Shown here piece after piece: positions 1 through 64,000 of a stretch of 64,000 nucleotides of DNA (positions are counted from its first letter, which is position 1; each line of letters starts with the position of its first letter). Under the pieces are notes generated by a model. That model was not told the origin of the DNA and searched no databases. It worked only from the letters and a program-made list of their open reading frames with translations. This stretch comes from Escherichia coli. Its GTDB lineage: Bacteria; Pseudomonadota; Gammaproteobacteria; Enterobacterales; Enterobacteriaceae. The stretch lies in assembly GCF_048403405.1 (NCBI RefSeq), contig NZ_CP183129.1, one strand, 5' to 3'. Position numbers and translations under genes: made by a program.

Positions 1-1862
1 TGAATGGTGTCACGCCGCCAGCGGTGCAGCACCTGACCGCCGAAGTCACCGCAGACAGCGGGGAATATCAGGTGCTGGCGCGCTGGGACACGCCGAAGGT
101 GGTGAAGGGCGTGAGCTTCCTGCTCCGTCTGACCGTAACAGCGGATGACGGCAGTGAGCGGCTGGTCAGCACGGCCCGGACGGCGGAAACCACTTACCGC
201 TTCAGGCAGCTGGCGCTGGGGCGTTACACGCTGACGGTCCGGGCGGTAAATGCCCGGGGACAGCAGGGCGATCCGGCGTCGGTATCGTTCCGGATTAACG
301 CACCTGCAAAACCCGCCACCATTGAGCTGACGCCGGGGTATTTTCAGATAACGGCGGTCCCGCGTCTTGCGGTGTATGACCCGACGGTACAGTTTGAATT
401 CTGGTTCTCAGAAAAACGCATCACGAACACAGCACAGGTGGAAAAATCTGCCCGTTATCTGGGGACCGGCAGTCAGTGGACTGTCCAGGGGAGCCGGATT
501 AAGCCGGGGACGGATTTCTGGTTTTACGTGCGAAGCGTCAACCTGGTGGGAAAATCTGCTTTTGTGGAAGCCAGCGGGCAGCCCAGCAATGATGGTGAAG
601 GGTATCTGGAAATTTTCCGGGGGCTGATAGATGAGACGCTTCTGGGCCAGGCACTGAAAGAGCGCATTGATGCTTCAGCGCTGCGTACGGAGGTCACGCA
701 ACTGGAAGAAGACATCCGTCAGCGGATGGACACGGATATCGCAGAAGTGACCCGGAAAATCGGGAAGGCGGAAAACAGCCTCACGCAGCTGGTTGCGAAA
801 AAGAATGAGGACCAGACACTGGCCATCGCGCAGGTGAGCCAGAAAGTGGACCGGGTGAGCAGTGAAATCTCACAGACTGTCAGCCAGGGGCAGTCAGAAA
901 ACGCCCGACAGATAGCACAGGTCCGCCAGTACGTGGATAAAAAAGGGAGTGAAATTACCTCGACCACGGATAAAAAGCTGGGTGACCAGGCCGTGACCAT
1001 ACAGCAAATCCAGCGGGTTCAGTCAGACACGCGCAATGAGCTGAATGCCATGTATATGCTGAAGGTGCAGAAAACAAAAAACGGTATTCCCTATGTGGCC
1101 GGGATTGGCGCGGGGATTGAGGATGTTGATGGTCAGACCCTGAGTAACATTCTGCTGCAGGCCGATCGCATTGCGATGATTACCCCGGAGAACGGCAACA
1201 CCACGCCGCTGTTTGTGGCGCAGGGGAATCAGCTGTTCATGAACGACGTGTTCCTGAAGCGACTGTTTGCGGTGAGCATCACGTCATCCGGCAATCCTCC
1301 GACGTTTTCCCTGACGCCGGATGGCAGGCTGACAGCCCGCAATGCGGATATCAGTGGAGCCATCATGGCGAATACCGGCACGCTCAATAATGTCACCATT
1401 AACAAGAACTGTGTCATCAGAGGGAAACTGTCTGCAAACCAGATTGAAGGCGATCTCGTTAAAACAGTGGGTAAGGCTTTCCCTCGTGACTCCCGTGCAC
1501 CGAAGCGTTGGCCATCAGGAACCATTACCGTCAGGGTTTATGACGATCAGCCGTTTAACCGGCAGATTGTTATTCCGGCGGTGGCTTTCAGCGGTGCCAG
1601 ACATGAGCGGGAGAACAGCGATACTTATTCGTCATGCCGCCTGATAGTGAAGAAAAACGGTGCTGAAATTTATAACCGTACCGCGATGGATAATACGCTG
1701 GTTTACAGTGGTGTTATTGATATGCCTGCTGGTCGCGGCGACATGACGCTGGAGTTTTCTGTATCAGCATGGTGGGTAAATGGCTGGTATCCCACAGCAA
1801 GTATCAGCGATTTGCTGGTTGTTGTGATGAAGAAAGCCACTGCAGGCATCACGATTAGCTGA
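1..1862 (+). CDS. J: Tail tip/host-specificity protein J, C-terminal part (5' end upstream of window)
   Basis: Open frame runs in from the window edge (track ORF 24..1862); translation resembles lambda gpJ-family; followed by lom. Confidence 0.85.
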
Positions 1863-1881
1863 ATTTTATAACCCATATACG

Positions 1882-1906
1882 GGCGCCAGAAATGGCGCCT
1901 TTTTTA
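1882..1906 (+). terminator. Intrinsic terminator after J
   Basis: GC hairpin GGCGCC-N6-GGCGCC followed by a T-run. Confidence 0.6.
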
Positions 1907-1929
1907 TTGCAGAAAAGCGAGAGGTAATT

Positions 1930-2529
1930 ATGCGTAAATTATGTGCAGCCATTTTGTCCGCAGCCATCTGTCTGTCCGTATCCGGTGCGCCTGCATGGGC
2001 GTCTGAACATCAGTCCACACTGAGCGCGGGGTATCTTCATGCCCGTACGAACGCTCCCGGCAGCGATAATCTGAACGGGATTAACGTGAAATACCGTTAT
2101 GAGTTTACGGACGCGCTGGGGCTGATTACGTCCTTCAGTTATGCCAATGCTGAGGATGAGCAAAAAACGCACTACAGCGATACCCGCTGGCATGAAGATT
2201 CCGTGCGTAACCGCTGGTTCAGCGTGATGGCGGGGCCGTCTGTACGCGTGAATGAATGGTTCAGCGCGTATGCGATGGTGGGTGTGGCTTACAGCCGTGT
2301 GTCGACTTTCTCCGGGGATTATCTCCGCGTAACTGACAACAAGGGGAAAACGCACGATGTGCTGACCGGAAGTGATGACGGTCGCCACAGCAACACGTCT
2401 CTGGCGTGGGGGGCTGGCGTGCAGTTTAACCCGACCGAATCCGTAACCATTGACCTTGCTTATGAAGGTTCCGGTAGTGGCGACTGGCGAACGGATGCAT
2501 TTATTGTTGGTATCGGATACCGTTTCTGA
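1930..2529 (+). CDS. lom: Lom/Ail/PagC-family outer-membrane protein (phage moron)
   Basis: 199 aa with N-terminal signal peptide; INVKYRYE and C-terminal YEGSGSGDWRTD..GYRF motifs as in lambda Lom. Confidence 0.9.
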   Translation: MRKLCAAILSAAICLSVSGAPAWASEHQSTLSAGYLHARTNAPGSDNLNGINVKYRYEFTDALGLITSFSYANAEDEQKTHYSDTRWHEDSVRNRWFSVMAGPSVRVNEWFSAYAMVGVAYSRVSTFSGDYLRVTDNKGKTHDVLTGSDDGRHSNTSLAWGAGVQFNPTESVTIDLAYEGSGSGDWRTDAFIVGIGYRF

Positions 2530-2635
2530 CAACAGACGCCGATTTATCTTCTGTAAATATTGTTATGATACGCAGGTTCATCCACCTTATGGGGTGAACT
2601 GCGTTTGAGGAAACGTAAAGTTACACTGTCCTGAA

Positions 2636-2667
2636 GCCCGTGGCGTCACTGCTGCGGGCTTTTTTTA
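2636..2667 (+). terminator. Intrinsic terminator after lom
   Basis: Hairpin AAGCCCG..CGGGCTT followed by TTTTTTT. Confidence 0.6.
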
Positions 2668-2680
2668 TTGGTGGAAAAGT

Positions 2681-5600
2681 ATGACAGTAAAAATTTCTGG
2701 CGTGCTTAAAGATGGCACAGGAAAACCAGTACAGAACTGCACCATTGTGCTGAAGGCCAGACGAACCAGCAGCACGGTGGTGGTGAACACGGTGGCCTCT
2801 GAAAATCCGGATGAAGCCGGACGTTACAGCATGGATGTTGAGCATGGCCAGTACAGCGTCACCCTGCTGGTTGAAGGTTTTCCGCCTTCACATGCCGGGA
2901 CCATTACCGTCTATGAAGGTTCCAGACCAGGTACGCTGAATGATTTTCTCGGTGCCATGACGGAGGATGATGTCCGACCGGAGGCACTGCGCCGCTTTGA
3001 GCAGATGGTGGAAGAGGTGTCACGTAACGCCTCCGCGGTTGCACAGAATACGGCAGCCGCGAAAAAATCAGCCAGCGATGCCAGTGCATCAGCCAGCGAG
3101 GCGGCAACTCATGCAACCGATGCTGCAGCCTCAGCACGTGCCGCCAGCACGTCAGCCGGACAGGCCGCGTCGTCGGCTCAGTCAGCGTCTTCCAGCGCAG
3201 GAACGGCATCGACAAAGGCCCGTGAAGCAGCAAAAAGTGCTGCTGCTGCAGAGTCATCAAAAAGCGCGGCAGCTACCAGCGCCAGTGCCGCGAAAACGTC
3301 AGAAACGAATGCCGCAGCATCACAAAAATCGGCAGCCACTTCTGCATCCACAGCGACCATGAAGGCGTCAGAAGCTGCCACCTCGGCACGGGGTGCGGCG
3401 GCCTCAAAAGAGGCAGCGAAATCTTCAGAAACGAATGCATCATCAAGTGCCAGTAGTGCAGCTTCCTCGGCAACGGCGGCAGGAAATTCCGCGAAGGCGG
3501 CAAAAACGTCCGAGACGAACGCTAAGTCTTCTGAAACAGCAGCGGGACAGAGCGCCTCAGCTGCGGCAGGTTCAAAAACAGCGGCTGCATTATCTGCCAG
3601 TGCCGCGTCAACAAGTGCCGGGCAGGCCTCAGCCAGTGCCACCGCCGCCGGAAAATCGGCAGAAAGCGCCGCATCATCCGCTTCAACAGCCACAACGAAG
3701 GCTGGCAAAGCCACTGAGCAAGCCACTGCAGCAGCGAGGTCTGCTTCTGCAGCAAAAACCTCTGAAACAAATGCAAAGACTTCAGCAGACAATGCTGCTT
3801 CCTCTAAGGCGGCAGCCGCATCGTCAGCCAGTTCAGCGGCGTCATCGGCATCATCTGCGTCTGCTTCAAAAGATGAGGCGACCAGACAAGCGTCAGCAGC
3901 GAAAGGTAGTGCCACGACAGCAACAACGAAAGCATCAGAGGCGGCAGGCAGTGCGACGGCTGCATCTCAGAGCAAAGTTGCTGCTGAATCCGCGGCAACG
4001 CGCGCCGAGACAGCAGCAAAACGGGCAGAGGATATTGCATCCGCCGTGGCGCTGGAGGATGCGAGCACGACGAAAAAGGGGATAGTACAGCTCAGCAGTG
4101 CAACAAACAGCACCAGTGAAAAGCTGGCGGCAACGCCAAAGGCAGTTAAAACTGTTAAAGATAGTTCAGTTCAAAAAACTGGCGACACAATGGGAGGGCA
4201 GTTAAAAATCAGCACGATAAATGCTCTTCGAATATTCAACCAAGCCTTTGGCCTTATTTTTAGGCGTTCCGAAGATCATCTTCATCTTATTCCGACTAAT
4301 GAAGGGGAGGGGGAAAATGGAGACATCGGTTCATTAAGACCATTCTCTATAAACTTAAGATCAGGGTTGGTGTCCATCGGTAATGGACTAAAAGTTGGTG
4401 GTAGTGTTACTGGTAATTTGACCGGAAACGCAGATACTGCGACCAAGATCAAGACAGCACGTAAGATTGGGGGCGTGGCATTTGATGGATCGGCAGATAT
4501 CAACTTGCCTGGAGTCAACGCTACCGGTAATCAAAACACTACAGGTAATGCTGCGACCGCCACGAAACTTCAGGCAGCCAGAACGATTAACGGTGTGTCA
4601 TTTGATGGTAGTGCAAATATCACATTGACCCCTTCAAATATTGGGGCATTGGCATTAACTGGAGGGACTCTTTCAGGTGGTTTAACTGCTGCTGGTGAGG
4701 TTATTTCAAGGTCAGCAAATGGTCTGCGTATTGCCTATGGCAACTATGGATTCTTTATCCGAAATGATGGATCAAACACATATTTTATGTTGACAGATTC
4801 GGGTAACAGTCTTGGTACGCACAATAGCTTAAGGCCGTTTATAATTAGTAACCATACTGGCAATGTTACAATTGCAACTAAATTAAACGCGAGTGGTGGT
4901 ATCACTGGATCTTTATCGGGTAATGCAAGCACAGCAACCAAATTGCAAACTGCAAGGACAATTAACGGCGTAAAATTTGACGGCTCGGCAAATATTGAAG
5001 CGTTTCCGCCAGGTGTTCCGCTGCCGTGGCCATCAGATACACCACCTGCAGGTTATGCGATCATGCAGGGGCAGACGTTTGATAAGGCAGCATATCCGAA
5101 ACTGGCTATTGCCTATCCTTCAGGTGTTATTCCAGATATGCGCGGCTGGACAATCAAGGGCAAACCCGCCAGTGGCCGGGCCGTATTGTCTCAGGAACAG
5201 GACGGCATAAAATCGCACACCCACAGCGCCAGCGCATCCAGTACGGATTTGGGGACGAAAACCACATCGTCGTTTGATTACGGCACTAAATCCACGAATA
5301 ACACCGGGGCGCATACGCACAGTCTGAGTGGCTCTACGGGGTCTGCCGGTGTTCATACTCATGGTAATGGTATTCGTTGGCCAGGAGGCGGCGGTTCTGC
5401 GTTAGCATTTTATGATGGCGGTGGGTTCACTTATGTCCAGAATTCACAGTATCAAGTAAGCCCGGAGACTTCTTCCTATAGATCGTATTATCAACGTATT
5501 CAGACACAGTCAGCAGGTGCTCATACCCACTCGCTGTCTGGTACTGCAGCAAGTTCTGGCGCACATGCACATACTGTAGGTATTGGTGCGCATACGCACT

Positions 5601-5707
5601 CCGTTGCGATTGGTTCACATGGACACACCATCACCGTTAACGCTGCGGGTAACGCGGAAAACACCGTCAAAAACATCGCATTTAACTATATTGTGAGGCT
5701 TGCATAA
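2681..5707 (+). CDS. stf: Side tail fibre protein
   Basis: 1008 aa; N-terminus [22 protein letters not shown] and C-terminus ..[11 protein letters not shown] match lambda Stf as recalled; stop overlaps tfa start (TAATG). Confidence 0.9.
3040..4060. repeat. GC-rich Ala/Ser-rich repetitive coding region inside stf with recurring AAKTSETNA units
   Basis: Near-identical DNA blocks (..aaaacgtcagaaacgaatgc..) recur at ~3293, 3418, 3498, 3751. Confidence 0.7.
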
Positions 5708-6291
5708 TGGCATTCAGAATGAGTGAACAAGCACGGACCATAAAAATTTATAATCTGCTGGCCGGAACTAATGAATTTATTGGTGAAGGTGACGCATATA
5801 TTCCGCCTCATACAGGTCTGCCAGCAAACAGTACCGATATTGCACCACCAGATATTCCTGCTGGCTTTGTGGCTGTTTTCAACAGTGATGAGGCATCGTG
5901 GCATCTCGTTGAAGACCATCGGGGGAAAACGGTTTATGACGTAGCGTCAGGGGACGAGTTATTTATTTCTGAACTCGGTCCGTTACCGGAAAATGTTACC
6001 TGGTTATCGCCGGAAGGGGAGTTTCAGAAGTGGAACGGCACAGCCTGGGTGAAGGATACGGAAGCAGAAAAACTGTTCCGGATCCGGGAGGCGGAAGAAA
6101 CAAAAAACAACCTGATGCAGGTAGCCAGTGAGCATATTGCGCCGCTTCAGGATGCTGCAGATCTGGAAATTGCAACGGAGGAAGAAACCTCATTGCTGGA
6201 AGCCTGGAAAAAGTATCGGGTGTTGCTGAACCGTGTTGATACATCAACTGCACCTGATATTGAGTGGCCTACGAACCCTGTCAGGGAGTAA
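5707..6291 (+). CDS. tfa: Tail fibre assembly protein
   Basis: 194 aa; [38 protein letters not shown] matches lambda Tfa as recalled. Confidence 0.9.
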
Positions 6292-6342
6292 TCATTGGGA
6301 TTATGCCGCAGCACGTCTTAAGCAAGAACGTGCTGCGGTTGG
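6131..6342 (+). repeat. Direct repeat copy 1: tfa 3' end plus downstream 11-bp-stem palindrome
   Basis: About 210 bp repeated at 7182..7391; last ~95 bp nearly identical by eye. Confidence 0.85.
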
Positions 6343-6345
6343 ATG

Positions 6346-7014
6346 CTATTTTTTCCCTGAAGCGGAAAACATTACTACAGTACCTTGAACCTTGGTTTTA
6401 ACATTCTCGAAATGCTCTGAGAGTATATGTGTTAAGCCTTCTTCGGAATCTTTTGTGTTTGAAAAGATGCCTTTCTGATTGTAAATGCGCATCAGTTTTT
6501 GACCGAAGCTATTGTGCACAACTCCATCGCCAAGAATTGTGGCTCCGTATAGAGTTCCATCGTCAGTTAAGGCCTGCGCCGCATTGCGTATTACACAGCT
6601 TTTTGTAGATATATTTCCAGGCAGGCAGTGAAGAAGGTAAAACATGGAAATGGAATCAAATTGACCATGTAACGCCGCGGGATAAGGTTCAAAAACATCA
6701 TGGCTAATTTTATGTTTAATTTTTGATTCCCCAGCCCTTGTAGATGCCGCGTTCAGGCTAGCTTCGTTCAAATCCATTAAAGATATCAGACTACTCTCAG
6801 GTACGTGAGTAAGGTAAAACCCAGTTCCAACACCAATATCCAGATGGTTGTTACCTACATGTTCCAGAAAGTGTGGAAGAAGGTGTTCCTTTGTAGGACA
6901 TCCCCATGCAAGCCGATTTGATACTCCCAAAACCCACCAGTCATAAAGCTTTAGGGTAAGTGGTGTGTAAATTTTAGCCCCATCATCTGTGTTTTTTTTC
7001 ATTGATTTCACCAT
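6346..7014 (-). CDS. Class I SAM-dependent methyltransferase, substrate unknown (prophage cargo gene)
   Basis: Rossmann motif I LDIGVGTG and downstream acidic residue (LMDLNE); AT-rich by eye; a second ATG 4 codons in (MKKNT, end 7002) has the better SD (GGTGA). Confidence 0.7.
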   Translation of the reverse strand: MVKSMKKNTDDGAKIYTPLTLKLYDWWVLGVSNRLAWGCPTKEHLLPHFLEHVGNNHLDIGVGTGFYLTHVPESSLISLMDLNEASLNAASTRAGESKIKHKISHDVFEPYPAALHGQFDSISMFYLLHCLPGNISTKSCVIRNAAQALTDDGTLYGATILGDGVVHNSFGQKLMRIYNQKGIFSNTKDSEEGLTHILSEHFENVKTKVQGTVVMFSASGKK

Positions 7015-7070
7015 GTTATAGTTTTATTTGTGAATTAAATCAATTATGGCGATGAATTACAAGGGGTTAA

Positions 7071-7340
7071 ATGCTGCCGCAGCATAGCGATATTGAAATA
7101 GCCTGGTATGCTTCGATACAGCAGGAGCCGAATGGCTGGAAGACCGTCACCACACAGTTCTACATCCAGGAATTCAGTGAGTATATTGCGCCACTGCAGG
7201 ATGCTGTAGATCTGGAAATCGCAACGGAGGAAGAAAGATCGTTGCTGGAGGCATGGAATAAATATCGGGTATTGTTGAATCGTGTTGATACATCAACTGC
7301 ACCTGATATTGAGTGGCCTGCAAATCCTGTCAGGGAGTAA
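7071..7340 (+). pseudogene. tfa remnant: C-terminal ~55 codons of a tail fibre assembly gene fused to an unrelated N-terminus
   Basis: C-terminal translation ..[51 protein letters not shown] parallels the Tfa C-terminus. Confidence 0.55.
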
Positions 7341-7391
7341 TCATTGGGATTATGCCGCAGCACGTCTTAAGCAAGAACGTGCTGCGGTTGG
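7182..7391 (+). repeat. Direct repeat copy 2 (see 6131..6342)
   Basis: Same sequence block including the palindrome CCGCAGCACGT-N11-ACGTGCTGCGG. Confidence 0.85.
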
Positions 7392-7455
7392 CTGGTGAAC
7401 TTTCGATAGTGCGAGTATTGAATGATTTCCAGCCGTTACCGATTTTACGTGTTAA

Positions 7456-7704
7456 TTAGTGAACAAACCACTCGTCAGCAGACTCCCAGGTATCTTTCAG
7501 AGTTTCCTGAACAAAAGTTTTAGCTGAATCTTTATCGGCGGTGCGCGTAACAGAAAGGCCATCGTTGCTGGTAGCTTTTACGATCACCTCTACATCGTCA
7601 TAACGTTTACTGATGCGTCGGGTTAATTCTTCCTTTAACGCATCCACAGCACCGGTTGGCATTTTAGTCATTTTTTCTTTGGCTATGCAGATTTCAATAC
7701 GCAT
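7456..7704 (-). CDS. DinI-like protein (SOS-inducible, prophage-encoded)
   Basis: 82 aa; MRIE..IAK...GA(V/I)DAL..EL.RRI and C-terminal [13 protein letters not shown] match the DinI family. Confidence 0.85.
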
Positions 7705-7719
7705 AAAAGTCCCTCTACA

Positions 7720-7735
7720 CTGTGTTTGTATACAG
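7720..7735 (-). promoter_or_regulatory. LexA box (SOS operator) ahead of the dinI-like gene
   Basis: CTGT-N8-ACAG (cactgtgtttgtatacagta) 16 bp upstream of the start codon. Confidence 0.75.
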
Positions 7736-7747
7736 TATCATTTTTAA

Positions 7748-7763
7748 CTGTATGGATAAACAG
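7748..7763 (-). promoter_or_regulatory. Second LexA box in tandem
   Basis: CTGT-atggataa-ACAG. Confidence 0.65.
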
Positions 7764-7790
7764 TGTCAAGGGTGAAGGAAAGTGATTTTT

Positions 7791-7849
7791 TGGGGCATGC
7801 ATGGGGCAAAAATATTTGTTGTGGGGCATTTTGGGGCATGATTGGGACA
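7791..7849. repeat. Array of four perfect and one degenerate TGGGGCA direct repeats near the prophage-host junction
   Basis: TGGGGCA at 7791, 7802, 7822, 7832; TTGGGACA at 7842. Confidence 0.8.
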
Positions 7850-7951
7850 CTTTGTTACATATGAACTTTGCCGATTTTTATATGACATGGAAATACAACG
7901 CTTTGATTCTTCTAAATAAAAAACATGCTCTTGGGCGTTCTTTAGTGATTT

Positions 7952-8062
7952 TTAAAAATTCCGTATCACGCAGTTAAAGTGGCGGGCATACTCTTCAAGG
8001 CTGGTGATCCCCAACCGCACCCATTTAGGATGCGACCATTGCGGCAGACCGATGTAAATCAT
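7952..8062 (-). pseudogene. yecE: Truncated yecE (first ~32 codons retained, then disrupted by the prophage)
   Basis: Minus-strand translation [32 protein letters not shown] then diverges and stops; ATG overlaps yecD stop (ATGA). Confidence 0.6.
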
Positions 8063-8640
8063 AATGCGTTGAGGATCTCTTCCACACTGCGCACACGGGC
8101 GATGCGTGGGTAGATATGGTTGATGCTGTTATTGTGCTGCTCGGCGCTGGCGGCGCTGCAGGCGTCTTCGGCAATCACCAGATTAAAACCGAGTTCCCAG
8201 GCATTGCGGGCGGTGGATTCAACACCGATATTGGTCGAGATCCCACATAATACTATTGTATCGATACCCCGGCGGCGTAATTGCAACTCCAGATCCGTAC
8301 CGTAAAACGCACCCCATTGATGTTTGATGATTTCGATATCGCTGTCGGTTGCACCTAATGCAGCAGGATGTTGCCACCAGTTTTCGGGTAACACTTTAGC
8401 AGGGGAGGGGACATCAACCGGCTGTTTTAATGCTTCGGCATAATCGGCAGACCAGCCAACGCGCACCAGAAACACGGGCTGACCGCTCGCGCGAAATTTC
8501 GCCGCCAGCTTCCCGGCGCGATTAACCACCTCATCGGCAGTATGTGGACCTCCGGCAAAAGGTAAGATGCCTTCTTGTAAATCAATCACCACCAGCGCAG
8601 TGGTTTTAGCATTAAGTTCAAGCATGATGACTCCTGACAA
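8059..8640 (-). CDS. yecD: Isochorismatase-family hydrolase YecD
   Basis: 193-aa ORF (K-12 form starts at MLELNAK, 8625); position next to aspS. Confidence 0.85.
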
Positions 8641-8934
8641 AACAAAATCGTGCCTCTCACCTTAATGCGATTAGCCGATGGCGGAACGACAAATTTTGTT
8701 AATTTTTATGAGTTCGGGCAACACCTTTATAGCAAACTGGCGTAGAGTCTGATTTCAGGCCCGATATAAAGTGGTAACGAGGTGTTCCAGCGCGGGCCAG
8801 GCTCTTACGGTGCGGCAGAATTTCCAGTATAATAGCCGCCTTTTTTCATTCAGTTGTGACATACAGCTAACGCTGCGACTTGGTCACCTGCGCAGCAGGG
8901 GGCATCCGCCGGCAGCTAAGTTAAGGGATATCTC

Positions 8935-21079: not shown

Positions 21080-22522
21080 TTACTCTACCGTTAAAATACG
21101 CGTGGTATTAGTAGAACCCACGGTACTCATCACGTCGCCCTGGGTGACAATCACCAGGTCACCAGACATCAAGTAACCTTTATCGCGCAGCAGATTAACC
21201 GCTTCGCTGGCAGCTGCTACGCCGTCATTAGCGCTATCGAAGTGCACCGGCGTAACGCCGCGATAGAGAGCAGTCAGGTTCAGCGTACGTTCATGGCGTG
21301 ACATGGCGAAAATCGGCAGACCAGAGCTGATACGGGAGGTCATCAGCGCGGTACGACCCGATTCGGTCATGGTAATGATCGCCGTAACGCCTTTCAGGTG
21401 GTTAGCTGCGTACATTGCTGACATGGCAATAGCTTCTTCCACATTGTCGAACTGAACGTCCAGACGGTGTTTAGAAACGTTGATGCTCGGGATTTTTTCC
21501 GCACCCAGGCAAACGCGCGCCATGGCTGCAACAGTTTCTGAAGGATACTGACCAGCAGCAGTTTCTGCAGACAGCATCACAGCGTCAGTACCATCCAGAA
21601 CGGCGTTTGCTACGTCCATGACTTCTGCACGCGTCGGCATCGGGTTAGTAATCATTGACTCCATCATCTGGGTCGCAGTGATTACCGCGCGGTTTAGCTG
21701 ACGTGCACGACGGATCAACGCTTTCTGAATGCCGACCAGTTCCGGATCGCCAATTTCCACACCGAGGTCGCCGCGAGCAACCATTACCACGTCAGAGGCG
21801 AGGATGATGTCATCCATTGCATCCTGGCTGCAAACGGCTTCCGCACGTTCAACCTTGGCAACAATTTTCGCATCACATCCTGCATCGCGTGCCAGGCGAC
21901 GGGCATAGTTCAGATCTTCGCCGCAGCGTGGGAAGGATACAGCCAGGTAATCTACGCCAATTAACGCTGCAGTCTTAATGTCTGCTTTGTCTTTTTCGGT
22001 CAGCGCTTCAGCCGACAAACCGCCGCCAAGTTTGTTGATACCTTTATTGTTGGAGAGGGGACCACCGACGGTGACTTCGGTGAACACTTTCATGCCCTGA
22101 ACTTCCAGTACTTTTAACTGGACGCGACCATCGTCCAGCAGCAGGATGTCACCAGGCACGACGTCAGCAGGCAGGCCTTTGTAGTCGATACCGACTTTTT
22201 CTTTGTCGCCTTCACCTTTACCCAGGTTGGCGTCGAGCAGGAATTTATCCCCAATATTGAGGAAAACTTTGCCTTCTTTAAAGGTGGATACACGAATTTT
22301 GGGCCCCTGGAGGTCACCCAGAATAGCCACATGACGCCCCAGTTTTGCGGCAATTTCACGAACTTTATCCGCGCGCATTTTGTGATCTTCAGGCGAGCCG
22401 TGAGAAAAGTTCATACGTACAACGTTGGCACCCGCTGCGATAACTTTTTCAAGATTATTATCGCGATCTGTTGCTGGGCCTAACGTGGTAACGATTTTTG
22501 TTCTGCGAAGCCTTCTGGACAT
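21080..22522 (-). CDS. pykA: Pyruvate kinase II
   Basis: 480 aa from [19 protein letters not shown] (track ORF extends upstream to 22663). Confidence 0.9.
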
Positions 22523-22649
22523 GTAATACTCCGTTGACTGAAACAACCAGGTGTTGCTTGAACATGAAATCCGAATGAAATAACGCCGCGATGGCGATAA
22601 ATTAATCTCATTCGGATGTCGTATAAGATTAGGACAGTGACAGTCGTTT

Positions 22650-23519
22650 TTAGCGATCGTCACTTAAATTAAGTAACTGCTTATCAAAACGCGATTCCTT
22701 CAGCGCTTCCTTGACCCGCTTCAAGTTATCTCTGAATTTTGCACCGCGTCGCAAAGTAAATCCTGTCGCCAGCACATCTATCACGGTCAGCTGCGCAAGT
22801 CGAGAAACCATGGGCATATAAATGTCAGTATCTTCCGGTACGTCGAGGGTAATTGCCAGCGTTGCTTCCCGGGCGAGCGGGGTACCTGCAGAGGTGAGGG
22901 CAATCACCATGGCGTCGTTTTCGCGTGCCAGCTGCGCCAGCTCGACCAGATTTTTTGTTCTTCCAGTGTGAGATATCAGCACCACCACGTCTCCGTCGCT
23001 ACAATTCATACAACTCATGCGTTGCAGCACAATATCATCGGAGTACACCACCGGAACATTAAAACGAAAGAACTTATTCATCGCATCGTGGGCAACGGCG
23101 GCTGAAGAGCCTAATCCGAAAAAGGCGATTTTTTTTGCCTGAGTGAGTAAGTCGACGGCGCGGTTGATGGCAGATTTATCCAATGAATGACGGACATGAT
23201 CGAGCGTTGCCATTGCGGACTCAAATATTTTCCCCGTGTATGATTCAACGCTGTCATCTTCATTGACGTTGCGATTAACATAGGGAGTGCCATTCGCCAG
23301 ACTTTGTGCCAGATGAAGTTTAAAATCAGGAAAACCGCGCGTGTCCATGCTGCGACAGAAACGATTCACCGTCGGTTCGCTAACATTGGCTTCCAGCGCC
23401 AGAGCAGCAATACTCGAATGGATCGCGTTATCGGGCGAAGCCAGAATGACCTCGGCAACTTTGCGCTCTGATTTGCTCAAATGTTCCAGCTGAGACTGGA
23501 TTTTTTCCAGCATATTCAT
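22650..23519 (-). CDS. hexR: RpiR/HexR-family regulator (HTH + SIS domain)
   Basis: 289 aa; divergent from zwf. Confidence 0.9.
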
Positions 23520-23856
23520 GATGTAAAGAGACTCACGGGTAATGACGATTTCCGCACTGAAAGAAATCGAAATGCAGTTTTGTCAGATATTACGCCTGTG
23601 TGCTGTGTTAATGACAAAAGCAGATAAAAAAGTTGTTATTTTTTTTCATAACATGATCAGTGTCAGATTTTTACCCAATGGAAAACGATGATTTTTTTAT
23701 CAGTTTTGCCGCACTTTGCGCGCTTTTACCGTAATCGCACGGGTGGATAAGCGTTTACAGTTTTCGCAAGCTCGTAAAAGCAGTACAGTGCACCGTAAGA
23801 AAATTACAAGTATACCCTGGCTTAAGTACCGGGATAGTTAACTTAAGGAGAATGAC

Positions 23857-25332
23857 ATGGCGGTAACGCAAACAGCCCAGGCCTGTGACCTGGTCATTTT
23901 CGGCGCGAAAGGCGACCTTGCGCGTCGTAAATTGCTGCCTTCCCTGTATCAACTGGAAAAAGCCGGTCAGCTCAACCCGGACACCCGGATTATCGGCGTA
24001 GGGCGTGCTGACTGGGATAAAGCGGCTTATACCAAAGTTGTCCGCGAGGCGCTCGAAACTTTCATGAAAGAAACCATTGATGAAGGTTTATGGGACACCC
24101 TGAGTGCACGTCTGGATTTTTGTAATCTCGATGTCAATGACACTGCTGCATTCAGCCGTCTCGGCGCGATGCTGGATCAAAAAAATCGTATCACCATTAA
24201 CTACTTTGCCATGCCGCCCAGCACTTTTGGCGCAATTTGCAAAGGGCTTGGCGAGGCAAAACTGAATGCTAAACCGGCACGCGTAGTCATGGAGAAACCG
24301 CTGGGGACGTCGCTGGCGACCTCGCAGGAAATCAATGATCAGGTTGGCGAATACTTCGAGGAGTGCCAGGTTTACCGTATCGACCACTATCTTGGTAAAG
24401 AAACGGTGCTGAACCTGTTGGCGCTGCGTTTTGCTAACTCCCTGTTTGTGAATAACTGGGACAATCGCACCATTGATCATGTTGAGATTACCGTGGCAGA
24501 AGAAGTGGGGATCGAAGGGCGCTGGGGCTATTTTGATAAAGCCGGTCAGATGCGCGACATGATCCAGAACCACCTGCTGCAAATTCTTTGCATGATTGCG
24601 ATGTCTCCGCCGTCTGACCTGAGTGCAGACAGCATCCGCGATGAAAAAGTGAAAGTACTGAAGTCTCTGCGCCGCATTGACCGCTCCAACGTGCGCGAAA
24701 AAACCGTACGCGGGCAATATACTGCGGGCTTCGCCCAGGGCAAAAAAGTGCCGGGATATCTGGAAGAAGAGGGCGCGAACAAGAGCAGCAATACAGAAAC
24801 CTTCGTGGCGATCCGCGTCGACATTGATAACTGGCGCTGGGCCGGTGTGCCATTCTACCTGCGTACTGGTAAACGTCTGCCGACCAAATGTTCTGAAGTC
24901 GTGGTCTATTTCAAAACACCTGAACTGAATCTGTTTAAAGAGTCGTGGCAGGATCTGCCGCAGAATAAACTGACTATCCGTCTGCAACCTGATGAAGGCG
25001 TGGATATCCAGGTACTGAATAAAGTTCCTGGCCTTGACCATAAACATAACCTGCAAATCACCAAGCTGGATCTGAGCTATTCAGAAACCTTTAATCAAAC
25101 GCATCTGGCAGATGCCTATGAACGTCTGCTGCTGGAAACCATGCGTGGTATTCAGGCACTGTTCGTACGTCGCGATGAAGTGGAAGAAGCCTGGAAATGG
25201 GTAGACTCCATTACTGAGGCGTGGGCGATGGACAATGATGCGCCGAAACCGTATCAGGCCGGAACCTGGGGACCTGTTGCCTCAGTGGCGATGATTACCC
25301 GTGATGGTCGTTCCTGGAATGAGTTTGAGTAA
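23857..25332 (+). CDS. zwf: Glucose-6-phosphate 1-dehydrogenase
   Basis: 491 aa; [16 protein letters not shown] and RIDHYLGKE motifs. Confidence 0.95.
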
Positions 25333-25411
25333 TATCTGCGCTCATCCTTTATGGTTATTTTACCGGTAACATGATCTTGCACAGATTGTAGAACAATTTT
25401 TACACTTTCAG

Positions 25412-25446
25412 GCCTCGTGCGGATTCACCCACGAGGCTTTTTTTAT
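25412..25446 (+). terminator. Intrinsic terminator downstream of zwf
   Basis: GCCTCGTG-N11-CACGAGGC followed by a T-run. Confidence 0.6.
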
Positions 25447-25566
25447 TACACTGACTGAAACGTTTTTGCCCTATGAGCTCCGGTTACAGGCGTTTCAGTC
25501 ATAAATCCTCTGAATGAAACGCGTTGTGAATCATCCTGCTCTGACAACTCAATTTCAGGAGCCTTT

Positions 25567-27378
25567 ATGAACCCACAATTGTTACGCGTAACAAATCGAA
25601 TCATTGAACGTTCGCGCGAGACTCGCTCTGCTTATCTCGCCCGGATAGAACAAGCGAAAACTTCGACCGTTCATCGTTCGCAGTTGGCATGCGGTAACCT
25701 GGCACACGGTTTCGCTGCCTGCCAGCCAGAAGACAAAGCCTCATTGAAAAGCATGTTGCGTAACAATATCGCCATCATCACCTCCTATAACGACATGCTC
25801 TCCGCTCACCAGCCTTATGAACACTATCCAGAAATCATTCGTAAAGCCCTGCATGAAGCAAATGCGGTTGGTCAGGTTGCAGGCGGTGTTCCGGCGATGT
25901 GTGATGGTGTCACCCAGGGGCAGGATGGAATGGAATTGTCGCTGTTAAGCCGCGAAGTGATTGCGATGTCTGCGGCGGTGGGGCTGTCCCATAACATGTT
26001 TGATGGTGCTCTGTTCCTCGGTGTGTGCGACAAGATTGTCCCGGGTCTGACGATGGCAGCCCTGTCGTTTGGGCATTTGCCTGCGGTGTTTGTGCCGTCT
26101 GGACCGATGGCAAGCGGTTTGCCAAATAAAGAAAAAGTGCGTATTCGCCAGCTTTATGCCGAAGGTAAAGTGGACCGCATGGCATTACTGGAGTCAGAAG
26201 CCGCGTCTTATCATGCGCCGGGAACATGTACTTTCTACGGTACTGCCAACACCAACCAGATGGTGGTGGAGTTTATGGGGATGCAGTTGCCAGGCTCTTC
26301 TTTTGTTCATCCGGATTCTCCACTGCGCGATGCTTTGACCGCAGCCGCTGCGCGCCAGGTTACACGCATGACCGGTAATGGTAATGAATGGATGCCGATC
26401 GGTAAGATGATCGATGAGAAAGTGGTGGTGAACGGTATCGTTGCACTGCTGGCGACCGGTGGTTCCACTAACCACACCATGCACCTGGTGGCGATGGCTC
26501 GCGCGGCCGGTATTCAGATTAACTGGGATGACTTCTCTGACCTTTCTGATGTTGTACCGCTGATGGCACGTCTCTACCCGAACGGTCCGGCCGATATTAA
26601 CCACTTCCAGGCGGCAGGTGGCGTACCGGTTCTGGTGCGTGAACTGCTCAAAGCAGGCCTGCTGCATGAAGATGTCAATACGGTGGCTGGTTTTGGTCTG
26701 TCTCGTTATACCCTTGAACCATGGCTGAATAATGGTGAACTGGACTGGCGGGAAGGGGCGGAAAAATCACTCGACAGCAATGTGATCGCTTCCTTCGAAC
26801 AACCTTTCTCTCATCATGGTGGGACAAAAGTGTTAAGCGGTAACCTGGGCCGTGCGGTTATGAAAACCTCTGCCGTGCCGGTTGAGAACCAGGTGATTGA
26901 AGCGCCTGCGGTTGTTTTTGAAAGCCAGCATGACGTTATGCCGGCCTTTGAAGCGGGTTTGCTGGACCGCGATTGTGTCGTTGTTGTCCGTCATCAGGGG
27001 CCAAAAGCGAACGGAATGCCAGAATTACATAAACTCATGCCGCCACTTGGTGTATTATTGGACCGGTGTTTCAAAATTGCGTTAGTTACTGATGGACGAC
27101 TCTCCGGCGCTTCAGGTAAAGTGCCGTCAGCTATCCACGTAACACCAGAAGCCTACGATGGCGGGCTGCTGGCAAAAGTGCGCGACGGGGACATCATTCG
27201 TGTGAATGGACAGACAGGCGAACTGACGCTGCTGGTAGACGAAGCGGAACTGGCTGCTCGCGAACCGCACATTCCTGACCTGAGCGCGTCACGCGTGGGA
27301 ACAGGACGTGAATTATTCAGCGCCTTGCGTGAAAAACTGTCCGGTGCCGAACAGGGCGCAACCTGTATCACTTTTTAA
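25567..27378 (+). CDS. edd: Phosphogluconate dehydratase
   Basis: 603 aa; IlvD/Edd family. Confidence 0.95.
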
Positions 27379-27414
27379 GACGACAAATTTGTAATCAGGC
27401 GAGAGAAAACTCTG

Positions 27415-28056
27415 ATGAAAAACTGGAAAACAAGTGCAGAATCAATCCTGACCACCGGCCCGGTTGTACCGGTTATCGTGGTAAAAAAACTGGAACACGC
27501 GGTGCCGATGGCAAAAGCGTTGGTTGCTGGTGGGGTGCGCGTTCTGGAAGTGACTCTGCGTACCGAGTGTGCAGTTGACGCTATCCGTGCTATCGCCAAA
27601 GAAGTGCCTGAAGCGATTGTGGGTGCCGGTACGGTGCTGAATCCACAGCAGCTGGCAGAAGTCACCGAAGCGGGTGCACAGTTCGCAATTAGCCCGGGGC
27701 TGACCGAGCCGCTGCTGAAGGCTGCTACCGAAGGGACTATTCCTCTGATTCCGGGGATCAGCACTGTTTCCGAACTGATGCTGGGTATGGACTACGGTTT
27801 GAAAGAGTTCAAATTCTTCCCGGCTGAAGCTAACGGCGGCGTGAAAGCCCTGCAGGCGATCGCGGGTCCGTTCTCCCAGGTCCGTTTCTGCCCGACGGGT
27901 GGTATTTCTCCGGCTAACTACCGTGACTACCTGGCGCTGAAAAGCGTGCTGTGCATCGGTGGCTCCTGGCTGGTTCCGGCAGATGCGCTGGAAGCGGGCG
28001 ATTACGACCGCATTACTAAGCTGGCGCGTGAAGCTGTAGAAGGCGCTAAGCTGTAA
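27415..28056 (+). CDS. eda: KDPG/KHG aldolase
   Basis: 213 aa; [23 protein letters not shown]. Confidence 0.95.
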
Positions 28057-28060
28057 AAGT

Positions 28061-28090
28061 CAAAATGCCCGATCCTCGATCGGGCATTTT
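28061..28090. terminator. Bidirectional terminator between convergent eda and purT
   Basis: ATGCCCGATC-N3-GATCGGGCAT flanked by A-run and T-run. Confidence 0.65.
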
Positions 28091-28110
28091 GGTAGCGTTT
28101 TTCGCCGGGG

Positions 28111-29289
28111 TTAAGCTTGTACTTTTATCTGTGCTGCGGCGTGCTTTGCGCGATCAATCGCTTCATCAACACTCTCTGCAGTAGCCAGTGCCACCCCCAG
28201 ACGACGGCTGCCATCAATTTCCGGCTTACCAAATAAACGAATCTGCAAACCTGCGCCTACGGCATTCTGCACATTATCAAACGTGACATTCTCACTGGTC
28301 AGTTGTGGCAGGATAACGGCAGAAGCTGCAGGACCATACTGACGGATCCCGCCAACCGGAAGTCCGAGAAAGGCTCGCACATGCAGGGCAAACTCCGAGA
28401 GATCCTGAGAAATTAACGTCACCATCCCGGTATCATGTGGGCGAGGGGAGACCTCACTGAAAATCACCTCATCACCACAGACAAACAGCTCGACACCAAA
28501 CAGACCATAACCGCCCAGTGCCAGCACCACTTTACGGGCAATCTCCTGCGCACGTTCAAGGGCAAGCGGGCTCATTTGTTGTGGTTGCCAGGATTCACGA
28601 TAGTCGCCATTTTCCTGGCGATGACCTACCGGTGCACAGAAATGGACTCCATCCACCGCGCTGACGGTTAGCAGGGTAATTTCGAAGTCAAACTTAACGA
28701 CGCCTTCAACAATTACGCGGCCCGCTCCGGCGCGACCGCCTTGCTGAGCGTACTCCCATGCTTGAGCAAGTTGCTCTGCAGAACGAATAAACGTCTGCCC
28801 TTTACCGGAAGAGCTCATCACCGGTTTAACAATGCAGGGATAGCCGATGTCAGCAACCGCCTCGCGGAAAAGGCTTTCGCTATCGGCAAAACGATAAGTG
28901 GAAGTGGGCAGCTGCAGCTCTTCTGCCGCCAGGCGACGGATACCCTCGCGATTCATCGTTAATTTCGTTGCGCGAGCGCAGGGGACAACATTCAGCCCTT
29001 CCTCTTCAAGTTGGATCAGCATATCGGTGGCAATAGCTTCGATCTCCGGCACGATATAATGTGGTTTTTCCAGTTCAACCACACGGCGTAATGCATCACC
29101 ATCAAGCATATTAATGACATGGGAGCGATGCGCGACATGCATGGCTGGCGCGTCGGCATAGCGATCGACGGCAATCACCTCTACGCCGAGACGCTGACAC
29201 TCGATTGCCACTTCTTTACCCAGTTCACCGGAGCCTAATAACATCACGCGAGTTGCTGCCGGACGCAGCGCAGTGCCTAATAACGTCAT
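28111..29289 (-). CDS. purT: Formate-dependent GAR transformylase
   Basis: 392 aa; ATP-grasp. Confidence 0.95.
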
Positions 29290-29326
29290 AACGAATATCC
29301 CCTGATTAATTCCGCGCGCAGTATAA

Positions 29327-29342
29327 ACGAAAACGTTTGCGT
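29327..29342. promoter_or_regulatory. PurR box ahead of purT
   Basis: Near-palindrome ACGAAAACGTTTGCGT. Confidence 0.55.
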
Positions 29343-29387
29343 GTGTCTTTATTGTTGATGTTGATTTCCCAACCGAGAAGAAATATA

Positions 29388-29403
29388 CTGTATAAAATCA
29401 CAG
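29388..29403 (+). promoter_or_regulatory. LexA box of yebG
   Basis: CTGT-ataaaatc-ACAG ~20 bp upstream of yebG. Confidence 0.75.
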
Positions 29404-29422
29404 TTATTATGAGAGGCTGCAA

Positions 29423-29713
29423 ATGGCGGTTGAAGTTAAATACGTAGTCATTCGTGAGGGCGAAGAGAAAATGTCGTTTACCAGCAAAAAGGAAGCCGAT
29501 GCTTATGACAAAATGCTTGATACGGCGGATCTGCTTGACACCTGGCTGACAAATTCTCCAGTGCAAATGGAAGACGAGCAACGTGAAGCCCTTTCGCTAT
29601 GGCTGGCAGAACAAAAAGATGTGCTGAGCACCATTCTGAAAACCGGCAAATTACCGTCCCCACAGGTCGTCGGTGCTGAATCCGAAGAGGAAGATGCCTC
29701 ACACGCGGCCTGA
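29423..29713 (+). CDS. yebG: DNA-damage-inducible protein YebG
   Basis: 96 aa; MAVEVKYVVIREGEEKMSFTSKKEADAYDKMLD. Confidence 0.9.
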   Translation: MAVEVKYVVIREGEEKMSFTSKKEADAYDKMLDTADLLDTWLTNSPVQMEDEQREALSLWLAEQKDVLSTILKTGKLPSPQVVGAESEEEDASHAA

Positions 29714-29731
29714 AGCAACTTGCGCTCCTGA

Positions 29732-30136
<405 letters not shown>

Positions 30137-30462
30137 TGGCCTCTGATAATTCGATTGACCGTCGGCGGATGCGGCGCGAATGCCTTGTCCGCCCCACAAC
30201 GCACCACAATCGTAGGCCTGAGAAGACGCAACAGCGTCGCATCGGGCAATCAGCGTCAAACAGTGCCACTCAAAACGTCAAACTACTTTCACCTAAAATA
30301 CCCTTATCACCTGATATACAGTAAACACCTTACCTGGCGCGAATTTCTTTGAATAACGGTCTACCGCCCCGCTTATTTTCGCATCTTTTGTCTCGATATA
30401 CATTTTCTGACATCCTCATCCGCTATGCTACAGGCACTAAAAATGGTTATTGAGGAGCAAAT

Positions 30463-31122
30463 ATGGCTAACTGGTTAAATCAACTGCAATCCCTGCTTGG
30501 GCAAAGCAGTTCTTCTGCCTCCTCGTCTGCGGATCAGGGATTGGGCAAACTTTTAGTGCCAGGCGCATTAGGCGGACTGGCTGGGCTGCTGGTCGCAAAT
30601 AAATCAGCACGTAAACTTCTTACGAAATATGGCACCAACGCGTTACTGGTTGGCGGCGGAGCGGTAGCGGGTACGGTGCTGTGGAATAAATACAAAGATA
30701 AAATTCGCGCGGCGCATCAGGACGAACCGCAGTTTGGCGCGCAAAGTACGCCGCTGGATGAGCGTACGGAACGTTTGATCCTTGCGCTGGTCTTTGCCGC
30801 TAAAAGTGATGGTCATATTGATGCCAAAGAACGTGCGGCAATCGATCAGCAATTGCGTGAAGCCGGTGTGGAAGAACAGGGGCGTGTACTCATTGAGCAG
30901 GCAATCGAACAACCGCTGGATCCACAACGCCTGGCTACCGGGATCCGCAATGAAGAAGAGGCGCTGGAAATCTATTTCCTGAGCTGCGCGGCTATTGATA
31001 TTGACCATTTTATGGAACGCAGTTACCTGAATGCACTGGGTGACGCGCTGAAAATCCCCCAGGATGTTCGTGACGGCATTGAACGCGATCTCGAACAGCA
31101 AAAACGTACTTTGGCGGAATAA
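30463..31122 (+). CDS. yebE: Inner-membrane protein YebE (DUF533)
   Basis: 219 aa; position and K-12 synteny. Confidence 0.85.
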
Positions 31123-31214
31123 TTCCGCTCTCAGGATAGCCTGAAGTTGACTATTTCGGGCTATCCAGAACCGCACAGCCATTTGAACAGGCTGATTTTC
31201 TCTGTCTGCATAAC

Positions 31215-31400
31215 ATTCGATATCCGCGCCATTACCTGTCATCATGTGACTGCTCCCCGCCCTGTCGGGCGAGGCTTCCCACTTCTTAAGCCGCAACCGT
31301 CTGTGTGACGGATTTACGCTGGCCTCCATGGGCAGAAACGACGAGTCCCGCCGCTTGTAATTCCAGTATGCCCTTGCGTTTGATGTTGAGCGCCGCGTTG
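31215..31400 (-). ncRNA. Candidate TnpB-associated omega/right-end RNA (inferred, boundaries unknown)
   Basis: By analogy with characterised TnpB systems the guide RNA overlaps the tnpB 3' end and the right-end hairpin; not directly recognisable from sequence. Confidence 0.3.
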
Positions 31401-32455
31401 ATATCGCGGTCATGTTCAACTCCACACTCTGGACACTGCCAGATGCGCTTATGTAATGGCATCTCCGACATTTTGTGACCGCAGCAGTGGCAGGTCTTCG
31501 AACTGGCGAACCATTGATCCAGTTTCACCAGATGCACACCTTTCTCTGTTGCTTTGTATTCCAGTTTTGTGATGAATCCAGACCATCCAGCATCGCCTAT
31601 CGCACGAGCCAGATGGTGATTTTTCATCATATTTGCCGTTTTCAATGTCTCGACAATTACCGCTTGGTTTTCGTCAACAATTGCGCGAGATAACTTGTGC
31701 TGGAAATCGGCACGGGCACTGGCTACCCGTTCGTGAACGGCTGCAAGTTGTATTCTGGCTTTGCGCCTGTTTGCGCTCCCTTTTTTCTTACGGGACAGTG
31801 CTTTCTGCTTCCGGCGCAGGTTGCGACTTGCATTGATTAGGTGGCGGGGACTGGCAATTTTATTGCCGTCCGATTTGATGACAAAATGCGCCAGCCCCAT
31901 ATCCAGCCCTGTCACATTTGATATCAGTGCGGGCTTTGCCGGCGCTTCCATCCCGTCGTCACAGAGTAACGACGCGTAGTATTTCCCGGTTGCGCTGCGG
32001 CTCAACGTGATACTTTTCAGCATTCCCGTAATTTCACGATGTAAACGCGCTTCAATCGGCAAGATTTTCGGTATTTTTATCGCACCATCAAGGACTTTTA
32101 TGCCAACACAATGATAGCTCGATTGTCTGCCGTGTTTACTTTTAAAGGTTGGTTTACCTGCTTTCAGTTTCGGATTGAAAAAGTTAGAAAAAGCCACGTC
32201 GAGGTTAATTACCGCCTGCTGCAACGCAATAGAATCATATTCTTTAAGCCATCCATACCGGCGGGATTTCTTCGCCACTGCAAGCAGTGGTTTGAGGTCT
32301 TTACGCGGGTTTAAATTTACGCGGTGCCGCTGGTAAGAATGTTTCTTGATATGCAGAGCTTTGTTGTACGCAAAACGCACTGCACCGAACTGGGCGTTGA
32401 TAAATTCAGCCTGTTCTGGTGTCGGGTAGATGCGTACTTTTGTTGCTCTTAACAT
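31286..32455 (-). CDS. tnpB: TnpB (OrfB) RNA-guided endonuclease-family protein
   Basis: 389 aa; MLRATKVRIYPTPEQAEFIN N-terminus; C-terminal zinc ribbon CHCCGH...CPECG and RuvC-III-like DRDINAALNI. Confidence 0.9.
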   Translation of the reverse strand: MLRATKVRIYPTPEQAEFINAQFGAVRFAYNKALHIKKHSYQRHRVNLNPRKDLKPLLAVAKKSRRYGWLKEYDSIALQQAVINLDVAFSNFFNPKLKAGKPTFKSKHGRQSSYHCVGIKVLDGAIKIPKILPIEARLHREITGMLKSITLSRSATGKYYASLLCDDGMEAPAKPALISNVTGLDMGLAHFVIKSDGNKIASPRHLINASRNLRRKQKALSRKKKGSANRRKARIQLAAVHERVASARADFQHKLSRAIVDENQAVIVETLKTANMMKNHHLARAIGDAGWSGFITKLEYKATEKGVHLVKLDQWFASSKTCHCCGHKMSEMPLHKRIWQCPECGVEHDRDINAALNIKRKGILELQAAGLVVSAHGGQRKSVTQTVAA

Positions 32456-32511
32456 AATCAGCGCTCATTGATATAATGCTTTTATTTTAACACTTTAGGT
32501 AAATATATCAA

Positions 32512-32937
32512 TTGAGTAATCATGATGATTTACTGGCGGGATTCCTCCGCAAACGACACAGTGTCAGTAAGCTGGTTGTGCACCTTATTTTTACGACAAA
32601 GTATCGACGTAAACTATTCGACAGTCAGATGATCGCTCAGTTGCGTGAGGCTTTTGGCTCCGCTGCGGCAAAGCTTGAATGCGAAATTATTGAGATGGAC
32701 GGGGAGCCAGACCATGTACACCTGCTGGTTGCCTACCCGCCAAAACTGGCGGTCAGTGTGATGGTCAATAATTTAAAATCGGTATCATCACGTTTGCTAC
32801 GCCAGCAGAACGCGCATTTACGTATGCAGAGTAAAACGGGGCTTTTGTGGTCGAGATCGTACTTTGTCTGTAGCACCGGAGAGGCAACGATTGAAACGCT
32901 CAGAGCCTACGTTCAGAGTCAGTCAACACCTGATTGA
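32512..32937 (+). CDS. tnpA: IS200/IS605-family transposase TnpA (HUH/Y1)
   Basis: HUH motif HVHLLVAYPPK and conserved TKYRR; first in-frame start is TTG at 32512, so the start is uncertain. Confidence 0.8.
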   Translation: MSNHDDLLAGFLRKRHSVSKLVVHLIFTTKYRRKLFDSQMIAQLREAFGSAAAKLECEIIEMDGEPDHVHLLVAYPPKLAVSVMVNNLKSVSSRLLRQQNAHLRMQSKTGLLWSRSYFVCSTGEATIETLRAYVQSQSTPD

Positions 32938-33066
32938 TCTTTAAAGCCCTGCGGGCTTTTCGCCTTATATCCCCGCCCGCATTGGGCGAGGGTTTACGGC
33001 GTTTTTCGCTAAGCAATGACTACCCTGTTTCGCTTGCATCTCCGGTGAGTTTTGCCACCCTTATAA

Positions 33067-35813
<2,747 letters not shown>

Positions 35814-35836
35814 GGCATGCTCCAGGCCGAAAAAGC

Positions 35837-36493
35837 CTAGCGTAATGGAATGATATCGCCTTGCCAACCCTGTGATGAACGCTGACCGACTAACAATAAT
35901 GAACCACGATCGGCGCGAACGATGAGACGACCATGTTCATCCCATAGTGCACTGTTACCACGGGCATTTGCCATCAGCACGGCAATTGAGTACTGATGTG
36001 AAAAAAATTGTAAGCGGCGGGTAGATGCCAGTAGGTCGGGTTCCCCCAGACATTGCCCTGTCGTAAACAGTGAACAGGTCGGATCCATATCCATACCTTC
36101 CGGTTGTTCATCGACCACCGTGATGGTTCTGGAACGACGGCCCAGACATGCACCATGACTCTGATGGTAGATCCCTGGTGTTTTTCGCCACGGTGCGAAC
36201 ACCGCAATTCCACGAATAAAGCGATCGTTATATTCAACGGGAAGGCCGGCAATGATGGTCATTCGCCAGGTCGTTGCAGCATAACAAAGCGGGTCTAACA
36301 GCGAGAGATCGGGTGGGGCAGGAAGGGCACGTCGCGAATAATCACACCCCAGTAAAGAAAGCGATGGAAAAACTAACAGCTGACATTGTTGCCTGGCGGC
36401 GGCCCTCACAAACTCCAGATGATGAGCTACCTGTTCGGTCAGTGAGGTTTTACGAGGCTCATATTGCGCTGCTGCAACTTTCCAGAACGACAT
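35837..36493 (-). CDS. yobB: C-N hydrolase (nitrilase superfamily) YobB
   Basis: 218 aa; K-12 synteny. Confidence 0.8.
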   Translation of the reverse strand: MSFWKVAAAQYEPRKTSLTEQVAHHLEFVRAAARQQCQLLVFPSLSLLGCDYSRRALPAPPDLSLLDPLCYAATTWRMTIIAGLPVEYNDRFIRGIAVFAPWRKTPGIYHQSHGACLGRRSRTITVVDEQPEGMDMDPTCSLFTTGQCLGEPDLLASTRRLQFFSHQYSIAVLMANARGNSALWDEHGRLIVRADRGSLLLVGQRSSQGWQGDIIPLR

Positions 36494-36594
36494 AATGACT
36501 TCCTTTTCAAAATGACTGCAAATTATGGGTGCGGTTTAGAAAATACTCATAATTTAGCAGGCGTTATGTAAGAAAGTGTAACTCTGTATAAGTT

Positions 36595-36825
36595 TTATTT
36601 AAGTTTGGGCTCGTAAGGTAAACGTGACAGATTGACCGAAGCCAAACGGTGGGCGATAAGCCGCTCGCGAAACCAGCTGCGCAAATGTTCAGGCTGTTCA
36701 CGTTCAACCGCTTCAGCGATCACCGGCATATTGTAGCGTTCTTTAAATGCCACCCCGGCCGCCGCCAAATCGACATTCACTTTATCCATTTCTGTTTGAT
36801 CCAGTTTAGCCAGATTCTTCAGCAT
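36595..36825 (-). CDS. holE: DNA polymerase III theta subunit
   Basis: 76 aa from [31 protein letters not shown] (track ORF extends upstream). Confidence 0.9.
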
Positions 36826-36963
36826 TCTTAATCTCCTCATCATTCGCGGGCAAAAGTTACTAAGAGTGAGCCTGGATGGCAAGCCGGAATTGATGATCCT
36901 CGACTCAGACATTAGACAAGGTTATGCTCTGTAAAAAAGTTATTACAAAAAGGAATAGATAAT

Positions 36964-37338
36964 ATGGCTTCAACTGCACGCTCCCTTCGCTACGCGCTGG
37001 CAATCCTGACCACTTCGTTGGTGACACCTTCCGTCTGGGCACATGCGCATTTAACGCATCAGTATCCTGCGGCAAATGCGCAAGTGACAGCTGCCCCGCA
37101 GGCAATCACTTTAAACTTCTCGGAAGGCGTTGAAACAGGATTCAGTGGTGCAAAAATCACGGGGCCAAAAAACGAAAATATTAAAACATTACCGGCGAAG
37201 CGGAATGAGCAGGACCAAAAGCAACTGATTGTTCCACTGGCCGATTCGCTGAAACCCGGAACCTACACCGTTGACTGGTATGTTGTTTCGGTGGACGGGC
37301 ATAAAACGAAAGGACACTACACCTTTAGCGTGAAATAA
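36964..37338 (+). CDS. yobA: CopC-family periplasmic copper-binding protein
   Basis: 124 aa; signal peptide then HAHL copper-binding start. Confidence 0.85.
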   Translation: MASTARSLRYALAILTTSLVTPSVWAHAHLTHQYPAANAQVTAAPQAITLNFSEGVETGFSGAKITGPKNENIKTLPAKRNEQDQKQLIVPLADSLKPGTYTVDWYVVSVDGHKTKGHYTFSVK

Positions 37339-37341
37339 ATC

Positions 37342-38214
37342 ATGCTGGCGTTTACCTGGATCGCGCTGCGATTTATCCATTTCACCTCGCTGATGCTGGT
37401 TTTTGGCTTCGCAATGTACGGTGCCTGGCTGGCCCCCTTAACGATTCGTCGCTTGCTGACGAAGCGTTTTCTGCGTTTACAACAGCACGCTGCCGTCTGG
37501 AGTTTGATCAGTGCCACTGCAATGCTCGCCGTTCAGGGCGGGTTGATGGGAACGGGATGGACAGATGTATTTTCGCCAAACATTTGGCAGGCTGTTTTGC
37601 AAACGCAGTTTGGTGGCGTCTGGTTATGGCAAATTGTTCTCGCCCTCGTAACGTTGATCGTCGCCCTTATGCAACCGCGGAATATGCCACGTTTGCTGTT
37701 TATGCTCACTACCGCGCAATTTATTCTGCTGGCGGGAGTCGGGCATGCGACGCTGAATGAAGGGGTAACGGCGAAAATCCATCAGACTAATCACGCGATT
37801 CACCTGATCTGTGCGGCGGCGTGGTTTGGGGGATTACTGCCGGTGCTCTGGTGTATGCAACTCATTAAAGGTCGTTGGCGACACCAGGCTATTCAGGCAC
37901 TGATGCGTTTTTCCTGGTGCGGGCATTTTGCGGTGATCGGCGTACTGGCAAGCGGCGTGCTTAATGCATTGTTGATTACCGGATTTCCCCCCACGCTTAC
38001 GACTTACTGGGGCCAACTCTTATTGCTCAAAGCCATCCTGGTGATGATTATGGTGGCCATCGCGCTGGCTAATCGTTATGTTCTTGTACCGCGCATGAGG
38101 CAGGATAAAGATCGTGCGGCTCCCTGGTTTGTGTGGATGACTAAACTCGAATGGGCGATAGGTGCGGTAGTGCTGGTGATCATCAGCCTGCTTGCGACTC
38201 TCGAACCTTTTTGA
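37342..38214 (+). CDS. yebZ: CopD-family inner-membrane protein
   Basis: 290 aa polytopic membrane protein immediately after yobA. Confidence 0.85.
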   Translation: MLAFTWIALRFIHFTSLMLVFGFAMYGAWLAPLTIRRLLTKRFLRLQQHAAVWSLISATAMLAVQGGLMGTGWTDVFSPNIWQAVLQTQFGGVWLWQIVLALVTLIVALMQPRNMPRLLFMLTTAQFILLAGVGHATLNEGVTAKIHQTNHAIHLICAAAWFGGLLPVLWCMQLIKGRWRHQAIQALMRFSWCGHFAVIGVLASGVLNALLITGFPPTLTTYWGQLLLLKAILVMIMVAIALANRYVLVPRMRQDKDRAAPWFVWMTKLEWAIGAVVLVIISLLATLEPF

Positions 38215-38226
38215 TGGATTACGAAA

Positions 38227-38568
38227 ATGATGAAAAAAAGTATTCTGGCGATTCTGTTACTCACCAGTTCTGCAGCGGCGCTGGCGGCACCGCAGGTGAT
38301 TACCGTCAGCCGTTTTGAAGTGGGTAAAGACAAATGGGCGTTTAATCGCGAAGAGGTGATGCTGACTTGCCGACCGGGTAATGCTTTGTATGTCATCAAC
38401 CCAAGTACCCTCGTGCAGTATCCTTTAAACGATATCGCACAAAAGGAAGTTACCAGTGGGAAGACTAAAGCCCAGCCCATTTCGGTGATTCAGATTGATG
38501 ATCCTAACAATCGCGGCGAAAAAATGAGTCTGGCACCGTTTATAGAACGAGCTGAAAAACTCTGTTAA
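38227..38568 (+). CDS. yebY: Periplasmic protein YebY (DUF2511)
   Basis: 113 aa with signal peptide. Confidence 0.8.
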
Positions 38569-38599
38569 TTACCTAAAATAGCCTTTTGATTTCCAATAA

Positions 38600-38900
38600 A
38601 AAAACCGCCTCAGTTCTTTCACCAGAACGGGCGGTTTTTAACATTTAAGCTGATGACCACCGCGCTTTTTATTGACCATTTTGCACGCAAACTGGAAAAC
38701 CTGGCGTCGTCATCTATTCTTAAAGGGCAAGGCATCTAAGCCTGCATTAATGCCAACTTTTAGCGCACGGCTCTCTCCCAAGAGCCATTTCCCTGGACCG
38801 AATACAGGAATCGTGTTCGGTCTCTTTTTATCTGTTAAAAGCCAGAAGCATTCCCTTCGCTGACTTTATAGTCAACCATAACACACACTCTACTGTCTGA
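38600..38900 (-). ncRNA. ryeA: RyeA (SraC) antisense sRNA overlapping SdsR (boundaries approximate)
   Basis: K-12 yebY-pphA intergenic locus encodes this overlapping sRNA pair; strong bidirectional terminator at ~38605..38640. Confidence 0.4.
38727..38829 (+). ncRNA. sdsR: SdsR (RyeB) sigma-S-dependent sRNA
   Basis: Sequence gcaaggc..gcctgcattaatgccaacttttagcgcacggctctctcccaagagccatttccctggaccgaatacaggaatcg.gttcggtctcttttt matches the remembered SdsR sequence; ends in hairpin + T-run. Confidence 0.7.
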
Positions 38901-38963
38901 GTCCAGCGTTTTTTAACATTCTTGTTAAGATTATGTGATCTTTAGCGCGGGAGGAAAATATTG

Positions 38964-39620
38964 ATGAAACAGCCTGCGCCCGTTTATCAGAGAATTGCGG
39001 GTCATCAATGGCGACATATCTGGCTTTCAGGCGATATACACGGTTGTCTTGAGCAGTTGCGCCGCAAATTATGGCATTGTGGTTTTGATCCGTGGCGAGA
39101 TTTACTTATCTCAGTGGGAGACGTTATCGATCGTGGGCCGCAAAGTTTACGTTGCCTGCAGTTACTGGAACAACATTGGGTTCGTGCGGTAAGAGGCAAT
39201 CATGAACAGATGGCGATGGATGCGCTGGCATCCCAGCAGATGTCTTTATGGTTGATGAATGGCGGCGACTGGTTTATTGCGCTGGCAGATAATCAACAGA
39301 AACAAGCGAAAACGGCGCTGGAAAAATGTCAGCATTTGCCCTTTATTCTTGAAGTACACAGTCGCACCGGCAAGCATGTTATTGCTCATGCCGATTATCC
39401 GGATGATGTTTATGAATGGCAAAAGGACGTCGATTTGCATCAGGTCTTGTGGAGCCGCTCGCGATTAAGTGAACGCCAAAAAGGGCAGGGAATTACAGGT
39501 GCTGATCATTTCTGGTTTGGTCATACACCGTTGCGCCATCGCGTGGATATTGGCAACCTGCATTATATTGATACAGGTGCTGTCTTTGGGGGCGAACTGA
39601 CTGTTGTGCAATTGCAATAA
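38964..39620 (+). CDS. pphA: Serine/threonine protein phosphatase 1 (PPP family)
   Basis: 218 aa; GDIHGC and GNHE metallophosphatase motifs. Confidence 0.9.
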   Translation: MKQPAPVYQRIAGHQWRHIWLSGDIHGCLEQLRRKLWHCGFDPWRDLLISVGDVIDRGPQSLRCLQLLEQHWVRAVRGNHEQMAMDALASQQMSLWLMNGGDWFIALADNQQKQAKTALEKCQHLPFILEVHSRTGKHVIAHADYPDDVYEWQKDVDLHQVLWSRSRLSERQKGQGITGADHFWFGHTPLRHRVDIGNLHYIDTGAVFGGELTVVQLQ

Positions 39621-39812
39621 TTAAAAATCACCGTACTCCTGTGCAGGTCGCCAGAAACCATCTATAAAATCCTCAATCGGAAAACAACCGCCATGGCGGA
39701 TCCGTTGATCGCTCATAGAATAAAGACACTGCTGTTCCGTGTTGTAGACATCCACAACAATATCTTCACAACCGCCATCCAGGTAGCAAACAAAAAGTAC
39801 CAGCGCGAACAT
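39621..39812 (-). CDS. yebW: YebW (DUF1482)
   Basis: 63 aa from MFALVLFVCYLDGG (track ORF extends upstream). Confidence 0.75.
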   Translation of the reverse strand: MFALVLFVCYLDGGCEDIVVDVYNTEQQCLYSMSDQRIRHGGCFPIEDFIDGFWRPAQEYGDF

Positions 39813-39916
39813 TTCATCCCCGAAGTGTGGTGCCGTACCGTTAAGTTTAGGAGAGATTTTACAACGGGGGAATAACCAGGACAAATAACCCGCCATGCCG
39901 ACGGGTTCTTTTTGGA

Positions 39917-40153
39917 TCAGGCAAGACGCATAATCCAGGCATCAGATTGTTGATCGTAACGGGTACGGTAAAGGACAGAGTGTTCGCCATTTAGCAGGGC
40001 AGGAATACTGGTTTCAGCATCCCAGGCATCCAGTTGCATACATAAATCGGGGTCAGATTTACAAGGAATGGTTAACGTTCGATCACCCGGCGATTCGCCG
40101 TGTAATTCGCCGTCGTCGATTTCAAAAGCGCCTATGCGCACACTGGTTTTCAT
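39917..40153 (-). CDS. yebV: YebV (uncharacterised)
   Basis: 78 aa from MKTSVRIGAFEIDDGELHGE. Confidence 0.8.
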   Translation of the reverse strand: MKTSVRIGAFEIDDGELHGESPGDRTLTIPCKSDPDLCMQLDAWDAETSIPALLNGEHSVLYRTRYDQQSDAWIMRLA

Positions 40154-40270
40154 CTTCGTGCTCTCCATTTAGCTGCCGGTTGTGGTACGACCAGTCCGAT
40201 CGCACCATTTTTCAGCGTAGTCAAGGCAGTGAGATTCGCCAGTCAAAACGTGCGCTTTTTTTGTGCTCTT

Positions 40271-41710
40271 TCAGGCGTTACCGGTAAAAAGTTTCCCGTC
40301 GCGCACCAGTTCACGCGGGTAGCTGTTTTTCAGTCGCGAACCAATTCGTTTGGCTAAACCAATCGGCTGATGCTGGAAAGTAACCAATACATCATCCGCC
40401 ACTGGCGCGGCTTGCGGGTAAACATCGCGCCCGCGATACCACTCTTCCGCTTCCTGCGGTGTCAGTTCAAAAGCGTTCACATTGTCGGGGGAGGCAAGGG
40501 CAATAACCGCTTCATGCTGCCAGCGATAACCTTTGTTATGCGTTTCGGCAAGTTTAATCCCCAACCGAGAAAATCGGACTTTACCGATCATGGCTTCAAT
40601 GCCCACCGGGAACAACCACAGTTCTTTGTCGCGTTGCCAGAGTCGCAGGTTTCCATCCCAGTTTAAGCCAACACTTGCAGCCGCCTGACGAATTTGTCCG
40701 GCTTCGCGATCTTTCACCGGGCTAAACGGAAAATTACTGACTTTGTATTTTGGGGCGGGTAACGCAGGAATCGCCTTGGTTTTACGCAGACGAGCAACGA
40801 AGAAGCCTTCGCAGTCGTAAATTTGTGGGAAAACATGCAAAAAGCCTTCTTCGGTCAGTGCCTTGTCCGCACCAGGGAAGAGATTGCCAAGCGGTAAAAA
40901 CTCTACTGCGTCGGGGTAAGTCTCTTTCAGCCACCGGCAGACGGCTTCATTTTCTTCCTGGTTTAAGGTACAGGTCGAGTAAACCAGCGTACCGCCAGGG
41001 CGTAATGCATGAAAGGCGCTGTCGATCAGTTCCCGTTGGGTAGCTGCGATTTCCTGATTGCTTTCTGGTGACCAGTTTTTTAGCGCATCGGGATCTTTAC
41101 GCACCACGCCTTCGCCGGAGCAGGGAGCGTCCAGCAAAATGGCATCGAACATTTCTGGCAACGCCGCACCAAACACGCGGCCATCAAAATGTGTGAGCGC
41201 AACATTACTGATACCACAGCGGCTGATATTGGCATGTAACACTTTTACCCGACTGGCGGAAAACTCATTGGCAAGGATTGCCCCTTCGTTATTCATCCGC
41301 GCAGCAATTTGTGTCGTTTTGGAACCTGGTGCAGCAGCGACATCCATCACCCGCTGTGGTGCATTACCGTCAGCAAACAAGGCGGCAACAGGCAACATTG
41401 AACTGGCTTCCTGAATATAAAACAGGCCGCTTAAATGCTCGGCGGTACTACCCAACGGCAATGCATCTTCATTGTCGCGTTCAATCCAGAAACCTTCTTC
41501 ACACCACGGAATTGGCGTAAGCGTCCAGCCATAAGGGGCGGTTAATTGCAGGAAATCAGCAACGGAGATTTTCAGCGTATTAACGCGAATACTGCGGCGC
41601 AACGGGCGCTGACAGGCGGCAAGAAAATCATCAAATGAGAGCGTCGAAGGCATTGCTTCGCGCATTTGTGTCAGAAAGGCGTCCGGGAAATAAACGGTGT
41701 GTTGGGCCAC
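40271..41710 (-). CDS. rsmF: 16S rRNA m5C1407 methyltransferase
   Basis: 479 aa from GTG ([21 protein letters not shown]); SAM motif [11 protein letters not shown]. Confidence 0.9.
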
Positions 41711-41789
41711 GAGCATGTACCACTGGCAAAAAAACAGGCGCGCAGTTTAGCATAAACGCTCCGGCGCAGGCACGCCGGAGCAGTGGGCA

Positions 41790-44423
41790 TTATTTGGGCA
41801 GCGCAGTTCCCCATTCACGCCACTCTTTCGGTTCACTTTCCTGCAACAGGAAGTGCTTGCCTTCCTGGGCTTTCGGTGCCAGTGGCGTACCCGGAGGCGT
41901 GGCGAAGGCGATGCCGCCACGGATAAACTGGTTAAAGGTGCCGGTTTTCACTACGCCGCCCGTCAGACCAAAGTCCAGACTATAACCCGATGCCAACCAG
42001 AAGACGGAATTGTTACGCACCAGGTGTTGATAGCGTTTACTGATGCGCATCGCAATCATCACGCGATCTGACAATGTCCCCAGCGTCATACCTGTAACCG
42101 TACCGACTTCCAGACCACGGAACAGCACAGGTGTACCGATGCCTAACGAACCGGCTTCCGGCGCTTCAACAATAATGCTCAAGCCATCCAGGTAACGCGA
42201 ATCAGTAATGGTAGCCTCTTGTAATTCAAAGTCGCGCCGAGGATTGCCCCGGCCTGGTTCGACGTTGATATACGGCTGGAGGATAGTATCAAGATGCTCA
42301 ACGCCAGCTGCCGAAATTTGCGGTGTGACCACTGAGAAGCGCGTACCACCGCGAGCAAAGGTCTGGACATATTCCGGATAGAGCACCGCCTTTGCCTGTA
42401 CTTCATTGCGCGCGGTAATCAGATCCAGCGTCTGGATTTGCCCGATATCAATACCGAGATAGCGAATTGGCATCCCGACCGCCAGTTTTCCGGCATCGAA
42501 AGCGTGAAGCGTAATCTGCCCGCCAACCGCACGGGCTGCTGTTTCGGAAGCATACAGAATACGCTTGTCGCCTTTACGCTGACTGGCGCTGGCACCGCTG
42601 AGGTTATCGAAGCTAATAGCCCCCTTTAATGCTCTGGAGAGCGGGGATGCCTGTACAGTCAGACCACTACCATTCAGCTGAACTTTCGCCCCACCTTCTG
42701 CCCAGAACACGCTGTTGCTGGTCAGAAGGTTGCGATACTCCGGCTTAATATGCAGATCGATATCAAACGCGTTAGCTCGCGGACGCACGGTAATAACTTC
42801 ACCAACTTCAAATTTACGGTACAGCACTACCGATCCTGCCTGCACATCCGGCAGCGTCTCTGCACTCAAACTCACGGTTGTGGTGGGTAAATCGCTAAGG
42901 CTGTTCTCCAGCGCTTTTTCCAGATTGGCATACAGTGGATAGCTGGCTTTCATCTCGCCTTTATCGCCTGGCAGAATACGTATCCCGCCGTTAATCCATT
43001 CTGAGGCGCTGGCACCAAGAAACTCAACGCCATCCAGCCCCACCTTCACGTCGACACGGCTGTTGACGACAAATTTGCTATCGCCTTTTACCAGTTCGCG
43101 ATGCTGAGGCTCGATGGCGACGGTAAAGGTAACGCCTTTGCTGGTGAGTTTACGATCAATAACCTGGCCTACCTGCACGCCGTGAAGAATGAGCGGCTGA
43201 CCAGCATCAATGCCGTAACTTTCTGGTGCTGTCAGGGTCAGTGTCAGAACATCCGGCTCTTGTAGCAGGGCTTTTTCACCTGGCACAACAACGAACTCTT
43301 TGCGTGGCTCGCCATCGCCGGGCACCAACTCAAAGGTTTTTCCGGTCAGCAGGGCGCTGAGATTGGCATCGCTAAGGGATAATTTCGGGTTGCGTAATTC
43401 GATGCGGGTATTTTCACGAAGCAGGGTGACGACGCTGGGATCAACGGTCATTTCCCCAGTGACTTTACCACCAGGATTTAAATCCAGTTTAGTCAGCTGT
43501 CCGACTTCCAGCCCCTGATACATTAACGGCGTCGAGTCGGCGGTTAATCCGGCCCCACTCGGCAGTTCCAGTTTGATTATTACGCCACGCTGGCTATGGG
43601 CCAGGTCTTCATACAGACCAAAGGTATCTTCCGCCTCGGCAGGTTTCGACTCTTCTGGTGAATCGAAGGCAATCGCACCGTTAACCAGTGCCGCCAGACT
43701 TTCCAGTTTCACCTTCGCGCCACTGATACTGACGTTGGCATCAACGCCGGAAACGTTCCAGAAACGGCTACCTTTTTTCACCAGGTCGGTAAAACGCCGC
43801 TCGATCAGGACATCAATCACCACGCCTTGCTTGTTGGGATTGATGGCATAGTCGTAGACTTTTCCCACCGGGATCTTACGGAAATAGACCAATGAACCGC
43901 TGTTCAGTGAACCGAGATCGGGGGCTTGCAGGTGGATCATCAGATCGCCATTGTCCAGCCGATATTTCGGTTGGGTATCGAGTGCGACAAAGTGATCCTG
44001 CTCTTTACCTTTACCTGGCATCATGCCGATATAGTTACCACCGACGAGGGCATCCAGCCCGGAGACACCTGCCAGCGAGGCCTTTGGCGTCACCAGCCAG
44101 AACTGTGTCTCTTCGCGCAGCGCATCTTTCATATCGGACTTGATGCTGACCTTGACTTCAATCTTACGAAGATCGTCGCTCAGGCTGATATCCTGCACAG
44201 TTCCGACTTCAACGCCCTGATAACGAACAGGCGTACGGCCTGGAACAATACCATCCGCCGACATAAAGTCGATGGTGACGGTATTACCCCGGTCCTGATA
44301 ACTATCCCAAATCAGCCAACCGGCAATCATTAGCGCGATGAATGGCAGCAGCCAGAAAGGTGAGATACGGCGTTTATTTTTAATCTGCGCTTCAGTCGTC
44401 GAAGCGGGCGTTTCCTGACTCAT
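41790..44423 (-). CDS. letB: Multi-MCE-domain lipid transport protein LetB (YebT)
   Basis: 877 aa from MSQETPAST; N-terminal TM helix then repeated MCE domains. Confidence 0.9.
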
Positions 44424-45675
44424 GTGCATCCCAAAGTAAGCGGCTGTCCAGCCATTCCACAGCAAGAATAGTCAAAATTACCGCTGCGCCGAAATAAAAC
44501 GCAGCCGGTCCCATAGTAAAAGCGAGGATCTGATCGCGATTAATCAGCGACATGGTTAAAGATATGACAAACAGGTCGAGCATCGACCAGCGACCAATCC
44601 AGGTCACCATCCGCAGTAACAGAATGCGTGTGCGTAAACCTTGCTGGCATTTAAAATGAATACTCAACAGTAAAGTGAACATGACGATCACTTTAGTAAA
44701 CGGTACCAGAATACTGGCGATAAACACGATTCCGGCGACCGCAATGTTGCTACTTGCCAGCGACATAATCCCGGAAAGAATTGTATCTTCCTGCCGGCCA
44801 CCATTCAGATAAATGATAGAAATAGGCAACAGGTTGGCAGGTAACAATAAAACGATTGACGCTAACAGCGCCGCCCAGCATTTTTGCAGACTATGACGGC
44901 GACGCAGGCGTAGCGGGATATGGCAACGCGGGCAGCGACCACGCTGATCAGGATAGCCGGTAAAATGGCACCCAAGACAGACACGGAGTTTCTCGTCTCT
45001 ACAGGTAGCGGGGCGCTGTGGATAAAATCGCTCCCACAGTTCTTCGACATTGAGATGTGACAACGTCACCGTCGTTAAAATCACTAACGCCACAAAAGAG
45101 AACAAGCCGACACCCGCCTGGATATGGGCATAATCCTGTACCTTTATAGAAGCAACGCCAATGCCGACCAGGTAGATATCGAGCATTACCCACTCTTTCA
45201 GTCGCTCAAGCATCAGCAGTACCGGACGTAGATTCATTCCCAGTCGGTTACCAAACCATAAATAAGCTATGGAGGTCACCAGAATGAGGGGGGCACCAAT
45301 AACGCAGAAAAAGACCATTGATCCCGTTATCGCATCGCCCTGTTTGGTCATTTGCCAGATGCCTTGCATAACGTTGGCGTCAATACGAATGCCTAACAGC
45401 CAGATATGCAACAGCGGTTCGCCCCAGGCAAACGGCATAAGCAACAGCATAGTGAAGGCCATTGCCGCCAGGCGCGTTAGCGACCAGTCGCGCCCGTCAC
45501 GAATTTTTGCCTGACAGCGCGGACAATAGGCACTTTGATGAGAATTTATCTCGGGCAGGCTAAACAGCATGTCACATTGCGGGCAACGTTGGTAATCACC
45601 ACGCGGCAGTTCCTCACCGATAGCCCTCACTGTTATCTTTTTTGTCGGCGTAATTTGTGGTGTGTTAAGAGCCAT
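44392..45675 (-). CDS. letA: Inner-membrane protein LetA (YebS, PqiA family)
   Basis: 427 aa; zinc-ribbon CxxC pairs and TM segments; 3' end overlaps letB start by 32 nt. Confidence 0.9.
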
Positions 45676-45804
45676 GACGTGCCAAATGTAATAAGAATTA
45701 ACATTAATCTTAACCCATGATGGGAATGATCTTGAGCATTAACGCATTTAATGCTTATTTTAATAGGCTGGCAGTTCCAGGTAAGACAACCAAGTGATTA
45801 TATA

Positions 45805-46302
45805 ATGAACAAAACAGAATTTTACGCGGATTTAAATCGCGACTTTAACGCGCTGATGGCAGGAGAAACCAGTTTTCTGGCAACGCTTGCGAACACCAGT
45901 GCGTTGTTATATGAGCGTCTCACTGACGTAAACTGGGCAGGTTTTTATTTGCTTGAGGACGATACACTGGTGCTCGGACCATTTCAGGGCAAAATTGCCT
46001 GTGTCCGGATACCCGTCGGGCGCGGCGTGTGCGGCACTGCGGTTGCCCGCAATCAAGTGCAGCGTATCGAGGATGTTCATGCGTTTGACGGGCATATTGC
46101 CTGTGATGCGACGAGTAATTCTGAAATTGTTCTGCCGCTGGTGGTGAAAAATCAGATTATTGGTGTTCTCGACATCGATAGTACCGTCTTCGGTCGCTTT
46201 ACAGACGAGGACGAGCAAGGCTTACGTCAGCTTGTGGCACAGCTTGAAAAGGTGCTTGCAACGACGGATTACAAAAAATTCTTTGCGAGCGTCGCAGGAT
46301 AA
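45805..46302 (+). CDS. msrC: Free methionine-(R)-sulfoxide reductase (GAF domain)
   Basis: 165 aa from MNKTEFYADLNRDFNALMAGE. Confidence 0.85.
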   Translation: MNKTEFYADLNRDFNALMAGETSFLATLANTSALLYERLTDVNWAGFYLLEDDTLVLGPFQGKIACVRIPVGRGVCGTAVARNQVQRIEDVHAFDGHIACDATSNSEIVLPLVVKNQIIGVLDIDSTVFGRFTDEDEQGLRQLVAQLEKVLATTDYKKFFASVAG

Positions 46303-46398
46303 TCAACGGATAACGTAGCATTTACTGATAGCGTCATTATAATGACGCCTGTTCATGCCTGCGCTTGTTGGCTACGTCCGTTGTAATCAGGAAATTTC

Positions 46399-47097
46399 AT
46401 GGAAAATCAACCTAAGTTGAATAGCAGTAAAGAAGTAATCGCGTTTCTGGCCGAACGTTTTCCCCACTGTTTCAGTGCGGAAGGTGAAGCGCGTCCGCTG
46501 AAAATCGGTATTTTTCAGGATTTGGTCGATCGTGTTGCCGGGGAAATGAACCTGAGCAAAACGCAATTACGATCCGCTTTACGTCTCTACACTTCGAGCT
46601 GGCGTTATCTTTACGGTGTTAAACCCGGCGCAACGCGTGTCGATCTTGACGGCAACCCATGCGGTGAGCTGGACGAGCAACATGTAGAGCATGCTCGCAA
46701 GCAGCTTGAAGAAGCGAAAGCGCGTGTTCAGGCACAGCGTGCTGAACAGCAAGCGAAAAAACGCGAAGCTGCCGCAGCTGCTGGTGAGAAAGAAGACGCA
46801 CCGCGACGCGAACGCAAGCCACGTCCGACCACGCCACGCCGCAAAGAAGGCGCTGAACGTAAACCTCGTGCGCAAAAGCCGGTAGAGAAAGCGCCAAAAA
46901 CAGTAAAAGCACCTCGCGAAGAACAGCACACCCCGGTTTCTGACATTTCAGCTCTGACTGTCGGACAAGCCCTGAAGGTGAAAGCGGGTCAAAACGCGAT
47001 GGATGCCACCGTATTAGAAATCACCAAAGACGGCGTCCGCGTCCAGCTGAATTCGGGTATGTCTTTGATTGTGCGCGCAGAACACCTGGTGTTCTGA
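46399..47097 (+). CDS. proQ: RNA chaperone ProQ
   Basis: 232 aa; [25 protein letters not shown]; basic linker. Confidence 0.9.
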
Positions 47098-47116
47098 AAC
47101 GGAGGCCGGGCCAGGC

Positions 47117-49165
47117 ATGAACATGTTTTTTAGGCTTACCGCGTTAGCTGGCCTGCTTGCAATAGCAGGCCAGACCTTCGCTGTAGAAGATATCACGCGT
47201 GCTGATCAAATTCCGGTATTAAAGGAAGAGACGCAGCATGCGACGGTGAGTGAGCGCGTAACGTCGCGCTTCACCCGTTCTCATTATCGCCAGTTCGACC
47301 TCGATCAGGCATTTTCGGCCAAAATCTTTGACCGCTACCTGAATCTGCTCGATTACAGCCACAACGTGCTGCTGGCAAGTGATGTTGAACAGTTCGCGAA
47401 AAAGAAAACCGAGTTAGGCGATGAACTGCGTTCAGGAAAACTCGACGTTTTCTACGATCTCTACAATCTGGCGCAAAAGCGTCGTTTTGAACGTTACCAG
47501 TACGCTTTGTCGGTACTGGAAAAGCCGATGGATTTCACCGGCAACGACACTTATAACCTTGACCGCAGCAAAGCGCCCTGGCCGAAAAACGAGGCTGAGT
47601 TGAACGCGCTGTGGGACAGTAAAGTCAAATTCGACGAGTTAAGCCTGAAGCTGGCAGGAAAAACGGATAAAGAAATTCGTGAAACCCTGACTCGCCGCTA
47701 CAAATTTGCCATTCGTCGTCTGGCGCAAACCAACAGCGAAGATGTTTTCTCGCTGGCAATGACGGCGTTTGCGCGTGAAATCGACCCGCATACCAACTAT
47801 CTTTCCCCGCGTAATACCGAACAGTTCAACACTGAAATGAGTTTGTCGCTGGAAGGTATTGGCGCAGTGCTGCAAATGGATGATGACTACACCGTTATCA
47901 ATTCGATGGTGGCAGGTGGTCCGGCAGCGAAGAGTAAAGCTATCAGCGTTGGTGACAAAATTGTCGGTGTTGGTCAAACAGGCAAGCCGATGGTTGACGT
48001 GATTGGCTGGCGTCTTGATGATGTGGTTGCCTTAATTAAAGGGCCGAAGGGCAGTAAAGTTCGTCTGGAAATTTTACCTGCTGGTAAAGGGACCAAGACC
48101 CGTACTGTAACGTTGACCCGTGAACGTATTCGCCTCGAAGACCGTGCGGTTAAAATGTCGGTGAAGACCGTCGGTAAAGAGAAAGTCGGCGTGCTGGATA
48201 TTCCAGGTTTCTATGTGGGTTTGACAGACGATGTCAAAGTGCAGTTGCAGAAACTGGAAAAACAGAATGTCAGCAGTGTCATCATCGACCTGCGTAGCAA
48301 TGGCGGTGGGGCGTTGACCGAAGCGGTATCGCTCTCCGGTCTGTTCATTCCATCCGGTCCGATTGTTCAGGTCCGTGATAACAACGGTAAAGTTCGTGAA
48401 GACAGCGATACTGATGGGCAGGTTTTCTATAAAGGCCCGCTGGTGGTGCTGGTTGACCGCTTCAGTGCTTCGGCTTCAGAAATCTTTGCCGCGGCAATGC
48501 AGGATTACGGTCGTGCGCTGGTTGTGGGTGAACCGACGTTTGGTAAAGGCACCGTTCAGCAATACCGTTCATTGAACCGTATTTACGATCAGATGTTACG
48601 TCCTGAATGGCCAGCGCTGGGTTCTGTGCAGTACACGATCCAGAAATTCTATCGCGTTAACGGCGGCAGTACGCAACGTAAAGGCGTAACGCCAGACATC
48701 ATCATGCCGACGGGTAATGAAGAAACGGAAACGGGTGAGAAATTCGAAGATAACGCGCTGCCGTGGGATAGCATCGATGCCGCGACCTATGTGAAATCGG
48801 GAGATTTGACGGCCTTTGGACCGGAGCTGCTGAAGGAACATAATGCGCGTATCGCGAAAGATCCAGAGTTTCAGAACATCATGAAGGATATCGCGCGCTT
48901 CAACGCTATGAAGGACAAGCGCAATATCGTTTCTCTGAATTACGCTGTGCGTGAGAAAGAGAATAATGAAGATGATGCGACGCGTCTGGCGCGTTTGAAC
49001 GAACGCTTTAAGCGCGAAGGTAAACCAGAGTTGAAGAAACTGGATGATCTACCGAAAGATTACCAGGAGCCGGATCCTTATCTGGATGAGACGGTGAATA
49101 TCGCACTCGATCTGGCAAAGCTTGAAAAAGCCAGACCCGCGGAACAACCCGCTCCCGTCAAGTAA
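47117..49165 (+). CDS. prc: Tail-specific (C-terminal processing) protease
   Basis: 682 aa from MNMFFRLTALAGLLAIAGQTFA (signal peptide); overlaps proQ end. Confidence 0.9.
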   Translation: MNMFFRLTALAGLLAIAGQTFAVEDITRADQIPVLKEETQHATVSERVTSRFTRSHYRQFDLDQAFSAKIFDRYLNLLDYSHNVLLASDVEQFAKKKTELGDELRSGKLDVFYDLYNLAQKRRFERYQYALSVLEKPMDFTGNDTYNLDRSKAPWPKNEAELNALWDSKVKFDELSLKLAGKTDKEIRETLTRRYKFAIRRLAQTNSEDVFSLAMTAFAREIDPHTNYLSPRNTEQFNTEMSLSLEGIGAVLQMDDDYTVINSMVAGGPAAKSKAISVGDKIVGVGQTGKPMVDVIGWRLDDVVALIKGPKGSKVRLEILPAGKGTKTRTVTLTRERIRLEDRAVKMSVKTVGKEKVGVLDIPGFYVGLTDDVKVQLQKLEKQNVSSVIIDLRSNGGGALTEAVSLSGLFIPSGPIVQVRDNNGKVREDSDTDGQVFYKGPLVVLVDRFSASASEIFAAAMQDYGRALVVGEPTFGKGTVQQYRSLNRIYDQMLRPEWPALGSVQYTIQKFYRVNGGSTQRKGVTPDIIMPTGNEETETGEKFEDNALPWDSIDAATYVKSGDLTAFGPELLKEHNARIAKDPEFQNIMKDIARFNAMKDKRNIVSLNYAVREKENNEDDATRLARLNERFKREGKPELKKLDDLPKDYQEPDPYLDETVNIALDLAKLEKARPAEQPAPVK

Positions 49166-49169
49166 TATC

Positions 49170-49201
49170 AATCAGGCACAAGAAATTGTGCCTGATTTTT
49201 T
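49170..49201 (+). terminator. Intrinsic terminator after prc
   Basis: AATCAGGCACA-N6-TGTGCCTGATT followed by TTTTTT. Confidence 0.65.
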
Positions 49202-49356
49202 AACAGCGGCAAGATGCCGTAAATCAGATGCTACAAAATGTAAAGTTGTGTCTTTCTGGTGACTTACGCACTATCCAGACTTGAAAATAGTCGCGTAACC
49301 CATACGATGTGGGTATCGCATATTGCGTTTTGTTAAACTGAGGTAAAAAGAAAATT

Positions 49357-50238
49357 ATGATGCGAATCGCGCTCTTCCTGCTAACGAACCTGGCCGTAAT
49401 GGTCGTTTTCGGGCTGGTACTGAGCCTGACAGGGATACAGTCGAGCAGCGTTCAGGGGCTGATGATCATGGCCTTGCTGTTCGGTTTTGGTGGTTCCTTC
49501 GTTTCGCTTCTGATGTCCAAATGGATGGCATTACGATCTGTTGGCGGGGAAGTGATCGAGCAACCGCGTAACGAAAGGGAACGTTGGCTGGTCAATATTG
49601 TAGCAACCCAGGCTCGTCAGGCGGGGATCGCTATGCCGCAAGTGGCTATCTACCATGCGCCGGACATCAACGCTTTTGCAACCGGTGCGCGCCGTGATGC
49701 CTCTCTGGTTGCTGTCAGCACCGGTTTGCTGCAGAACATGAGCCCGGATGAAGCCGAGGCGGTAATTGCTCATGAAATCAGCCACATCGCCAATGGTGAT
49801 ATGGTCACCATGACGCTGATTCAGGGCGTGGTGAACACCTTCGTTATCTTTATTTCCCGTATTCTGGCGCAGCTTGCCGCGGGTTTTATGGGCGGAAATC
49901 GTGATGAAGGTGAAGAGAGCAACGGCAACCCGCTGATCTACTTTGCGGTTGCAACGGTTCTGGAACTGGTGTTTGGTATTTTGGCGAGCATTATCACCAT
50001 GTGGTTCTCGCGTCATCGTGAATTCCACGCTGATGCCGGTTCGGCAAAACTGGTTGGTCGCGAGAAAATGATTGCCGCGCTGCAGCGCCTGAAAACCAGC
50101 TATGAACCGCAAGAAGCAACCAGCATGATGGCTTTCTGTATTAACGGTAAGTCGAAATCGCTCAGTGAGTTGTTCATGACTCACCCGCCGCTGGATAAAC
50201 GTATTGAAGCTCTGCGTACGGGTGAATACCTGAAGTAA
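49357..50238 (+). CDS. htpX: Membrane zinc metalloprotease HtpX (M48)
   Basis: 293 aa; HEISH zinc motif. Confidence 0.95.
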
Positions 50239-50251
50239 TATGAAGTAAATA

Positions 50252-50286
50252 CTAAAAAGCGCGTCCTGAACGACGCGCTTTTTTTA
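50252..50286. terminator. Bidirectional terminator between htpX and yebQ
   Basis: AAGCGCGTC-N5-GACGCGCTT flanked by A-run and T-run; T-run overlaps yebQ stop. Confidence 0.6.
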
Positions 50287-51657
50287 TGCCCTGGCTCGTG
50301 GCTGAGTGATACGTAAACCACTGACACAGGCAGCAATTACTGCCAGAATAGCCGCAGCCATCAGCGAGACGTGCGTACCATTATCACCAAACTGATTTAG
50401 CATCAGCGCCACCAGCGCCGCGCCACTACTCTGACCCAATAGACGAGCCGTCCCTAACATGCCACTGGCCCCACCGCTACGTTCGCGCGGAGCGGAGGTT
50501 ATAATGGTGTGGTTATTGGGTGACTGGAATAAGCCAAATCCAGCGCCACATAAGATCATCGGCCAGATAATATTGATATCCGCAGGTGACGCGGGCAGCA
50601 GAACCAGGGAAAAAAGCCCCGCAGCCATGATGAACAACCCTAAAGCCCCCAGCAATCCTGCATGTACGCGTTCAATCAAATAGCCTGCCAGCGGAGCCAT
50701 CACCATCGTTGCTAACGGCCACGGTGTCAGAAGTAAACCTGTTTCGACTTCACTACGCCCGAGCACGGTTTGCAGGTAAAAGGGCAGGGAAACCATTGCC
50801 AGCATTTGTGCGCAGAAAGAGCAAACAGATGTGCAAATAGAAAGTGAAAACAGCGGGATACGCAGTAAATCCACCGGTAGCAGCGATACGGGAAGAGAAA
50901 GCTGGCGGCGAATAAAGAAAATACCAACGACAACCATTACCACCAGTTCCGCACCAATCAATGTCAGCGATTGCCCCTGAGCGAAACCACTCAACGCAGT
51001 GATAAGCAGGCCGAAGGTTAACGCGTTCATCACGGCGCTGGGCAGGTCGAAACGGGGTTTACTGGCGCGAGAACCATTGGGTGGCAGAAAACGCATTGCC
51101 AGAAGCAGGGCGATAATACCCAACGGTACGTTGATTAAAAATAACCATTTCCAGGATGCGATGGAGAGGATTGCTGCAGCAATTGTCGGCCCGGCAGCAG
51201 AAGAAACGGCAACAATAAACGAGTTTATGCCCATCCCTCTACCCAGAAAACGTTGTGGATAGATCAGGCGGATAAGTGCGGTATTAACGCTCATCAACGC
51301 TGCACCGCCGAAACCTTGTATGACACGCGCAAGGGTGAGCATTTGCAGCGAATCAGAAAGGGCGCAGAACAGTGAAGACAACAGAAAAACGACCAGACCG
51401 CATTTATAAATACGTCGATAGCCAAACATATCGCCCAGAAACGAAAATGAGAGCAGGGAGATGACAATGGCGATTTGATAGGCGTTCACTACCCAGATGG
51501 AACTGGCTGGCGTGGCATGAAGGTCCGTGGCGATTGTTGGCAGGGCGACGTTGGCGATTGCGCCGTCAAGGACAGCCATCGAAATACCAATCACAATGGT
51601 TAATATCGCACCGTATCGCTGGGGCAATGGCAGGCCGTCGGCCTGAACTTTTGGCAT
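50284..51657 (-). CDS. yebQ: MFS transporter YebQ
   Basis: 457 aa from MPKVQADGLPLPQRYGAILTIV; 14-TM MFS-like (track ORF extends to 51768). Confidence 0.85.
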   Translation of the reverse strand: MPKVQADGLPLPQRYGAILTIVIGISMAVLDGAIANVALPTIATDLHATPASSIWVVNAYQIAIVISLLSFSFLGDMFGYRRIYKCGLVVFLLSSLFCALSDSLQMLTLARVIQGFGGAALMSVNTALIRLIYPQRFLGRGMGINSFIVAVSSAAGPTIAAAILSIASWKWLFLINVPLGIIALLLAMRFLPPNGSRASKPRFDLPSAVMNALTFGLLITALSGFAQGQSLTLIGAELVVMVVVGIFFIRRQLSLPVSLLPVDLLRIPLFSLSICTSVCSFCAQMLAMVSLPFYLQTVLGRSEVETGLLLTPWPLATMVMAPLAGYLIERVHAGLLGALGLFIMAAGLFSLVLLPASPADINIIWPMILCGAGFGLFQSPNNHTIITSAPRERSGGASGMLGTARLLGQSSGAALVALMLNQFGDNGTHVSLMAAAILAVIAACVSGLRITQPRARA

Positions 51658-51833
51658 AGGAATTTTATATCTTTGGTGAATAATCAACAGGGGTATGATT
51701 CTAGCACTGATATTCACGGTGGATGTCGCAGAATTGTAACTAACCGGCAAAAGATGGATTGCGACCACCCTGGTGCGAAATTATAATAAAAAACAGTTCT
51801 GATTTTTATAAAACACTCGCAATGAGGTGATAA

Positions 51834-52625
51834 ATGGCTAACGCAGATCTGGATAAACAGCCTGATTCTGTATCTTCCGTGCTGAAAGTTTTTGGCATTT
51901 TGCAGGCGCTGGGTGAAGAGCGCGAAATAGGGATAACCGAGCTGTCGCAGCGCGTCATGATGTCAAAAAGCACCGTTTATCGCTTTTTACAGACCATGAA
52001 AACCTTAGGTTATGTGGCGCAGGAAGGGGAGTCGGAGAAATATTCCCTGACCCTGAAATTGTTTGAACTGGGCGCTCGCGCGTTACAAAACGTCGATTTA
52101 ATTCGTAGCGCAGATATCCAGATGCGTGAGATTTCCCGCCTGACCAAAGAAACTATCCACCTCGGCGCACTGGACGAAGACAGTATTGTTTACATTCACA
52201 AAATTGACTCTATGTACAATTTGCGCATGTATTCACGGATTGGGCGTCGTAATCCGCTGTACAGCACCGCAATTGGTAAGGTACTGCTGGCATGGCGCGA
52301 TCGCGATGAAGTGAAGCAAATTCTTGAGGGCGTGGAGTATAAACGCAGTACCGAACGGACCATCACCAGTACAGAATCGTTATTACCCGTTCTGGACCAG
52401 GTGCGCGAGCAGGGGTATGGCGAAGATAACGAAGAGCAGGAAGAAGGACTGCGTTGCATTGCGGTTCCGGTATTTGATCGTTTTGGCGTGGTCATTGCCG
52501 GTCTGAGCATCTCCTTCCCGACGTTGCGTTTCTCCGAAGAGCGTTTACAGGAATATGTCGCAATGTTGCATACCGCGGCGCGCAAAATTTCTGCCCAAAT
52601 GGGTTATCACGACTATCCATTCTGA
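51834..52625 (+). CDS. kdgR: IclR-family regulator KdgR
   Basis: 263 aa; HTH then IclR effector domain. Confidence 0.9.
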   Translation: MANADLDKQPDSVSSVLKVFGILQALGEEREIGITELSQRVMMSKSTVYRFLQTMKTLGYVAQEGESEKYSLTLKLFELGARALQNVDLIRSADIQMREISRLTKETIHLGALDEDSIVYIHKIDSMYNLRMYSRIGRRNPLYSTAIGKVLLAWRDRDEVKQILEGVEYKRSTERTITSTESLLPVLDQVREQGYGEDNEEQEEGLRCIAVPVFDRFGVVIAGLSISFPTLRFSEERLQEYVAMLHTAARKISAQMGYHDYPF

Positions 52626-52633
52626 TGAGAGTA

Positions 52634-52673
52634 AGAACCTGTCTGAATATCAAACAGACAGGTTCTTTATTTA
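52634..52673 (+). terminator. Intrinsic terminator after kdgR
   Basis: AGAACCTGTCTG-N9-CAGACAGGTTCT followed by a T-run. Confidence 0.65.
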
Positions 52674-52768
52674 GCATGAGAAAAATAAAGTTGAAGGTGG
52701 CGTTATATTAAACGCACTTGCGATAAGAATATTTTACTCATGAGTGAGAATCTGGTTATTTATTACCC

Positions 52769-53008
52769 TTAACCATTATCGACCACAATATTGCTTTTAC
52801 GTAACAACGGGCAATCTGTTATCCCCAGAAAACCACTTTTAGTGTGCAGGTATTGTACCGTGCTGGTGCCTCTGGCGGTCAGATAGGTACATTGCAAACC
52901 TAATCCCGCGGCATTCTCTTTGCTTCCAATCAAAACGCCATATCCGCTGAGTAATAATCCTATCCATACCAGTGCTATCAGCATAACTGTGCGAATGATG
53001 AATCGCAT
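52769..53008 (-). CDS. yobH: Small membrane protein YobH
   Basis: 79 aa with N-terminal TM helix. Confidence 0.75.
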   Translation of the reverse strand: MRFIIRTVMLIALVWIGLLLSGYGVLIGSKENAAGLGLQCTYLTARGTSTVQYLHTKSGFLGITDCPLLRKSNIVVDNG

Positions 53009-53166
53009 TACAACCTCTTCTCTTTTTATGTTCGCTTAATCGTAGCGGCAATATGCGCTGAAGCAAGCGACTCATTCTGAAAAAGCACGAATATCGACAT
53101 AGTTAGGCGCTGTTTAACTAACGCATGCTAGTTTAATGACATAAGGTAGGTGAAACGGAGATTGGA

Positions 53167-53310
53167 GTGAAAAAGTTTCGATGGGTCGTTCTGGTTGTCG
53201 TGGTGTTGGCTTGCTTGCTGCTTTGGGCGCAGGTATTCAACATGATGTGCGATCAGGATGTACAATTTTTCAGCGGAATTTGTGCCATTAACCAGTTTAT
53301 CCCGTGGTGA
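53167..53310 (+). CDS. mgrB: PhoQ-inhibiting small membrane protein MgrB
   Basis: 47 codons from GTG ([47 protein letters not shown]); below the ORF-track length threshold. Confidence 0.85.
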
Positions 53311-53384
53311 TATCATTTTTTCAGCACTAGATTTTCTTCCTCTCCAGCAGTGGTAGAATAGCGCCTCTACTCAGAGGTGGTGAA

Positions 53385-53672
53385 ATGAACGAAGTTGTAA
53401 ATTCAGGCGTGATGAACATTGCGTCTTTGGTTGTATCGGTGGTGGTTCTTCTTATCGGGCTCATCTTGTGGTTTTTTATCAATCGTGCCAGTTCACGGAC
53501 TAACGAACAGATTGAACTGCTTGAGGCGTTGCTGGATCAGCAAAAACGTCAAAATGCTCTGTTACGTCGTTTGTGCGAAGCAAACGAACCTGAGAAAGCA
53601 GATAAAAAGACCGTTGAGAGTCAAAAATCGGTTGAAGACGAAGATATTATTCGTCTGGTCGCCGAACGATAA
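53385..53672 (+). CDS. yebO: Small membrane protein YebO
   Basis: 95 aa; N-terminal TM helix. Confidence 0.8.
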   Translation: MNEVVNSGVMNIASLVVSVVVLLIGLILWFFINRASSRTNEQIELLEALLDQQKRQNALLRRLCEANEPEKADKKTVESQKSVEDEDIIRLVAER

Positions 53673-54341
53673 TCCTTCCTCAATCTTGAGTAACCCCGTC
53701 GTTGAAGGGTTACTCAATTCATCCTGATTATACGCACTGCCATGGTGCAACTGCTTCAAATTAAAACTCTGGTCTGACTTCAAATAATTATCATATTATT
53801 TATTTGCGTAACGGGATATCAGAAAAAGATATTTAGCCCATTAATTTATTAGGATGTTTACATCGGATTTGTGATTAAGTGTGGTATTATTTATTAGCGA
53901 AACGTTTCTCTCTTGATTTTTTTGCGCATTCATCAATTTTTCTTATTTTAAATTTACAATACCTTTGGCGATTGACTTCTCTTTGGGGTGATCGATAGCC
54001 GTTAACTGACTGTTTTATGAGAAAAAGTGATATAACTTTTTATTCATTGCATAGCAGAAAATGTGATATTGCACGCACTATGTAATAACTTCTCCCACTG
54101 GCCTGGAACAACTGAACTTATTGAACTATGTTAGAAAATACGTCAGTTTAAGTATCTGCCTGAACTGGCAAGGTTAAGCACAATGATATATCGGCGCGTA
54201 TTCCGTTGCATAAGTGTGCAAAAAAAGTGGAAGACGTATCGAGATTTGTGCGTCTGATCGAGACATGTTTAAAAATGGCTTGCCATAATTAACGTTGTAT
54301 GTGATAACAGATTTCGGGTTAAACGAGGTACAGTTCTGTTT

Positions 54342-54485
54342 ATGTGTGGCATTTTCAGTAAAGAAGTCCTGAGTAAACACGTTGACGTTGAATACCGCTT
54401 CTCTGCCGAGCCTTATATTGGTGCCTCATGCAGTAATGTGTCAGTTTTATCTATGTTATGCCTGCGGGCGAAGAAAACAATCTAA
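54342..54485 (+). CDS. yobF: Small protein YobF (upstream of cspC)
   Basis: 47 codons ([33 protein letters not shown]...); read manually, not in ORF track. Confidence 0.75.
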
Positions 54486-54497
54486 GGAATTTTTCAA

Positions 54498-54707
54498 ATG
54501 GCAAAGATTAAAGGTCAGGTTAAGTGGTTCAACGAGTCTAAAGGTTTTGGCTTCATTACTCCGGCTGATGGCAGCAAAGACGTGTTCGTACACTTCTCTG
54601 CTATCCAGGGTAATGGTTTCAAAACTCTGGCTGAAGGTCAGAACGTTGAGTTCGAAATTCAGGACGGTCAGAAAGGTCCGGCAGCTGTTAACGTAACAGC
54701 TATCTGA
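54498..54707 (+). CDS. cspC: Cold-shock-domain protein CspC
   Basis: 69 aa; RNP1-like KGFGFI and VFVHF. Confidence 0.95.
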
Positions 54708-54753
54708 TCGAATCCACTGATCTGAAGTGTGAATACGCTTCAATCTCGCTATA

Positions 54754-54780
54754 AAGCCTCGTCGAATGCGAGGCTTTTTA
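54754..54780 (+). terminator. Intrinsic terminator after cspC
   Basis: GCCTCG-N6-GCGAGGC followed by TTTTT. Confidence 0.65.
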
Positions 54781-54872
54781 CTTTGCTTTATCTTCGCTCC
54801 AGTCGTTCGGATATTTGCCCGCCGCGTGATTCGCGTTACACTTGCGGCCTTTAGTATCCTGCCGGAGTTGTC

Positions 54873-55682
54873 ATGTCGTTTTCCTGTCCACTTTGCCATC
54901 AGCCTCTTTCGCGTGAAAAAAACAGCTATATCTGTCCCCAGCGACATCAGTTTGATATGGCGAAAGAAGGGTATGTCAATCTGCTGCCCGTTCAGCATAA
55001 ACGGTCTCGTGATCCGGGCGACAGCGCGGAAATGATGCAAGCACGCCGCGCATTCTTAGATGCCGGACATTATCAGCCGCTGCGTGATGCAATTGTCGCC
55101 CAACTGCGGGAACGGCTTGATGAAAAGGCCACAGCGGTGCTGGATATTGGCTGTGGTGAAGGGTATTACACACACGCATTTGCCGATGCGCTGCCCGAAA
55201 TCACCACGTTTGGCCTGGATGTCTCGAAGGTAGCGATAAAAGCGGCGGCGAAACGCTATCCGCAGGTCACTTTTTGTGTTGCTTCCAGCCACCGTTTGCC
55301 GTTTTCCGATACCAGTATGGACGCCATAATACGTATTTACGCGCCGTGTAAAGCAGAAGAATTAGCGCGAGTAGTGAAGCCTGGCGGTTGGGTCATTACT
55401 GCCACGCCGGGACCGCGACATTTGATGGAGCTGAAGGGGCTGATTTACAATGAAGTACATCTTCATGCACCTCATGCAGAACAACTGGAAGGTTTTACAT
55501 TACAGCAGAGTGCTGAGTTGTGTTATCCGATGCGTCTTCGCAGTGACGAAGCCGTCGCATTATTGCAGATGACGCCGTTTGCCTGGCGTGCGAAGTCAGA
55601 AGTCTGGCAAACACTGGCAGCAAAAGAAGTGTTCGACTGCCAGACGGACTTTAATATTCACCTCTGGCAGCGTTCTTATTAA
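54873..55682 (+). CDS. rlmA: 23S rRNA m1G745 methyltransferase
   Basis: 269 aa; N-terminal Cys4 zinc motif (CPLC..CPQRH), SAM motif [10 protein letters not shown]. Confidence 0.9.
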
Positions 55683-56245
55683 CCGTGGAAGTGCGTCCAG
55701 AGGATCTGGACGCCGATGCCGATCAGCACCAGCCCGCCGAGAATTTCCGCTTTTTTCCCAATAATTGAGCCGATAAAGCGACCAACCATCATCCCTAATG
55801 TCGACATAATCAAGGTTGCACAACCAATGGCCAATGCGGTCGCGATAATGTTGACCTGCAGGAAAGCAAGACCAACACCCACAGCCATGGCATCCAGGCT
55901 GGTGGCAATCGCGGTGGTTACCAGTAGCCAGAAACCGTGTCGACGGCGCGGCTCTTCATCTTCATCATCTGCGCCACGAAAACCCTCAATAATCATTCGC
56001 CCGCCGAGGAATATCAGCAGCACAAACGCAATCCAGTGGTTCCATTCAAGGACAAACCGGCTGGCTAACATGCCCATTCCCCAGCCGATCAGCGGCGTCA
56101 GGGTTTCGACAGCACCAAAAATAAGGCCGGTTCGCAACGCTTCAGAAAATTTCGGTTTATGGAGGGTGGCACCTTTACCGATTGATGCAGCAAATGCATC
56201 CATCGACATACCAAACGCAAGAAGAACAGTAGCAGTGATATTCAT
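55679..56245 (-). CDS. mntP: Manganese efflux pump MntP
   Basis: 188 aa from [25 protein letters not shown] (track ORF extends to 56299). Confidence 0.9.
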
Positions 56246-56470
56246 GACAACGTCCTGACCGGGGTATCCATAAAACACATCATCGCCCCCAGCAAACATG
56301 CATACATGAACGACAAACCGCGATGGTTTTCGCGTTCATGCAGGCATAGCGATTGATGTGCATATGGTCTCGCCTGACTGAAAGTGTTCAGTCCGTACGT
56401 GCCACGTTTTGCAACGAGTATGTTGACACGTACATTTCCGGAATCTGGAAATCGGCTACTCCCCAAATGA
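56246..56470 (-). promoter_or_regulatory. Probable yybP-ykoY (Mn2+) riboswitch in the mntP leader (boundaries approximate)
   Basis: Long leader on the mntP strand containing GGGGAGUAG and ..CAUACUCGUUGCAAAACGUGGCACGUACGGACUGA..; the E. coli mntP leader is an established Mn riboswitch. Confidence 0.5.
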
Positions 56471-56673
56471 GGGCGCAACCTTAACATATTTTGAGAATAT
56501 AAAACAACTGTTGGAATATATTATTTCATTGCTTTATTGATAACGATTTTCATTTAGATTTATATATCAATAAAACGTTAAAATAAATAACAAATAAGGG
56601 AAGGGGTAATATAGCCTAAGCTATGTCTGATTATTAAAAATACACTAAACATAGCTTTGGCTAAATTGATAAC

Positions 56674-57132
56674 TTATTGAGTTGAAACGAGAAGCTTATA
56701 AATTTTTTCCAGATCGTCGATATTTCGAACGCGGATTAACAGCCGACGCTGTTCTAATTGCATCACCAACACGCCATCTTCCGACAAGTTCATCGCTTTG
56801 ATTCGGCTATATTCAATCCAGACATTGGCGAAGAAAAAACCTTTTTGTTTAAAGATGATCTTCGGAACGCGGATCCAGAATATATAAAAACCCATCAGAG
56901 CCAGTGCACTTAATAACCATGTTGTTATTAGCGCGCCATGATTCGTGACGTTGTTATAGATAAGAATGACAATCAATCCGACGAAGATAACGCTATCGAT
57001 GCGACCACGCCGGAGCAAAGGAATTGCCAGCAGGGTGGGGCCGTTACGGCGGGGCATGATGAACTGATCGTAGATCGCGAAGGCCAGGAGTGCGGCGATG
57101 AAAAGAATCAGTACCAGGTCCGTGATTGTCAT
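56674..57132 (-). CDS. yobD: Inner-membrane protein YobD (DUF986)
   Basis: 152 aa; K-12 synteny. Confidence 0.85.
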
Positions 57133-57186
57133 TAATCCTCCAGATAAAAAAACGGGGCCAAAAGGCCCCGGTAGTGTACAACAGTC

Positions 57187-58047
57187 TTACAGTCCCAGCA
57201 GGCCGCAAGCGTAACCAGCGATACCGATGACGAAGAAGCCAACGATGATCCACAGCGGGTTAACTTTTTTGCGCAGTAGCCACATACAAGCAAAGGTCAG
57301 CAGCAGTGGTACCAGGCCTGGCATTAACTGGTCCAGAATAGTCTGGACAGTGGTAACGTGTTCTTTGCCCGTCTGGTCAGTAATGCGAGAGACAACCAGC
57401 GGGATGTTGACATGCGTCCACTTGTTAACTAATGCCCCCATGACAAACAGGCCGAGGATAGACGCCCCTTCCGTCAGTTTTTGCAGGAAACCACCACCCA
57501 TATCTTTAACGATATCGATACCTTTGGAGTAACCATACGCTACGCCGTAGTAACGGGTTGCCAGACGCACCAGGTTAAACAAGATGAAGAACAGCAGCGG
57601 ACCTAACAGGCTGCCGCTCATTGCGATACCGGCACCCAGCGCTGCAAATACCGGTCGTACGGTTCCCCAGAAGATCGGGTCGCCTACACCAGCCAGCGGC
57701 CCCATCAAACCGACTTTGATACCGTTGATAGCACCGTCATCGATCTCTGCGCCATTAGCACGCTGTTCTTCCAGCGCCAGGGTTACGCCGAGAATCGGCG
57801 CAGCCACGAACGGCTGGGTGTTAAAGAACTCCAGGTGACGGCGAATAGCTTGTTTACGAGCTTCGTTGTTCTCAGGGTAGAGGCGACGAATTGCCGGTAC
57901 CATAGAGAAGCAGAAACCCAGTGCCTGCATACGTTCGAAGTTCCATGAACCCTGGAAGAGGTTAGAACGCAGGAAGACGCCACGAATATCACTTTGAGTG
58001 AGTTTTTTCTCGGTGGTAGTTTGAGTTGTATCAACCATTTCGCTCAC
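57187..58047 (-). CDS. manZ: PTS mannose transporter subunit IID
   Basis: 286 aa. Confidence 0.9.
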   Translation of the reverse strand: MSEMVDTTQTTTEKKLTQSDIRGVFLRSNLFQGSWNFERMQALGFCFSMVPAIRRLYPENNEARKQAIRRHLEFFNTQPFVAAPILGVTLALEEQRANGAEIDDGAINGIKVGLMGPLAGVGDPIFWGTVRPVFAALGAGIAMSGSLLGPLLFFILFNLVRLATRYYGVAYGYSKGIDIVKDMGGGFLQKLTEGASILGLFVMGALVNKWTHVNIPLVVSRITDQTGKEHVTTVQTILDQLMPGLVPLLLTFACMWLLRKKVNPLWIIVGFFVIGIAGYACGLLGL

Positions 58048-58050
58048 CTG

Positions 58051-58851
58051 TTAGTCCAGTTCGTTATCGAGATCGTTGTTACCAGCTGCCTGAGCAGGCG
58101 CACCGGCTACGCGGTTGTATTTCGGGCTAAGTTGGATGTAGAGCACTGCCATAACAGTACCAATCACACCCAGAGCAACCAGGTTAAAGTTGGTGAATGC
58201 TGCGGTTACGAAGCCGAGGTAGAAGAACGGCATCAGGTAGCCAGCACGCATCATGTTGATAACCATCGCATAACCAACCACCACGATCATGCCACCGGCG
58301 ATATTCAGACCATTGGTCACCACTTCCGGAATCGCGTTCAGCATGTTCTGTACTTCGCTGGTACCAACAGACAGCGCAACGATGACGGCCGGAATAGCCA
58401 CACGCATTGCTTGCAGGAACAGAGAAGAAACGTGGATCCAGGAAATCGCTGTCAGGTTGCCGTTATCAGCAGCCTTATCCGCAGCGTGCTGGAAAGCAAC
58501 GGTAATAGTACGAACGATGATGGTCAGTACCTGGCCCGCAGCGGCCAGAGGGATTGCCAGTGCAATACCTGCACCAATGCTCTGATGACCTGCGATAACC
58601 AGAATGGTAGAAATGATGGAAGCCAGAGCGGCGTCAGGCGCAACTGCAGCACCGATGTTCATCCAGCCCAGCGCGATCATTTCCAGCGTACCACCGATAA
58701 TAATACCGGTTTTCATATCGCCAAGAACGATACCCACCAAGGTACACGCGATTAGCGGACGGTGAAACTGAAATTCATCGAGGATTGATCCCATACCTGC
58801 GATACAGGCTACGATAAATACCAGCACAATTTGAAGAGTGGTAATCTCCAT
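58051..58851 (-). CDS. manY: PTS mannose transporter subunit IIC
   Basis: 266 aa. Confidence 0.9.
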   Translation of the reverse strand: MEITTLQIVLVFIVACIAGMGSILDEFQFHRPLIACTLVGIVLGDMKTGIIIGGTLEMIALGWMNIGAAVAPDAALASIISTILVIAGHQSIGAGIALAIPLAAAGQVLTIIVRTITVAFQHAADKAADNGNLTAISWIHVSSLFLQAMRVAIPAVIVALSVGTSEVQNMLNAIPEVVTNGLNIAGGMIVVVGYAMVINMMRAGYLMPFFYLGFVTAAFTNFNLVALGVIGTVMAVLYIQLSPKYNRVAGAPAQAAGNNDLDNELD

Positions 58852-58913
58852 TGTACTTCTCCTGTTTACGTAAGACTAAAGTGTGAAAACTGAGTGATAA
58901 TCAACACAATACG

Positions 58914-59885
58914 TTACTTATCGATTTTGCTGATCAGATCCATCATTTTCAGTTTCGGATCGGTGGAAACCTTACGGACTTCCAGCTCAATACCGCGCGC
59001 ATTCAGTTTCTTGAACGCCTCGATATCTTTTTCATCAACCGAAACCGCGTTATTCACCTGGGTTTTACCCTGACGGAATGCCATACCACCGACGTTAACA
59101 GAGGTGATTTTCACGCCGCCTTCAACGAGACGCTCTACATCTGTTGGGTTGGTAAATAACAGCATTACGCGTTCGCCAGCATATTTCGGGTTGTTGTAGA
59201 CGCGAATCATTTTGGCAACATCAACTACGTGTGCTGTTACGCCCGGAGGTGCAACCTGGGTGAGCAGTGTCTTACGAACGGTATCCGCAGCCACTTCATC
59301 ACTAACAACAATAATACGGGAGACATTGGTTTCTTTGGTCCAGCGGGTGGCGACCTGACCGTGAATCAGACGGTCGTCGATACGCGCAAGGCCAATAACC
59401 ATGTAGTCGTTTGGTCCCATTGGTTTTGCCGGAGTTGGAGCCGCTTTTGGTGCTGCGGCAGCGGGTGCTGGCGCGGCTTTTTCAACCGGTTTGGCTTTCA
59501 GAGCTTTCACGCCTTCACGGCCTGTTTCTACTGCCAGCGCAACCAGTTCATCAAAGCTTGGGTCATCATCACGGGCCATTAACGTTTCCACGAGCATTGG
59601 AATGTTAACGCCTGCAATGACTTCATAATGCTCTTTGTCGACGACAATGCGGCTGGCAGCATTGAACGGGCTGCCTCCCCATGTATCAACGAGAAACAGC
59701 ACGCCTTTAGTGGTGTCGAGTTTTGCCAACTGAGCGTTGTACTTTTCAATCAGCGTTTCGGCATTTTCACCTGGAACGAAATCGATCCAGCCGACGTTTT
59801 CCTGCTCGCCTAACAGCATTTCTGCGGTTTTAAGCAACTGCTCTGCAGCCCAACCATGTGTGCCTATAACAATAGCAATGGTCAC
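58914..59885 (-). CDS. manX: PTS mannose transporter subunit IIAB
   Basis: 323 aa; Ala/Pro-rich linker AAPAPAAAAPKAAPTPAKP between IIA and IIB domains. Confidence 0.9.
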   Translation of the reverse strand: MTIAIVIGTHGWAAEQLLKTAEMLLGEQENVGWIDFVPGENAETLIEKYNAQLAKLDTTKGVLFLVDTWGGSPFNAASRIVVDKEHYEVIAGVNIPMLVETLMARDDDPSFDELVALAVETGREGVKALKAKPVEKAAPAPAAAAPKAAPTPAKPMGPNDYMVIGLARIDDRLIHGQVATRWTKETNVSRIIVVSDEVAADTVRKTLLTQVAPPGVTAHVVDVAKMIRVYNNPKYAGERVMLLFTNPTDVERLVEGGVKITSVNVGGMAFRQGKTQVNNAVSVDEKDIEAFKKLNARGIELEVRKVSTDPKLKMMDLISKIDK

Positions 59886-60347
59886 TTGCTACCTCCTTTA
59901 TTATCGTTAACACCTCAACGTGCCAGATGTATTTTTGAATCGTCGTCCACAATCGAATCGATTCAGATAAGGGCTACAACCAAAAACCCCTGCGTTTCGC
60001 GATTTATTTTAGATATCGAAAAAATTATTTTATGTGATGAAGATCCGTAATTTAACTTTCGATTAGCAGAAATTTCGAAAGGTAAAATATCCTTGTCACA
60101 TTCGTTTGCAAAGGAAGGTAAATCTTTGCCAAATCAGAGGCGTCTCTGATATGTTTAACTCCCGTTTAACAACCATGGAGTATAGGGCAGTAGCCCGCAG
60201 TATGGATCGTCACCGACGTCATTTCAGCATCAGGCCTTTTAACGCCTGCCTTTCTGGCACTCTATGCCGCACCTTTCGTTTGCATTTTGTCGTTACGCCT
60301 GCATTATTTCTGGCGTCGAATAGCTATTCCTTAAGCAGGAGCTTGTC

Positions 60348-61904
60348 ATGGAATTCTTAATGGACCCCTCAATTTGGGCGGGGCTACTCACGCTTGTTGT
60401 TCTCGAAATTGTGCTGGGTATCGATAACCTGGTCTTCATCGCCATTCTTGCTGACAAACTGCCGCCAAAACAACGCGATAAAGCGCGTTTGCTGGGATTA
60501 TCACTGGCGCTGATTATGCGTCTGGGGCTGCTGTCGCTGATTTCATGGATGGTCACGCTGACCAAACCGCTATTTACCGTCATGGATTTCTCCTTCTCCG
60601 GACGCGACCTGATTATGTTGTTCGGGGGGATATTCTTGCTGTTCAAAGCAACAACCGAACTGCATGAACGGCTGGAAAACCGCGATCATGATTCCGGCCA
60701 CGGTAAAGGCTACGCCAGTTTCTGGGTGGTCGTCACACAGATTGTCATCCTTGACGCCGTCTTCTCATTGGATGCGGTAATTACGGCAGTAGGGATGGTT
60801 AACCATCTGCCGGTGATGATGGCGGCGGTAGTGATTGCGATGGCGGTTATGCTGCTGGCATCGAAACCGCTGACGCGATTTGTTAACCAGCATCCAACGG
60901 TGGTGGTGCTCTGTCTGAGCTTCCTGTTAATGATAGGTCTGAGTCTGGTGGCAGAAGGTTTCGGTTTCCACATTCCGAAAGGTTACCTGTATGCCGCGAT
61001 TGGCTTCTCGATCATCATCGAAGTGTTTAACCAGATTGCGCGTCGCAACTTTATTCGTCACCAGTCGACTTTGCCGCTGCGAGCGCGTACTGCCGATGCC
61101 ATCCTGCGTTTGATGGGCGGGAAACGTCAGGCCAATGTTCAGCACGATGCCGATAACCCGATGCCGATGCCGATCCCGGAAGGTGCGTTTGCCGAAGAAG
61201 AACGTTACATGATTAACGGCGTACTCACGCTGGCGTCGCGTTCTCTGCGCGGGATCATGACGCCGCGCGGTGAAATAAGCTGGGTTGACGCTAATCTCGG
61301 GGTCGATGAAATCCGCGAGCAGCTGCTCTCCTCACCGCACAGCCTGTTCCCGGTATGTCGCGGTGAACTGGATGAAATCATCGGAATCGTACGTGCTAAA
61401 GAACTGCTGGTGGCGCTGGAAGAGGGCGTTGATGTGGCGGCGATTGCTTCGGCGTCTCCGGCGATTATCGTTCCGGAAACCCTTGATCCGATCAACCTGC
61501 TGGGCGTGCTGCGTCGTGCTCGCGGGAGCTTTGTTATCGTGACCAACGAGTTTGGTGTGGTACAAGGTCTGGTCACGCCGCTGGATGTGCTGGAAGCCAT
61601 TGCGGGTGAATTCCCGGACGCTGACGAAACGCCGGAAATCATTACCGATGGTGACGGCTGGCTGGTAAAAGGCGGTACAGATTTGCATGCCTTGCAGCAG
61701 GCGCTTGATGTTGAGCACCTTGCCGATGACGATGATATCGCGACGGTCGCGGGCCTCGTGATCTCGGCAAATGGTCACATTCCCCGTGTGGGCGATGTGA
61801 TTGATGTAGGGCCACTGCATATCACCATCATTGAAGCCAATGATTATCGTGTTGATCTGGTTCGCATTGTTAAAGAGCAACCGGCGCACGATGAAGATGA
61901 GTAA
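60348..61904 (+). CDS. yoaE: TerC-family membrane protein with CBS/CorC domains
   Basis: 518 aa. Confidence 0.9.
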
Positions 61905-61907
61905 GCG

Positions 61908-63506
61908 TTAACGTAACGGCATAATGGGCGTGATATGTCCATTATGCCGGGCGGGCGGCGGTTGGCTGCCCGCCAGCCATTTGGGAAAATCACGTAGCGG
62001 CATCGGCTGTGCGTACAAATACCCTTGCAAAATATGCACGCCATGACGGCGCAAATACTTCGCCTGTTCTTGCGTTTCCACGCCCTCCGCCACCAGTTCA
62101 ATATTCAGTCTTTGCCCCAGTGCGATGATGATATCGGTCACCGTCGAGTTAACCGCGTCAGAACCTATAGCTGCGGTAAATGACTTATCAATTTTCAGCA
62201 CGTCAGGACGTAATGTTTCAAGCCAGGAAAATGAACTGTTGCCGGTGCCGAAGTCATCAATCGCCAGTTTGACGTTTTTACGATGCAGCTCGCGGGCAAT
62301 CCGATAATCAACATCCAGTAAGGCATCGCGTTCGGTGATTTCGAGGATCAGTTGCTGAATCGGGTGAGCGCTAAACCAGTACTGGTTGAGATCTTTTATC
62401 AGCACACCACGGCGAAAATGGCTGGGTGCGACGTTAATGCCAACATGAAACTGACTACTCATTGGGAAAACATGCCGCTGACGGATGGTTTCTGCCATCA
62501 CATAGCGGGTCAGTGGCACAATTAAATGATGTTCTTCCGCGATAGGAATAAACACATCCGGTGAAATCCAGCCCTGACGTGGATTGTTCCAGCGCAGCAA
62601 AATCTCTACACCAATACATTGCTGGCTGCGCGCATTAAGCAAAGGCTGGCAGAACAATTCGAACTCATGTTGCGCCAGGCCCAGATTGATTTCACGGGAA
62701 AAACTCATTCGGTAAGCGGTCGCCAGCCAGGCGATATAGCCCACAAGTAAACTTAGCAGCACCGCCAGCGGTAATTGTGTTGGAAGATAGTGCCATGCCA
62801 GCGCCGTAGCCCCCGGACCATTAACGTTAATGGTAAAAGGAAAGCGTTGCGAAGAAACCTGATAGTTTTCATTGTCTTCAGGTTGCGGAAGGGAATCTAC
62901 CAGCCCATTACCATAGAGCAAATGCCGATTGTCCACCGTCAGGCTGGCGCTACTGATTTGCGGCAGTTGTGGCTCAAGCAGCATTGCCGCCAGTAAGTCG
63001 ATGTTAATCATCTCCATGACCCCAGCATTGCTACTGCCCGCTGCTGGCGTCCATTGAATCAAAACCGGACTGCCTTTAATCAGGGCATGGTCGGTCGTCA
63101 GGCGTAAAAGTGGTTGCGGTGCAGGAAGTTCAGCCAGAATGTCCACGACGGGCACATTGCGATAACCAAAAATGCTGGAGCAATAAAGTGTGCCGTCTTG
63201 CACCAGGCCAATGGATCGCACAGTTTGGAGTTTTGCCGCCTGTTTACGTAATGGCAAATGGGCGACAGAGCAGGGCAGACCAATTAGCGGAAGTAAGACT
63301 TCGCTACCTGCCTGTAGGGGAAGCAGTACTTTATCTAATTCCTCTACAGCGTGATTGGCGAATTGTACTACCCGTTGTTGATTTAAGTTACGCTGTGAAA
63401 TAAATCGCACGCTCAGGGTCGAAGCGAGCGTAACGAGTGCGCAAATCGTACAAACAATCATTCGATTACGGCGATAGGTTTTAATGATCCGTTGTGCTTT
63501 TTGCAT
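61908..63506 (-). CDS. pdeD: c-di-GMP phosphodiesterase (CSS + EAL domains)
   Basis: 532 aa from MQKAQRIIKTYRRNRMIVCT; EAL-domain motifs (track ORF extends to 63536). Confidence 0.85.
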   Translation of the reverse strand: MQKAQRIIKTYRRNRMIVCTICALVTLASTLSVRFISQRNLNQQRVVQFANHAVEELDKVLLPLQAGSEVLLPLIGLPCSVAHLPLRKQAAKLQTVRSIGLVQDGTLYCSSIFGYRNVPVVDILAELPAPQPLLRLTTDHALIKGSPVLIQWTPAAGSSNAGVMEMINIDLLAAMLLEPQLPQISSASLTVDNRHLLYGNGLVDSLPQPEDNENYQVSSQRFPFTINVNGPGATALAWHYLPTQLPLAVLLSLLVGYIAWLATAYRMSFSREINLGLAQHEFELFCQPLLNARSQQCIGVEILLRWNNPRQGWISPDVFIPIAEEHHLIVPLTRYVMAETIRQRHVFPMSSQFHVGINVAPSHFRRGVLIKDLNQYWFSAHPIQQLILEITERDALLDVDYRIARELHRKNVKLAIDDFGTGNSSFSWLETLRPDVLKIDKSFTAAIGSDAVNSTVTDIIIALGQRLNIELVAEGVETQEQAKYLRRHGVHILQGYLYAQPMPLRDFPKWLAGSQPPPARHNGHITPIMPLR

Positions 63507-63636
63507 GCGGGCCACCCTGTAAGCGTATGGCGACAAACGCCTGACGCAACAGTGGAAGTGTAGTGGGGAAAATTACAGCAGACGAGAAAGCGGGGATAAA
63601 TTCGCCCATCCGTTGCAGATGGGCGAGTAAGAAGTA

Positions 63637-64000
63637 TTAGTCACACTGGACTTTGATTGCCAGACCACCGCGTGAGGTTTCGCGGTATTTAGCGTTCATG
63701 TCCTTACCGGTTTCATACATCGTTTCGATGACCTTATCCAGCGAGACGCGCGGTGCACTGGTGCGACGCAGGGCCATCCGCGCGGCGTTAATCGCCTTGA
63801 CTGACGCAATGGCATTACGCTCAATGCACGGCACCTGAACTTGCCCTGCAACAGGGTCACAGGTCAAACCGAGGTTGTGCTCCATGCCAATTTCCGCCGC
63901 CACACAAACCTGTTCCGGGCTACCGCCCAACAGCTCGGCAAGGCCCGCAGCAGCCATTGAACAGGCAACACCCACTTCGCCCTGGCAACCGACTTCCGCA
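63637..64000 (-). CDS. sdaA: L-serine dehydratase 1, C-terminal part (5' end beyond window)
   Basis: Open frame to the window edge; C-terminus ..[17 protein letters not shown]. Confidence 0.85.

Follow-up and report, generated by a model that had tools for sequence, protein, structure and literature searches.

The first 7,966 nt of the window, the 64,000-nt stretch of E. coli DNA analysed here, represent with a probability of roughly 0.93 the right, tail-fibre arm of a lambdoid prophage that was integrated into yecE by a phiP27-type tyrosine integrase at an 11-bp core. A lambdoid right end in yecE is already known biology, and the arm shows no departure from known lambdoid prophages. The C-terminal receptor-binding domains of J are followed on the same strand by lom, stf (phage_tail_N) and tfa (Caudo_TAP). 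Cargo comes next, made up of a gene for a class I SAM methyltransferase, an ORF of 89 aa with a Tfa C-terminal domain and a DinI-like gene preceded by two LexA boxes. A 262-bp att arm follows. With the window beginning within J, attL and the int, immunity, lysis and head genes of this prophage would lie beyond the visible stretch. The practical value is in annotation, since the prophage boundary is set to the base, with 7966 as the last phage base and the core at 7967–7977.

The sequence-only reading had placed an abrupt return to core sequence inside yecE and proposed an alignment with an uninterrupted yecD-yecE locus. In the alignment to K-12, similarity to the left of 7967 does not exceed chance, and from 7967 onward the two sequences are nearly identical; yecD-yecE homology thus resumes exactly at this position, which fixes the attR break. 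The arm end given earlier as 7965 was nearly right but 1–2 bp off, the last phage-specific base being 7966. The core CACGCAGTTAA at 7967–7977, read on the yecE strand as TTAACTGCGTG, is common to attB of K-12, attR of the window and attL of NZ_AP022650. It is the same as the yecE att core described in the literature (CAYGCAGTTAA; PMC5592225) and aligns with the annotated 11-bp attR of the Stx2e phage phiP27.

According to the K-12 alignment, the 5′ remnant of yecE occupies 7967–8062 on the minus strand, with its ATG as the complement of 8060–8062. Its 96 nt correspond to exactly 32 codons, where about 32 had been estimated. Past 7967 the frame runs through four phage-encoded codons into a stop, and no intact yecE-like frame continues leftwards past 7952, in line with a prophage end. 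The gene is disrupted in this strain, and in NZ_CP142949 and NZ_AP022650 the annotation lists the same remnant as a partial pseudogene. On the chromosomal side, yecD (8059–8625, minus strand) is the first intact gene; it encodes an isochorismatase-family hydrolase (Pfam Isochorismatase, 2.1e-40; also annotated in relatives) and overlaps the start of yecE by 4 bp. There is no tRNA gene, which rules out tRNA-targeted integration.

Integrase recombination at the 11-bp core would have split yecE after codon 32, leaving 7967–7977 as the attR copy with the 5′ remnant beside yecD. The 3′ part of yecE would then be expected beside int at attL, probably ~40–50 kb upstream of the window. In relatives, PGAP annotates a DUF72 ORF of 256 aa at attL, a place outside the window, which raised the idea that a functional yecE is restored there with an N-terminus provided by the phage. 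In this ORF, 13 unrelated residues replace the 29 native N-terminal ones before the shared, core-encoded NCV, and translation would start at a non-standard codon; a functional rebuilt yecE was therefore judged unlikely.

The yecE site is unbroken in 4903 of 5426 complete E. coli genomes and carries this junction in 325 of the 5426, so that ~10% of complete genomes have a split yecE and 6% this arm type. Approximately 5100 E. coli genomes match the junction probe only from its base 198, equivalent to window position 7967, and all genomes without this junction align only from 7967. Some match to the tail genes exists in 5425 of the 5426 genomes, as would be the case if J-lom-stf-tfa were a fixed chromosomal feature, for instance a domesticated tailocin-like cluster. 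These matches, however, belong to different prophages located elsewhere (median of six places per genome), whereas yecE is intact at this position in 90% of genomes and the junction combines a canonical att core and a conserved arm. The distribution of the junction, together with the intact yecE in most genomes, refutes a fixed block, which has practically no chance of being correct. The J-lom-stf-tfa block is thus not chromosomal in all related genomes, and the prophage assignment stands. The description of yecE as a hotspot for lambdoid, including Stx-converting, phages agrees with the literature, which records Stx1a, Stx2a and Stx2d phages as well as non-Stx lambdoid phages at this site (PMC8112680, PMC5592225).

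Within the arm, the 3′ part of J, encoding the tail tip or host-specificity protein, spans 1–1862 on the plus strand and matches positions 837–1163 of the 1163 positions of NCBIfam lambda_TipJ. The frame is open from base 3 with 619 codons visible and no internal stop, the gene being cut by the window start. Pfam assigned the domains Ig_J (5e-38), Ig_J_second (3e-40), Phage_Tail_Tip (9e-25) and Ig_GpJ_C (2.5e-38) within 24–1862, and the protein is 99.8% identical to J of NZ_CP142949. The next gene, lom (1930–2529, plus strand), encodes an Ail/Lom outer-membrane beta-barrel of 199 aa, matched over its full length by Pfam Ail_Lom (5.5e-126). It is followed on the plus strand by stf (2681–5707) for the 1008-aa side tail fibre (Pfam phage_tail_N 5.6e-70, Gp34_trimer, Collar and Phage_fiber; phrog_295 tail fibre) and by tfa (5707–6291) for a tail-fibre assembly chaperone of 194 aa (Pfam Caudo_TAP 1.9e-44; phrog_105 8.8e-101). 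The lambda order read from the bare sequence is therefore supported by Pfam, phrog and NCBIfam matches, with no NCBIfam model matching the methyltransferase, Stf or Tfa.

The stf gene itself is a mosaic, with 57% G+C in its N-terminal and central part and 47% in its C-terminal part. By exact-protein look-up, an identical Stf was found in prophages at another chromosomal site, among the 8 places listed. The neighbours of that site read as potB-potA-pepT-phoQ-phoP-purB from their Pfam content and order. An Rfam scan gave IS009 at 6050–6248, inside tfa, as its sole match, which looks like sequence conservation of a coding region, and no regulatory RNA in the cargo.

Downstream of tfa, the G+C content is 41.8% (6292–7966), compared with 52.6% for J to tfa and 50.1% for the chromosome, which substantiates the AT-rich cargo noted before; the last 262 bp have 35.5%. 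The cargo consists of a methyltransferase cassette and the dinI-like gene, putatively controlled by LexA, and contains no virulence gene.

The methyltransferase gene (6346–7014, minus strand) encodes a class I SAM-dependent enzyme of 222 aa, or 218 aa from an alternative start, with matches to Pfam Methyltransf_12/23/25. Over its full length it belongs to phrog_2132 (4e-157), a PHROG family without assigned function. All 1611 homologues are named just “class I SAM-dependent methyltransferase”, and one cluster at 90% identity contains 6589 member sequences. The AF2 model has a pLDDT of 90.3, the glycine-rich SAM-binding loop DIGVGTG is invariant in 29 homologues, and Foldseek matched many class I methyltransferases with a probability of 1.0, all of which supports a Rossmann-like fold; by sequence, matches in the PDB reach only E-values of about 1e-3. 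The best fold matches are lipid or small-molecule enzymes (PE N-methyltransferase, JHAMT, NodS) at 15–21% identity and TM scores of about 0.55–0.66, and the fold search singled out no single substrate class. A PADLOC search with the methyltransferase, the 89-aa ORF, the dinI-like gene and a 58-aa ORF from the att arm returned just a marginal mad2 match (E 0.0093), so that no defence system was assigned. The prophage arm as a whole opens no new question, its sole loose end being the substrate of this widespread prophage methyltransferase.

Divergent from the methyltransferase gene lies the 89-aa ORF (7071–7340, plus strand; in the following called tfa′), with the motif AAGGGG 5 nt upstream of its ATG. 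It combines a unique N-terminus with a Tfa C-terminal domain (Pfam Caudo_TAP, profile positions 75–130 only) that is 81% identical at the amino acid level to Tfa residues 132–194, and matches phrog_2341 over its full length (1–88/88, 4e-61). The methyltransferase cassette is bracketed by direct repeats on the plus strand, the left copy (6126–6342) comprising the tfa 3′ end plus 51 bp and the right copy lying at 7175–7391; in blastn the two are 91.7% identical over 217 bp. NZ_CP142949 possesses one repeat copy and lacks exactly 1049 bp, corresponding to the cassette. As the cassette is flanked by direct repeats of the tfa 3′ end, homologous recombination can lead to its gain or loss. An interpretation of tfa′ as a decayed invertible tail-fibre segment was rejected on account of the direct orientation and the absence of an invertase and of inverted repeats. 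That idea had been prompted by an invertase at the corresponding place in the related phages Kati, 2H10 and PhiR68_2.

One may speculate that the cassette (6343–7174 with its 217-bp flanks) is a portable lysogenic-conversion module swapped at tfa 3′ ends, in which the enzyme would methylate a host envelope lipid or small molecule and thereby alter the surface of the lysogen or its phage susceptibility, with tfa′ as a working partner rather than a fragment. The top fold match is a bacterial phosphatidylethanolamine N-methyltransferase. We regard this scenario as quite improbable.

The dinI-like gene (7456–7704, minus strand) encodes 82 aa and was assigned to Pfam DinI (1.1e-19; score 70.9, cut-off 24.2) and to phrog_189, “RecA filament binding protein DinI”. 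With the NCBIfam DinI equivalog model (PRK10597) it scored 69.5, below the cut-off of 111 for orthology to the chromosomal E. coli DinI; it is thus a prophage paralogue and not the chromosomal dinI. A promoter was predicted at 7720–7769 on the minus strand (-35 TTGACA at 7769–7764, -10 AAAAAT at 7745–7740, spacing 18), and two exact matches to the LexA-box consensus CTGT-N8-ACAG, at 7748–7763 and 7720–7735, lie over it. In the 64 kb, there are three such exact matches compared with 0.7 expected, the third one upstream of the SOS gene yebG, and phi80 has annotated LexA sites in the homologous position. Because two boxes cover its promoter, the dinI-like gene would be expected to be switched on with the SOS response, which also induces the prophage.

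One attP arm is formed by the 262 bp (7705–7966) that separate the dinI-like gene from the core. Five TGGGRCA repeats on the plus strand at 7787–7850, 5 of the 19 occurrences in the window on both strands, fall within 59 bp and are candidate integrase arm-type sites. The arms of P-EibC, phiP27 and phi80, elsewhere 76–92% identical, show no variation in these blocks, and an inverted TGGGRCA pair is present in the attL arm of NZ_AP022650. A match to the IHF consensus, AATCAAAGCGTTG, is located at 7896–7908 on the minus strand and is one of six WATCARNNNNTTR matches in 64 kb. The repeats and the IHF-like site may serve as integrase arm-type and bending sites in excision; here, as for LexA, the proposed binding is based on motif consensus and conservation. 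The arm is 100% identical to that of phage PhiR49_2 (over 199 bp, to the end of that record), and 92%, 76% and 75.5% identical to those of P-EibC, phiP27 and a phi80 fossil. A 58-aa ORF at 7801–7977 has no family match, overlaps the conserved arm repeats and was dismissed as spurious. A homologue of it is annotated in phiP27 as hypothetical L58.

The absence of a visible toxin gene, stated previously, holds for the whole of 1–7966, in which all ORF-sized spaces are accounted for; the visible arm is free of toxin and effector genes. An Stx-converting phage with stx upstream of the window might be considered since phages with Stx1a, Stx2a, Stx2d or Stx2e frequently occupy yecE, and since the relatives have the Q-tRNA(Ile/Arg/Arg)-holin arrangement that Stx phages typically show. 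The tRNA-to-holin interval, which houses stx in Stx phages, lacks it, however, in all three same-arm relatives, whose integrase is just 68–72% identical to the listed Stx-phage integrases. Moreover, the arm is at most 76% identical to an Stx arm (phiP27) and 68% identical to the right ends of PPompW prophages, hosts of Stx2a phages, and the closest genomes are of human origin, one isolate being from a rectal swab, with no stx annotated in the stretches read. Taken together, these findings make an Stx phage very improbable.

The closest relatives of this yecE prophage arm are two chromosomal prophages (NZ_CP142949 and NZ_AP022650) and phage PhiR49_2, in which int-xis lies beside the yecE 3′ part. 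One integrase, WP_000362005.1, is common to both chromosomal prophages and matches the int region of PhiR49_2 with 100% identity over 437 aa, and in NZ_AP022650 a second copy of the core (attL) was located beside int at position 27106 of locus L004. We infer that int and attL occupy the corresponding place upstream of the window.

Strain EC190329 (NZ_CP142949), the closest relative, has the same junction, yecE remnant and dinI-att arm and is 99.8% identical over 1–6345, but it lacks the 1049-bp cassette and carries HK97-type head genes and a P27-family small terminase. Strain 09-02E (NZ_AP022650) also shares junction, remnant and dinI-att arm and is 97.5% identical from 1152 to 8200, methyltransferase cassette included, but differs in the 5′ part of J and has lambda-type head genes. 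As each of them shares different parts, the arm in the window is a recombinant of both patterns. The label “lambda-like” covers the arm only, as the head module lies outside the window and these two relatives differ in head type. PhiR49_2 (PV340570.1) is 99.8% identical in dinI and arm and 97.5% in J, lom and the stf 5′ end, and has no stx. It differs in its own distal fibre module, composed of a 687-aa Stf and two small ORFs with no full tfa, in lacking the methyltransferase cassette and in having a single copy of the tfa 3′ repeat. No description of this phage (PhiR49/ECOR13) was found in the literature; its record was submitted as a phage genome and gives ECOR13 as the host. Overall, the arm is a mosaic: J-lom resembles PhiR49_2-type phages, stf-tfa-methyltransferase-tfa′ forms a module that occurs in identical form in prophages at a different locus, and the dinI-att part is specific for the yecE-type integrase. 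Window 1–12000 is matched end to end by none of the complete genomes, the best one covering 93% and lacking the cassette, and the upstream part is therefore extrapolated from two relatives with differing head modules.

These relatives also bear on whether only part of the prophage, including the right arm, survives as a defective remnant that lost excision or particle formation. Nothing upstream of J is visible in the window, NZ_CP142949 contains several pseudogenes and, between its lysis and terminase genes, an insertion of the IS3 family, and NZ_AP022650 has several pseudogenes as well. On the other hand, the visible part of J, lom, stf, tfa, the methyltransferase gene, tfa′ and dinI are all intact ORFs, the att arm is identical over 199 bp to that of a deposited phage genome, and the same-arm relatives are full length, 45–49 kb, with int and xis present. 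A defective state therefore appears rather unlikely.

Compared with known systems, the yecE prophage shares its target gene and the 11-bp core with phiP27 (AJ298298) and with the Stx1a, Stx2a and Stx2d phages in yecE, whose integrases belong to a related family (68–72% amino acid identity to that of the relatives). The att arm of phiP27 is homologous and has kept the TGGGRCA blocks; it differs in being 76% identical, in lacking dinI next to the arm and in its tail-fibre genes. The phi80 fossil (JX871397, 22.9–23.5 kb) shows the same succession as the window: a DinI-family gene, dinL, for which a LexA site is predicted, an arm sharing 75.5% identity with window 7787–7977, and an N-terminal fragment of yecE (DUF72). 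In contrast to the window, this fossil is an internal relic, and the active attP and int of phi80 follow ~1.1 kb further on. Phage lambda has the same domain families in J-lom-stf-tfa, but differs in its cargo and, with its attB between gal and bio, in integrase and att specificity. Its right arm is arranged in the order J-lom-stf-tfa-b region-attP and, as in the yecE prophage, its tail-fibre genes are separated from att by non-essential cargo.

The first 7966 nt of the window form the right tail-fibre arm of a lambdoid prophage integrated in yecE. This supports the sequence-only reading, which had proposed a lambda-like arm ending in this gene, and the element is an ordinary, already known kind of prophage end. 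At its 5′ side, the window start truncates a J-type tail-tip gene on the plus strand, of which the 3′ 619 codons remain, open from base 3 to the stop at 1862 (Pfam: Ig_J, Ig_J_second, Phage_Tail_Tip, Ig_GpJ_C). On the same strand follow lom (1930–2529; Ail_Lom, 5.5e-126), a side tail fibre gene, stf, of 1008 amino acids (2681–5707; phage_tail_N, 5.6e-70, Gp34_trimer, Collar) and a tail-fibre assembly gene, tfa, of 194 amino acids (5707–6291; Caudo_TAP, 1.9e-44). These identities are unambiguous by Pfam and concordant in PHROGs and NCBIfam; together with G+C contents of 52.6% for J to tfa, 41.8% for the cargo block (6292–7966) and 50.1% for the chromosome, they show that the gene content, order and composition first described for the arm were correct. 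The tfa coding sequence wholly contains a full-length Rfam IS009 match (RF02111, 225 bits, 6050–6248, plus strand), probably due to coding-sequence conservation and not to a separate RNA gene.

Alignment with the uninterrupted yecD-yecE locus of K-12 MG1655 fixed the breakpoint at 7967: the similarity is random to the left of this position and near-identical from it onward, and a blast of the whole window against K-12 gave a single collinear match starting exactly there. The arm end placed inside yecE from the sequence was thereby borne out within 1–2 bp. The start codon of yecE is the complement of 8060–8062, and 96 nt or exactly 32 codons are left, the approximate number given before, before the frame passes into four phage-encoded codons and ends at a stop; no yecE frame runs leftwards past the junction. 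Comparison of attB (K-12), attR (window) and attL (prophage of strain 09-02E, NZ_AP022650) yielded TTAACTGCGTG as the sequence common to all three, and nothing more. This places the attR core at 7967–7977 (CACGCAGTTAA on the plus strand), the same sequence as the published yecE att site, 5′-CAYGCAGTTAA-3′ (PMC5592225). The record of the Stx2e phage phiP27 has at its end an annotated 11-bp attR for yecE, and this, too, aligns with the core. At the attL of NZ_AP022650 (locus L004, 27069–27839) and of NZ_CP142949 (strain EC190329, locus L010, 6494–7264), the pipeline annotates a 256-aa DUF72 open reading frame, in which yecE from the core onward is preceded by 13 residues of phage origin that overlap the 3′ end of int. 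It starts with a non-ATG codon, and a truncated YecE is its predicted product only.

We searched 5426 complete E. coli genomes with a 391-bp junction probe (7770–8160) and a 211-bp probe centred on the K-12 attB. The junction probe matched 5425 genomes, only 325 of them across the junction, and genomes with an intact yecE, among the matches sampled, aligned from probe base 198, corresponding to window position 7967. The attB probe was unbroken in 4903 genomes; hence, yecE is split in approximately one tenth of the complete genomes, and about 6% possess this type of arm. At least 80% of the window region 1–12000 was found in one place in only 16 genomes. With these frequencies, the J-lom-stf-tfa block is not chromosomal in all relatives. 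Integration at yecE has been reported for Stx1a, Stx2a, Stx2d and non-Stx lambdoid phages in O145:H28 (PMC8112680) and for Stx2a and Stx2d phages in O26:H11 (PMC5592225).

Within the cargo block, a gene on the minus strand (7456–7704) encodes a DinI-like protein of 82 amino acids. Its score lies below the NCBIfam equivalog cut-off for the chromosomal DinI, and it is thus a prophage paralogue. Upstream lies a promoter match (TTGACA-18-AAAAAT), and two LexA-box matches, exact to CTGT-N8-ACAG, overlap it (7748–7763 and 7720–7735). Three such matches were observed in the whole window versus 0.7 expected; the third (CTGTATAAAATCACAG, 29388–29403) lies upstream of the known SOS gene yebG and served as internal positive control. 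The homologous dinL of phage phi80 is likewise annotated with predicted LexA sites. By established knowledge of DinI, the product likely modulates RecA filaments during SOS.

After the dinI-like gene, 262 bp of non-coding sequence (35.5% G+C) extend to 7966. Of the only 19 TGGGRCA occurrences on both strands of the 64-kb window, five lie as repeats in a 59-bp stretch of this att arm (7791–7849), and the arm also includes one of the window's six IHF-consensus matches (7896–7908). When aligned with the arms of P-EibC, phiP27 and a relic inside phi80, the repeat blocks, a block at 7926–7957 and the core were invariant, while the intervening sequence drifts. In the attL arm of NZ_AP022650, the int 3′ end contains TGGGGCA and TGGGACA as an inverted pair. 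This arrangement is what would be expected of putative arm-type integrase sites accompanied by a site for DNA bending.

Between tfa and the dinI-like gene, a class I SAM methyltransferase gene (222 amino acids, 6346–7014, minus strand) and an 89-aa Tfa-like reading frame, tfa′ (7071–7340, plus strand), diverge from a short AT-rich spacer. The tfa′ product resembles the C-terminus of Tfa, with 81% identity in its final 60 residues. Direct repeats of 217 bp (6126–6342 and 7175–7391, 91.7% identical) flank this cassette. Strain EC190329, with one copy of the repeat only, is missing precisely this cassette, which is thus gained or lost through homologous recombination in the 3′ end of tfa. The stf-tfa-methyltransferase-tfa′ module with identical Stf is very common in prophages at another chromosomal site, which we read as potB-potA-pepT-phoQ-phoP-purB judging by the Pfam content and gene order of its surroundings; sequenced phages, among them 2G7b and ev243, have the module as well. 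In loci L011–L018, found by Stf protein match (e.g., GCA_000458315.1, KE700344.1, 1127178–1150204), Stf is identical over all 1008 residues, tfa, methyltransferase gene and tfa′ are present, and the right end of the lambda-like prophage adjoins the genes so read; the identical protein is indexed in 3521 blocks of the collection. Prophages at different sites therefore have this distal tail-fibre module in common. The methyltransferase matches phrog_2132 (function label: unknown) over its full length, and its 1611 homologs across Enterobacterales are all named only "class I SAM-dependent methyltransferase". Its predicted fold (pLDDT 90) resembles small-molecule and lipid methyltransferases (TM ~0.6, 15–21% identity), among them phosphatidylethanolamine N-methyltransferase, juvenile hormone acid methyltransferase and NodS. 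A speculative reading of low probability would make the cassette a portable lysogenic-conversion module.

Elsewhere in the window, two insertions relative to K-12 were observed. One of ~700 bp between lpxM and pykA (20249–20947) is an IS200-type element with a Y1 transposase gene (20345–20854, minus strand) and an Rfam STnc490 match (20813–20936, minus strand). The other, of ~1.76 kb between yebE and ptrB (31246–33008), is an IS605-family element encoding TnpB (31286–32455, minus strand; OrfB_IS605 and Cas12f1-like TNB domain) and a Y1 TnpA (32512–32937, plus strand). Expected chromosomal RNAs lie at 38689–38833 and 54322–54782 (SraC/RyeA with antisense SdsR/RyeB, and a cspA-type thermoregulator upstream of the cspC region, respectively).

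None of the records searched matched the window end to end, and the arm is a mosaic. EC190329 is 99.8% identical over 1–6345 and 98% over 7175–8200 but lacks the intervening 1049 bp, whereas in 09-02E these 1049 bp are present but the match begins only at 1152. The phage PhiR49_2 (PV340570) matches in J-lom (97.5%) and in the dinI-att arm (98–100%) but differs in its distal tail-fibre module, and its record stops at window position 7968. All three have an excisionase, and their 437-aa tyrosine integrase is identical (WP_000362005.1 in both strains, matching the PhiR49_2 int region at 100%); the yecE 3′ part adjoins int in both chromosomal prophages. EC190329 and PhiR49_2 have HK97-type head modules with a P27-family small terminase, and that of 09-02E is lambda-type. 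All three follow the typical Stx-phage layout of Q, three tRNA genes and holin gene, with no stx in the interval from tRNA to holin. Their integrase is 68–72% identical to the listed Stx1a and Stx2a phage integrases, and the att arm shares 76% identity with the phiP27 arm. As far as these relatives can show, the prophage, whose own left arm lies outside the window, belongs to a non-Stx branch of the yecE-integrating family. PPompW prophages possess a similar arm near their right end (68% identity). Inside phi80 (locus L006, 2170–2766; JX871397, 22930–23526), dinL, a LexA site, an arm 75.5% identical to window 7787–7977 and a yecE (DUF72) N-terminal pseudogene follow each other. Together they represent the fossil attR of an ancestor that integrated in yecE, and the same dinI-arm-yecE′ arrangement shows that the module is old and was moved by recombination.

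Follow-up and report, generated by a model that had tools for sequence, protein, structure and literature searches.

The homology of Stf with gp37 and the shuffling of tail-fibre modules among lambda, T4, P2, P1 and Mu are classical, according to the account of earlier work (Montag 1989; Haggard-Ljungquist 1992) given in PMC3945230. Experiments have shown that lambda can swap stf-tfa DNA with the prophages Rac and Qin; the recombination is of the relaxed homologous kind and takes place in stretches of 88-95 % identity (PMC3945230). In T4 gp37, the HxH motifs coordinate seven iron atoms (PMC6957217, PMC11705849) and residues 933-953 bind LPS and OmpC (PMC6957217). The stretch of Escherichia coli DNA analysed here, a window of 64 kb, begins within gene J, and the coding region for the J C-terminus (24..1862) is followed by lom (1930..2529), stf (2681..5707, + strand) and tfa, the gene of the tail fibre assembly chaperone (5707..6291, + strand; PF02413, E = 1.9e-44), the start of which overlaps the stf stop codon. 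With J and lom upstream of stf and tfa downstream, the gene order J-lom-stf-tfa is that of lambda. The stf gene is a single open reading frame of 1008 codons with a product identical to RefSeq WP_000216486.1, and the chaperone has 94 % identity to its lambda counterpart (orf-194). The stf gene is intact and otherwise unremarkable: it codes for the side tail fibre of a lambda-like prophage of E. coli. Position, a PF08400 anchor and a PF02413 Tfa all agree with the lambdoid Stf, only colinearity with lambda over the whole length is lacking; this is the usual variation within the family and the membership stands. A tfa remnant or duplicated fragment is located at 7071..7340 on the same strand as stf and tfa. 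A moron lies downstream as well, and both point to an earlier rearrangement.

The fibre starts with an anchor domain (aa 1-115; 2681..3025, + strand) for attachment to the tail. The Pfam profile phage_tail_N (PF08400) matched aa 1-134 over its full length of 1-134 (E = 5.6e-70) and aa 1-94 were 87 % identical to the lambda Stf chain (PDB 9e7m/9mgh, E = 3.6e-47), so the assignment as side tail fibre, made before from the sequence alone, was confirmed. The third-position GC content (GC3) of the anchor is host-like (0.55). The following rod of about 350 residues (aa 116-465; 3026..4075, + strand) has a GC content of 0.59, consists to 72-78 % of Ala, Ser and Thr and carries AAKTSETNA-type repeats (KTSETNA three times, SETNA four times), as described for a GC-rich N-terminal third in the sequence-only reading. 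An unbroken heptad periodicity is present, with Ala recurring at 3.5/7.0 residues (power 9.2 versus 2.4 for the 99th percentile of shuffled sequences), and the rod probably forms a trimeric alpha-helical coiled coil. Tandem Repeats Finder and searches for direct DNA repeats revealed only weak repeats in the rod, with copies 67-82 % alike at spacings of multiples of 21 nt, and no DNA repeats in the centre of the gene. The repeats are old and are seen chiefly at the protein level. Residues 185-490 are common to the fibre of phage Cyrano, with 85 % identity at the DNA level. The N-terminal half ends in a junction motif of 25 residues (4076..4150, + strand) that includes a 24-nt block (4123-4146) identical to the relatives and is also present in Mu gpS; homology to the relatives stops at 4150.

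Compared to lambda Stf, the protein is alike at both ends and different in between. Ur-lambda Stf has 774 aa, whereas lambda PaPa carries the gene split into orf-401 and orf-314. Lambda Stf matches aa 1-352, 417-499 and 764-1008 only, with 77-78 % identity in the rod and 65 % in collar and needle; aa 500-763 have no counterpart. Lambda lacks the central shaft of about 290 aa and about 100 residues of the rod, and its head cassette differs. It has eight HxH motifs versus seven here, and its additional SFDYGTKTTG repeat is missing in the present fibre.

The central module (aa 491-781; 4151..5022, + strand) is delimited by a sharp loss and regain of homology to the fibres of 204576, mEp332, lambda and Cyrano, and an AT-rich centre with GVxFDGSAxI repeats, initially placed at ~4145..4990, was indeed found, with these limits. 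It contains a diverged first domain of the gp34/Mu-S type (aa ~505-570; 4193..4390, + strand), two fibre repeat units of the form TATKxxxARxIxGVxFDGSAxI (aa 582-609 and 622-649; 4424..4627, + strand), a canonical gp34/Mu-S-type domain (aa 668-744; 4682..4912, + strand) and a third repeat unit (aa 747-774; 4919..5002, + strand). The GVxFDGSAxI-type motifs of the three units are at aa 598, 638 and 763. The profile PF21446 (Gp34_trimer) matched aa 620-722 (E = 1e-26) with a score of 94.2 bits, the curated cut-off being 27, and the canonical domain aligned with residues 268-350 of Mu gpS (PDB 5yvq, E = 9e-26, about 80 % identity) and with residues ~1037-1110 of T4 gp34; the structures 5nxf, 4uxe and 9x3r were matched with E ~4e-17. 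Both gp34/Mu-S-type copies align to the same domain of the 204576 and mEp332 Stf. From these alignments the centre appears to be a beta-structured shaft of two gp34/Mu-S-type domains and three repeats, its recognisable parts being homologous to shaft domains. The S fibres of Mu, P1 and P7, P2 H and T4 gp34 share the junction motif, the gp34/Mu-S-type domain and the TATK...FDGSA repeats, but they belong to contractile-tailed phages, have other anchors and tips, and several are encoded within invertible segments. Among phage DNA sequences, no relative of the centre exceeded ~75 % identity. The best protein relatives were the fibre of CMS-2020a and the S fibres of P7 (P1-type) with 65-70 %. A centre of high identity in another fibre context was found neither among phages (distant-mode DNA search, tblastn) nor in E. 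coli genomes. Two apparent cases of a foreign context turned out to be stf itself: in strain 203740 the 5' part of the gene has diverged, and the other copy is disrupted by IS3.

Downstream of the shaft, the homology to lambdoid Stf tips restarts at an identical block of 17 nt (5024-5040) that encodes PWPSD. The collar domain (aa 782-845; 5023..5215, + strand; GC3 0.53) was recognized by PF07484 (Collar) at aa 778-825 with E = 4e-10. It is followed by the outgoing strand of the needle with HxH motifs 1-3 (aa 846-894; 5216..5362, + strand), which align with T4 gp37 His 883, 915 and 929, by the head or distal tip (aa 895-947; 5363..5521, + strand) and by the returning strand (aa 948-1008; 5522..5704, + strand), which bears HxH motifs 4-7 and ends in a conserved C-terminus. 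The seven motifs (SHTHS, AHTHS, VHTHG, AHTHS, AHAHT, AHTHS and SHGHT at aa 846, 878, 892, 948, 962, 971 and 980) extend over nt 5216-5626, close to the ~5215..5640 given earlier for an HxH-rich tip. The proposed affiliation to T4 gp37 proved to be a true homology rather than a mere resemblance of motifs: aa 743-1008 aligned with chain residues 2-242 of PDB 2xgf (E = 1.2e-79), and the HxH motifs corresponded one-to-one with T4 His 883, 915, 929, 966, 980, 989 and 998. In an alignment of 124 tips, including T4 and lambda, all 14 histidines were at least 99 % conserved. Collar, needle and C-terminus are thus alike in both fibres, but outside these parts the protein shows no relationship to gp37, and T4 uses the chaperone gp38 instead of the lambda-type Tfa encoded here. 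An AlphaFold2 monomer model of aa 776-1008, calculated with an alignment of 36 sequences, was of unusably low confidence (pLDDT 45, pTM 0.17), as would be expected for an intertwined, metal-bound trimer.

The head is hypervariable, with ~10 % column identity across the 124 tips and at least 16 head types on the conserved His scaffold, and has a GC3 of 0.35. With 53 residues, rich in Gly, Tyr and Gln, it is the longest type seen on the needle scaffold with seven HxH motifs. Phage 204576 and E. coli S88 share this head, whereas it is replaced in mEp332, StfR, StfQ, lambda and T4. The T4 residues 933-953 map onto aa 895-947, but these LPS/OmpC-contacting residues are not conserved: the T4 segment between HxH motifs 3 and 4 has 34 aa, and the head is 19 aa longer and non-homologous. 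It is likewise unrelated to the OmpC/LPS-binding head of lambda. Thus, the tip shares the architecture of T4, but the same receptor specificity should not be assumed. Since a part that determines specificity would be expected to be hypervariable on a conserved scaffold, the head probably is the part that contacts the receptor, by analogy to T4.

The lambdoid relatives show 85-95 % identity on both sides of the centre, as far as nt 4150 on the left and beginning at nt 5024 on the right, whereas the sequence between these points is unrelated. In detail, 204576, mEp332, Turner, ev099 and the K-12 prophage fibres StfR (Rac) and StfQ (Qin) share anchor, rod and left junction at 88-90 % DNA identity to nt 4150 and collar and needle at 86-95 % from nt 5024, but have another, longer centre of ~400 aa with one gp34-type domain that is 45-50 % identical. 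The Stf of 204576 may serve as example, with 90 % identity over aa 1-499, a non-colinear centre and ~99 % identity over aa 775-1008. Full-length colinear homology to one known Stf was observed in no sequenced phage and not in lambda. The breakpoints 4150/4151 and 5023/5024 recur in several independent relatives, and the joins fall at short conserved sequences that are domain borders, namely LAATPKAVK, PWPSD and the HxH-bearing needle strands. Hence, stf is a mosaic produced by recombination, the central exchange suggested by the sequence-only reading is real, and the head is a further cassette that has been exchanged independently of the centre. The exchange probably proceeded by homologous recombination.

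Base composition alone would have been a poor witness of this exchange. The GC content falls to 0.43 in the centre (nt 4163-5005), with a drop of GC2 from ~0.8 in the rod to ~0.5, and this break had been taken as sign of horizontal transfer. When the protein sequence was combined with the codon usage of the host, 0.111 of the observed GC drop of 0.160 was predicted; about 70 % of the drop is amino acid composition, the codons for Ala, Ser and Thr, and the GC break by itself would therefore not show an exchange. What remains of the compositional argument are the steps in GC3, which differs between rod and centre (0.446 versus 0.342, chi-square p = 0.01) and between centre and collar (0.342 versus 0.525, p = 0.0009), so that GC3 heterogeneity tracks the module borders. 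A single lineage without module exchange, in which the contrast of an Ala-rich rod and a Gly/Asn/Thr-rich beta shaft caused the break, would account for the prominent change in GC2, but not for these steps, and it is hardly credible in view of the decisive observation that the relatives lose all homology at 4151 and regain ~95 % identity at 5024. A different objection concerns the function of the exchanged piece. The centre had been considered as the receptor-binding module, so that the swap would directly retarget the fibre. No other part of the gene is as rare or as rich in AT, and the shafts of some fibres have binding sites at their sides. The shaft may contribute to receptor binding. As the binding module proper the centre is improbable: the domains that can be identified in it have their homologues in shaft regions of T4 gp34 and Mu gpS that are not terminal, the fibre ends in a complete collar, needle and head of the gp37 type with the T4 receptor contacts mapping to the head (PMC6957217), and it is the head and not the centre that is hypervariable on a conserved scaffold.

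Concerning the origin of the mosaic, site-specific recombination by an invertase of the Din family (Cin/Gin/Pin) would make the centre a relic of an invertible segment. Invertase-driven exchange of fibre parts has reportedly been proposed among P1, Mu, P2 and e14, and the nearest phage protein relatives of the centre include P7 Sv', located on an invertible segment, and P1 and Mu fibres. It has also been proposed that invertases drove the exchange of stf in ancient times (PMC3945230). We consider this origin very unlikely for the present gene, because the junctions sit within ordinary sequence homology and the tfa remnant is not inverted. A search for the Din crossover site TTN5AAACCNNGGTTTN5AA with up to three mismatches found none near stf; the three matches in the window, a number not above chance, were all located at 22 kb or beyond, and no invertase ORF was present beside stf/tfa among the ORFs in 1..9000. 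Finally, stf may be regarded as the decaying relic of a defective prophage that provides no functional fibre. Of the prophage, no more than the tail end is contained in the window, the tfa fragment and the moron indicate a past rearrangement, and one copy of the gene is disrupted by IS3. Decay is nevertheless unlikely for an intact ORF that is 100 % identical in many genomes and is accompanied by an intact tfa. In strain 7/2, where the compared stretch begins within the small terminase subunit, the same gene sits in a prophage in which all morphogenesis genes between the large terminase subunit and tfa, both included, are annotated as intact.

With a probability of roughly 0.9, the locus is best explained as a lambda-like prophage stf that encodes a modular fibre and is a recombinational mosaic of centre and head cassettes. 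Judged from the homologues, the fibre would be a homotrimer docked on the tail tip by the lambda-type N-terminal domain, the Ala-heptad rod of ~350 residues, a probable coiled coil, would set the reach, and shaft, collar and T4-gp37-type needle would follow in this order with increasing distance from the phage. Each chain is expected to run out and back in the needle, which would provide six His per HxH layer of the trimer, and by analogy to the iron in T4 the seven layers may chelate seven metal ions along the axis. The 53-residue head at the needle turn would contact the host receptor, and the adjacent lambda-type Tfa would fold the tip. The centre (4151-5022) and, independently, the head (~5363-5521) are cassettes that alternate with others between flanks of wide occurrence.

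The occurrence of the modules in E. coli differs. Some part of stf matched in 5177 of 5426 genomes and the tip in 3907, whereas the centre was far rarer than the flanks (668 of 5426). The tip was found at ≥80 % coverage in 716 genomes versus 422 that hold the whole gene; identical copies of the whole gene are present in about 420 complete genomes, and the IS3-disrupted copy in one strain. The gene is already known, its exact protein being in RefSeq and the iron-binding HxH needle a solved structure. As a discovery it carries little weight; the way in which modules of tail fibres are shuffled is illustrated here as in a textbook. The borders 4150/4151 and 5023/5024, the head at ~5363-5521 and the catalogue of at least 16 heads are usable coordinates of modest practical value, which could aid the engineering of chimeric Stf for phage-based delivery (cf. 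PMC11338833) or the prediction of prophage host range from sequence. The long, unrelated head and the rare additional shaft module lead us to a tentative suggestion, to which we give somewhat less than even odds: the fibre may recognise a receptor other than OmpC, and the centre may be selected for reach or flexibility, e.g., for spanning O-antigen or capsule, and not be neutral filler. If true, head and centre, as cassettes with sharp borders, would be ready-made natural swap points for the retargeting of lambda-based delivery particles.

The side tail fibre gene stf (2681..5707, + strand) is a single unbroken ORF of 1008 aa. The C-terminal 612 aa of J, the lambda-type tip attachment protein, and an Ail/Lom gene lie upstream; directly downstream, the start of the tail fibre assembly gene tfa (Caudo_TAP, E=2e-44) overlaps the stf stop codon. 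Lambda has the same gene order J–lom–stf–tfa, and its Tfa is 94 % identical to the chaperone encoded here. Many complete E. coli genomes contain a gene with 100 % identical DNA, WP_000216486.1, whose annotation reads "prophage tail fiber N-terminal domain-containing protein"; there are 418 records with a match of at least 99 %, and 422 genomes in which 80 % or more of the gene is covered. An N-terminal third of Ala/Ser-rich repeats, an AT-rich repeat centre and a His-x-His (HxH) tip had been described correctly and with good coordinates by the sequence-only reading. Its proposal of a mosaic gene with a swapped centre at ~4145..4990 was borne out by identity steps against 204576, mEp332, Cyrano and lambda, a comparison that argues decisively for the swap. 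DNA homology ends at nt 4150 against the first three and at nt 4149 against lambda, and is back at nt 5024 against 204576 and mEp332. In ungapped alignments identity is lost within one codon, right after a perfect 24-nt block, GCTGGCGGCAACGCCAAAGGCAGT (LAATPKAV), and is regained at the right border at a common 17-nt block, CCGTGGCCATCAGATAC (PWPSD). These sharp transitions thus delimit an exchanged module of nt 4151–5022 (aa 491–781). The 204576 protein is 90 % identical over aa 1–499 and ~99 % over aa 775–1008, but its centre is non-colinear, ~110 aa longer, and has just one 50 %-identical domain in common. Lambda Stf shares 77–78 % identity in anchor and rod, where ~100 rod residues of our Stf lack a counterpart, and 65 % in collar and needle, with nothing corresponding to aa 500–763. 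The coverage of stf by a single sequenced phage does not exceed 71 %. Genome counts point the same way: of 5426 E. coli genomes, 5177 contained part of stf, 3907 the tip and only 668 the centre; 422 of the latter have this same stf. The tip occurs at a coverage of at least 80 % in 716 genomes, thus ~300 carry it on another centre, e.g., strain S88.

The centre carries GVxFDGSAxI-type repeats at aa 598, 638 and 763, each preceded by a TATK motif. Residues 620–722 match Pfam Gp34_trimer (E=1e-26). Mu gpS residues 268–350 (PDB 5yvq) are ~80 % identical to aa 670–751, and T4 gp34 residues ~1037–1110 (PDB 5nxf, 4uxe, 9x3r), within a region described as triple beta-helix/beta-prism (PMC5537660), match aa ~670–744. 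A second, diverged copy of the gp34/Mu-S-type domain is located at aa ~505–570. Judged by these domains, the swapped centre is a shaft module and not the tip; the earlier assignment as a receptor-binding module was not upheld, the putative determinant being a separate head within the tip. For the module as a whole, the closest proteins from sequenced phages are the fibre of CMS-2020a (65 % protein identity over 91 % of its length), the S fibre of P7 (Sv', 70 % over 69 %) and, at ~50 %, fibres of 9g-like siphoviruses. At the DNA level no match exceeded ~75 % identity, and a donor was not found. In E. coli SW070919 (L007 1967-6306) the same stf is broken by an IS3-family insertion within the central module, a naturally inactivated copy.

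The rod has a GC content of 0.59 and the centre one of 0.43, a drop that arises mostly at second codon positions (GC2 ~0.8 to ~0.5). When the protein was recoded with host codon usage, taken from 21 host ORFs of the window, 0.111 of the observed drop of 0.160 was predicted. The compositional break noticed initially is therefore present, but ~70 % of it is an amino-acid effect of the Ala/Ser/Thr content. The synonymous-site signal left after recoding is real: GC3 is 0.55 in the anchor (host-like), 0.45 in the rod, 0.34 in the centre (p=0.01 vs rod), 0.53 in collar and outgoing needle (p=0.0009 vs centre), 0.35 in the head and 0.40 in the returning needle. By itself, composition is suggestive of exchange, not decisive.

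In the rod (aa 116–465, nt 3026–4075), Ala, Ser and Thr make up 72–78 % of the residues; there are three copies of KTSETNA and four of SETNA. The DNA repeat copies, spaced by multiples of 21 nt, are only 67–82 % alike and thus old. A very strong Ala periodicity of 3.5/7.0 residues over ~350 residues (power 9.2 vs a shuffle 99th percentile of 2.4) suggests a long heptad coiled coil. Several long ORFs overlap the rod in other frames on both strands, e.g., 3178..3915 (-, 245 aa) and 3393..4085 (+, 230 aa), and most probably arise as a side effect of its periodic, GCN-rich codons; lambda has an annotated antisense orf206b in the equivalent place. Over nt 3234-4150, which encode aa 185-490 of the rod and left junction, phage Cyrano (108 kb; L005 1628-2544) is 85 % identical in DNA. 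Its fibre of 1341 aa, annotated as P1 S homologue, differs in N-terminus and distal part, thus the coiled-coil rod is mobile as a module in its own right.

The assignment of a gp37-type tip with HxH repeats, placed at ~5215..5640, was confirmed: aa 743–1008 match the T4 gp37 receptor-binding tip crystal (2xgf) with E=1.2e-79. The tip has exactly seven HxH motifs, at aa 846, 878, 892, 948, 962, 971 and 980 (nt 5216–5626), which pair one-to-one with T4 His 883, 915, 929, 966, 980, 989 and 998. Seven iron atoms on the axis of the T4 needle are coordinated by these motifs (PMC6957217; PMC11705849), and by analogy metal binding is predicted here. Across an alignment of 124 tips, made up of the window tip, those of lambda, mEp332 and T4, and representatives of 120 database clusters, conservation reaches at least 99 % at each of the 14 HxH histidines; the collar and the two needle strands hardly vary. 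The lambda needle (orf-314, L004 3030-3971) exceeds those of our gene (5216-5704) and T4 by one HxH layer (GAHQHPVVI) and one SFDYGTKTTG repeat; needle length thus changes by whole repeats, while the other His layers keep register. The head, aa 895–947 between the third and fourth HxH, has a column identity of only ~10 % across the 124 tips and falls into no fewer than 16 types, 32–53 aa long and unrelated in sequence; ours is the longest type and common to 11 other clusters. The residues identified by mutagenesis in LPS/OmpC binding of T4 gp37 (I933, N937, G938, G940, G942, G943, K945, S947, Y949, I951, Y953; PMC6957217) map exactly into this hypervariable interval, which makes the head a putative receptor specificity cassette. 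The head is exchanged independently of the centre: mEp332, Rac StfR and Qin StfQ have other heads between collar and needle sequences that are 86–93 % identical in DNA to our stf.

Both centre junctions lie within short stretches conserved among otherwise different fibres. An exchange of stf–tfa between lambda and the Rac/Qin prophages by relaxed homologous recombination at 88–95 % identical stretches was obtained experimentally (PMC3945230). Junction position and precedent thus favour homologous recombination at conserved linkers as the process that would have joined the centre. Din-family invertases, proposed in the literature for ancient inter-family transfers (PMC3945230), could also generate a mosaic; however, that origin has no support here, with no crossover-like site near stf, no invertase ORF within 1..9000, and a downstream tfa remnant in direct, not inverted orientation. 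E. coli 203740 (L006 3532-6558) has an Stf of the same length as ours. From nt 4031 onwards the two genes are 100 % identical; in the first 1350 nt, identity is mostly 83–95 % but reaches 100 % in a patch at 3581–3880. This patchwork indicates ongoing recombination within the family, here in anchor and rod. Downstream of its tfa, 203740 has other cargo: a GIY-YIG protein, a Dcm methyltransferase and a restriction enzyme remnant.

In the window, a direct duplication with 90 % identity (6115-6345 and 7164-7394) comprises the last 177 nt of tfa together with the 54 nt that follow. The copies bracket a class I SAM-dependent methyltransferase gene (MTase, 6346-7014, - strand) with a low GC of 0.41; the second forms the 3' end of tfa' (7071-7340, + strand), an 89-aa remnant with a different N-terminal part. 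The arrangement resembles the outcome of a moron insertion or a cassette replacement in which the old tfa end stayed in place. Strains 7/2 and SW070919 have this tfa-MTase-tfa' layout in their annotation too. Beyond the stf-tfa-MTase-tfa' block come a dinI-like gene and then yecD and aspS in the window (7456-10707), and potB after the identical block of strain 7/2 (L001 24889 onward). Prophages at different chromosomal sites thus carry the same fibre cassette.

Such a mosaic with a gp37-type tip is of a well-known kind, and hundreds of catalogued genomes contain the identical gene. That lambda Stf and T4 gp37 are related, and that unrelated phages exchange tail-fibre modules, has been known since 1989–1992, as cited in PMC3945230 (refs 71–73). 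In the proposed working of the fibre, the N-terminal domain would dock it on the tail. The 94-residue N-terminal piece of lambda accounts for 24 chains over entries 9e7m and 9mgh; given an even split, 12 chains per entry would be four trimers, and homologues suggest a trimeric Stf here as well. Coiled-coil rod and beta shaft would supply reach. Initial, reversible contact to a surface receptor would fall to the collar, needle and head, with Tfa aiding their folding and His-bound metals stapling them; lambda Stf plays this part towards OmpC (PMC11338833), and T4 gp37 towards LPS and OmpC (PMC6957217).

Follow-up and report, generated by a model that had tools for sequence, protein, structure and literature searches.

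The tfaD-ybcY-tfaX module is already known: it is annotated in prophage DLP12 of Escherichia coli K-12, where the order is tfaD'-ybcY'-tfaX-appY-ompT and where tfaD is the gene also named ybcX. The concept of morons in lambdoid phages, the Hendrix/Juhala concept, reportedly goes back to Juhala and colleagues in 2000. Classic morons have been described with novel joints and without flanking repeats. Tobe and colleagues are said to have described, in 2006, exchangeable effector loci of O157 prophages, with a cargo hot spot downstream of the tail-fibre genes, and both Haggard-Ljungquist and Sandmeier reportedly described, in 1992, the horizontal exchange of tail-fibre/tfa modules at conserved segments. 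P22-like/lambdoid prophages of Citrobacter and E. coli have conversion modules (gtrABC or O-acetyltransferase genes) upstream of orf79, an S24 peptidase gene and int.

The Tfa (TFA) proteins are modular, with a variable N-terminal fibre-binding domain and a C-terminal oligomerisation domain (PMC9608196, which cites North et al. 2019 for this architecture). It has been shown experimentally that the 3' 200 bp of lambda tfa recombines with both tfa fragments of DLP12 in a Red-mediated process (Poteete et al. 2004, PMC545071). A literature search for ybcY/tfaX, and for tfa with methyltransferase and moron, found no dedicated description of the module beyond gene lists, a paper on the context of OmpT, an RpoD SELEX table and Poteete et al. 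2004.

In the window (the whole stretch of E. coli DNA analysed, 64 kb), the segment 6343–7391 is very probably a moron cassette; it lies where the late operon ends in a lambdoid prophage that is integrated beside yecD. The features of this region are:

2681–5707, plus strand: stf, side tail fibre, 1008 aa (an ORF, annotated as prophage tail fibre in the near-identical L005 and L006)
5707–6291, plus strand: tfa, full-length tail fibre assembly gene, 194 aa (phrog_105 'tail fiber assembly', E 9e-101)
6126–6342, plus strand: repeat copy 1, the last 55 tfa codons and the downstream hairpin, from alignment
6306–6338, no strand: hairpin 1, 15-bp stem with one bulge, ca. -23 kcal/mol, no adjacent U-tract
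6346–7014, minus strand: ybcY-like class I SAM-dependent methyltransferase (Pfam Methyltransf_12/23/25/11/31, phrog_2132)
7015–7043, minus strand: sigma-70 promoter-like sequence for ybcY, TTGATT-17-TATAAC, read from the sequence, within a spacer of 27% GC
7071–7340, plus strand: chimeric ORF of 89 codons, the equivalent of tfaX (codons 1–35 of the orf79 family, codons 36–89 the tfa C-terminal domain)
7175–7391, plus strand: repeat copy 2, the last 54 tfa-type codons and a hairpin, from alignment
7355–7387, no strand: hairpin 2, identical in the window to hairpin 1
7456–7704, minus strand: DinI-like gene (NF007893, E 2e-20, below the curated cut-off; phrog_189)

The resident tfa is ca. 91% identical to lambda tfa (orf-194). 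The DinI-like gene is the last prophage gene before yecD, and LexA-box-like sites lie near it at 7720–7735 and 7748–7763.

The window is collinear with DLP12 and 97–99% identical to it over the tfa 3' end, the hairpin, ybcY, the spacer and the start of the chimeric ORF, and the two have the same two direct tfa 3' fragments. K-12 BW2952 matches positions 147–1611 of the query in one piece at 96.9%; by segment, the identity to K-12 is 98% for the repeat, 99% for ybcY, 98% for the spacer and 99% for the orf79 stub. K-12 has a 5'-truncated tfa, a frameshifted ybcY and a stop in tfaX, and its match to copy 2 ends after ca. 154 nt and runs into appY-ompT; in the window all three ORFs are intact, copy 2 continues through the full hairpin, and dinI is the right neighbour. 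The sites also differ – yecD for the window prophage, argU for DLP12.

Like morons, the cassette consists of an extra, opposite-strand gene of lower GC content, accompanied by a promoter-like sequence and a hairpin; it lies beside the attachment site, where the late operon ends, and is present or absent between near-identical phages. Unlike classic morons, it brings its own tfa-derived homology arms, so that gain and loss by ordinary homologous recombination are possible. As in the exchange of tail-fibre/tfa modules, the segment repeated is the conserved C-terminal domain common to many Tfa families, but here it flanks non-tail cargo, with no swap of receptor-binding specificity. The conversion modules have the same order (tail fibre or tailspike, opposite-strand cargo, forward orf79), but their spacers have no DNA-level homology with the window, and their orf79 is full length with a LexA box whereas the window stub has 35 codons and no LexA box. 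Their cargo (gtrABC, acyltransferase) is also of another kind, a membrane glycosyl- or acyl-transferase rather than a soluble methyltransferase like YbcY.

The locus is a well-sampled moron of an ordinary kind, which very probably moves by homologous recombination, and current understanding is not overturned by it. It is a clean, heavily sampled case of a phage cargo gene that has gained homology arms from a conserved structural-gene domain, and such arms would let the cargo move between prophages and be lost without an integrase or a transposase. In practice, recombination at the two tfa fragments can interfere with recombineering and assembly work in E. coli (Poteete et al. 2004).

The initial annotation had described a direct duplication of the tfa 3' end, at 6131–6342 and 7182–7391, around ca. 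840 bp with an opposite-strand methyltransferase. MAFFT alignment and per-base comparison place the direct repeats at 6126–6342 and 7175–7391, with 199 of 217 positions identical. The earlier coordinates are thus correct within 5–7 nt at the 5' edge, the two blocks align over ca. 217 nt, and the unique DNA between them (6343–7174) is 832 bp long and holds the minus-strand methyltransferase ORF at 6346–7014. Homology begins abruptly at ca. 6126/7175 and ends at 6342/7391; a repeat search of the window returned a direct repeat of 231 nt (6115–6345 and 7164–7394, 90% identical, spacing 1049). The longest exact run between the copies, 66 nt (6277–6342 and 7326–7391), forms the distal end of both and includes the 33-nt hairpin, and the next longest is 39 nt. 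The palindrome CCGCAGCACGT-N11-ACGTGCTGCGG, which had been noted as identical after each copy, occurs exactly twice in the 64-kb window (6306–6338 and 7355–7387) and in none of 100 shuffles.

The repeat is direct, as described, but it is not a fresh duplication. The copies differ by ca. 8%, with a dS of 0.44, a dN of 0.046 and a dN/dS of 0.10. Copy 2 of the window type accompanies the cassette in other contexts irrespective of copy 1, and at diagnostic positions it is fully of the window type in 36 of the 80 other cassette instances that could be read through the right copy. Because of this divergence, the low dN/dS and the association of copy 2 with the cassette, the two copies are, by their sequences, evidently two diverged tfa alleles. 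The segment that they represent is the conserved C-terminal trimerisation domain of TFA proteins, as given in PMC9608196 with reference to North et al. 2019.

The left edge of copy 2, at ca. 7175, appears as the scar of an illegitimate recombination. In the ORF at 7071–7340, residues 38–89 are the Tfa C-terminus, with 49 of 54 aligned residues identical to the resident Tfa and the helical oligomerisation domain present, and residues 1–37 have no Tfa match. The unrelated N-terminus seen earlier is the 5' stub of a separate family of small prophage genes, orf79. Among the PHROGs, phrog_2341 matches the ORF at full length, phrog_3893 matches residues 3–37, and the tfa families phrog_105, 188, 136, 3792 and 5572 match residues 29–87. 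A full-length relative of 79 aa is found in Klebsiella phage Kp4882-3, and the full-length gene is a small prophage gene preceded by an SOS (LexA) box. Full-length orf79 genes adjoin gtrABC, acyltransferase or other cargo and have no spacer DNA in common with the window; a search for an ancestral layout of ybcY with full-length orf79 did not find one. Pfam returned nothing for the 79-aa protein, and an NCBIfam search left it, YbcY, Tfa and the chimeric ORF unassigned.

A synthetic deletion junction (5707–6345 joined to 7395–7760) was matched in a single piece, with an identity of up to 99.8%; it is intact in 34 of the 40 best matches, in at least 34 genomes. One of the loci, L005, has this prophage at the yecD-aspS site, as in the window, but without the cassette, so that both allelic states are observed in one lineage at one site. 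Compared to the window, L005 has 10 mismatches in 6,345 nt on the left (99.84% identity) and is identical at 505 of 505 positions on the right (7456–7960). The sole structural difference is a 1,049-bp indel bounded by the repeat, and the single copy in L005 is identical to copy 1 of the window at 231 of 231 positions. Cassette-less phages include lambda, mEp460 and the EC190329 prophage. The arrangement is thus not invariant among related prophages, and the initial proposal that the repeats could mediate precise loss agrees with the cassette-less junction, which has precisely the form expected after a crossover between the repeats. The base that follows the hairpin flank (7392 in the window) is A in L005 and C in window copy 2, so L005 is not literally the deletion product of the window allele. 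Polarity was sought from this SNP and from the hairpin types, and the data are compatible with gain as well as with loss.

The core of the cassette – ybcY, spacer and stub – is 98–100% identical in 83 instances. Left homology begins at repeat position 1, 32, 57, 80 or 192, giving at least five left junction classes, which are different tfa types homologous from different points onward. Right homology stops at repeat position 132, 155, 197, 226 or 231, giving at least five right junction classes. These mosaic classes are observed directly, as are chimeric repeats, in which copy 1 and copy 2 types are combined; the latter occur among left copies and among right copies. Two cassette alleles at the same site, the window and L006, differ only in the point at which copy 2 switches to the resident sequence. 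Strains 774, ECO_1_S and ECO_2_R carry the window prophage and match 7015–7470 at 100%. The several left tfa types and right continuations bear out the earlier view of a cassette acquired or exchanged by recombination at the tfa 3' end. The evidence from prophages with and without the cassette and the evidence for mobility are both comparative, and they indicate that the cassette moves by homologous recombination.

Very probably, the locus as a whole is best explained by a moron cassette of three origins, whose tfa arms would act as portable homology for both insertion and deletion. The first part is ybcY, which is AT-rich, belongs to a family that is chromosomal in other enterobacteria and has its own predicted sigma-70-type promoter. 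The second is the 35-codon stub of a small prophage gene of the orf79 family, and the third is the 3' end of a different tfa allele, its final 54 codons with the downstream hairpin, which an old illegitimate event joined to the stub. At its own end the resident tfa has this conserved coding sequence for the C-terminal (oligomerisation) domain too, followed by the hairpin, which places the cassette between direct repeats of ca. 217 bp with 92% identity. RecA or phage Red crossovers within these arms would insert the cassette into any lambdoid phage with this conserved tfa 3' end and hairpin, with a resident DLP12-type remnant as a possible donor. A crossover between the arms would remove exactly 1,049 bp and restore an intact tfa-hairpin-dinI junction.

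Alternatively, the locus could be the fossil scar of one ancient illegitimate event that spread only through inheritance or the exchange of whole tail-fibre modules, with repeats that no longer serve as crossover sites. The nearly clonal core fits the recent spread of a single ancestor, and the difference between L005 and the window is compatible with either direction. This reading is nonetheless improbable – that difference is the only structural one between prophage ends that are 99.8–100% identical, and the repeats mark its exact limits; the junction classes on the left and on the right occur in many combinations, with chimeric repeats; the window and L006 are distinguished only by where copy 2 switches to resident sequence; and Red-mediated crossovers in these very fragments have been demonstrated (PMC545071).

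The chimeric ORF could also be a functional second chaperone, kept for tail-fibre assembly or interfering with it, in which case the duplication would be adaptive. It is intact at 86–101 aa in most instances, with AAGGGG 4 nt before the ATG, and has a PHROG of its own, phrog_2341. Such a role is quite unlikely, however. The ORF lacks the variable N-terminal fibre-binding domain (ca. 130 aa) that TFA proteins need (PMC9608196) and has 37 residues of the unrelated 79-aa family instead; it is cut to 11–66 aa in ca. 10 of 80 instances, K-12 among them; and its 3' end varies with context. PGAP labels it a tfa pseudogene in L006 and L007, and the ATG overlaps with the predicted promoter of K-12 tfaX and may therefore be missing from the transcript.

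There is very little probability that the repeats arose in situ, by duplication of the resident tfa 3' end through a mobile element or replication slip (in the manner of a target-site duplication) and subsequent drift. The copies are equally long, have the same orientation and match perfectly over their distal 66 nt, which would suit such an origin, but the 66-nt identity is peculiar to the window allele, since L006 and most instances have another copy-2 hairpin. The coding divergence is mostly synonymous, as expected of two alleles of a functional gene, and the left edge of copy 2 is joined to foreign coding sequence. Copy 2 would be expected to match the local copy 1 better than the copy 2 of other loci; the opposite is seen, with the window type accompanying the cassette whatever the left tfa type. 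No transposase, integrase or terminal inverted repeats were found at the cassette edges (6343/7174). A target-site duplication of an IS or transposon proper was rejected on the lack of transposase and inverted repeats and on the nature of the repeats (217 nt, 8% diverged, dN/dS 0.10).

Programmed tail-fibre switching by a site-specific, invertible host-range segment of the Gin/Cin/Pin type can be dismissed for the window, although the tail-fibre/tfa position is typical of such switches and the related PhiR68_2 has a pin-type recombinase between tfa and ybcY, since the repeats are direct rather than inverted, no recombinase ORF lies between stf and yecD in the window, and there is no alternative stf C-terminus.

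The cargo gene of the proposed three-origin cassette is found in 3,798 of 5,426 complete E. coli genomes (ca. 70%). The GC content is 41% in ybcY and 27% in the spacer, compared to 48% in tfa, 52% in stf and 55% in J. YbcY homologues of 56–65% identity are encoded on the chromosomes of Salmonella, Enterobacter and Klebsiella, in non-phage surroundings. The phrog_2132 profile matches residues 5–222 of YbcY (E 4e-157) and Met5 is invariant among homologues; the true start is likely to be Met5 (ATG at 7002), for a predicted protein of 218 aa. The gene is disrupted in 15 of 83 cassette instances, and with this and the truncations of the chimeric ORF in ca. 10 of 80, selection for the module is not universal.

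The AF2 model of YbcY (pLDDT 90) has a small-molecule methyltransferase fold. Its closest structural neighbours are phosphatidylethanolamine, juvenile-hormone-acid and natural-product methyltransferases (TM 0.55–0.66); the first of these is a phospholipid N-methyltransferase, but the similarity is generic, as the search returned only generic class I small-molecule methyltransferases. On this model YbcY resembles small-molecule methyltransferases. A DNA methyltransferase was considered and rejected, with no (D/N/S)PP(Y/F/W/H) motif and no Pfam family or fold neighbour of that kind. Among the PADLOC defence models, YbcY matched only mad2, not significantly (12.9 bits, E 0.009), and the other two proteins matched none.

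Upstream of ybcY, a consensus promoter scan chose a weaker match at 7070–7043, next to the TTGATT-17-TATAAC sequence. The same hexamers in the ybcY/tfaX spacer of K-12 are a binding site of RpoD holoenzyme and of H-NS in vitro by SELEX (PMC3946193); since H-NS binds the K-12 spacer, expression of ybcY may be silenced.

It is conceivable, though doubtful, that YbcY is a lysogenic-conversion enzyme – a host-derived methyltransferase of small-molecule or lipid type, with its own promoter, that acts on a component of the envelope or of metabolism, benefits the lysogen in this way and is spread by homologous recombination in the tfa-derived arms. If so, YbcY could, for example, alter the susceptibility of the lysogen to phages or antimicrobials, and the arms would have let ybcY reach 70% of E. 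coli genomes through exchange between resident remnants and incoming lambdoid phages.

Three features fit a conversion enzyme. ybcY sits in the slot that gtrABC or an O-acetyltransferase has upstream of orf79 in related prophages; it is intact in DLP12 remnants that have been reduced to int'-tfa'-ybcY-ompT; and its top structural neighbour is a phospholipid N-methyltransferase, although the resemblance is generic.

Hairpin 1 lies 14 nt past the tfa stop and, on the opposite strand, 7 nt past the ybcY stop, with a z-score of ca. -3.7 for its folding stability (ca. -23 kcal/mol). A role as intrinsic terminator is unsupported, as the hairpin has no U-tract and was not called in a terminator scan. 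A homologous hairpin exists in lambda; it shows a single compensatory pair change, and that is not enough to test for covariation. The copy-2 hairpin takes another form, for instance CCGCAGACACGTCGTATGCAGGAACGTGCTGCGG, in 35 or more of the other cassette instances; in the window it appears from the sequence to have been replaced by the copy-1 type, unlike in the sister allele L006 at the same site. No IMG/VR stretch has two exact copies of the 33-nt hairpin, and 98 of 98 have one, because copy 2 usually carries the variant; this sample is biased to type-A copy 1 and gives no allele frequencies.

In Rfam, the CssrB sRNA model has an identical hairpin at its 3' end. Rfam RF02111 ('IS009') matches 6050–6248 with 225 bits, above the gathering threshold of 117 bits, and copy 2 (7094–7297) with 112.5 bits, slightly below it. 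Since the DNA in question codes for Tfa and is under purifying selection, the match seems to mirror coding conservation and is no evidence of an sRNA here; the 'sRNA' family IS009 appears to be the tfa coding repeat.

The window opens with 8 kb from the right-hand end of a lambda-like prophage, as identified by ORFs, profile matches and the annotation of near-identical loci. Genes and sites occur there in the following order.

Features at the right end of the prophage
24–1862, J 3' end
1930–2529, lom
2681–5707, stf
5707–6291, tfa
6346–7014, minus strand, methyltransferase (ybcY)
7071–7340, 89-codon ORF
7456–7704, minus strand, dinI-like gene
7720–7735 and 7748–7763, two LexA-box-like sites (CTGT-N8-ACAG) immediately 5' of the dinI-like gene
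8059–8640, minus strand, yecD (chromosomal), then aspS, nudB and yebC

The cassette is a 1,049-bp block at the tfa 3' end – ybcY, a spacer, and the 89-codon ORF with the second repeat copy. The initial annotation's duplicated tfa 3' end and palindrome around the methyltransferase were confirmed, with repeat edges 5–7 nt further left than claimed. A repeat search of the window gave a direct repeat of 231 nt (6115–6345 and 7164–7394; 90% identity, spacing 1049). By per-base comparison the homology starts sharply at ~6126/7175 and ends at 6342/7391, with 199 of 217 bases identical and exact runs of 66 nt (6277–6342 and 7326–7391) and 39 nt; this comparison and the alignment both found the flanking sequence of the two copies unrelated. 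Within the coding sequence, what is repeated is the C-terminal helical domain of TFA proteins; in the account of North et al. 2019 summarised in PMC9608196, this domain is conserved and a variable N-terminal one binds the fibre. The divergence of the copies (dS 0.44, dN 0.046, dN/dS 0.10) speaks against a recent in-situ duplication of the tfa 3' end. Since the differences are mainly synonymous, the copies are a pair of alleles that drew apart while each was part of a functional gene.

The window has exactly two copies of the 33-nt palindrome (0 in 100 shuffles), and both strands of the palindrome fold into a hairpin (about −23 kcal/mol). A consensus scan made no terminator call for it, and no U-tract adjoins it. 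The 3' terminal hairpin of the Shigella sRNA CssrB (Rfam RF02799) is the same base for base, which suggests that in Shigella a transcript has its 3' end at this hairpin; the CssrB matches at 6275–6337 and 7322–7386 (+) are partial and score about 33 bits (gathering threshold 76). A second sRNA family, RF02111 'IS009' (gathering threshold 117 bits), matched the tfa 3' coding region full-length with 225 bits at 6050–6248 (+) and reached 112.5 bits in the second copy, at 7094–7297 (+). What this family describes appears to be conserved coding sequence for the Tfa C-terminus; that would account for its multi-copy presence in prophage regions.

The second tfa copy had also been described as fused to an unrelated N-terminus, and this was borne out: residues 29–87 of the 89-aa ORF match several Tfa PHROGs, while residues 3–37 match not Tfa but phrog_3893, a 79-aa family of unknown function. 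Because the ORF joins a 79-aa-family N-terminus to a Tfa C-terminus, the join at ~7175 is an old illegitimate-recombination scar between the two genes. A tblastn search with the first 38 residues located the full-length 79-aa gene in Klebsiella phages; phage Ayreon gave a degraded copy. The family is widespread among Enterobacterales prophages, has no Pfam domain, and carries the label 'DNA polymerase V' in source databases as a database label only.

Full-length 79-aa family genes in comparison loci
L107, 3004–3243
L117, L119 and L120, 4001–4240
L116, 4001–4285

These genes lie just after opposite-strand conversion cargo (e.g. gtrABC or an acyltransferase) and adjoin the tailspike. A canonical LexA box (TACTGTAT...ATACAGTA) precedes the gene in all six loci examined, and an S24/UmuD-like gene follows it in five (L107, L117–L120). 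The family may be an uncharacterised leader gene of prophage SOS operons.

Cassette-less alleles, which the initial annotation proposed looking for in related prophages, were found. The expected precise-deletion junction (5707–6345 joined to 7395–7760) was searched in complete genomes and is matched there in one unbroken stretch, with identities of up to 99.8%; among the best 40 rows, 34 were in one piece (cassette-less) and 6 in two (cassette-bearing). The best match, EC190329, likewise carries this prophage at the yecD-aspS site, with 10 mismatches to the window over 1–6345 and 0 over 7456–7960. Structurally the two differ in the 1,049-bp block alone, and the repeat contains the join. Its single copy is copy-1-like throughout, including the base just after the hairpin, where copy 2 of the window differs, so it is not the literal product of the window allele; the structure of the two does not separate gain from loss. 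Lambda has one tfa with a homologous hairpin after it, and mEp460 a tfa remnant with dinI directly after.

The cassette was present 83 times among 105 loci, with a core (ybcY, spacer and the ~35-codon N-terminal stub) 98–100% identical in all. In the left arm, homology to the tfa of the window begins at repeat position 1, 32, 57, 80 or 192; the right arm ceases to match at 132, 155, 197, 226 or 231, and the two occur in many combinations. At the 23 positions distinguishing the window's two copies, left and right copies elsewhere show chimeric copy-1/copy-2 patterns. Together with the deletion junction, these mosaic arms support the interpretation that the cassette was gained or exchanged by recombination at the tfa 3' end; the mechanism that the comparisons support, homologous recombination within a conserved stretch of a tail gene, is an ordinary one.

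Exchange also shows within the lineage. In strain 09-02E, which has this prophage with the cassette at the same site, the copy-2 hairpin is the variant (CCGCAGACACGTCGTATGCAGGAACGTGCTGCGG) usual for tfaX, the K-12 equivalent of the 89-codon ORF, whereas the copy-2 hairpin of the window is identical to that of copy 1. The two alleles thus switch from cassette type to resident type at different positions, which points to separate crossovers or later conversion. Only three complete genomes have the exact window allele. Red-dependent recombinants were recovered at each of two tfa fragments of the K-12 cryptic prophage DLP12 (Poteete et al., PMC545071), so the repeat pair and its recombining capacity are already on record; our literature search found no paper presenting ybcY as a repeat-flanked cassette.

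The ybcY cassette is a very common, already annotated prophage module. The gene was found in 3,798 of 5,426 complete E. coli genomes (4,874 places, up to four copies per genome, identity always at least 95%) and in sequenced lambdoid phages, e.g. PhiR26_1, 2G7b and ev243. Phage records annotate it as YbcY, and K-12 DLP12 as a frameshifted class I methyltransferase; it belongs to phrog_2132, and its Pfam matches are generic class I SAM-methyltransferase only. The AlphaFold model is confident (pLDDT 90). Its structural neighbours, like its sequence-level matches, are small-molecule, lipid and natural-product methyltransferases, with no DNA methyltransferase among the structural neighbours and no (D/N/S)PP(Y/F) motif in YbcY. 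The start is probably Met5, which is invariant across homologues and is where the PHROG match begins. Directly upstream on the minus strand is TTGATT-17-TATAAC (7043–7015); the K-12 ybcY/tfaX spacer, with the same hexamers, is a listed RpoD-holoenzyme and H-NS binding site (PMC3946193). GC content is 41% in ybcY, 27% in the spacer and 48–55% in the tail genes. Phage ybcY looks like a captured host gene, because its homologues (56–65% identity) in Salmonella, Enterobacter and Klebsiella stand alone on the chromosome, where no phage gene lies within 4 kb of them.

Among the 83 instances ybcY is intact in 68, and the chimeric ORF, 86–106 aa long in most of them, is truncated in about ten. In NZ_CM136166.1, ybcY is split by IS1 (annotated as an IS1A transposase and two methyltransferase fragments). 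Many ExPEC genomes have a DLP12 remnant cut down to int'-tfa'-ybcY-ompT with ybcY intact, a context also in the OmpT paper. At tRNA-Arg (argU) of ATCC BAA-2469 (L121, 2301–5283) this arrangement has lost tfaX almost wholly; for 9 of 60 evenly sampled genomes the best match was an alignment of this kind (query 94–1680/1688, three pieces, annotated only with a methyltransferase and one tfa), of which this single locus was inspected. Phage Ayreon has a degraded cassette (2786–3100) of tfa remnant, hairpin variant, ~30 nt of the ybcY 3' end, the ybcY-tfaX spacer and a truncated stub; ybcY was lost by internal deletion, its 3' end directly joined to the spacer. A locus in a different phage type (L009, 3659–3842) has the tfa 3' end, hairpin and first 32 nt of the ybcY 3' end before unrelated DNA, which suggests that the hairpin-ybcY joint moves as a unit; that contig also encodes a 349-aa DNA-methylase-like ORF with a DPPY motif (5184–6233). 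In phage PhiR68_2 (854–2541), a PinQ/PinR-type serine recombinase and a ynaE-family gene lie between tfa and the cassette, and left homology to the window is only the last 40 nt (the hairpin).

At the chromosomal side of the prophage, CTGT-N8-ACAG sites number only 3 in 64 kb (0.7 expected), and the terminal dinI-like gene is probably SOS-regulated. At the equivalent of 7958–8062, EC190329 and a cassette-bearing sister allele at the same site are annotated with a short pseudogene fragment between the prophage end and yecD, probably the disrupted integration target on the attR side.

Follow-up and report, generated by a model that had tools for sequence, protein, structure and literature searches.

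An intact ybcY-type methyltransferase gene in an Escherichia coli prophage: a tfa-repeat-bracketed cassette and probable lysogenic-conversion gene

Classical morons, or lysogenic-conversion genes, of lambdoid phages are located downstream of the tail genes, examples being lom, bor, sodC, and ompT and appY of DLP12. The gene described here, ybcY, shows moron-like traits: it is an insertion relative to the collinear EC11 prophage, has a lower GC content, lies on the opposite strand, and possesses its own promoter-like region as well as a hairpin as putative terminator. It accompanies ompT and appY in cargo regions of the DLP12 type and also in the phages ev243, Kati and PhiR26_1; unlike the surface-protein morons, it encodes a cytoplasmic enzyme. 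Synteny of ybcY with ompT was described in a published report, and a K-12 ybcY mutant was published to leave Hha toxicity unaffected. A literature search for ybcY retrieved no functional study, and likewise nothing functional was found for DLP12/tfaX, STM1638 or the PhiR phages; that ybcY was never studied is likely due to the K-12 copy being a pseudogene.

With regard to the enzyme, the fungal alpha-pyrone O-methyltransferases VerB/DovB, CtvB, AurB and AstB share with YbcY their size (about 220–235 aa) and their single domain. Alpha-pyrone O-methylation, at the pyrone hydroxyl, was demonstrated for DovB/VerB, CtvB and AurB (PMC12312803). The genes of VerB, CtvB and AurB are part of PKS clusters, whereas ybcY stands alone in a prophage, and clustering of the genes around it and its homologs at 80 loci yielded no PKS-sized family; moreover, the polyene pyrone of VerB-type pathways is not made by E. 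coli. YbcY may also be homologous to AurI, EncK and JerF. A stand-alone enzyme is also found in Mycobacterium tuberculosis, i.e. the heterocyclic toxin methyltransferase Rv0560c (Htm; PDB 7bgg), which has 15% identity to YbcY and belongs to a different family, so that this likeness is conceptual only and no evidence for YbcY function.

The window, i.e. the whole 64,000-nucleotide stretch of E. coli DNA that was analysed (assembly GCF_048403405.1, contig NZ_CP183129.1), had been proposed to contain an orphan class I methyltransferase as prophage cargo. This assignment stood, but the identity of the gene as ybcY and the repeat-bracketed cassette around it had been missed. Judged by sequence and gene order, the open reading frame is orthologous to ybcY, a pseudogene in the DLP12 prophage of K-12, but is itself intact, and it belongs to PHROG 2132, a family without known function. 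The coding features were as follows:

6346–7014, minus strand: ybcY-type class I SAM-dependent methyltransferase gene, 222 aa if read from the upstream ATG (7014), stop codon TAG at 6348–6346 (PHROG 2132, Pfam)
6992–6999, minus strand: A8 homopolymer right after the M5 start codon (alignment of 11 copies; the run is shortened in K-12)

The PHROG 2132 profile covered the whole protein (E = 4.2e-157, residues 5–222 versus profile positions 1–218 of 218). K-12 ybcY and the window gene share 99% nucleotide identity and are both positioned between a tfa fragment (tfaD' in K-12) and tfaX, the orthology thus being borne out by sequence as well as by the shared tfa'-ybcY-tfaX order. The RefSeq protein WP_000240999.1, labelled 'class I SAM-dependent methyltransferase' in the closest genome, is the same protein, the RefSeq-annotated copies are 100% identical to the window sequence, and one phage record gives its own copy the name YbcY. 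The gene was already known and annotated, with its function unknown; the find is real but ordinary. Of the 5426 complete E. coli genomes, 3831 (about 70%) carried a ybcY-type gene, with up to 4 copies per genome. It was also present in 15 phage records, among them ev243, 2G7b, Kati and the PhiR series, all lambdoid, and viable lambdoid phages are among the carriers.

Translation probably starts at M5 (ATG at 7002–7000) rather than at M1 (7014), which would yield a protein of 218 aa: in CFT073 and E06, M1 is replaced by ACG and M5 is retained, and the PHROG profile begins at residue 5. In K-12, the M5 start codon was lost (ATG to ATA), the A run was shortened and the gene is annotated as frameshifted, whereas the window copy is intact.

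Several statements of the original prediction on this gene could be confirmed. The Rossmann SAM-binding motif LDIGVGTG occupies residues 58–65, with G61, G63 and G65 conserved to at least 90% in 91 homologs, in agreement with the glycine-rich motif I, (E/D)xGxGxG, of class I enzymes. As acidic residue further downstream, D81 was identified; it does not vary among the 91 homologs and closes the predicted strand E76–81, as expected of the residue that binds the SAM ribose at the end of strand beta-2. The GC content of the gene was 41.1% (GC3 35.9%), lower than that of the window (50.2%) and of aspS (53.9%), in line with the AT-richness noted before. The methyltransferase gene is encoded on the minus strand and the tail genes stf and tfa on the plus strand. 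As neighbours, stf, tfa, a tfa fragment and a dinI-like gene were identified, followed by yecD and aspS; the claimed lack of an adjacent nuclease or specificity gene therefore holds.

The gene is enclosed by tfa-derived sequence on both sides, with the following features:

5707–6291, plus strand: complete tfa, convergent with the methyltransferase gene (PHROG 105 at 9e-101)
6115–6345, plus strand: direct repeat copy 1, comprising the tfa 3' end and a hairpin, left cassette boundary (repeat search)
6306–6338, no strand assigned: hairpin copy 1 (-23 kcal/mol, z = -4.9), without a U tract on the minus strand
7071–7340, plus strand: tfaX-like open reading frame, 89 aa, equal to K-12 tfaX/ylcE (PHROG 2341 at 4e-61)
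7164–7394, plus strand: direct repeat copy 2, comprising a tfa 3' remnant and a hairpin, right cassette boundary (repeat search)
7355–7387, no strand assigned: hairpin copy 2, between the dinI-like gene and the methyltransferase gene (14-bp stem, -23 kcal/mol, z = -4.3)

The ybcY cassette comprises 1049 bp and is flanked on each side by a 231-bp direct repeat that derives from the 3' end of tfa (repeat search: 90% identity, spacing 1049). A corresponding empty site is provided by the EC11 prophage (stf-tfa-dinI), which aligns continuously to window positions 5507–6269 and then 7164–7614, lacking the 1049-bp unit. As the flanking repeats are derived from tfa, homologous recombination between tfa genes can move ybcY among prophages or delete it. 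Hairpin copy 1 is placed between the convergent genes, 7 nt past the methyltransferase stop and 15 nt past the tfa stop. The tfaX-like open reading frame is what recombination has left of a gene for tail fibre assembly: its C-terminal 59 aa match the corresponding family PHROG 105, and RefSeq calls it a partial tfa pseudogene. An Rfam search of positions 5500–8300 returned only IS009, matching the tfa 3' ends, and CssrB, matching the hairpins below threshold, and neither a riboswitch nor a known sRNA in the spacer upstream of ybcY. An 80-bp 'DinI family' pseudogene, which PGAP places between the methyltransferase gene and tfaX in two genomes, was regarded as not established, with a marginal antisense tblastn match (E = 0.002 in a 471-nt target).

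Upstream of the coding sequence, one further feature belongs to the cassette:

7015–7070, minus strand: AT-rich spacer, 27% GC, with two candidate sigma-70 promoters (promoter scan, SELEX match, 11-copy alignment)

Candidate promoter 1 consists of TTGATT (7043–7038), 17 nt and TATAAC (7020–7015), and candidate promoter 2, obtained from the promoter scan, of TTAACC (7070–7065), 16 nt and CATAAT (7048–7043); a Shine–Dalgarno-like GGTGA is found at 7012–7008. The former equals the RpoD promoter TTGATT-17-TATAAC that genomic SELEX in K-12 lists for ybcY in this spacer, with an H-NS flag (PMC3946193). The weak -10 element (TATAAC) of the listed promoter abuts the annotated ATG, and the predicted mRNA would be near-leaderless. 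The 56-bp spacer was near-identical in 11 ybcY copies despite differing upstream neighbours. In K-12 the upstream neighbour is appY and in the window dinI, the spacer being common to both; elsewhere appY, ompT, IS66, an alpha/beta hydrolase, IS5 and potB were encountered. In this strain, ybcY would most likely be transcribed mostly from its own sigma-70 promoter in the spacer and be held down by H-NS.

Taken together, we consider it fairly probable that intact ybcY is a self-contained lambdoid lysogenic-conversion 'moron', encoding a small-molecule methyltransferase under its own, H-NS-restrained promoter within a tfa-repeat-bracketed cassette. The unit exchanged via the tfa repeats would consist of the promoter-bearing spacer, the coding sequence and the hairpin, its sigma-70 promoter would transcribe ybcY under repression by H-NS, and the product would be a soluble class I SAM methyltransferase by which, as a best guess, a small acidic substrate is O-methylated, possibly to the benefit of the lysogen.

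A different mode of expression had been suggested originally, namely co-transcription with the SOS-controlled dinI-like gene, for which two features are relevant:

7456–7704, minus strand: dinI-like gene, 82 aa, last prophage gene before yecD (NCBIfam DinI, PHROG 189)
7720–7769, minus strand: dinI promoter with TTGACA (7769–7764), 18 nt and AAAAAT (7745–7740) (promoter scan, 10/12 matches)

The dinI-like protein matched NCBIfam DinI at 2e-20, although its 73 bits do not reach the curated cut-off (111), and PHROG 189 at 6e-31. Its proposed LexA control was corroborated by two CTGT-N8-ACAG boxes at 7720–7735 and 7748–7763, which overlap the predicted promoter; in the whole window, 3 such boxes were counted versus 0.7 expected, and a search for the same pattern found none in the interval 7015–7455, which includes the methyltransferase spacer. 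On this view, once LexA is cleaved, transcripts started at the dinI promoter would continue past the hairpin and the antisense strand of the tfa remnant and extend into the methyltransferase gene, which would then be expressed mainly in prophage induction or upon DNA damage. The co-orientation of both genes, the two LexA boxes over a near-consensus promoter and the lack of a U-tract intrinsic terminator between them speak for such read-through, and in this particular strain it is physically possible.

Nevertheless, the dinI promoter is unlikely as driver of ybcY, and SOS-coupled cargo is in our view an unlikely description of the gene. The palindrome between the two genes and its missing minus-strand U tract were found as described, but it is not the only element there: the gap of 441 nt also contains the antisense of the tfa remnant and the conserved spacer with its promoter-like hexamers. 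Transcripts from dinI would have to pass 441 nt of untranslated C-rich RNA (117 C, 79 G) and the -23 kcal/mol hairpin, which may favour Rho-dependent termination. The same hairpin also follows the methyltransferase gene, and if it serves as terminator for that transcript, it should end the dinI transcript as well. Moreover, the order MTase-tfa'-dinI was detected at a coverage of at least 80% in only 37 genomes, compared with 3831 carrying the methyltransferase gene, whereas the spacer with its own promoter region accompanied the gene, in conserved form, in all contexts that were inspected; SOS co-transcription is thus not supported as a general property. Since dinI directly follows tfa in the empty-site EC11 prophage, the methyltransferase gene came to lie next to dinI through the choice of insertion site, and the SOS link proposed for this strain is probably fortuitous.

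For the substrate class of YbcY, the fold and its relatives are informative. The AF2 model of the window protein (pLDDT 93.8) has a seven-stranded alpha/beta fold resembling solved class I methyltransferases. Pfam yielded matches to generic methyltransferase domains only, i.e. Methyltransf_12 (6e-9), _23, _25 and _11. The best Foldseek matches in the PDB were juvenile hormone acid methyltransferase, phosphatidylethanolamine N-methyltransferase, phosphoethanolamine methyltransferase and PKS C-MeT domains; the structural neighbours were overwhelmingly small-molecule and lipid methyltransferases, and no solved structure exceeded about 21% identity. Among the AFDB50 matches of 35–47% identity and TM about 0.9 were 'Methyltransferase verB' (37%), a vrtF-like protein (40%) and VatX (37%). 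The nearest named relative is VerB (37% identity, TM 0.88, E = 4e-24, 225 columns), a name given by the UniProt label of the model. A sequence search of the PDB gave JHAMT and UbiG at E of about 1e-3, sub-threshold and pointing to no specific family, and the NCBIfam search gave CpaM, RquA and PmtA at 16–18 bits versus cut-offs of 175–390, which is generic and sub-threshold only. As the original prediction had stated, the substrate is not assignable from sequence: the profile and structure searches returned generic methyltransferase families, and no housekeeping family with a known substrate emerged. Considering relatives and fold, the substrate of YbcY is most likely of low molecular weight; the best guess is that an enol, phenol or carboxyl group of acidic character becomes O-methylated, a lipid head group being the alternative.

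The latter would make YbcY a lipid-modifying enzyme that N-methylates a phospholipid head group in the manner of PmtA or the phosphoethanolamine methyltransferases and thereby alters the membrane of the lysogen, a reading we hold to be quite unlikely. Identity to such structures is 15–20% and they score no better than dozens of unrelated small-molecule methyltransferases, the corresponding NCBIfam match reaches 15.7 bits versus a cut-off of 390, and the nearest sequence relatives bear natural-product pathway labels.

That YbcY is an orphan macromolecule methyltransferase with a part in phage–host conflict, be it by shielding phage DNA, by countering a defence system of the host or by modifying one of its proteins, is very unlikely, and DNA, RNA or protein is an unlikely substrate of YbcY. 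The stated lack of a DNA-methyltransferase motif was reproduced, with a regular expression for (D/N/S)PP(Y/F/W/H) finding none in the protein; neither motif IV (DPPY/NPPY) nor a PC motif was present. The protein has a single domain of about 220 aa (about 24 kDa) with a neutral pI of 6.9, and no target-recognition, RNA-binding or other added nucleic-acid-binding domain. PADLOC gave no significant match (top match mad2, E = 0.009, 12.9 bits). Homologs with 50–68% identity are ordinary chromosomal genes from about 30 genera outside any phage context, and ybcY persists in prophage remnants that are unable to make phage.

For the 80 loci (about 30 genera), neighbouring genes were clustered, and no conserved partner gene emerged, no neighbour family occurring in more than 13 of the 80. 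Recurrent neighbours were MCP, SDR, a LysR regulator, CorA and ECH, and no PKS-sized family was found among the clustered neighbours. In the Pseudomonas cichorii group, the homolog comes after DUF892, Mn catalase and DUF6388, and in E. coli O157 TW14359, ybcY adjoins yciG-, yciF- and yciE-like genes and a Mn catalase gene. The Mn catalase/DUF892 association was rejected as a partnership, being confined to the P. cichorii lineage among the 80 loci, and the proximity in E. coli results from integration of the prophage at ompW, next to yciEFG. The alpha/beta hydrolase encoded next to ybcY in ev243, PhiR26_1 and O157 was considered as a methylesterase partner and set aside as well; it is of the generic Abhydrolase_1/TAP-like type, and its gene is missing from the present locus and from most others.

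The evolutionary state of ybcY was assessed from substitution rates and from the integrity of its copies. Comparison of window ybcY with the copy on a Salmonella plasmid gave a dN/dS of 0.17 (46 synonymous and 34 nonsynonymous differences), and values of about 0.1 were obtained with the Enterobacter and Klebsiella copies, for which dS is near saturation; these low ratios indicate an open reading frame under selection and not a chance one. In the protein database, the full-length cluster comprises 6589 member sequences, and truncated clusters of 194 aa, 161 aa (445 members) and 130 aa exist as well. Nine of the ten other E. coli and phage copies inspected were intact, including those in heavily degraded prophages, and remnants in which hardly any phage gene survives, located at argU (CFT073) or beside potB (other strains), still contained an intact copy. 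That ybcY is a functionless passenger, which hitch-hikes with the tfa repeats and is heading for loss as in K-12, is therefore highly improbable in view of the low dN/dS, the large full-length cluster and the mostly intact copies, although the K-12 pseudogene, the truncated clusters and the mutation-prone A8 tract after the start codon would fit it.

Returning to ybcY as a self-contained lysogenic-conversion gene, its product could, as a tentative extension, be a phage-spread detoxifying or signal-editing enzyme that O-methylates a small, diffusible compound with an enolic, phenolic or carboxylic group, which E. coli encounters in the gut. Microbial toxins such as pyrones, quinolones or tetramates would be conceivable targets, as would metabolites from the host or its diet. 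If true, the fitness gain of the lysogen would explain why the gene is found intact in about 70% of E. coli, even in prophage remnants. In any case, ybcY is a very common prophage cargo of E. coli, which is under purifying selection and survives the decay of its prophages. Once the substrate of YbcY is identified, lambdoid phages would gain a further lysogenic-conversion function, and a family that comprises roughly 800 clusters (at 50% identity) from bacteria and fungi could be annotated.

The window DNA is E. coli chromosome, in which a lambdoid prophage abuts yecD, aspS and nudB with its right end (2681-7800). Genes in this prophage end are arranged as follows:

2681-5707, + strand: side tail fibre
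5707-6291, + strand: tail fibre assembly gene tfa
6346-7014, - strand: SAM-dependent methyltransferase ORF
7071-7340, + strand: tfa remnant (tfaX), 89 aa
7456-7704, - strand: dinI-like gene, matching DinI models, with host genes beyond

The central part of the side tail fibre (2681-5707, +; residues ~120-460) is Ala/Ser/Thr-rich and of low complexity, and long spurious ORFs on both strands overlap it. Just past the dinI promoter, close to the prophage-host junction, a 21-nt direct repeat (7788-7808, TTTTGGGGCATGCATGGGGCA) is followed at 41 nt spacing by an 86%-identical copy (7829-7849), and this pair may have to do with the attachment site.

The methyltransferase is an intact ortholog of ybcY, which is already known and annotated, though uncharacterised; no functional study of ybcY was found in the searchable literature. 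Everything described in the original prediction is present: the SAM-binding motif LDIGVGTG was located at residues 58-65, the downstream acidic residue is D81, invariant among 91 homologs, (D/N/S)PP(Y/F/W) motifs are absent from the protein, no nuclease or specificity gene was found nearby, and the gene is AT-rich (GC 41.1%, GC3 35.9%, vs 50.2% for the window). A second strongly AT-rich patch (GC 0.36-0.37) lies at 13000-13600 in host DNA of 52-54% GC. Along its entire length the protein matches PHROG 2132, a family of unknown function (E = 4e-157). The ORF is a real gene, with a dN/dS of 0.17 in comparison with a Salmonella plasmid copy of 87% identity and of ~0.1 with Enterobacter and Klebsiella copies, for which dS is near saturation.

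The protein is probably 218 aa long, because the annotated start (M1, 7014) reads ACG in strains CFT073 and E06, whereas the conserved ATG at 7002 (M5) follows a GGTGA, and both the PHROG profile and most homologs start from it. Immediately after M5 follows an A8 homopolymer (6992-6999, -), which could be a slippage hot-spot turning the gene off. The 99%-identical K-12 ybcY, flanked in the DLP12 prophage by a tfa fragment and tfaX, with appY and ompT coming next, is a pseudogene annotated as frameshifted; it carries ATA instead of ATG at the M5 site and a shorter A run, whereas the window copy keeps both ATG and A8.

The gene lies between two copies of a direct repeat of 231 bp (6115-6345 and 7164-7394; 90% identity, spacing 1049 bp), each made up of the tfa 3' end and a hairpin. 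This hairpin occurs twice, 7 nt past the methyltransferase stop codon and between dinI and the methyltransferase. In strain EC11, a related prophage with the order stf-tfa-dinI lacks the methyltransferase and aligns without a break to window 5507-6269 and then 7164-7614; it therefore represents the empty site. Given the bracketing repeats and this empty site, the tfaX ORF is a recombination scar, and the adjacency of methyltransferase and dinI results from the position of the cassette. The methyltransferase gene is a chromosomal gamma-proteobacterial one that a lambdoid phage lineage of Escherichia captured as cargo.

Rfam IS009 (RF02111), a candidate sRNA family, has matches in the 3' coding part of tfa (6050-6248, +; 225 bits) and in the tfa remnant (7094-7297, +; 112.5 bits, slightly below the gathering score of 117); IS009 therefore seems to correspond to the coding sequence of tail fibre assembly genes, whole or remnant, and not to a free-standing RNA gene. 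Weak sub-threshold matches to the Shigella sRNA CssrB (33 bits vs a gathering score of 76; 6275-6337 and 7322-7386, +) coincide with both post-tfa hairpin copies. In two genomes (comparison loci L019 3244-3323 and L020 3437-3516, own coordinates), the RefSeq annotation has a frameshifted 'DinI family' pseudogene of 80 bp between methyltransferase and tfa remnant, corresponding approximately to window 7089-7168 (-); tblastn of DinI proteins against this region of the window gave marginal matches only.

Of 5426 complete E. coli genomes, 3831 carry the ybcY-type methyltransferase gene (1-4 copies each, 95-100% identity). So do 15 phage records, the lambdoid phages ev243, 2G7b, Kati, Turner and the PhiR series among them; one record names its copy YbcY. 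Other copies lie in IS-flanked islands, and the gene also travels on plasmids, as the 87%-identical copy sits on a Salmonella plasmid contig (L013 2616-5657) with ccdAB, a KfrA-like gene, an integrase and a Peptidase_S66 (LD-carboxypeptidase/MccF-like) gene. Truncated alleles occur. The gene has nevertheless stayed intact where little of a prophage but remnants is left and nearly all phage genes are gone, as in the argU remnant of CFT073 (L009 3072-5354) and E06 (int', tfa', ybcY, ompT) and in another beside potB, close to IS629 and a group II intron (reduced remnants L009, L022, L019 and L020). This retention and the low dN/dS suggest that the host benefits. ompT and a 494-aa alpha/beta hydrolase (Abhydrolase_1 with TAP-like C-terminus), another uncharacterised cargo gene of the region, repeatedly lie beside the cassette (in phages ev243 and PhiR26_1 and in O157; loci L010 1971-3455, L024 1614-3098 and L008 from 7165 onward).

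The wider family comprises ~800 clusters (50% identity, E < 1e-10). A scan limited to a single genome for each species yielded 569 confirmed loci; of these the best 80, from ~30 genera including Enterobacterales, Pasteurellaceae, Pseudomonas, Dyella, Agrobacterium and Paraburkholderia, were compared for context. No neighbour family occurred in more than 13 of these 80, and same-strand ORFs within 60 nt were few (upstream in 15/67 loci, downstream in 7/67); the methyltransferase is thus an orphan throughout its family. Tfa neighbours were confined to the Escherichia locus, and recurring neighbours (MCP, SDR, LysR regulator, CorA, ECH) reflect synteny inside Pseudomonas subgroups. In O157:H7 TW14359 (L008 790-4169), yciG-, yciF- and yciE-like genes and a Mn catalase gene come after the methyltransferase on its strand, and in the P. 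cichorii group (L030 3925-6681) DUF892, Mn catalase and DUF6388 genes precede the homolog with a 30-nt gap. A link with Mn catalase and YciE/F genes was rejected as a general one, being confined over the 80 loci to the P. cichorii lineage.

Two LexA-box matches (CTGT-N8-ACAG) overlap the near-consensus promoter of the dinI-like gene, and the window has three in all vs 0.7 expected by chance. The third perfect match (29388-29403, +) lies ~20 nt upstream of an ORF starting MAVEVKYVVIREGEEKMSF, which we take to resemble the SOS gene yebG. The palindrome between dinI and the methyltransferase indeed lacks a U tract (14-bp stem, -23 kcal/mol). We infer that the 441-nt interval, untranslated on that strand, C-rich (117 C, 79 G) and containing this strong hairpin, favours Rho-dependent termination. 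The methyltransferase-tfa'-dinI arrangement at ≥80% coverage is found in only 37 genomes, and what lies upstream varies among 10 other copies from E. coli and phages (appY, ompT, IS66, alpha/beta hydrolase, IS5, ompW remnants, potB), whereas the 56-bp AT-rich spacer ahead of the gene (27% GC) is nearly invariant. This spacer contains the promoter-like sites TTAACC-16-CATAAT and TTGATT-17-TATAAC; the latter is listed as the ybcY promoter among the RpoD holoenzyme sites catalogued by genomic SELEX, where H-NS is flagged in the spacer as well (PMC3946193). SOS read-through may therefore occur in this strain, but it is neither needed nor conserved. Of the original interpretation, the orphan AT-rich cargo methyltransferase of unassignable substrate held, but SOS co-transcription found no support as a property of the gene.

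Profile searches of the protein returned generic methyltransferase domains in Pfam but no specific family, and NCBIfam, PADLOC and PDB sequence searches gave nothing above threshold. The protein has a neutral pI (6.9), and neither a signal peptide nor an extra domain was found. A confident AlphaFold model (91 homologs, pLDDT 93.8) predicts a Rossmann core under a three-helix N-terminal lid. Best Foldseek PDB matches were juvenile hormone acid methyltransferase, phosphatidylethanolamine and phosphoethanolamine N-methyltransferases, and PKS C-MeT domains. AFDB50 relatives (35-47% identity, TM ~0.9) are stand-alone ~220-aa proteins of proteobacteria and fungi, a few with natural-product labels ('Methyltransferase verB', 37%; vrtF-like, 40%; VatX, 37%); VerB/DovB, CtvB and AurB O-methylate the alpha-pyrone hydroxyl in fungal polyenes (PMC12312803). 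Outside the SAM site, Y16, Y24, D25, W37, C39, H57, H129, C130, K138, N179, N186 and D189 are invariant or near-invariant over the 91 homologs; they presumably line the substrate pocket and do not identify the substrate. Our best guess is that the enzyme would O-methylate an acidic hydroxyl or carboxyl group of a small molecule, with N-methylation of a lipid head group as the main alternative.

The ybcY-type methyltransferase is not a new kind of system, and the finding carries modest weight; ybcY is a widespread, selected and unstudied candidate for lysogenic conversion, whose biochemical question is tractable.

Follow-up and report, generated by a model that had tools for sequence, protein, structure and literature searches.

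A predicted LexA-controlled DinI-family cassette with a conserved, structured 3' untranslated region at the end of an Escherichia coli prophage

The window analyzed here, a stretch of 64,000 nucleotides from Escherichia coli contig NZ_CP183129.1, carries a dinI-like gene on its minus strand (Table 1). NZ_CP071002, among other E. coli chromosomes, matches the segment 6300-8000 with 100% identity, and its annotation runs, from left to right, through lambda-type tail genes, a class I SAM-dependent methyltransferase gene, a partial tail-fibre-assembly gene, and WP_001217553.1, and beyond it through a 5' fragment of yecE to yecD, aspS, nudB, yebC, and ruvC. This gene order implies that a lambdoid prophage has inserted in yecE and that the dinI-like gene occupies its right end, with the tail-fibre genes on one side and the attachment site on the other. 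The truncated yecE fragment is directly followed by yecD, and the prophage/yecE junction (~7958) is ~190 bp upstream of the dinI-like promoter; an earlier sequence-only reading, which had put the gene at a prophage end, was right on this point. Many phages, both Stx-converting and other lambdoid ones, carry the gene under the name dinI, among them VT1-Sakai, BP-4795, YYZ-2008, and PPyecE_EH1910.

Table 1. Features of the dinI-like locus and its surroundings in the window (positions in the 64,000-nucleotide stretch)
Feature	Position	Strand	Remarks
dinI-like gene	7456..7704	(-)	82 aa, starts MRIE; RefSeq WP_001217553.1, "DinI-like family protein"
Ribosome-binding site GAGGG	7715-7711		Of the dinI-like ORF
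Proximal LexA box TACTGTATACAAACACAGTG	7718..7737, core 7720-7735	(-)	Predicted; heterology index 4.9; window rank 2
-10 region TAAAAAT	7740..7746	(-)	TAAAAA with 17-nt spacer or AAAAAT with 18-nt spacer; conserved in aligned promoter variants
Distal LexA box CACTGTTTATCCATACAGTT	7746..7765, core 7748-7763	(-)	Predicted; heterology index 5.8; window rank 3
-35 hexamer TTGACA	7764..7769	(-)	Promoter scan; homology with related loci starts just upstream
3' UTR stem-loop 1	7390..7448	(-)	Leader GUAAAAUC at 7448-7441; GGCUGG 7434-7429 pairs with CCAGCC 7395-7390
Stem-loop 1 loop	33 nt	(-)	Near-invariant 20-mer CAUUCAAUACUCGCACUAUC at 7424-7405
Stem-loop 2, terminator-type hairpin	7355..7387	(-)	CCGCAGCACGU 7387-7377 pairs with ACGUGCUGCGG 7365-7355; 3' limit of dinI module
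231-nt direct repeats	6115-6345 and 7164-7394		90% identical; bracket the methyltransferase cassette
Promoter-like site of methyltransferase cassette	7070..7043		
Truncated yecE fragment	~7958-8062		Followed directly by yecD

The encoded protein (the window protein) belongs to the DinI family, as the sequence-only reading had proposed for this 82-aa product: it matches the entire Pfam DinI profile (PF06183, positions 1 to 63 of 63) with an E value of 1.1e-19 and 70.9 bits, against a cut-off of 24.2. An end-to-end alignment with E. coli DinI (1GHH, 7YWA; E=3.7e-13) has 38 identities among 78 aligned residues. The DinI residues that contact RecA are known from cryo-EM of DinI on RecA filaments and have all been tested by mutation (PMC9926225): L13, L21, W71, W77, and F78 form a pocket for RecA F203, and E24, E69, and D76 face RecA K232, R243, and K245 (PMC9926225). 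The pocket residues align with M15, L23, W73, W79, and F80 of the window protein and the acidic residues with E26, D71, and E78, so that all eight are kept or conservatively replaced; none of L23, E26, W73, W79, and F80 varies when 15 diverse DinI-family members are aligned. An AlphaFold model (pLDDT 78) has the alpha/beta fold with a C-terminal acidic helix, and its only significant PDB matches are 1GHH and 7YWA_A (TM 0.76-0.79, E about 1e-6), the latter being DinI in complex with RecA.

The window protein scores 73 bits with the NCBI DinI equivalog model NF007893, for which the cut-off is 111 and K-12 DinI reaches 178. We therefore regard it as a paralogue, not an orthologue, of chromosomal DinI, for which "DinI-like" is the correct name, and its activity may differ from that of DinI. 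In PHROGs, the protein is classed as "RecA filament binding protein DinI"; PHROG 189 aligns it to positions 71 to 149 of a 151-position profile, indicating that this family includes longer proteins.

Two LexA boxes are predicted upstream of the gene. The promoter scan returned TTGACA and AAAAAT with an 18-nt spacer, matching the consensus at 10 of 12 positions. The sequence-only reading had reported CTGT-N8-ACAG operators at 7720..7735 and 7748..7763, and both are found at exactly those coordinates; the pattern CTGTNNNNNNNNACAG (CTGT-N8-ACAG) occurs three times in the 64-kb window, versus 0.70 expected, and the third match is the known yebG box at 29388. The distal box fills the spacer between the -35 hexamer and the -10 region, taking in the last two bases of the former and the first base of the latter. 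The proximal box begins 3 bases past the -10 region and therefore covers the predicted start (~7733) and most of the ~30-nt leader. Both operators thus overlap the promoter or transcription start, as expected for a member of the LexA regulon.

To score the boxes, we used a Berg-von Hippel heterology-index matrix built from 18 documented K-12 LexA boxes (PMC3009722, Table 4), which themselves have leave-one-out indexes of up to 12.6 (median, 6.2). With indexes of 4.9 and 5.8, both 20-bp operators score well, within the range of the 18 proven boxes and close to TACTGTATATATATACAGTA; poor matrix scores, which the earlier reading had named as the outcome that would undo its proposal, were not obtained. 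When yebG and ruvA were left out of the matrix, the best of 63,981 window positions were yebG (4.8), the proximal box (5.1), the distal box (6.3), and ruvA (8.0), with the next position at 11.5. A site scoring ≤8 was present in none of 10 shuffled windows.

Conservation of the promoter was followed in about 200 related loci from four protein-seeded scans of IMG/VR. Their homology with the window starts at ~7770-7774, just 5' of the -35 hexamer, and stops at about 7350-7359 (100 loci). The sequence upstream of the -35 hexamer falls into five or more unrelated contexts, one of which is the 3' end of an integrase gene, as in phage mEp460. The GenBank record of that phage annotates the dinI-like promoter. 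Among 45 distinct 72-nt upstream regions, 40 have two boxes at the same places, with protein identities ranging from 100% to 60%, and the remaining five, which are more distant, have a single box. In two-box relatives, the distal box is centred 50 to 52 nt and the proximal box 22 to 25 nt before the ATG; the distance between boxes varies from 24 to 29 bp, giving no sign of phased cooperative binding. The box sequences themselves can be quite different, e.g., CACTGTATAAATAACCAGTT and AACTGTATATTCAACCAGCA. A promoter of the window type was found in 13% of complete E. coli genomes (701 of 5426).

These observations bear on the view that both boxes are chance palindromes or relics in front of a constitutively expressed gene. 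We rejected chance on the basis of the shuffles and of the ranking of the boxes within the window, where 0.7 core matches are expected per 64 kb; the boxes also persist in diverged promoters, in which conservation is highest in the half-site columns (0.92), lower in the N8 spacers (0.83), and lowest elsewhere in the promoter (0.77). We consider a constitutive gene behind accidental or decayed boxes to be the least credible of all readings discussed here.

Downstream of the stop codon, the transcript is predicted to fold into two stem-loops, and the 127-nt 3' region folds with z = -4.3. The stop codon and the hairpin are separated by 68 nt, and the hairpin's foot lies 101 bases from the stop. 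Conservation of the 68-nt stretch exceeds that of third codon positions in the coding sequence: 0.97 versus 0.80 at locus L181, and 0.74 versus 0.38 at locus L197, where the protein is 72% identical. For stem-loop 2 (predicted energy, -23.9 kcal/mol), 95% of cells are paired among 20 variants and three pairs show compensatory change, with slid controls at 24 to 56%. About one in two variants, among them those with the methyltransferase gene next, have a T-run after stem-loop 2. In the window, the stem is followed by CATAATCCC, with no U tract, because the hairpin here is part of a 231-nt direct repeat.

Among 102 distinct copies from the matches listed, the stem-loop 1 helix is 90% paired, with compensatory change in five of its seven pairs; for both helices together, pairing extends to 89% of cells and compensatory change to 14 of 18 pairs. 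Pairing as high was found in 0 of 500 shuffles, slid controls gave 24 to 64%, and RNAalifold predicted the same two helices. The G.U cells in the pair table outnumber the A.C cells by 108 to 32, which favours the gene strand as the folded strand; given this bias, an element acting in DNA is not favoured. The dinI-like gene has a conserved, structured 3' UTR ending in a terminator-type hairpin, as would be expected of the source of a DinR-like small RNA. A search of Rfam with the dinI strand returned no family, and the literature searched contained no paper with the loop 16-mers. On the plus strand, the hairpin matches only the last 32 positions of the Rfam family CssrB, at 36 bits against a gathering score of 76.

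The sequence-only reading had suggested that SOS control could extend to the downstream methyltransferase, and this part of the proposal is not supported. A single SOS-controlled operon formed by read-through is suggested by the location of both genes on the minus strand and by the window hairpin, which lacks a U tract (CAUAAUCCC after the stem), leaving some weak read-through possible in this copy; a terminator scan of 6200-8100 found no canonical terminator. On the other hand, the 441-base gap between the genes, antisense to a tail-fibre-assembly gene fragment, is untranslated and would be a likely Rho substrate, and the hairpin is stable, conserved, and provided with UUUUUCUUUUU in relatives where the methyltransferase follows dinI. 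The methyltransferase is itself part of a separate cassette, bracketed by the 231-nt repeats, in each of which the hairpin is joined to the 3' end of the tail-fibre-assembly gene. This cassette has its own promoter-like site, no LexA box scoring ≤12 was found near the gene in the matrix scan of the window, and phages ev243, 2G7b, and the PhiR series (including PhiR26_1) carry the gene without dinI. Thus, co-regulation of dinI and the methyltransferase is neither conserved nor likely, the operon is improbable, and present evidence gives no grounds for listing the methyltransferase among the SOS genes. Our searches for its identity gave no solved relative, a PHROG of unknown function, and no NCBIfam match.

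LexA-controlled prophage dinI homologues are already known from Salmonella, and the window gene itself is routinely annotated. A LexA box precedes the dinI homologues of Gifsy-1, -2, and -3 (PMC3121763); in Gifsy-2, replacing this box abolishes mitomycin-dependent induction of a prophage reporter, and tagged DinI accumulates upon mitomycin treatment (2011, PMC3121763). Nalidixic acid induces the Gifsy dinI homologues 4.6- to 23-fold and Salmonella msgA 3.4-fold (Merida-Floriano et al. 2021, PMC8072944 Table 1). For the E. coli clade of the window gene, the literature searched yielded annotations and association studies but no reports of expression, ChIP, LexA binding, or RecA binding, and the supplements of an EHEC ciprofloxacin transcriptome contain nothing on DinI-like genes. 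Direct LexA control of this DinI-family gene through two predicted operators is well supported in silico and by precedent: of what the sequence-only reading had claimed, a probable SOS-controlled RecA modulator on a prophage is backed by the matrix scores, operator positions, conservation, contact residues, fold, and the Gifsy case, and only the extension to the methyltransferase lacks support.

The Gifsy prophages also provide the model for a different role, that of a prophage induction switch. There, dinI heads a LexA-regulated operon in which a small antirepressor gene and irsA come next, and in phage 186 the second half of Tum is DinI-like (PMC3121763). By analogy, the LexA unit in the window could be a dinI-antirepressor operon or a Tum-like fused antirepressor, and the 151-position profile of PHROG 189 does take in longer proteins. 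However, Tum is a protein of 146 aa in which an N-terminal antirepressor half is fused to the DinI-like half, whereas the window protein has 82 aa and consists of the DinI domain alone. Nor does the locus resemble the operon: the hairpin follows 69 bases past the stop codon, there is no comparable ORF, the position in the prophage genome is different, and no relative of Gifsy-2 STM1020.1n lies downstream. A downstream antirepressor was sought and rejected, the sole same-strand ORFs (7160..7363 and 7174..7323) being antisense to the tail-fibre-assembly fragment; the first has a counterpart (6147..6314) antisense to the intact tail-fibre-assembly gene. We consider an induction switch highly improbable, even more so than the operon with the methyltransferase.

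The 3' UTR element extends well beyond relatives of the window gene. Its exact 20-mer is present at at least 120 loci in IMG/VR. Among the matches listed, it lies 31 nt past the stop of DinI-like genes and 50 nt past the stop of MsgA-like genes, and it is also found after remnants of such genes and, in some places, where there is no ORF. Among 5426 complete E. coli genomes, 5319 have the element (median, 2 copies; at most 8), and outside E. coli it occurs in Citrobacter, Salmonella arizonae, Kluyvera, Trabulsiella, Raoultella, and Pantoea. In K-12, the copy lies between ecpE and ykgJ at ~304.2 kb; it is unannotated and follows a decayed dinI-like pseudogene, marking it as the remnant of a prophage end. 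Before the pseudogene is taken into account, this copy resembles an empty attachment site, an interpretation that we rejected; the window element is ~500 bp inside the prophage.

MsgA-like proteins (MFVELVYDKRN...EEMFEEADMWLVSD) are members of Pfam DinI and are 30% identical to the window protein. Since invariance of the 20-mer in an exact-match sample follows from the search criterion, we also took a sample of 80 MsgA-like loci chosen by protein alone. A LexA box was present in all 78 loci with enough upstream sequence, mostly as two in tandem centred at ~-49/-47 and -25, and the 20-mer was present in 56 of the 80 (48 exact), precisely 50 nt past the stop codon, and absent in 24.

These findings raise the question of whether the cassette is selected mainly or additionally for an RNA, with 7355-7448 released as a small regulatory RNA or acting in cis on mRNA stability. 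The 3' UTR is more conserved than synonymous sites, its helices covary to a degree that none of 500 shuffles matches, the excess of G.U over A.C favours the gene strand, and the element keeps a fixed distance of 31 or 50 nt from the stops of DinI-family genes that are 30% identical, across seven genera. There is also a precedent: DinR, an Hfq-dependent small RNA, is cut by RNase E from the Klebsiella pneumoniae dinI mRNA 3' end (PMC10907235). Against this, Hfq-dependent small RNAs typically have a U tail, which is missing from the window copy; the 20-mer invariance in the larger sample is a product of the search; the element is missing from 24 of 80 MsgA-like loci; and an inverted repeat bound by a protein could change symmetrically and so mimic covariation. 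In crude tests, duplexes predicted between the loop and the start regions of ftsZ, its own gene, and K-12 dinI were no better than background. We rejected ftsZ, a target suggested by analogy with DinR and DicF, on this ground; for its own and the K-12 dinI start, with which the loop shares an 8-nt match (GUAUUGAA), the energies fall at the 7.5th and 21st percentiles of 80 window start regions and are equalled by 5% of shuffled loops, which is not significant. Selection for an RNA is therefore a minority view, though one that we take seriously, and we propose only tentatively that the 94-nt 3' UTR (7355-7448) could be an SOS-induced regulatory RNA of prophage DinI-family cassettes, released as DinR is and acting in trans on transcripts of the host or the phage in the DNA damage response. 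The conserved, folded 3' UTR of these cassettes is itself a new point, previously undescribed.

We favour, with a probability of about 0.8, the reading of 7350-7773 on the minus strand as a self-contained prophage cargo cassette ("moron") of ~420 bp that is SOS induced via LexA and encodes a RecA modulator. Its parts are a sigma-70 promoter, two predicted LexA operators, the DinI-family gene, and the structured 3' UTR with its final hairpin. LexA dimers would sit on both operators while the lysogen is undamaged, blocking RNA polymerase binding from the distal one, in the -35/-10 spacer, and covering the start site from the proximal one. Upon DNA damage, active RecA would promote LexA self-cleavage and the promoter would fire. 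The acidic residues E26, D71, and E78 of the window protein are predicted to face RecA K232, R243, and K245, and the additional protein, on top of the host DinI dose, would stabilize filaments and modulate the co-protease activity of RecA. The analysis itself covers sequence, matrix scores, operator positions, conservation, family membership, fold, and cassette boundaries; LexA occupancy, SOS induction, RecA binding, and any benefit to phage or host are inferred. Counting against this reading, reporters of prophage induction were not significantly affected when the dinI homologue of Gifsy-1 or of Gifsy-3 was removed by non-polar deletion (PMC3121763).

With LexA-controlled prophage dinI homologues known in Salmonella, the DinI-like finding alone adds little. 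In the lambdoid and Stx-type prophages of E. coli, it takes the form of a compact mobile cassette with two full-strength predicted operators and a plan shared with MsgA-like genes. Such cassettes would give many strains extra SOS-timed doses of RecA modulators, with possible effects on the dynamics of the SOS response, on mutagenesis, and on the induction of prophages or Stx during quinolone treatment. The 3' UTR element, nearly universal in E. coli and present even in the K-12 remnant, raises the question of an SOS-induced RNA.

The proposed cassette can be compared with several known systems. Phage morons (Hendrix and co-workers) have their own promoter and terminator, lie between conserved phage functions, and have unrelated flanks in different phages. 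The window cassette is alike in its own promoter, its conserved hairpin, and flanks that are unrelated between phages, with homology breaking at the -35 hexamer and at the hairpin foot; it differs in that the U tract of the hairpin is absent from this copy, having been lost at the recombination joint with the 3' end of the tail-fibre-assembly gene. MsgA-like genes follow the same plan (LexA boxes, an ORF of ~80 aa from the DinI family, the stem-loop element in 56/80, and a hairpin), but with box centres ~24 bp apart instead of the 28 bp of window-type promoters and with the element 50 rather than 31 nt past the stop. DinR likewise comes from a LexA-controlled dinI transcript with a conserved non-coding 3' part before a terminator hairpin, an arrangement that is predicted for the window gene; there is no sign of a shared sequence, since a search of the Klebsiella representative genomes for the exact 20-mer gave no match.

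Chromosomal DinI of E. coli (b1061; 1GHH, 7YWA) resembles the window protein in fold, length class, and the N-terminal MRIE, at 49% identity; its C-terminal helix, TWESADDWFV, is near-identical, and the RecA-contact positions are all kept. Its gene is LexA repressed through a single box (ACCTGTATAAATAACCAGTA), in contrast to the two predicted boxes of the window gene; the 3' UTR of chromosomal dinI is short, has a GC hairpin and T-run of its own, and lacks the conserved element. The closest parallel in regulation is Gifsy, where a prophage-borne DinI-family gene also has a LexA box over its promoter and where SOS induction is experimental. Gifsy-2 DinI (77 aa) is 45% identical to the window protein. 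Its gene, like the other Gifsy dinI homologues, lies in the nin region behind the replication genes and has one box (TACTGTGTTTATATACAGTG in Gifsy-2, index 1.9 on our matrix); it is followed by STM1020.1n and an irsA homologue and lacks the UTR element in its 3' region, whereas the window gene lies near the attachment site, has two boxes, looks monocistronic, and carries the element. Two operators and a monocistronic layout at the tail end are modest differences from the Gifsy precedent.

The dinI-like gene at the prophage end is followed by a conserved two-hairpin element in its 3' UTR, the loop of which holds the near-invariant 20-mer CAUUCAAUACUCGCACUAUC. Among 5426 E. coli genomes, 5319 carry this element, and it also lies downstream of MsgA-like DinI-family prophage genes, whose proteins are only 30% identical to that of the window. 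Rfam holds no family for it, and our literature search found no description of it. RefSeq annotates a 35-aa "capsid protein" that coincides exactly with the element on the opposite strand; in all likelihood this is a false gene prediction brought about by the element's conservation.

Features of the prophage end, the LexA control boxes, and the K-12 remnant (window positions unless stated)
Feature	Position	Strand	Remarks
Tail-fibre protein	2681-5707	+	1008 aa
Direct repeat	6115-6345 and 7164-7394		231 nt, 90% identical; flanks methyltransferase cassette
Methyltransferase cassette	6346-7163		between the two repeat copies
Class I SAM-dependent methyltransferase gene	6346..7014	-	222 aa
Truncated tail-fibre-assembly gene copy	7071..7340		remains at cassette
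"Capsid protein" WP_134274974.1	7352-7459	+	35 aa; RefSeq annotation
Two-hairpin 3' UTR element	7355-7448	-	3' of dinI-like gene
TGCCCCA, four copies	7791-7838	-	within 48 bp, between dinI promoter and yecE junction
ruvA LexA box (known)	13412-13431		index 8.0
yebG LexA box (known)	29386-29405		index 4.8
Decayed dinI-like pseudogene, 3' UTR element, and hairpin	NC_000913.3 ~304,190-304,490		K-12, ecpE-ykgJ spacer

In the K-12 region that we examined (L339, NC_000913.3 302500-306000), the decayed pseudogene ends in ...NEWFNHE*, the conserved element and hairpin come next, and ykgJ lies directly downstream. This spacer feature is an unannotated prophage-end remnant; other strains (loci L014 and L258) carry an intact prophage end at the same place.

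Each copy of the direct repeat comprises the 3' end of a tail-fibre-assembly gene plus the hairpin, and the methyltransferase cassette between them looks like cargo inserted via recombination between such 3' ends. The methyltransferase belongs to PHROG 2132, a family of unknown function, and has no relative with a solved structure. The tail-fibre protein itself contains an Ala/Ser/Thr-rich repetitive stretch of ∼300 residues (AAxSAxxA...); its C-terminal part is rich in His and in Gly/Ser, and (S)GAH(T/A)H motifs recur there.

Two partial Rfam matches fall on the plus strand: for CssrB (Shigella small RNA B), the hairpin (7355-7386) aligns with no more than the final 32 positions of the model (36 bits versus a gathering score of 76), and for IS009, the tail-fibre-assembly fragment aligns through its 3' end (7250-7297) with the end of the model (33 bits versus 117). 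These matches suggest that the small RNAs reported for this region derive from tail-fibre-assembly transcripts, as the 3' ends left where transcription terminates at this same hairpin.

On the other side of the gene, the clustered TGCCCCA repeats probably belong to the attachment region, as arm-type sites to which the integrase binds. The motif occurs 11 times in the whole 64-kb window, about the chance expectation, and similar repeats precede the promoter at loci L119 and L166, where the upstream context differs.

The LexA matrix, on which a lower heterology index marks a better site, was checked internally against the known yebG and ruvA boxes as positive controls. Predicted tandem boxes, for example TACTGTTTATATATACAGTA followed by TACTGACGTTATACACAGTA, also precede the MsgA-like prophage genes (IMG/VR loci L365-L444) in the same layout as at the window gene. 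A box of index ≤9, or more than one, is present at every one of the 78 scorable loci.

Follow-up and report, generated by a model that had tools for sequence, protein, structure and literature searches.

Phased TGGGGCA repeats in the attR of a yecE prophage as candidate integrase arm-type sites

A lambdoid prophage inserted in the Escherichia coli yecE gene carries, at its right end, a cluster of five short direct repeats, and sequence comparison makes it very probable that these are P-arm arm-type binding sites of the prophage's own heterobivalent tyrosine integrase, a protein of 437 aa. The repeats lie in the window, by which we mean the whole stretch of 64,000 nucleotides that was analysed (contig NZ_CP183129.1 of assembly GCF_048403405.1). 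An earlier note had proposed that they serve in attR as sites for either the integrase or the excisionase; our results favour the first option and disfavour the second. Int is preferred over Xis because the motif is found on both arms, because Int has an arm-DNA-binding domain, and because phage P22 shares the layout with an unrelated Xis. An array of this kind is an ordinary and expected part of a temperate phage and holds no surprise for a specialist.

Positions 1 to approximately 7966 of the window are the right end of the prophage, which encodes J, lom, tail-fibre genes, a SAM methyltransferase and a dinI-like gene; yecD, aspS and more host genes lie on the host side beyond the junction. 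Comparison with the uninterrupted yecE of K-12 placed the attR core, or crossover region, CACGCAGTTAA, at 7967-7977, followed by a 5′ fragment of host yecE on the minus strand (7978-8062). The core is common to attB (K-12 yecE) and attR, and the attL copy has one C/T difference. The dinI-like gene (7456-7704, minus strand) has its promoter at 7720-7769 on the same strand, with a −35 TTGACA at 7769-7764 and LexA boxes at 7720-7735 and 7748-7763. This promoter is a neighbour outside att, and an equivalent LexA site is annotated in the phi80 record. The repeat array lies in non-coding DNA, with dinI on one side and the junction on the other, at −176 to −118 relative to the core, and its near end is 21 bp upstream of the dinI −35. 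It had been placed between the dinI promoter and the yecE breakpoint, approximately 110-170 bp from the prophage-host junction, and both statements hold, the measured distance from the core being 118-176 bp.

Two further observations concern the prophage right end. The class I SAM-dependent methyltransferase gene (6346-7014, minus strand) is flanked by two tail-fibre-assembly gene 3′ ends, at 5707-6291 and 7071-7340, the C-terminal peptides of which are near-identical, and the methyltransferase gene within 5707-7340 has the look of a moron acquired by recombination. The best complete-genome matches cover 91% of window positions 1-9000 because the tail-fibre/methyltransferase region is mosaic; the roughly 9% that the three closest complete genomes lack is possibly the methyltransferase insertion. 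The other observation, at 7355-7386 (plus strand), is a resemblance to the Rfam sRNA family CssrB (RF02799) that stays below threshold, with 36 bits against a gathering score of 76; it covers the last 32 model positions only and is probably a shared hairpin.

The plus strand across the array reads tTGGGGCAtgcaTGGGGCAaaaatatttgttgTGGGGCAtttTGGGGCAtgatTGGGACA. Candidate arm-type sites 1 and 2, exact copies of TGGGGCA at 7791-7797 and 7802-7808, make up the distal pair of the P arm; sites 3 and 4, at 7822-7828 and 7832-7838, are also exact, and site 5, at 7843-7849, is the one-mismatch copy TGGGACA. All five are on the plus strand, and the four perfect repeats and one degenerate repeat described previously were thus confirmed. 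The start-to-start steps are 11, 20, 10 and 11 bp, so that the earlier list of spacings (11, 20, 10 and 10 bp) stands for the first three and needs correction in the last. Because the steps add up to 52 bp, or approximately five helical turns, all five sites fall on one face of the helix, and one helical "slot" within the array is empty.

TGGGGCA has no overall excess in the 64-kb window (11 copies, 9.0 expected). Among the 7-mers of the window, it alone has at least four non-overlapping same-strand copies inside 60 bp. When the sequence was shuffled 200 times with dinucleotide composition preserved, the maximum was three copies per 60 bp in 62 shuffles and two in 138, and four copies were seen in none of the 200. 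The five copies are thus clustered beyond chance, less than approximately 200 bp from the crossover, and their motif, TGGG(G/A)CA, is unrelated to the core CACGCAGTTAA. The array shows the properties that characterize arm-type sites: a clustered non-core motif, its presence on both arms, an N-terminal domain of Int for binding it, and conservation with the int lineage.

The window holds attR only, and attL was read in the close relatives NZ_CP071002.1 and NZ_CP142949.1. The attR sequence in the closest complete genomes is 99.7-100% identical to that of the window, the integrase and excisionase genes are at the other prophage end, and all of these genomes encode the same integrase, WP_000362005.1 (437 aa). 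The earlier note had suggested looking for the heptamer near the other prophage end and regarded its absence from the opposite attachment site as evidence against its proposal; the heptamer is present there, as the pair TGGGGCAtcatTGGGACA, at attL of the closest genomes. This P′ pair is oriented like the attR copies, is 75-92 bp away from the core (+75/+86), and is contained within the last 25 codons of int (42243-42260 in locus L004, from NZ_CP071002.1). Sites 4 and 5 of attR form an 18-bp module identical to the P′ pair at 17 of 18 positions (repeat family D2). A 48-kb stretch with the whole prophage contains 13 TGGGRCA sites, seven of them in the two arms, and phased TGGGRCA pairs occur in it at attR and attL only, the chance of even one such pair in the stretch being 0.007.

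All 64 distinct int 3′ ends taken from IMG/VR also have the P′ pair. The Int relatives in that collection are all at least 78% identical (78-100%), and most of the contigs end at the int stop codon; they are therefore informative for the P′ footprint and not for P arms. Of the 14 positions in the two heptamers, 12 show little or no variation among the 64 ends; what variation there is falls at the G/A position, with one single exception. Mean entropy is highest in the 4-bp spacer (0.97 bit), lower in the flanks (0.44) and lowest in the heptamers (0.12). The peptide encoded over the pair varies, with 19 variants recorded (VPMMPH, APLMPH, APQMPQ etc.). Since the pair lies inside int and encodes a C-terminal peptide, the DNA sites constrain the tail of the protein. 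The peptide over the pair is VPMMPHS in the prophage studied here and VPNMSHS in P22.

Int itself matches the Pfam family Arm-DNA-bind_2 (PF12167) at residues 7-70 (E=2.4e-23), and the Phage_integrase catalytic domain lies behind this N-terminal arm-DNA-binding domain. An AF2 model of residues 1-81 showed a three-stranded sheet and a helix (beta3+alpha) with a pLDDT of 84. Fold searches with the model returned weakly supportive matches, and a sequence search of solved structures with Int matched the catalytic domain alone. A 78-aa excisionase (WP_000528718.1) is encoded beside int. The int gene and the attR arm are identical in the inducible phage record PhiR49_2, and the module therefore belongs to a live phage.

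An alignment was made of eight yecE-type P arms, namely those of the window, P-EibC, four IMG/VR prophage ends, and the fossils in phi80 and PPompW. The heptamers are kept across the aligned arms, and the spacers and the left flank diverge. Site 2 of P-EibC is TGGGACA. Site 3 has been removed from the phi80 relic and from two other loci, L128 and L154, by an exact 10-bp deletion that keeps the helical phase. The heptamers of the disused PPompW fossil are decaying (TGGAACG, TAGGGCA, TGGGACG). Fossil attR copies, composed of dinI, the array, the core and a 5′ yecE fragment, are carried by phi80, PPompW, mEp237 and CharmingMan; the phi80 copy is at approximately 2950-3180 of JX871397.1 (L002) and the PPompW copy at 1225-1450 of LC567824.1 (L012). 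The phi80 record annotates the yecE fragment as a DUF72 pseudogene, approximately 1.2 kb from the real attP of phi80, and the PPompW fossil is the integration site of an Stx2a phage.

Of 5426 complete E. coli genomes, 835 have the phage-only part of the P arm (7770-7966), at no less than 90% identity in 240 and at 60-80% in 595, including many O157:H7; the yecE-type att module is very common in E. coli. The same yecE integration site is the subject of Nakamura et al. 2021 (PMC8112680), which treats short att (core) sequences and in the main text of which the word "arm" is absent; the fossil attR copies described above fit the attB-in-prophage idea given there. Our literature search found no paper describing arm-type sites for the yecE/wrbA/yehV integrase family, and no binding or recombination experiment on these attR repeats.

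The same motif accompanies homologous integrases that act on other targets. YYZ-2008 (Int 73% identical) has a different core, CACGCGCGTAACGTGACAGGG, near btsS/yehU in the yehV region, with P-arm sites at −143, −132 and −121 and P′ sites at +74 and +85. VT2-Sakai (Int 68%), which integrates at wrbA, has P sites at −170, −159, −139 and −128, in the same 11-20-11 pattern as the window array, and P′ sites at +71 and +82. PHB10 (Int 44%, target unknown) has three copies of TAGGGGCA and one AAGGGCA in its P arm, a similar three-plus-one arrangement, and two copies of TAGGGGCA in P′. The PHB10 P′ pair is located just outside the int stop codon and, being beyond the int frame, shows that the pair is not kept by coding constraint alone. 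P22 (Int 26%), which integrates at a tRNA gene, has TGGGACA at −132 and −121 in the P arm and again at +87 and +98 inside int (21386-21404 of L010). The sites of each of these phages are all on one strand, and P array and P′ pair lie approximately 180-200 bp apart in YYZ-2008, VT2-Sakai, PHB10, P22 and the yecE type. Motif, phasing and two-arm layout are therefore kept across homologous Ints of different core specificity. The best-conserved part of the YYZ-2008, VT2-Sakai and yecE-type Ints is the arm-binding domain, at 81-91% identity compared with 62-71% for the core-binding domain, so that a constant arm-binding domain and a diverged core-binding domain parallel a constant arm motif with changing cores.

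P22 provides the closest parallel among the better-known systems. Its attP resembles the yecE type in that the heptamer is the TGGGACA of site 5 and in that it has same-strand pairs phased at 11 bp, one of them inside int. The P22 P arm differs from the yecE-type arm in having two clear copies and one partial copy instead of five, and the two systems also differ in their Xis proteins, which are unrelated, and in their targets, a tRNA gene and the protein-coding yecE, respectively. Profile alignment identified P22 Int as a distant full-length homologue (hhalign probability 98%). P22 Int gave no match to PF12167, and the P22 link therefore rests on the profile alignment and the site layout. The attP of P22 is cited as fully characterised (Smith-Mungo, Chan and Landy 1994, J Biol Chem 269:20798). 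The P22 Int arm sites footprinted in 1994 are reportedly these same TGGGACA copies.

The attP of lambda has short non-core repeats in both arms (P1, P2 and P′1-P′3), 50-180 bp from the crossover, and IHF sites between these and the core. The repeats are bound by the N-terminal domain of the heterobivalent Int, and integration and excision use different subsets of them (PMC2951348). The yecE-type att would follow the same arm-site logic. The sequence of the lambda arm sites, C/AAGTCACTAT, is unrelated to TGGG(G/A)CA. Lambda has two sites in P and three in P′, whereas the yecE type has five and two, all in the same orientation, and the arm-binding domain of lambda Int is in a different Pfam family. 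As with lambda and HK022, the yecE, yehV-region and wrbA Ints share an arm motif and differ in their cores; unlike that pair, they represent at least three specificities, in prophages that are able to share one cell (e.g. in O157:H7). KplE1 IntS was also considered for comparison and was dropped, as its motif differs (TAAA). By analogy, the system appears to work like lambda and, more closely, like the attP of P22.

One alternative is that the repeats bind not Int but the excisionase, the recombination directionality factor, with a head-to-tail polymer of Xis bending attR for excision. The Xis proteins of lambda and P22 do use phased direct repeats in the P arm, which is the kind of repeat seen here, and the 78-aa excisionase encoded beside int has homologues that travel with the same Int family. 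Xis sites would, however, normally be present in one arm, and the heptamers recur in the P′ arm at attL; P22 shares the motif layout, yet its Xis is unrelated. Repeats that bind Xis would be confined to one arm and would co-vary with the Xis family, and the array does neither. There are, moreover, better candidates for Xis sites nearer the core, in the 10-bp-phased repeats within 7859-7887 and 7916-7958. We therefore regard this alternative as very unlikely.

These core-proximal sequences belong to two conserved blocks between the array and the core. Block A, ATATGAACTTTGCCGATTTTTATATGACA (7859-7887), is kept across yecE-type P arms, and block B (..CATGCTCTTGGGCGTTCTTTAGTGATTTTTAAAA, 7916-7958), which adjoins the core, is an invariant stretch of the yecE-type alignment and has direct half-repeats, TCTTGGGCG and TCTTTAGTG, phased at 10 bp. 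A sequence like block B adjoins the different cores of YYZ-2008 and VT2-Sakai as well. Because the blocks are conserved and the Xis proteins of yecE-type, YYZ-2008 and VT2-Sakai phages are homologous to one another, we take block B as a candidate Xis site and block A as a candidate site for an accessory protein, Xis or other. Block A contains part of a direct repeat (D3), the other copy of which is at 7940-7954. The repeats CTTTGCCGATTTTTA and CTTTAGTGATTTTTA, at 7866-7880 and 7940-7954, are 74 bp apart and fall in both conserved P-arm blocks; they could possibly be sites for Xis or another accessory protein. The sequence AGTGATTTTT occurs on either side of the arm, at 7781-7790 and 7944-7953, and YYZ-2008 has TCGTCGA-type repeats in corresponding places.

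A match to the IHF consensus lies between the two blocks. The minus-strand sequence AATCAAAGCGTTG at 7896-7908 agrees perfectly with the consensus WATCAANNNNTTR, has an A/T-rich tract upstream, and is approximately 59-71 bp from the core; it is predicted to bend the DNA between array and core. A further match to the consensus, with one mismatch, is at +30, and one-mismatch matches occur at similar positions in YYZ-2008 and VT2-Sakai.

Another alternative is that the array has nothing to do with recombination and serves the LexA-regulated dinI promoter as an operator or as an activating, UP-like element upstream of it, or is a site for another transcription factor. The position of the array 21 bp upstream of the dinI −35 would suit such a role, and the same adjacency of dinI and array is found in YYZ-2008. 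Against this, the array is present without an adjoining dinI in VT2-Sakai, PHB10 and P22, the second cluster lies at a fixed distance beyond the core, inside int, and it is the distance of the array to the core, not to dinI, that is constant. The neighbour of the array differs between phages, being dinI, a hypothetical gene, an SOS-response peptidase or gtrA, so that it is int and the core, not dinI, that the array accompanies. A role as operator is for these reasons extremely unlikely. It is possible that occupancy by Int has a secondary effect on dinI transcription, given that the promoter is 21 bp away.

There is next to no likelihood that the repeats are iterons or a partition site, repeats of a 58-aa ORF (7801-7977), or a chance cluster. 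Short phased direct repeats do look iteron-like, but the neighbourhood has no gene for replication or partition, the replication genes of the phage being approximately 30 kb away on its map, and the array is not beside or inside an initiator gene or an AT-rich origin. The iteron and operator roles that the earlier note had left standing as alternatives are thus disfavoured, in that the array travels with int and the core and not with dinI or a replication gene. Some RefSeq annotations place a "hypothetical protein" over the array region. The 58-aa ORF was rejected as coding, as L129 and L130 lack its ATG and its frame is broken by 10-bp indels in three relatives, and a chance cluster was ruled out by the result of 0/200 shuffles and by conservation in other phages. 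A search of Rfam returned no RNA family in the array.

If the repeats are integrase arm-type sites, the reaction may be envisioned as follows. The small N-terminal domain of each Int protomer would bind the heptamers of both arms, and the core-binding and catalytic domains would hold inverted core-type sites at the crossover. IHF-type bends, at the consensus matches near −65 and +30, would fold the arms back toward the core, so that single Int protomers could bridge arm and core and the intasome would be assembled. The two sub-clusters, sites 1-2 and sites 3-5, are probably used in different reactions, integration and Xis-dependent excision, a division for which P1 and P2 of lambda are a precedent. 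In the lysogen, excision would draw on the attR array together with the attL P′ pair and Xis; the free phage would have the seven sites together in one attP of approximately 270 bp.

A broader hypothesis is that a (T/A)GGG(G/A)CA pair, phased at 11 bp and located within or next to the 3′ end of int, together with a phased array of three to five copies across the core at a distance of approximately 190-200 bp, constitutes an ancient "arm code". We advance it tentatively, since we hold it to be slightly more doubtful than probable. Tyrosine integrases of a very large clade may have such a code in common, among them those of P22, the Shiga-toxin phages and metagenomic phages, the latter with G+C contents of 35-70% and Ints 22-27% identical. 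IMG/VR was scanned for GGGGCA-N(4-7)-GGGGCA-N(12-16)-GGGGCA, so that contigs were chosen by the array alone; many matches were tandem GGGGCA hexamers in coding sequence or chance occurrences in GC-rich contigs, and these were filtered out. A second phased GGGRCA pair was found 100-300 bp from the array at a frequency of 0.30 per kb, compared with 0.0028 per kb elsewhere, an approximately 100-fold difference. Four contigs, L145, L151, L122 and L138, have a phased GGGGCA pair at the 3′ end of int and a phased array approximately 150-250 bp away, and both clusters adjoin a tyrosine integrase gene that is 22-27% identical; a tRNA-like segment lies between the two clusters in L145, L151 and L122. 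The bipartite layout occupies 5300-5800 in L145, 600-1200 in L151, 800-1400 in L122 and 1-520 in L138, and the G+C content is approximately 47-70%. These preliminary results suggest that the heptamer and the two-arm layout could be far older and wider than the enterobacterial clade.

Arm-type sites belong to the textbook picture of lambda-type site-specific recombination, and the value of the array is practical. It yields an arm-site consensus, (A/T)TGGG(G/A)CA with 10-11-bp phasing, and a map of att comprising five P sites, two P′ sites, the core and the candidate IHF and Xis sites. Consensus and map would apply to an integrase family that includes those of Shiga-toxin phages at wrbA, yehV and yecE. 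The map helps in setting prophage boundaries and in recognising fossil att sites, and it defines a minimal attP for integration vectors or for tests of interference between co-resident prophages through shared arm sites. If the arm code is real, it would provide a sequence signature for finding attP sites and prophage ends, and the wrbA, yehV and yecE phages that reside together in EHEC could cross-bind each other's arms.

Follow-up and report, generated by a model that had tools for sequence, protein, structure and literature searches.

Among the integration hotspots of lambdoid phages, Shiga-toxin phages included, the yecE gene of Escherichia coli is a textbook case; to our knowledge, no function has been assigned to its product, a DUF72 protein. 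One described occupant of this site is phiP27 (AJ298298/NC_003356), a Stx2e phage whose GenBank record annotates the same 11 bp, CACGCAGTTAA, as both attL and attR. Others are the yecE prophages of STEC O145:H28 and O26:H11, which include Stx1a, Stx2a, Stx2d, and non-Stx elements with a phi297/EH297-type integrase (PMC8112680, PMC5592225). For the Stx2 prophages integrated in yecE of O26:H11, the att sequence is CAYGCAGTTAA (PMC5592225), while Nakamura et al. defined the att of the O145:H28 yecE prophages as 21 bp (PMC8112680). In prophages of this group, int lies beside the 3' part of yecE, and dinI and the tail genes lie beside its 5' part.

We compared with these systems a 64,000-nucleotide stretch of E. 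coli DNA (the window), which carries on its minus strand a 36-codon open reading frame at positions 7952 to 8062, as seen in the sequence and the translated frames. An earlier note had described this frame as yecE interrupted after about 32 codons, diverging into phage-derived sequence and then stopping. The start of the frame is exactly as described there: the ATG (8062-8060) overlaps the TGA stop codon of yecD (8061-8059) as ATGA (8062-8059). Alignment bore out the N-terminal peptide given there as well, since all 32 of residues 1 to 32 are identical to those of YecE in PEC011, a close relative with an uninterrupted locus, and in the K-12 derivative DH1. At the nucleotide level, codons 1 to 32 match PEC011 yecE at 95 of 96 positions (blastn, E = 2e-43), far more than chance would give, the sole difference being a silent C/T at window position 7970 (yecE nucleotide 93). 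Identity collapses from yecE nucleotide 97, that is, at window position 7966 and below. The chromosomal 5' fragment of yecE (nucleotides 1 to 96) spans 7967 to 8062 on the minus strand, homology to uninterrupted yecE loci stopping at 7967, and the truncated frame consists of these 32 codons, four more from the phage (IRNF), and a TAA stop.

The neighborhood is the expected one. Directly upstream of the fragment lies an intact yecD (8059 to 8625, minus strand), encoding an isochorismatase-family hydrolase and ending in the stop codon that overlaps the yecE ATG; aspS is divergent upstream of it, and the order beyond yecD (aspS, nudB, yebC, ruvC) is usual for E. coli. In the uninterrupted locus of PEC011 (L001), the order is yecD-yecE-yecN-cmoA-cmoB, and YecE has 272 residues. 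When the 64-kb window was searched for the rest of yecE by blastn and tblastn, just residues 1 to 35 were matched, at 8062 to 7958, all other hits having E > 1. The yecE sequence in the window is a gene fragment (pseudogene) and not a functional DUF72/UPF0759 member, because the complete DUF72 domain (about 272 amino acids) is missing: intact YecE matches DUF72 across residues 21 to 249, and the 36-residue product has no Pfam match. In related genomes, PGAP labels the same stretch a pseudogene with "missing C-terminus." The overlap with yecD is retained, so the remnant may still be translated as a 36-residue peptide; a terminator scan found none after the remnant frame.

The point at which yecE homology ends coincides with a known att core. 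The 11 bp at 7977 to 7967 (minus strand), TTAACTGCGTG, are common to attB and attP and are the reverse complement of CACGCAGTTAA, the attL/attR of phiP27; they also fit the O26:H11 sequence cited above, and the O145:H28 yecE prophage records carry the same central TTAACTGC. Beyond the core, positions 7785 to 7966 (minus strand) correspond to the phage P' arm of attR, as delimited by alignment with phiP27, CharmingMan, and MINF_1A. The arm of phiP27 aligns from 7966 to about 7785, including its TTTTAAAAATCAC block. In the window, phiP27, and CharmingMan, the arm is conserved for about 190 bp from the core, and homology then stops; it includes a conserved TTTTAAAAATCACTAAAGA.CGCCCAAGAGCA block, whose TAA ends the yecE remnant four codons after the core. 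These four codons encode IRNF in the window, TRQF in CharmingMan, and, as read directly from the sequence, TRLF in phiP27. Beyond about 190 bp from the core, the right end of phiP27 is unlike that of the window, with different genes and no dinI.

Within the arm, between 7791 and 7849 (minus strand), are five TG(C/T)CCCA repeats, with a 21-nt unit repeated at 41-bp spacing. Five of the 19 such sites in the 64-kb window fall within these 59 bp on one strand, against a chance expectation of about 1e-6 for the whole window. The repeats are kept in the arms of phiP27 and CharmingMan, 120 to 180 bp into the phage arm, and similar ones occur in the left arm, where it runs through the 3' end of int. 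Given this clustering and conservation, and the arm-binding domain found in the integrase of related prophages (see below), they are most likely candidate arm-type integrase sites.

The last phage gene before attR is a dinI-like gene (7456 to 7704, minus strand; Pfam DinI, E = 1.1e-19), whose counterparts in related genomes and phages bear the label DinI-like. Upstream of it, a promoter scan returned a promoter-like site (TTGACA, 18 nt, AAAAAT) at 7769-7740, and direct reading of the sequence revealed a LexA-box-like CTGTATACAAACACAG at 7735-7720, both on the minus strand. For the homologous region of VT1-Sakai, the annotation lists a promoter and a LexA site. The box ahead of the dinI-like gene suggests SOS control.

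Taken as a whole, positions 1 to 7966 (plus strand) form the right end of a lambdoid prophage, with the 3' end of J, lom, a 1008-residue side tail fiber, tfa, a methyltransferase cassette, a partial tfa, dinI, and the P' arm. The junction is attR because this is the tail-side end of the prophage, of which the window holds just the last 7,966 bp. The frame does run into phage DNA before its stop, as the earlier note had it: a phiP27-type P' arm, followed by dinI and tail-fiber genes. All in all, we are nearly certain that positions 7952 to 8062 represent the attR of a lambdoid prophage integrated in yecE.

Several other features of the window were recorded along the way. The 1008-residue side tail-fiber protein (2681-5707, plus strand) has a long, repetitive, low-complexity center rich in Ala, Ser, and Thr at about residues 120 to 480. 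A full-length match to Rfam IS009 lies inside the tail-fiber-assembly gene (6050-6248, plus strand; 225 bits, with a gathering score of 117). The methyltransferase gene (6346-7014, minus strand) encodes a class I SAM-dependent enzyme (Pfam Methyltransf_12/23/25), and the EC190329 prophage, 99.8% identical elsewhere, lacks an 829-bp segment that contains it (6346-7174). A 231-nt direct repeat flanks the segment (6115-6345 and 7164-7394; the copies are 90% identical) and represents a duplicated 3' end of tfa, a gene present as a full copy at 5707-6291 and a partial copy at 7071-7340. The segment has the look of a moron cassette that came or went through recombination between the tfa ends. From 8063 to 64000, the window consists of ordinary E. 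coli chromosomal DNA that is colinear with EC190329 from aspS through manX; the Rfam matches to be expected in this part are there, namely SraC/RyeA and SdsR/RyeB (38689-38833), STnc490 (20813-20936), and the cspA thermoregulator (54322-54782).

EC190329 and MINF_1A, the two complete genomes closest to the window, show the other end of the prophage; in both, the prophage is 45 to 50 kb long. EC190329 is 99.8% identical across window positions 1 to 6345, and MINF_1A is 99.8% identical across 7400 to 8700; over the junction, the relatives used for inference are 99.3 to 99.8% identical to the window. The best genome match to positions 1 to 12000 has 99.3% identity at 93% coverage. At the far end of the prophage, both relatives carry an excisionase gene, the gene for a 437-residue tyrosine integrase, and then yecE codons 33 to 272, yecN, cmoA, and cmoB, so that codons 33 to 272 sit 45 to 50 kb from the 5' fragment. 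This attL is the exact reciprocal of the window junction, with no yecE bases lost or duplicated apart from the core. In these relatives, the remainder of yecE does sit at the opposite prophage end, as the earlier note had predicted. The integrase matches Pfam Arm-DNA-bind_2 and Phage_integrase and is 95.6% identical to that of phiP27, 85% to that of CharmingMan, and 76% to the O145:H28 yecE integrases. The annotations of the EC190329 and MINF_1A prophages include no stx gene, unlike phiP27, which carries stx2e; the cargo of the window prophage lies mostly off the window. By analogy with these two relatives, the 3' part of yecE in the window's strain should be found about 37 to 42 kb left of window position 1, beside int and xis and followed by yecN-cmoA-cmoB.

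Comparison of the junctions narrows the position of strand exchange. Written in the yecE sense, attB is GCCCGCCACT TTAACTG(T/C)GTG GAGGGC, the attR of the window is GCCCGCCACT TTAACTGCGTG ATACGG, and the attL of the relatives is ACCCGTCATG TTAACTGTGTG GAGGGC; attB and attP share the core TTAACTG(C/T)GTG. A dyad in attB, TGCCCGCCAC/GTGGAGGGCA, matching at 9 of 10 positions, flanks TTTAACTGY, the pattern expected of core-type sites around an exchange region; the attP dyad is weaker (6 of 12). In both related lysogens, EC190329 and MINF_1A, the base after TTAACTG is C in attR and T in attL. The same base of attB is T in the two closest prophage-free genomes and C in K-12 and three other lineages. 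CharmingMan has C in its attP; its record is unbroken across that site, running from int through ...CCCGTCATTTCAACTGCGTGACGCGG... to dinI, and it provides the one independent, if diverged, attP in the comparison. In the phiP27 lysogen, C is present at both junctions, possibly through mismatch repair or integration into a C-allele host as alternatives to the C/T exchange reading. Two other candidate sources of att sequence were set aside. The PhiR49_2 record was left out of the C/T argument since it was cut at prophage coordinates, starting with attL plus two host bases and ending just before the attR core, and its ends are not an independent attP. PhiR40_1 and mEp460-like phages have dinI in common with the window prophage, but a different integrase follows directly, and therefore a different att.

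The simplest reading, which depends on one polymorphic base, is that attP had C, attB had T, and strands were exchanged leftward of that base, in the 7-bp TTAACTG (7977 to 7971). The C at window position 7970 would then come from the phage. This refines the breakpoint proposed in the earlier note: homology to yecE does end after codon 32, at the phiP27 att core, but exchange would lie inside codons 29 to 31 and not after codon 32, because the 32 codons finish with 11 nt of core common to phage and host.

The events at this locus may be reconstructed as follows. A phiP27-type tyrosine integrase, whose arm-binding domain is N-terminal and whose catalytic domain is C-terminal, would recombine the phage attP with the bacterial attB in yecE codons 29 to 32, exchanging strands in the 7-bp TTAACTG. 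The 32-codon 5' fragment of yecE is left in place with its yecD overlap kept and runs into the P' arm, where the conserved TTTTAAAAATCAC block gives a stop after four codons. In the window's strain, attL is expected to read ...CATGTTAACTG(T/C)GTGGAGGGCAAC, followed by yecE codons 33 to 272. Integration would inactivate yecE, since the whole prophage parts the N-terminal portion of DUF72 from the rest and the 3' part has no canonical start codon ahead of it.

It could be argued instead that integration swaps the 5' end of yecE without inactivating the gene: the left arm of the phage would supply a start and an N terminus, a 256-residue hybrid YecE would be made from the int transcript, and the 36-codon remnant would be a by-product. 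PGAP does annotate the attL hybrid as an intact 256-residue DUF72 protein (WP_042196262.1, "yecE" in EC190329; 4076-4846 in locus L003 and 2894-3664 in locus L007), and Pfam DUF72 still matches the hybrid, at 155 bits. Moreover, in the arm of every phage type examined, the yecE frame is open for 20 to 33 codons and encodes (T/A/C)RH(V/F/I)NCV, which resembles YecE residues 26 to 32. Yet the annotated start of the hybrid is an ATT that overlaps the integrase stop by 19 nt, and in the arm of MINF_1A and EC190329 there is no ATG, GTG, or TTG between the upstream in-frame stop and the junction. The phage-encoded leader peptides also differ wholly among phage types. YecE residues 1 to 32 pair with EF0366, a DUF72 protein of solved structure (1VPY), from residue 1 onward and account for about 20 positions at the start of the Pfam model; therefore, conserved domain sequence is lost in the hybrid. 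The RH.NCV likeness has a simpler explanation, core-type integrase binding sites present in both attP and attB. For these reasons, we rejected coding mimicry, in which the arm would preserve YecE 26 to 32 to rebuild the gene, as the main explanation of the likeness: the peptides upstream are unrelated and lack start codons. We regard the swap as quite improbable, and the 256-residue "yecE" of PGAP at attL is probably an annotation artifact. A fuller version, along the lines implied by the 256-residue "yecE" of PGAP, has integration rewire the gene: the remnant would give a yecD-coupled 36-residue peptide, and the 3' part, fused in frame to an open leader of phage origin that overlaps the int 3' end, would be made as a DUF72 protein with a swapped N terminus, controlled by the phage (int/SOS). 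This appears very improbable.

To place the breakpoint among E. coli genomes, we searched window positions 7400 to 8700 against 5,426 complete genomes. Nearly all of them match, about 5,000 just to query position 734, which is window position 7967, and in these the matched stretch is annotated as yecD and yecE. The full junction, with at least 80% of the query matched, is found in 282 genomes, where it is annotated as yecD, a pseudogene fragment, and a DinI-like protein; a junction like that of the window is thus carried by about 5% of complete E. coli genomes. A 140-nt probe centered on the site finds it unbroken in 4,903 of the 5,426, which puts occupied or otherwise disrupted sites at roughly 10%. 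In other strains, such as WCHEC020032, this core serves different prophages. Judged from these sequences, the yecE site is common to a diverged integrase family, with unrelated arms on the same core in WCHEC020032 and the O145:H28 prophages; the latter have the same target, an integrase just 76% identical, and the attR sequence TTAACTGCATGAC where the window type has TTAACTGCGTGATAC.

These comparisons also bear on whether yecE was cut by an unrelated deletion or rearrangement, with phage DNA, for example a degraded remnant, adjoining it by coincidence. Only one junction is visible in the window, and the tail-fiber region has been secondarily rearranged, with its duplicated tfa end and inserted methyltransferase cassette; both points speak for such an event. 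The breakpoint, however, falls exactly on the phiP27 att core, the adjoining 180 bp are a conserved P' arm, relatives with the same junction have an exact reciprocal attL from which no yecE bases are lost, and different prophages use this very core of yecE, which makes the coincidence highly implausible. A chimeric join of a prophage contig to the yecD region can be practically dismissed, for although prophage repeats are a common cause of misassembly, nothing specific points to it here, the same junction recurs in 282 independently assembled complete genomes, and it matches the published att site (PMC8112680, PMC5592225).

Integration into yecE resembles that of lambda in several respects: a tyrosine integrase with a separate arm-binding domain, an excisionase gene beside int, a probable short exchange region (7 bp, as deduced above) between putative, imperfect inverted core sites, and clustered putative arm-type repeats in a P' arm of roughly 190 bp. 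Unlike in lambda, the site is inside a coding gene, near its 5' end, and the gene is split, not spared; the sequences are unrelated to lambda att. The sole departure from the lambda paradigm is insertion into the 5' part of a protein-coding gene, a feature already well documented at yecE. The junction is an instance of the phenomenon already known from phiP27, phi297/EH297, and many other Stx and non-Stx prophages at yecE. It fixes the right boundary of the prophage at 7966/7967 and identifies the integration module as phiP27-type, and, from the base (C or T) at which attR and attL differ, strand exchange can be narrowed down to the 7-bp TTAACTG. Beyond annotation, that is, the boundary of the prophage, the type of its module, and the place where its other end should lie, the junction matters little.
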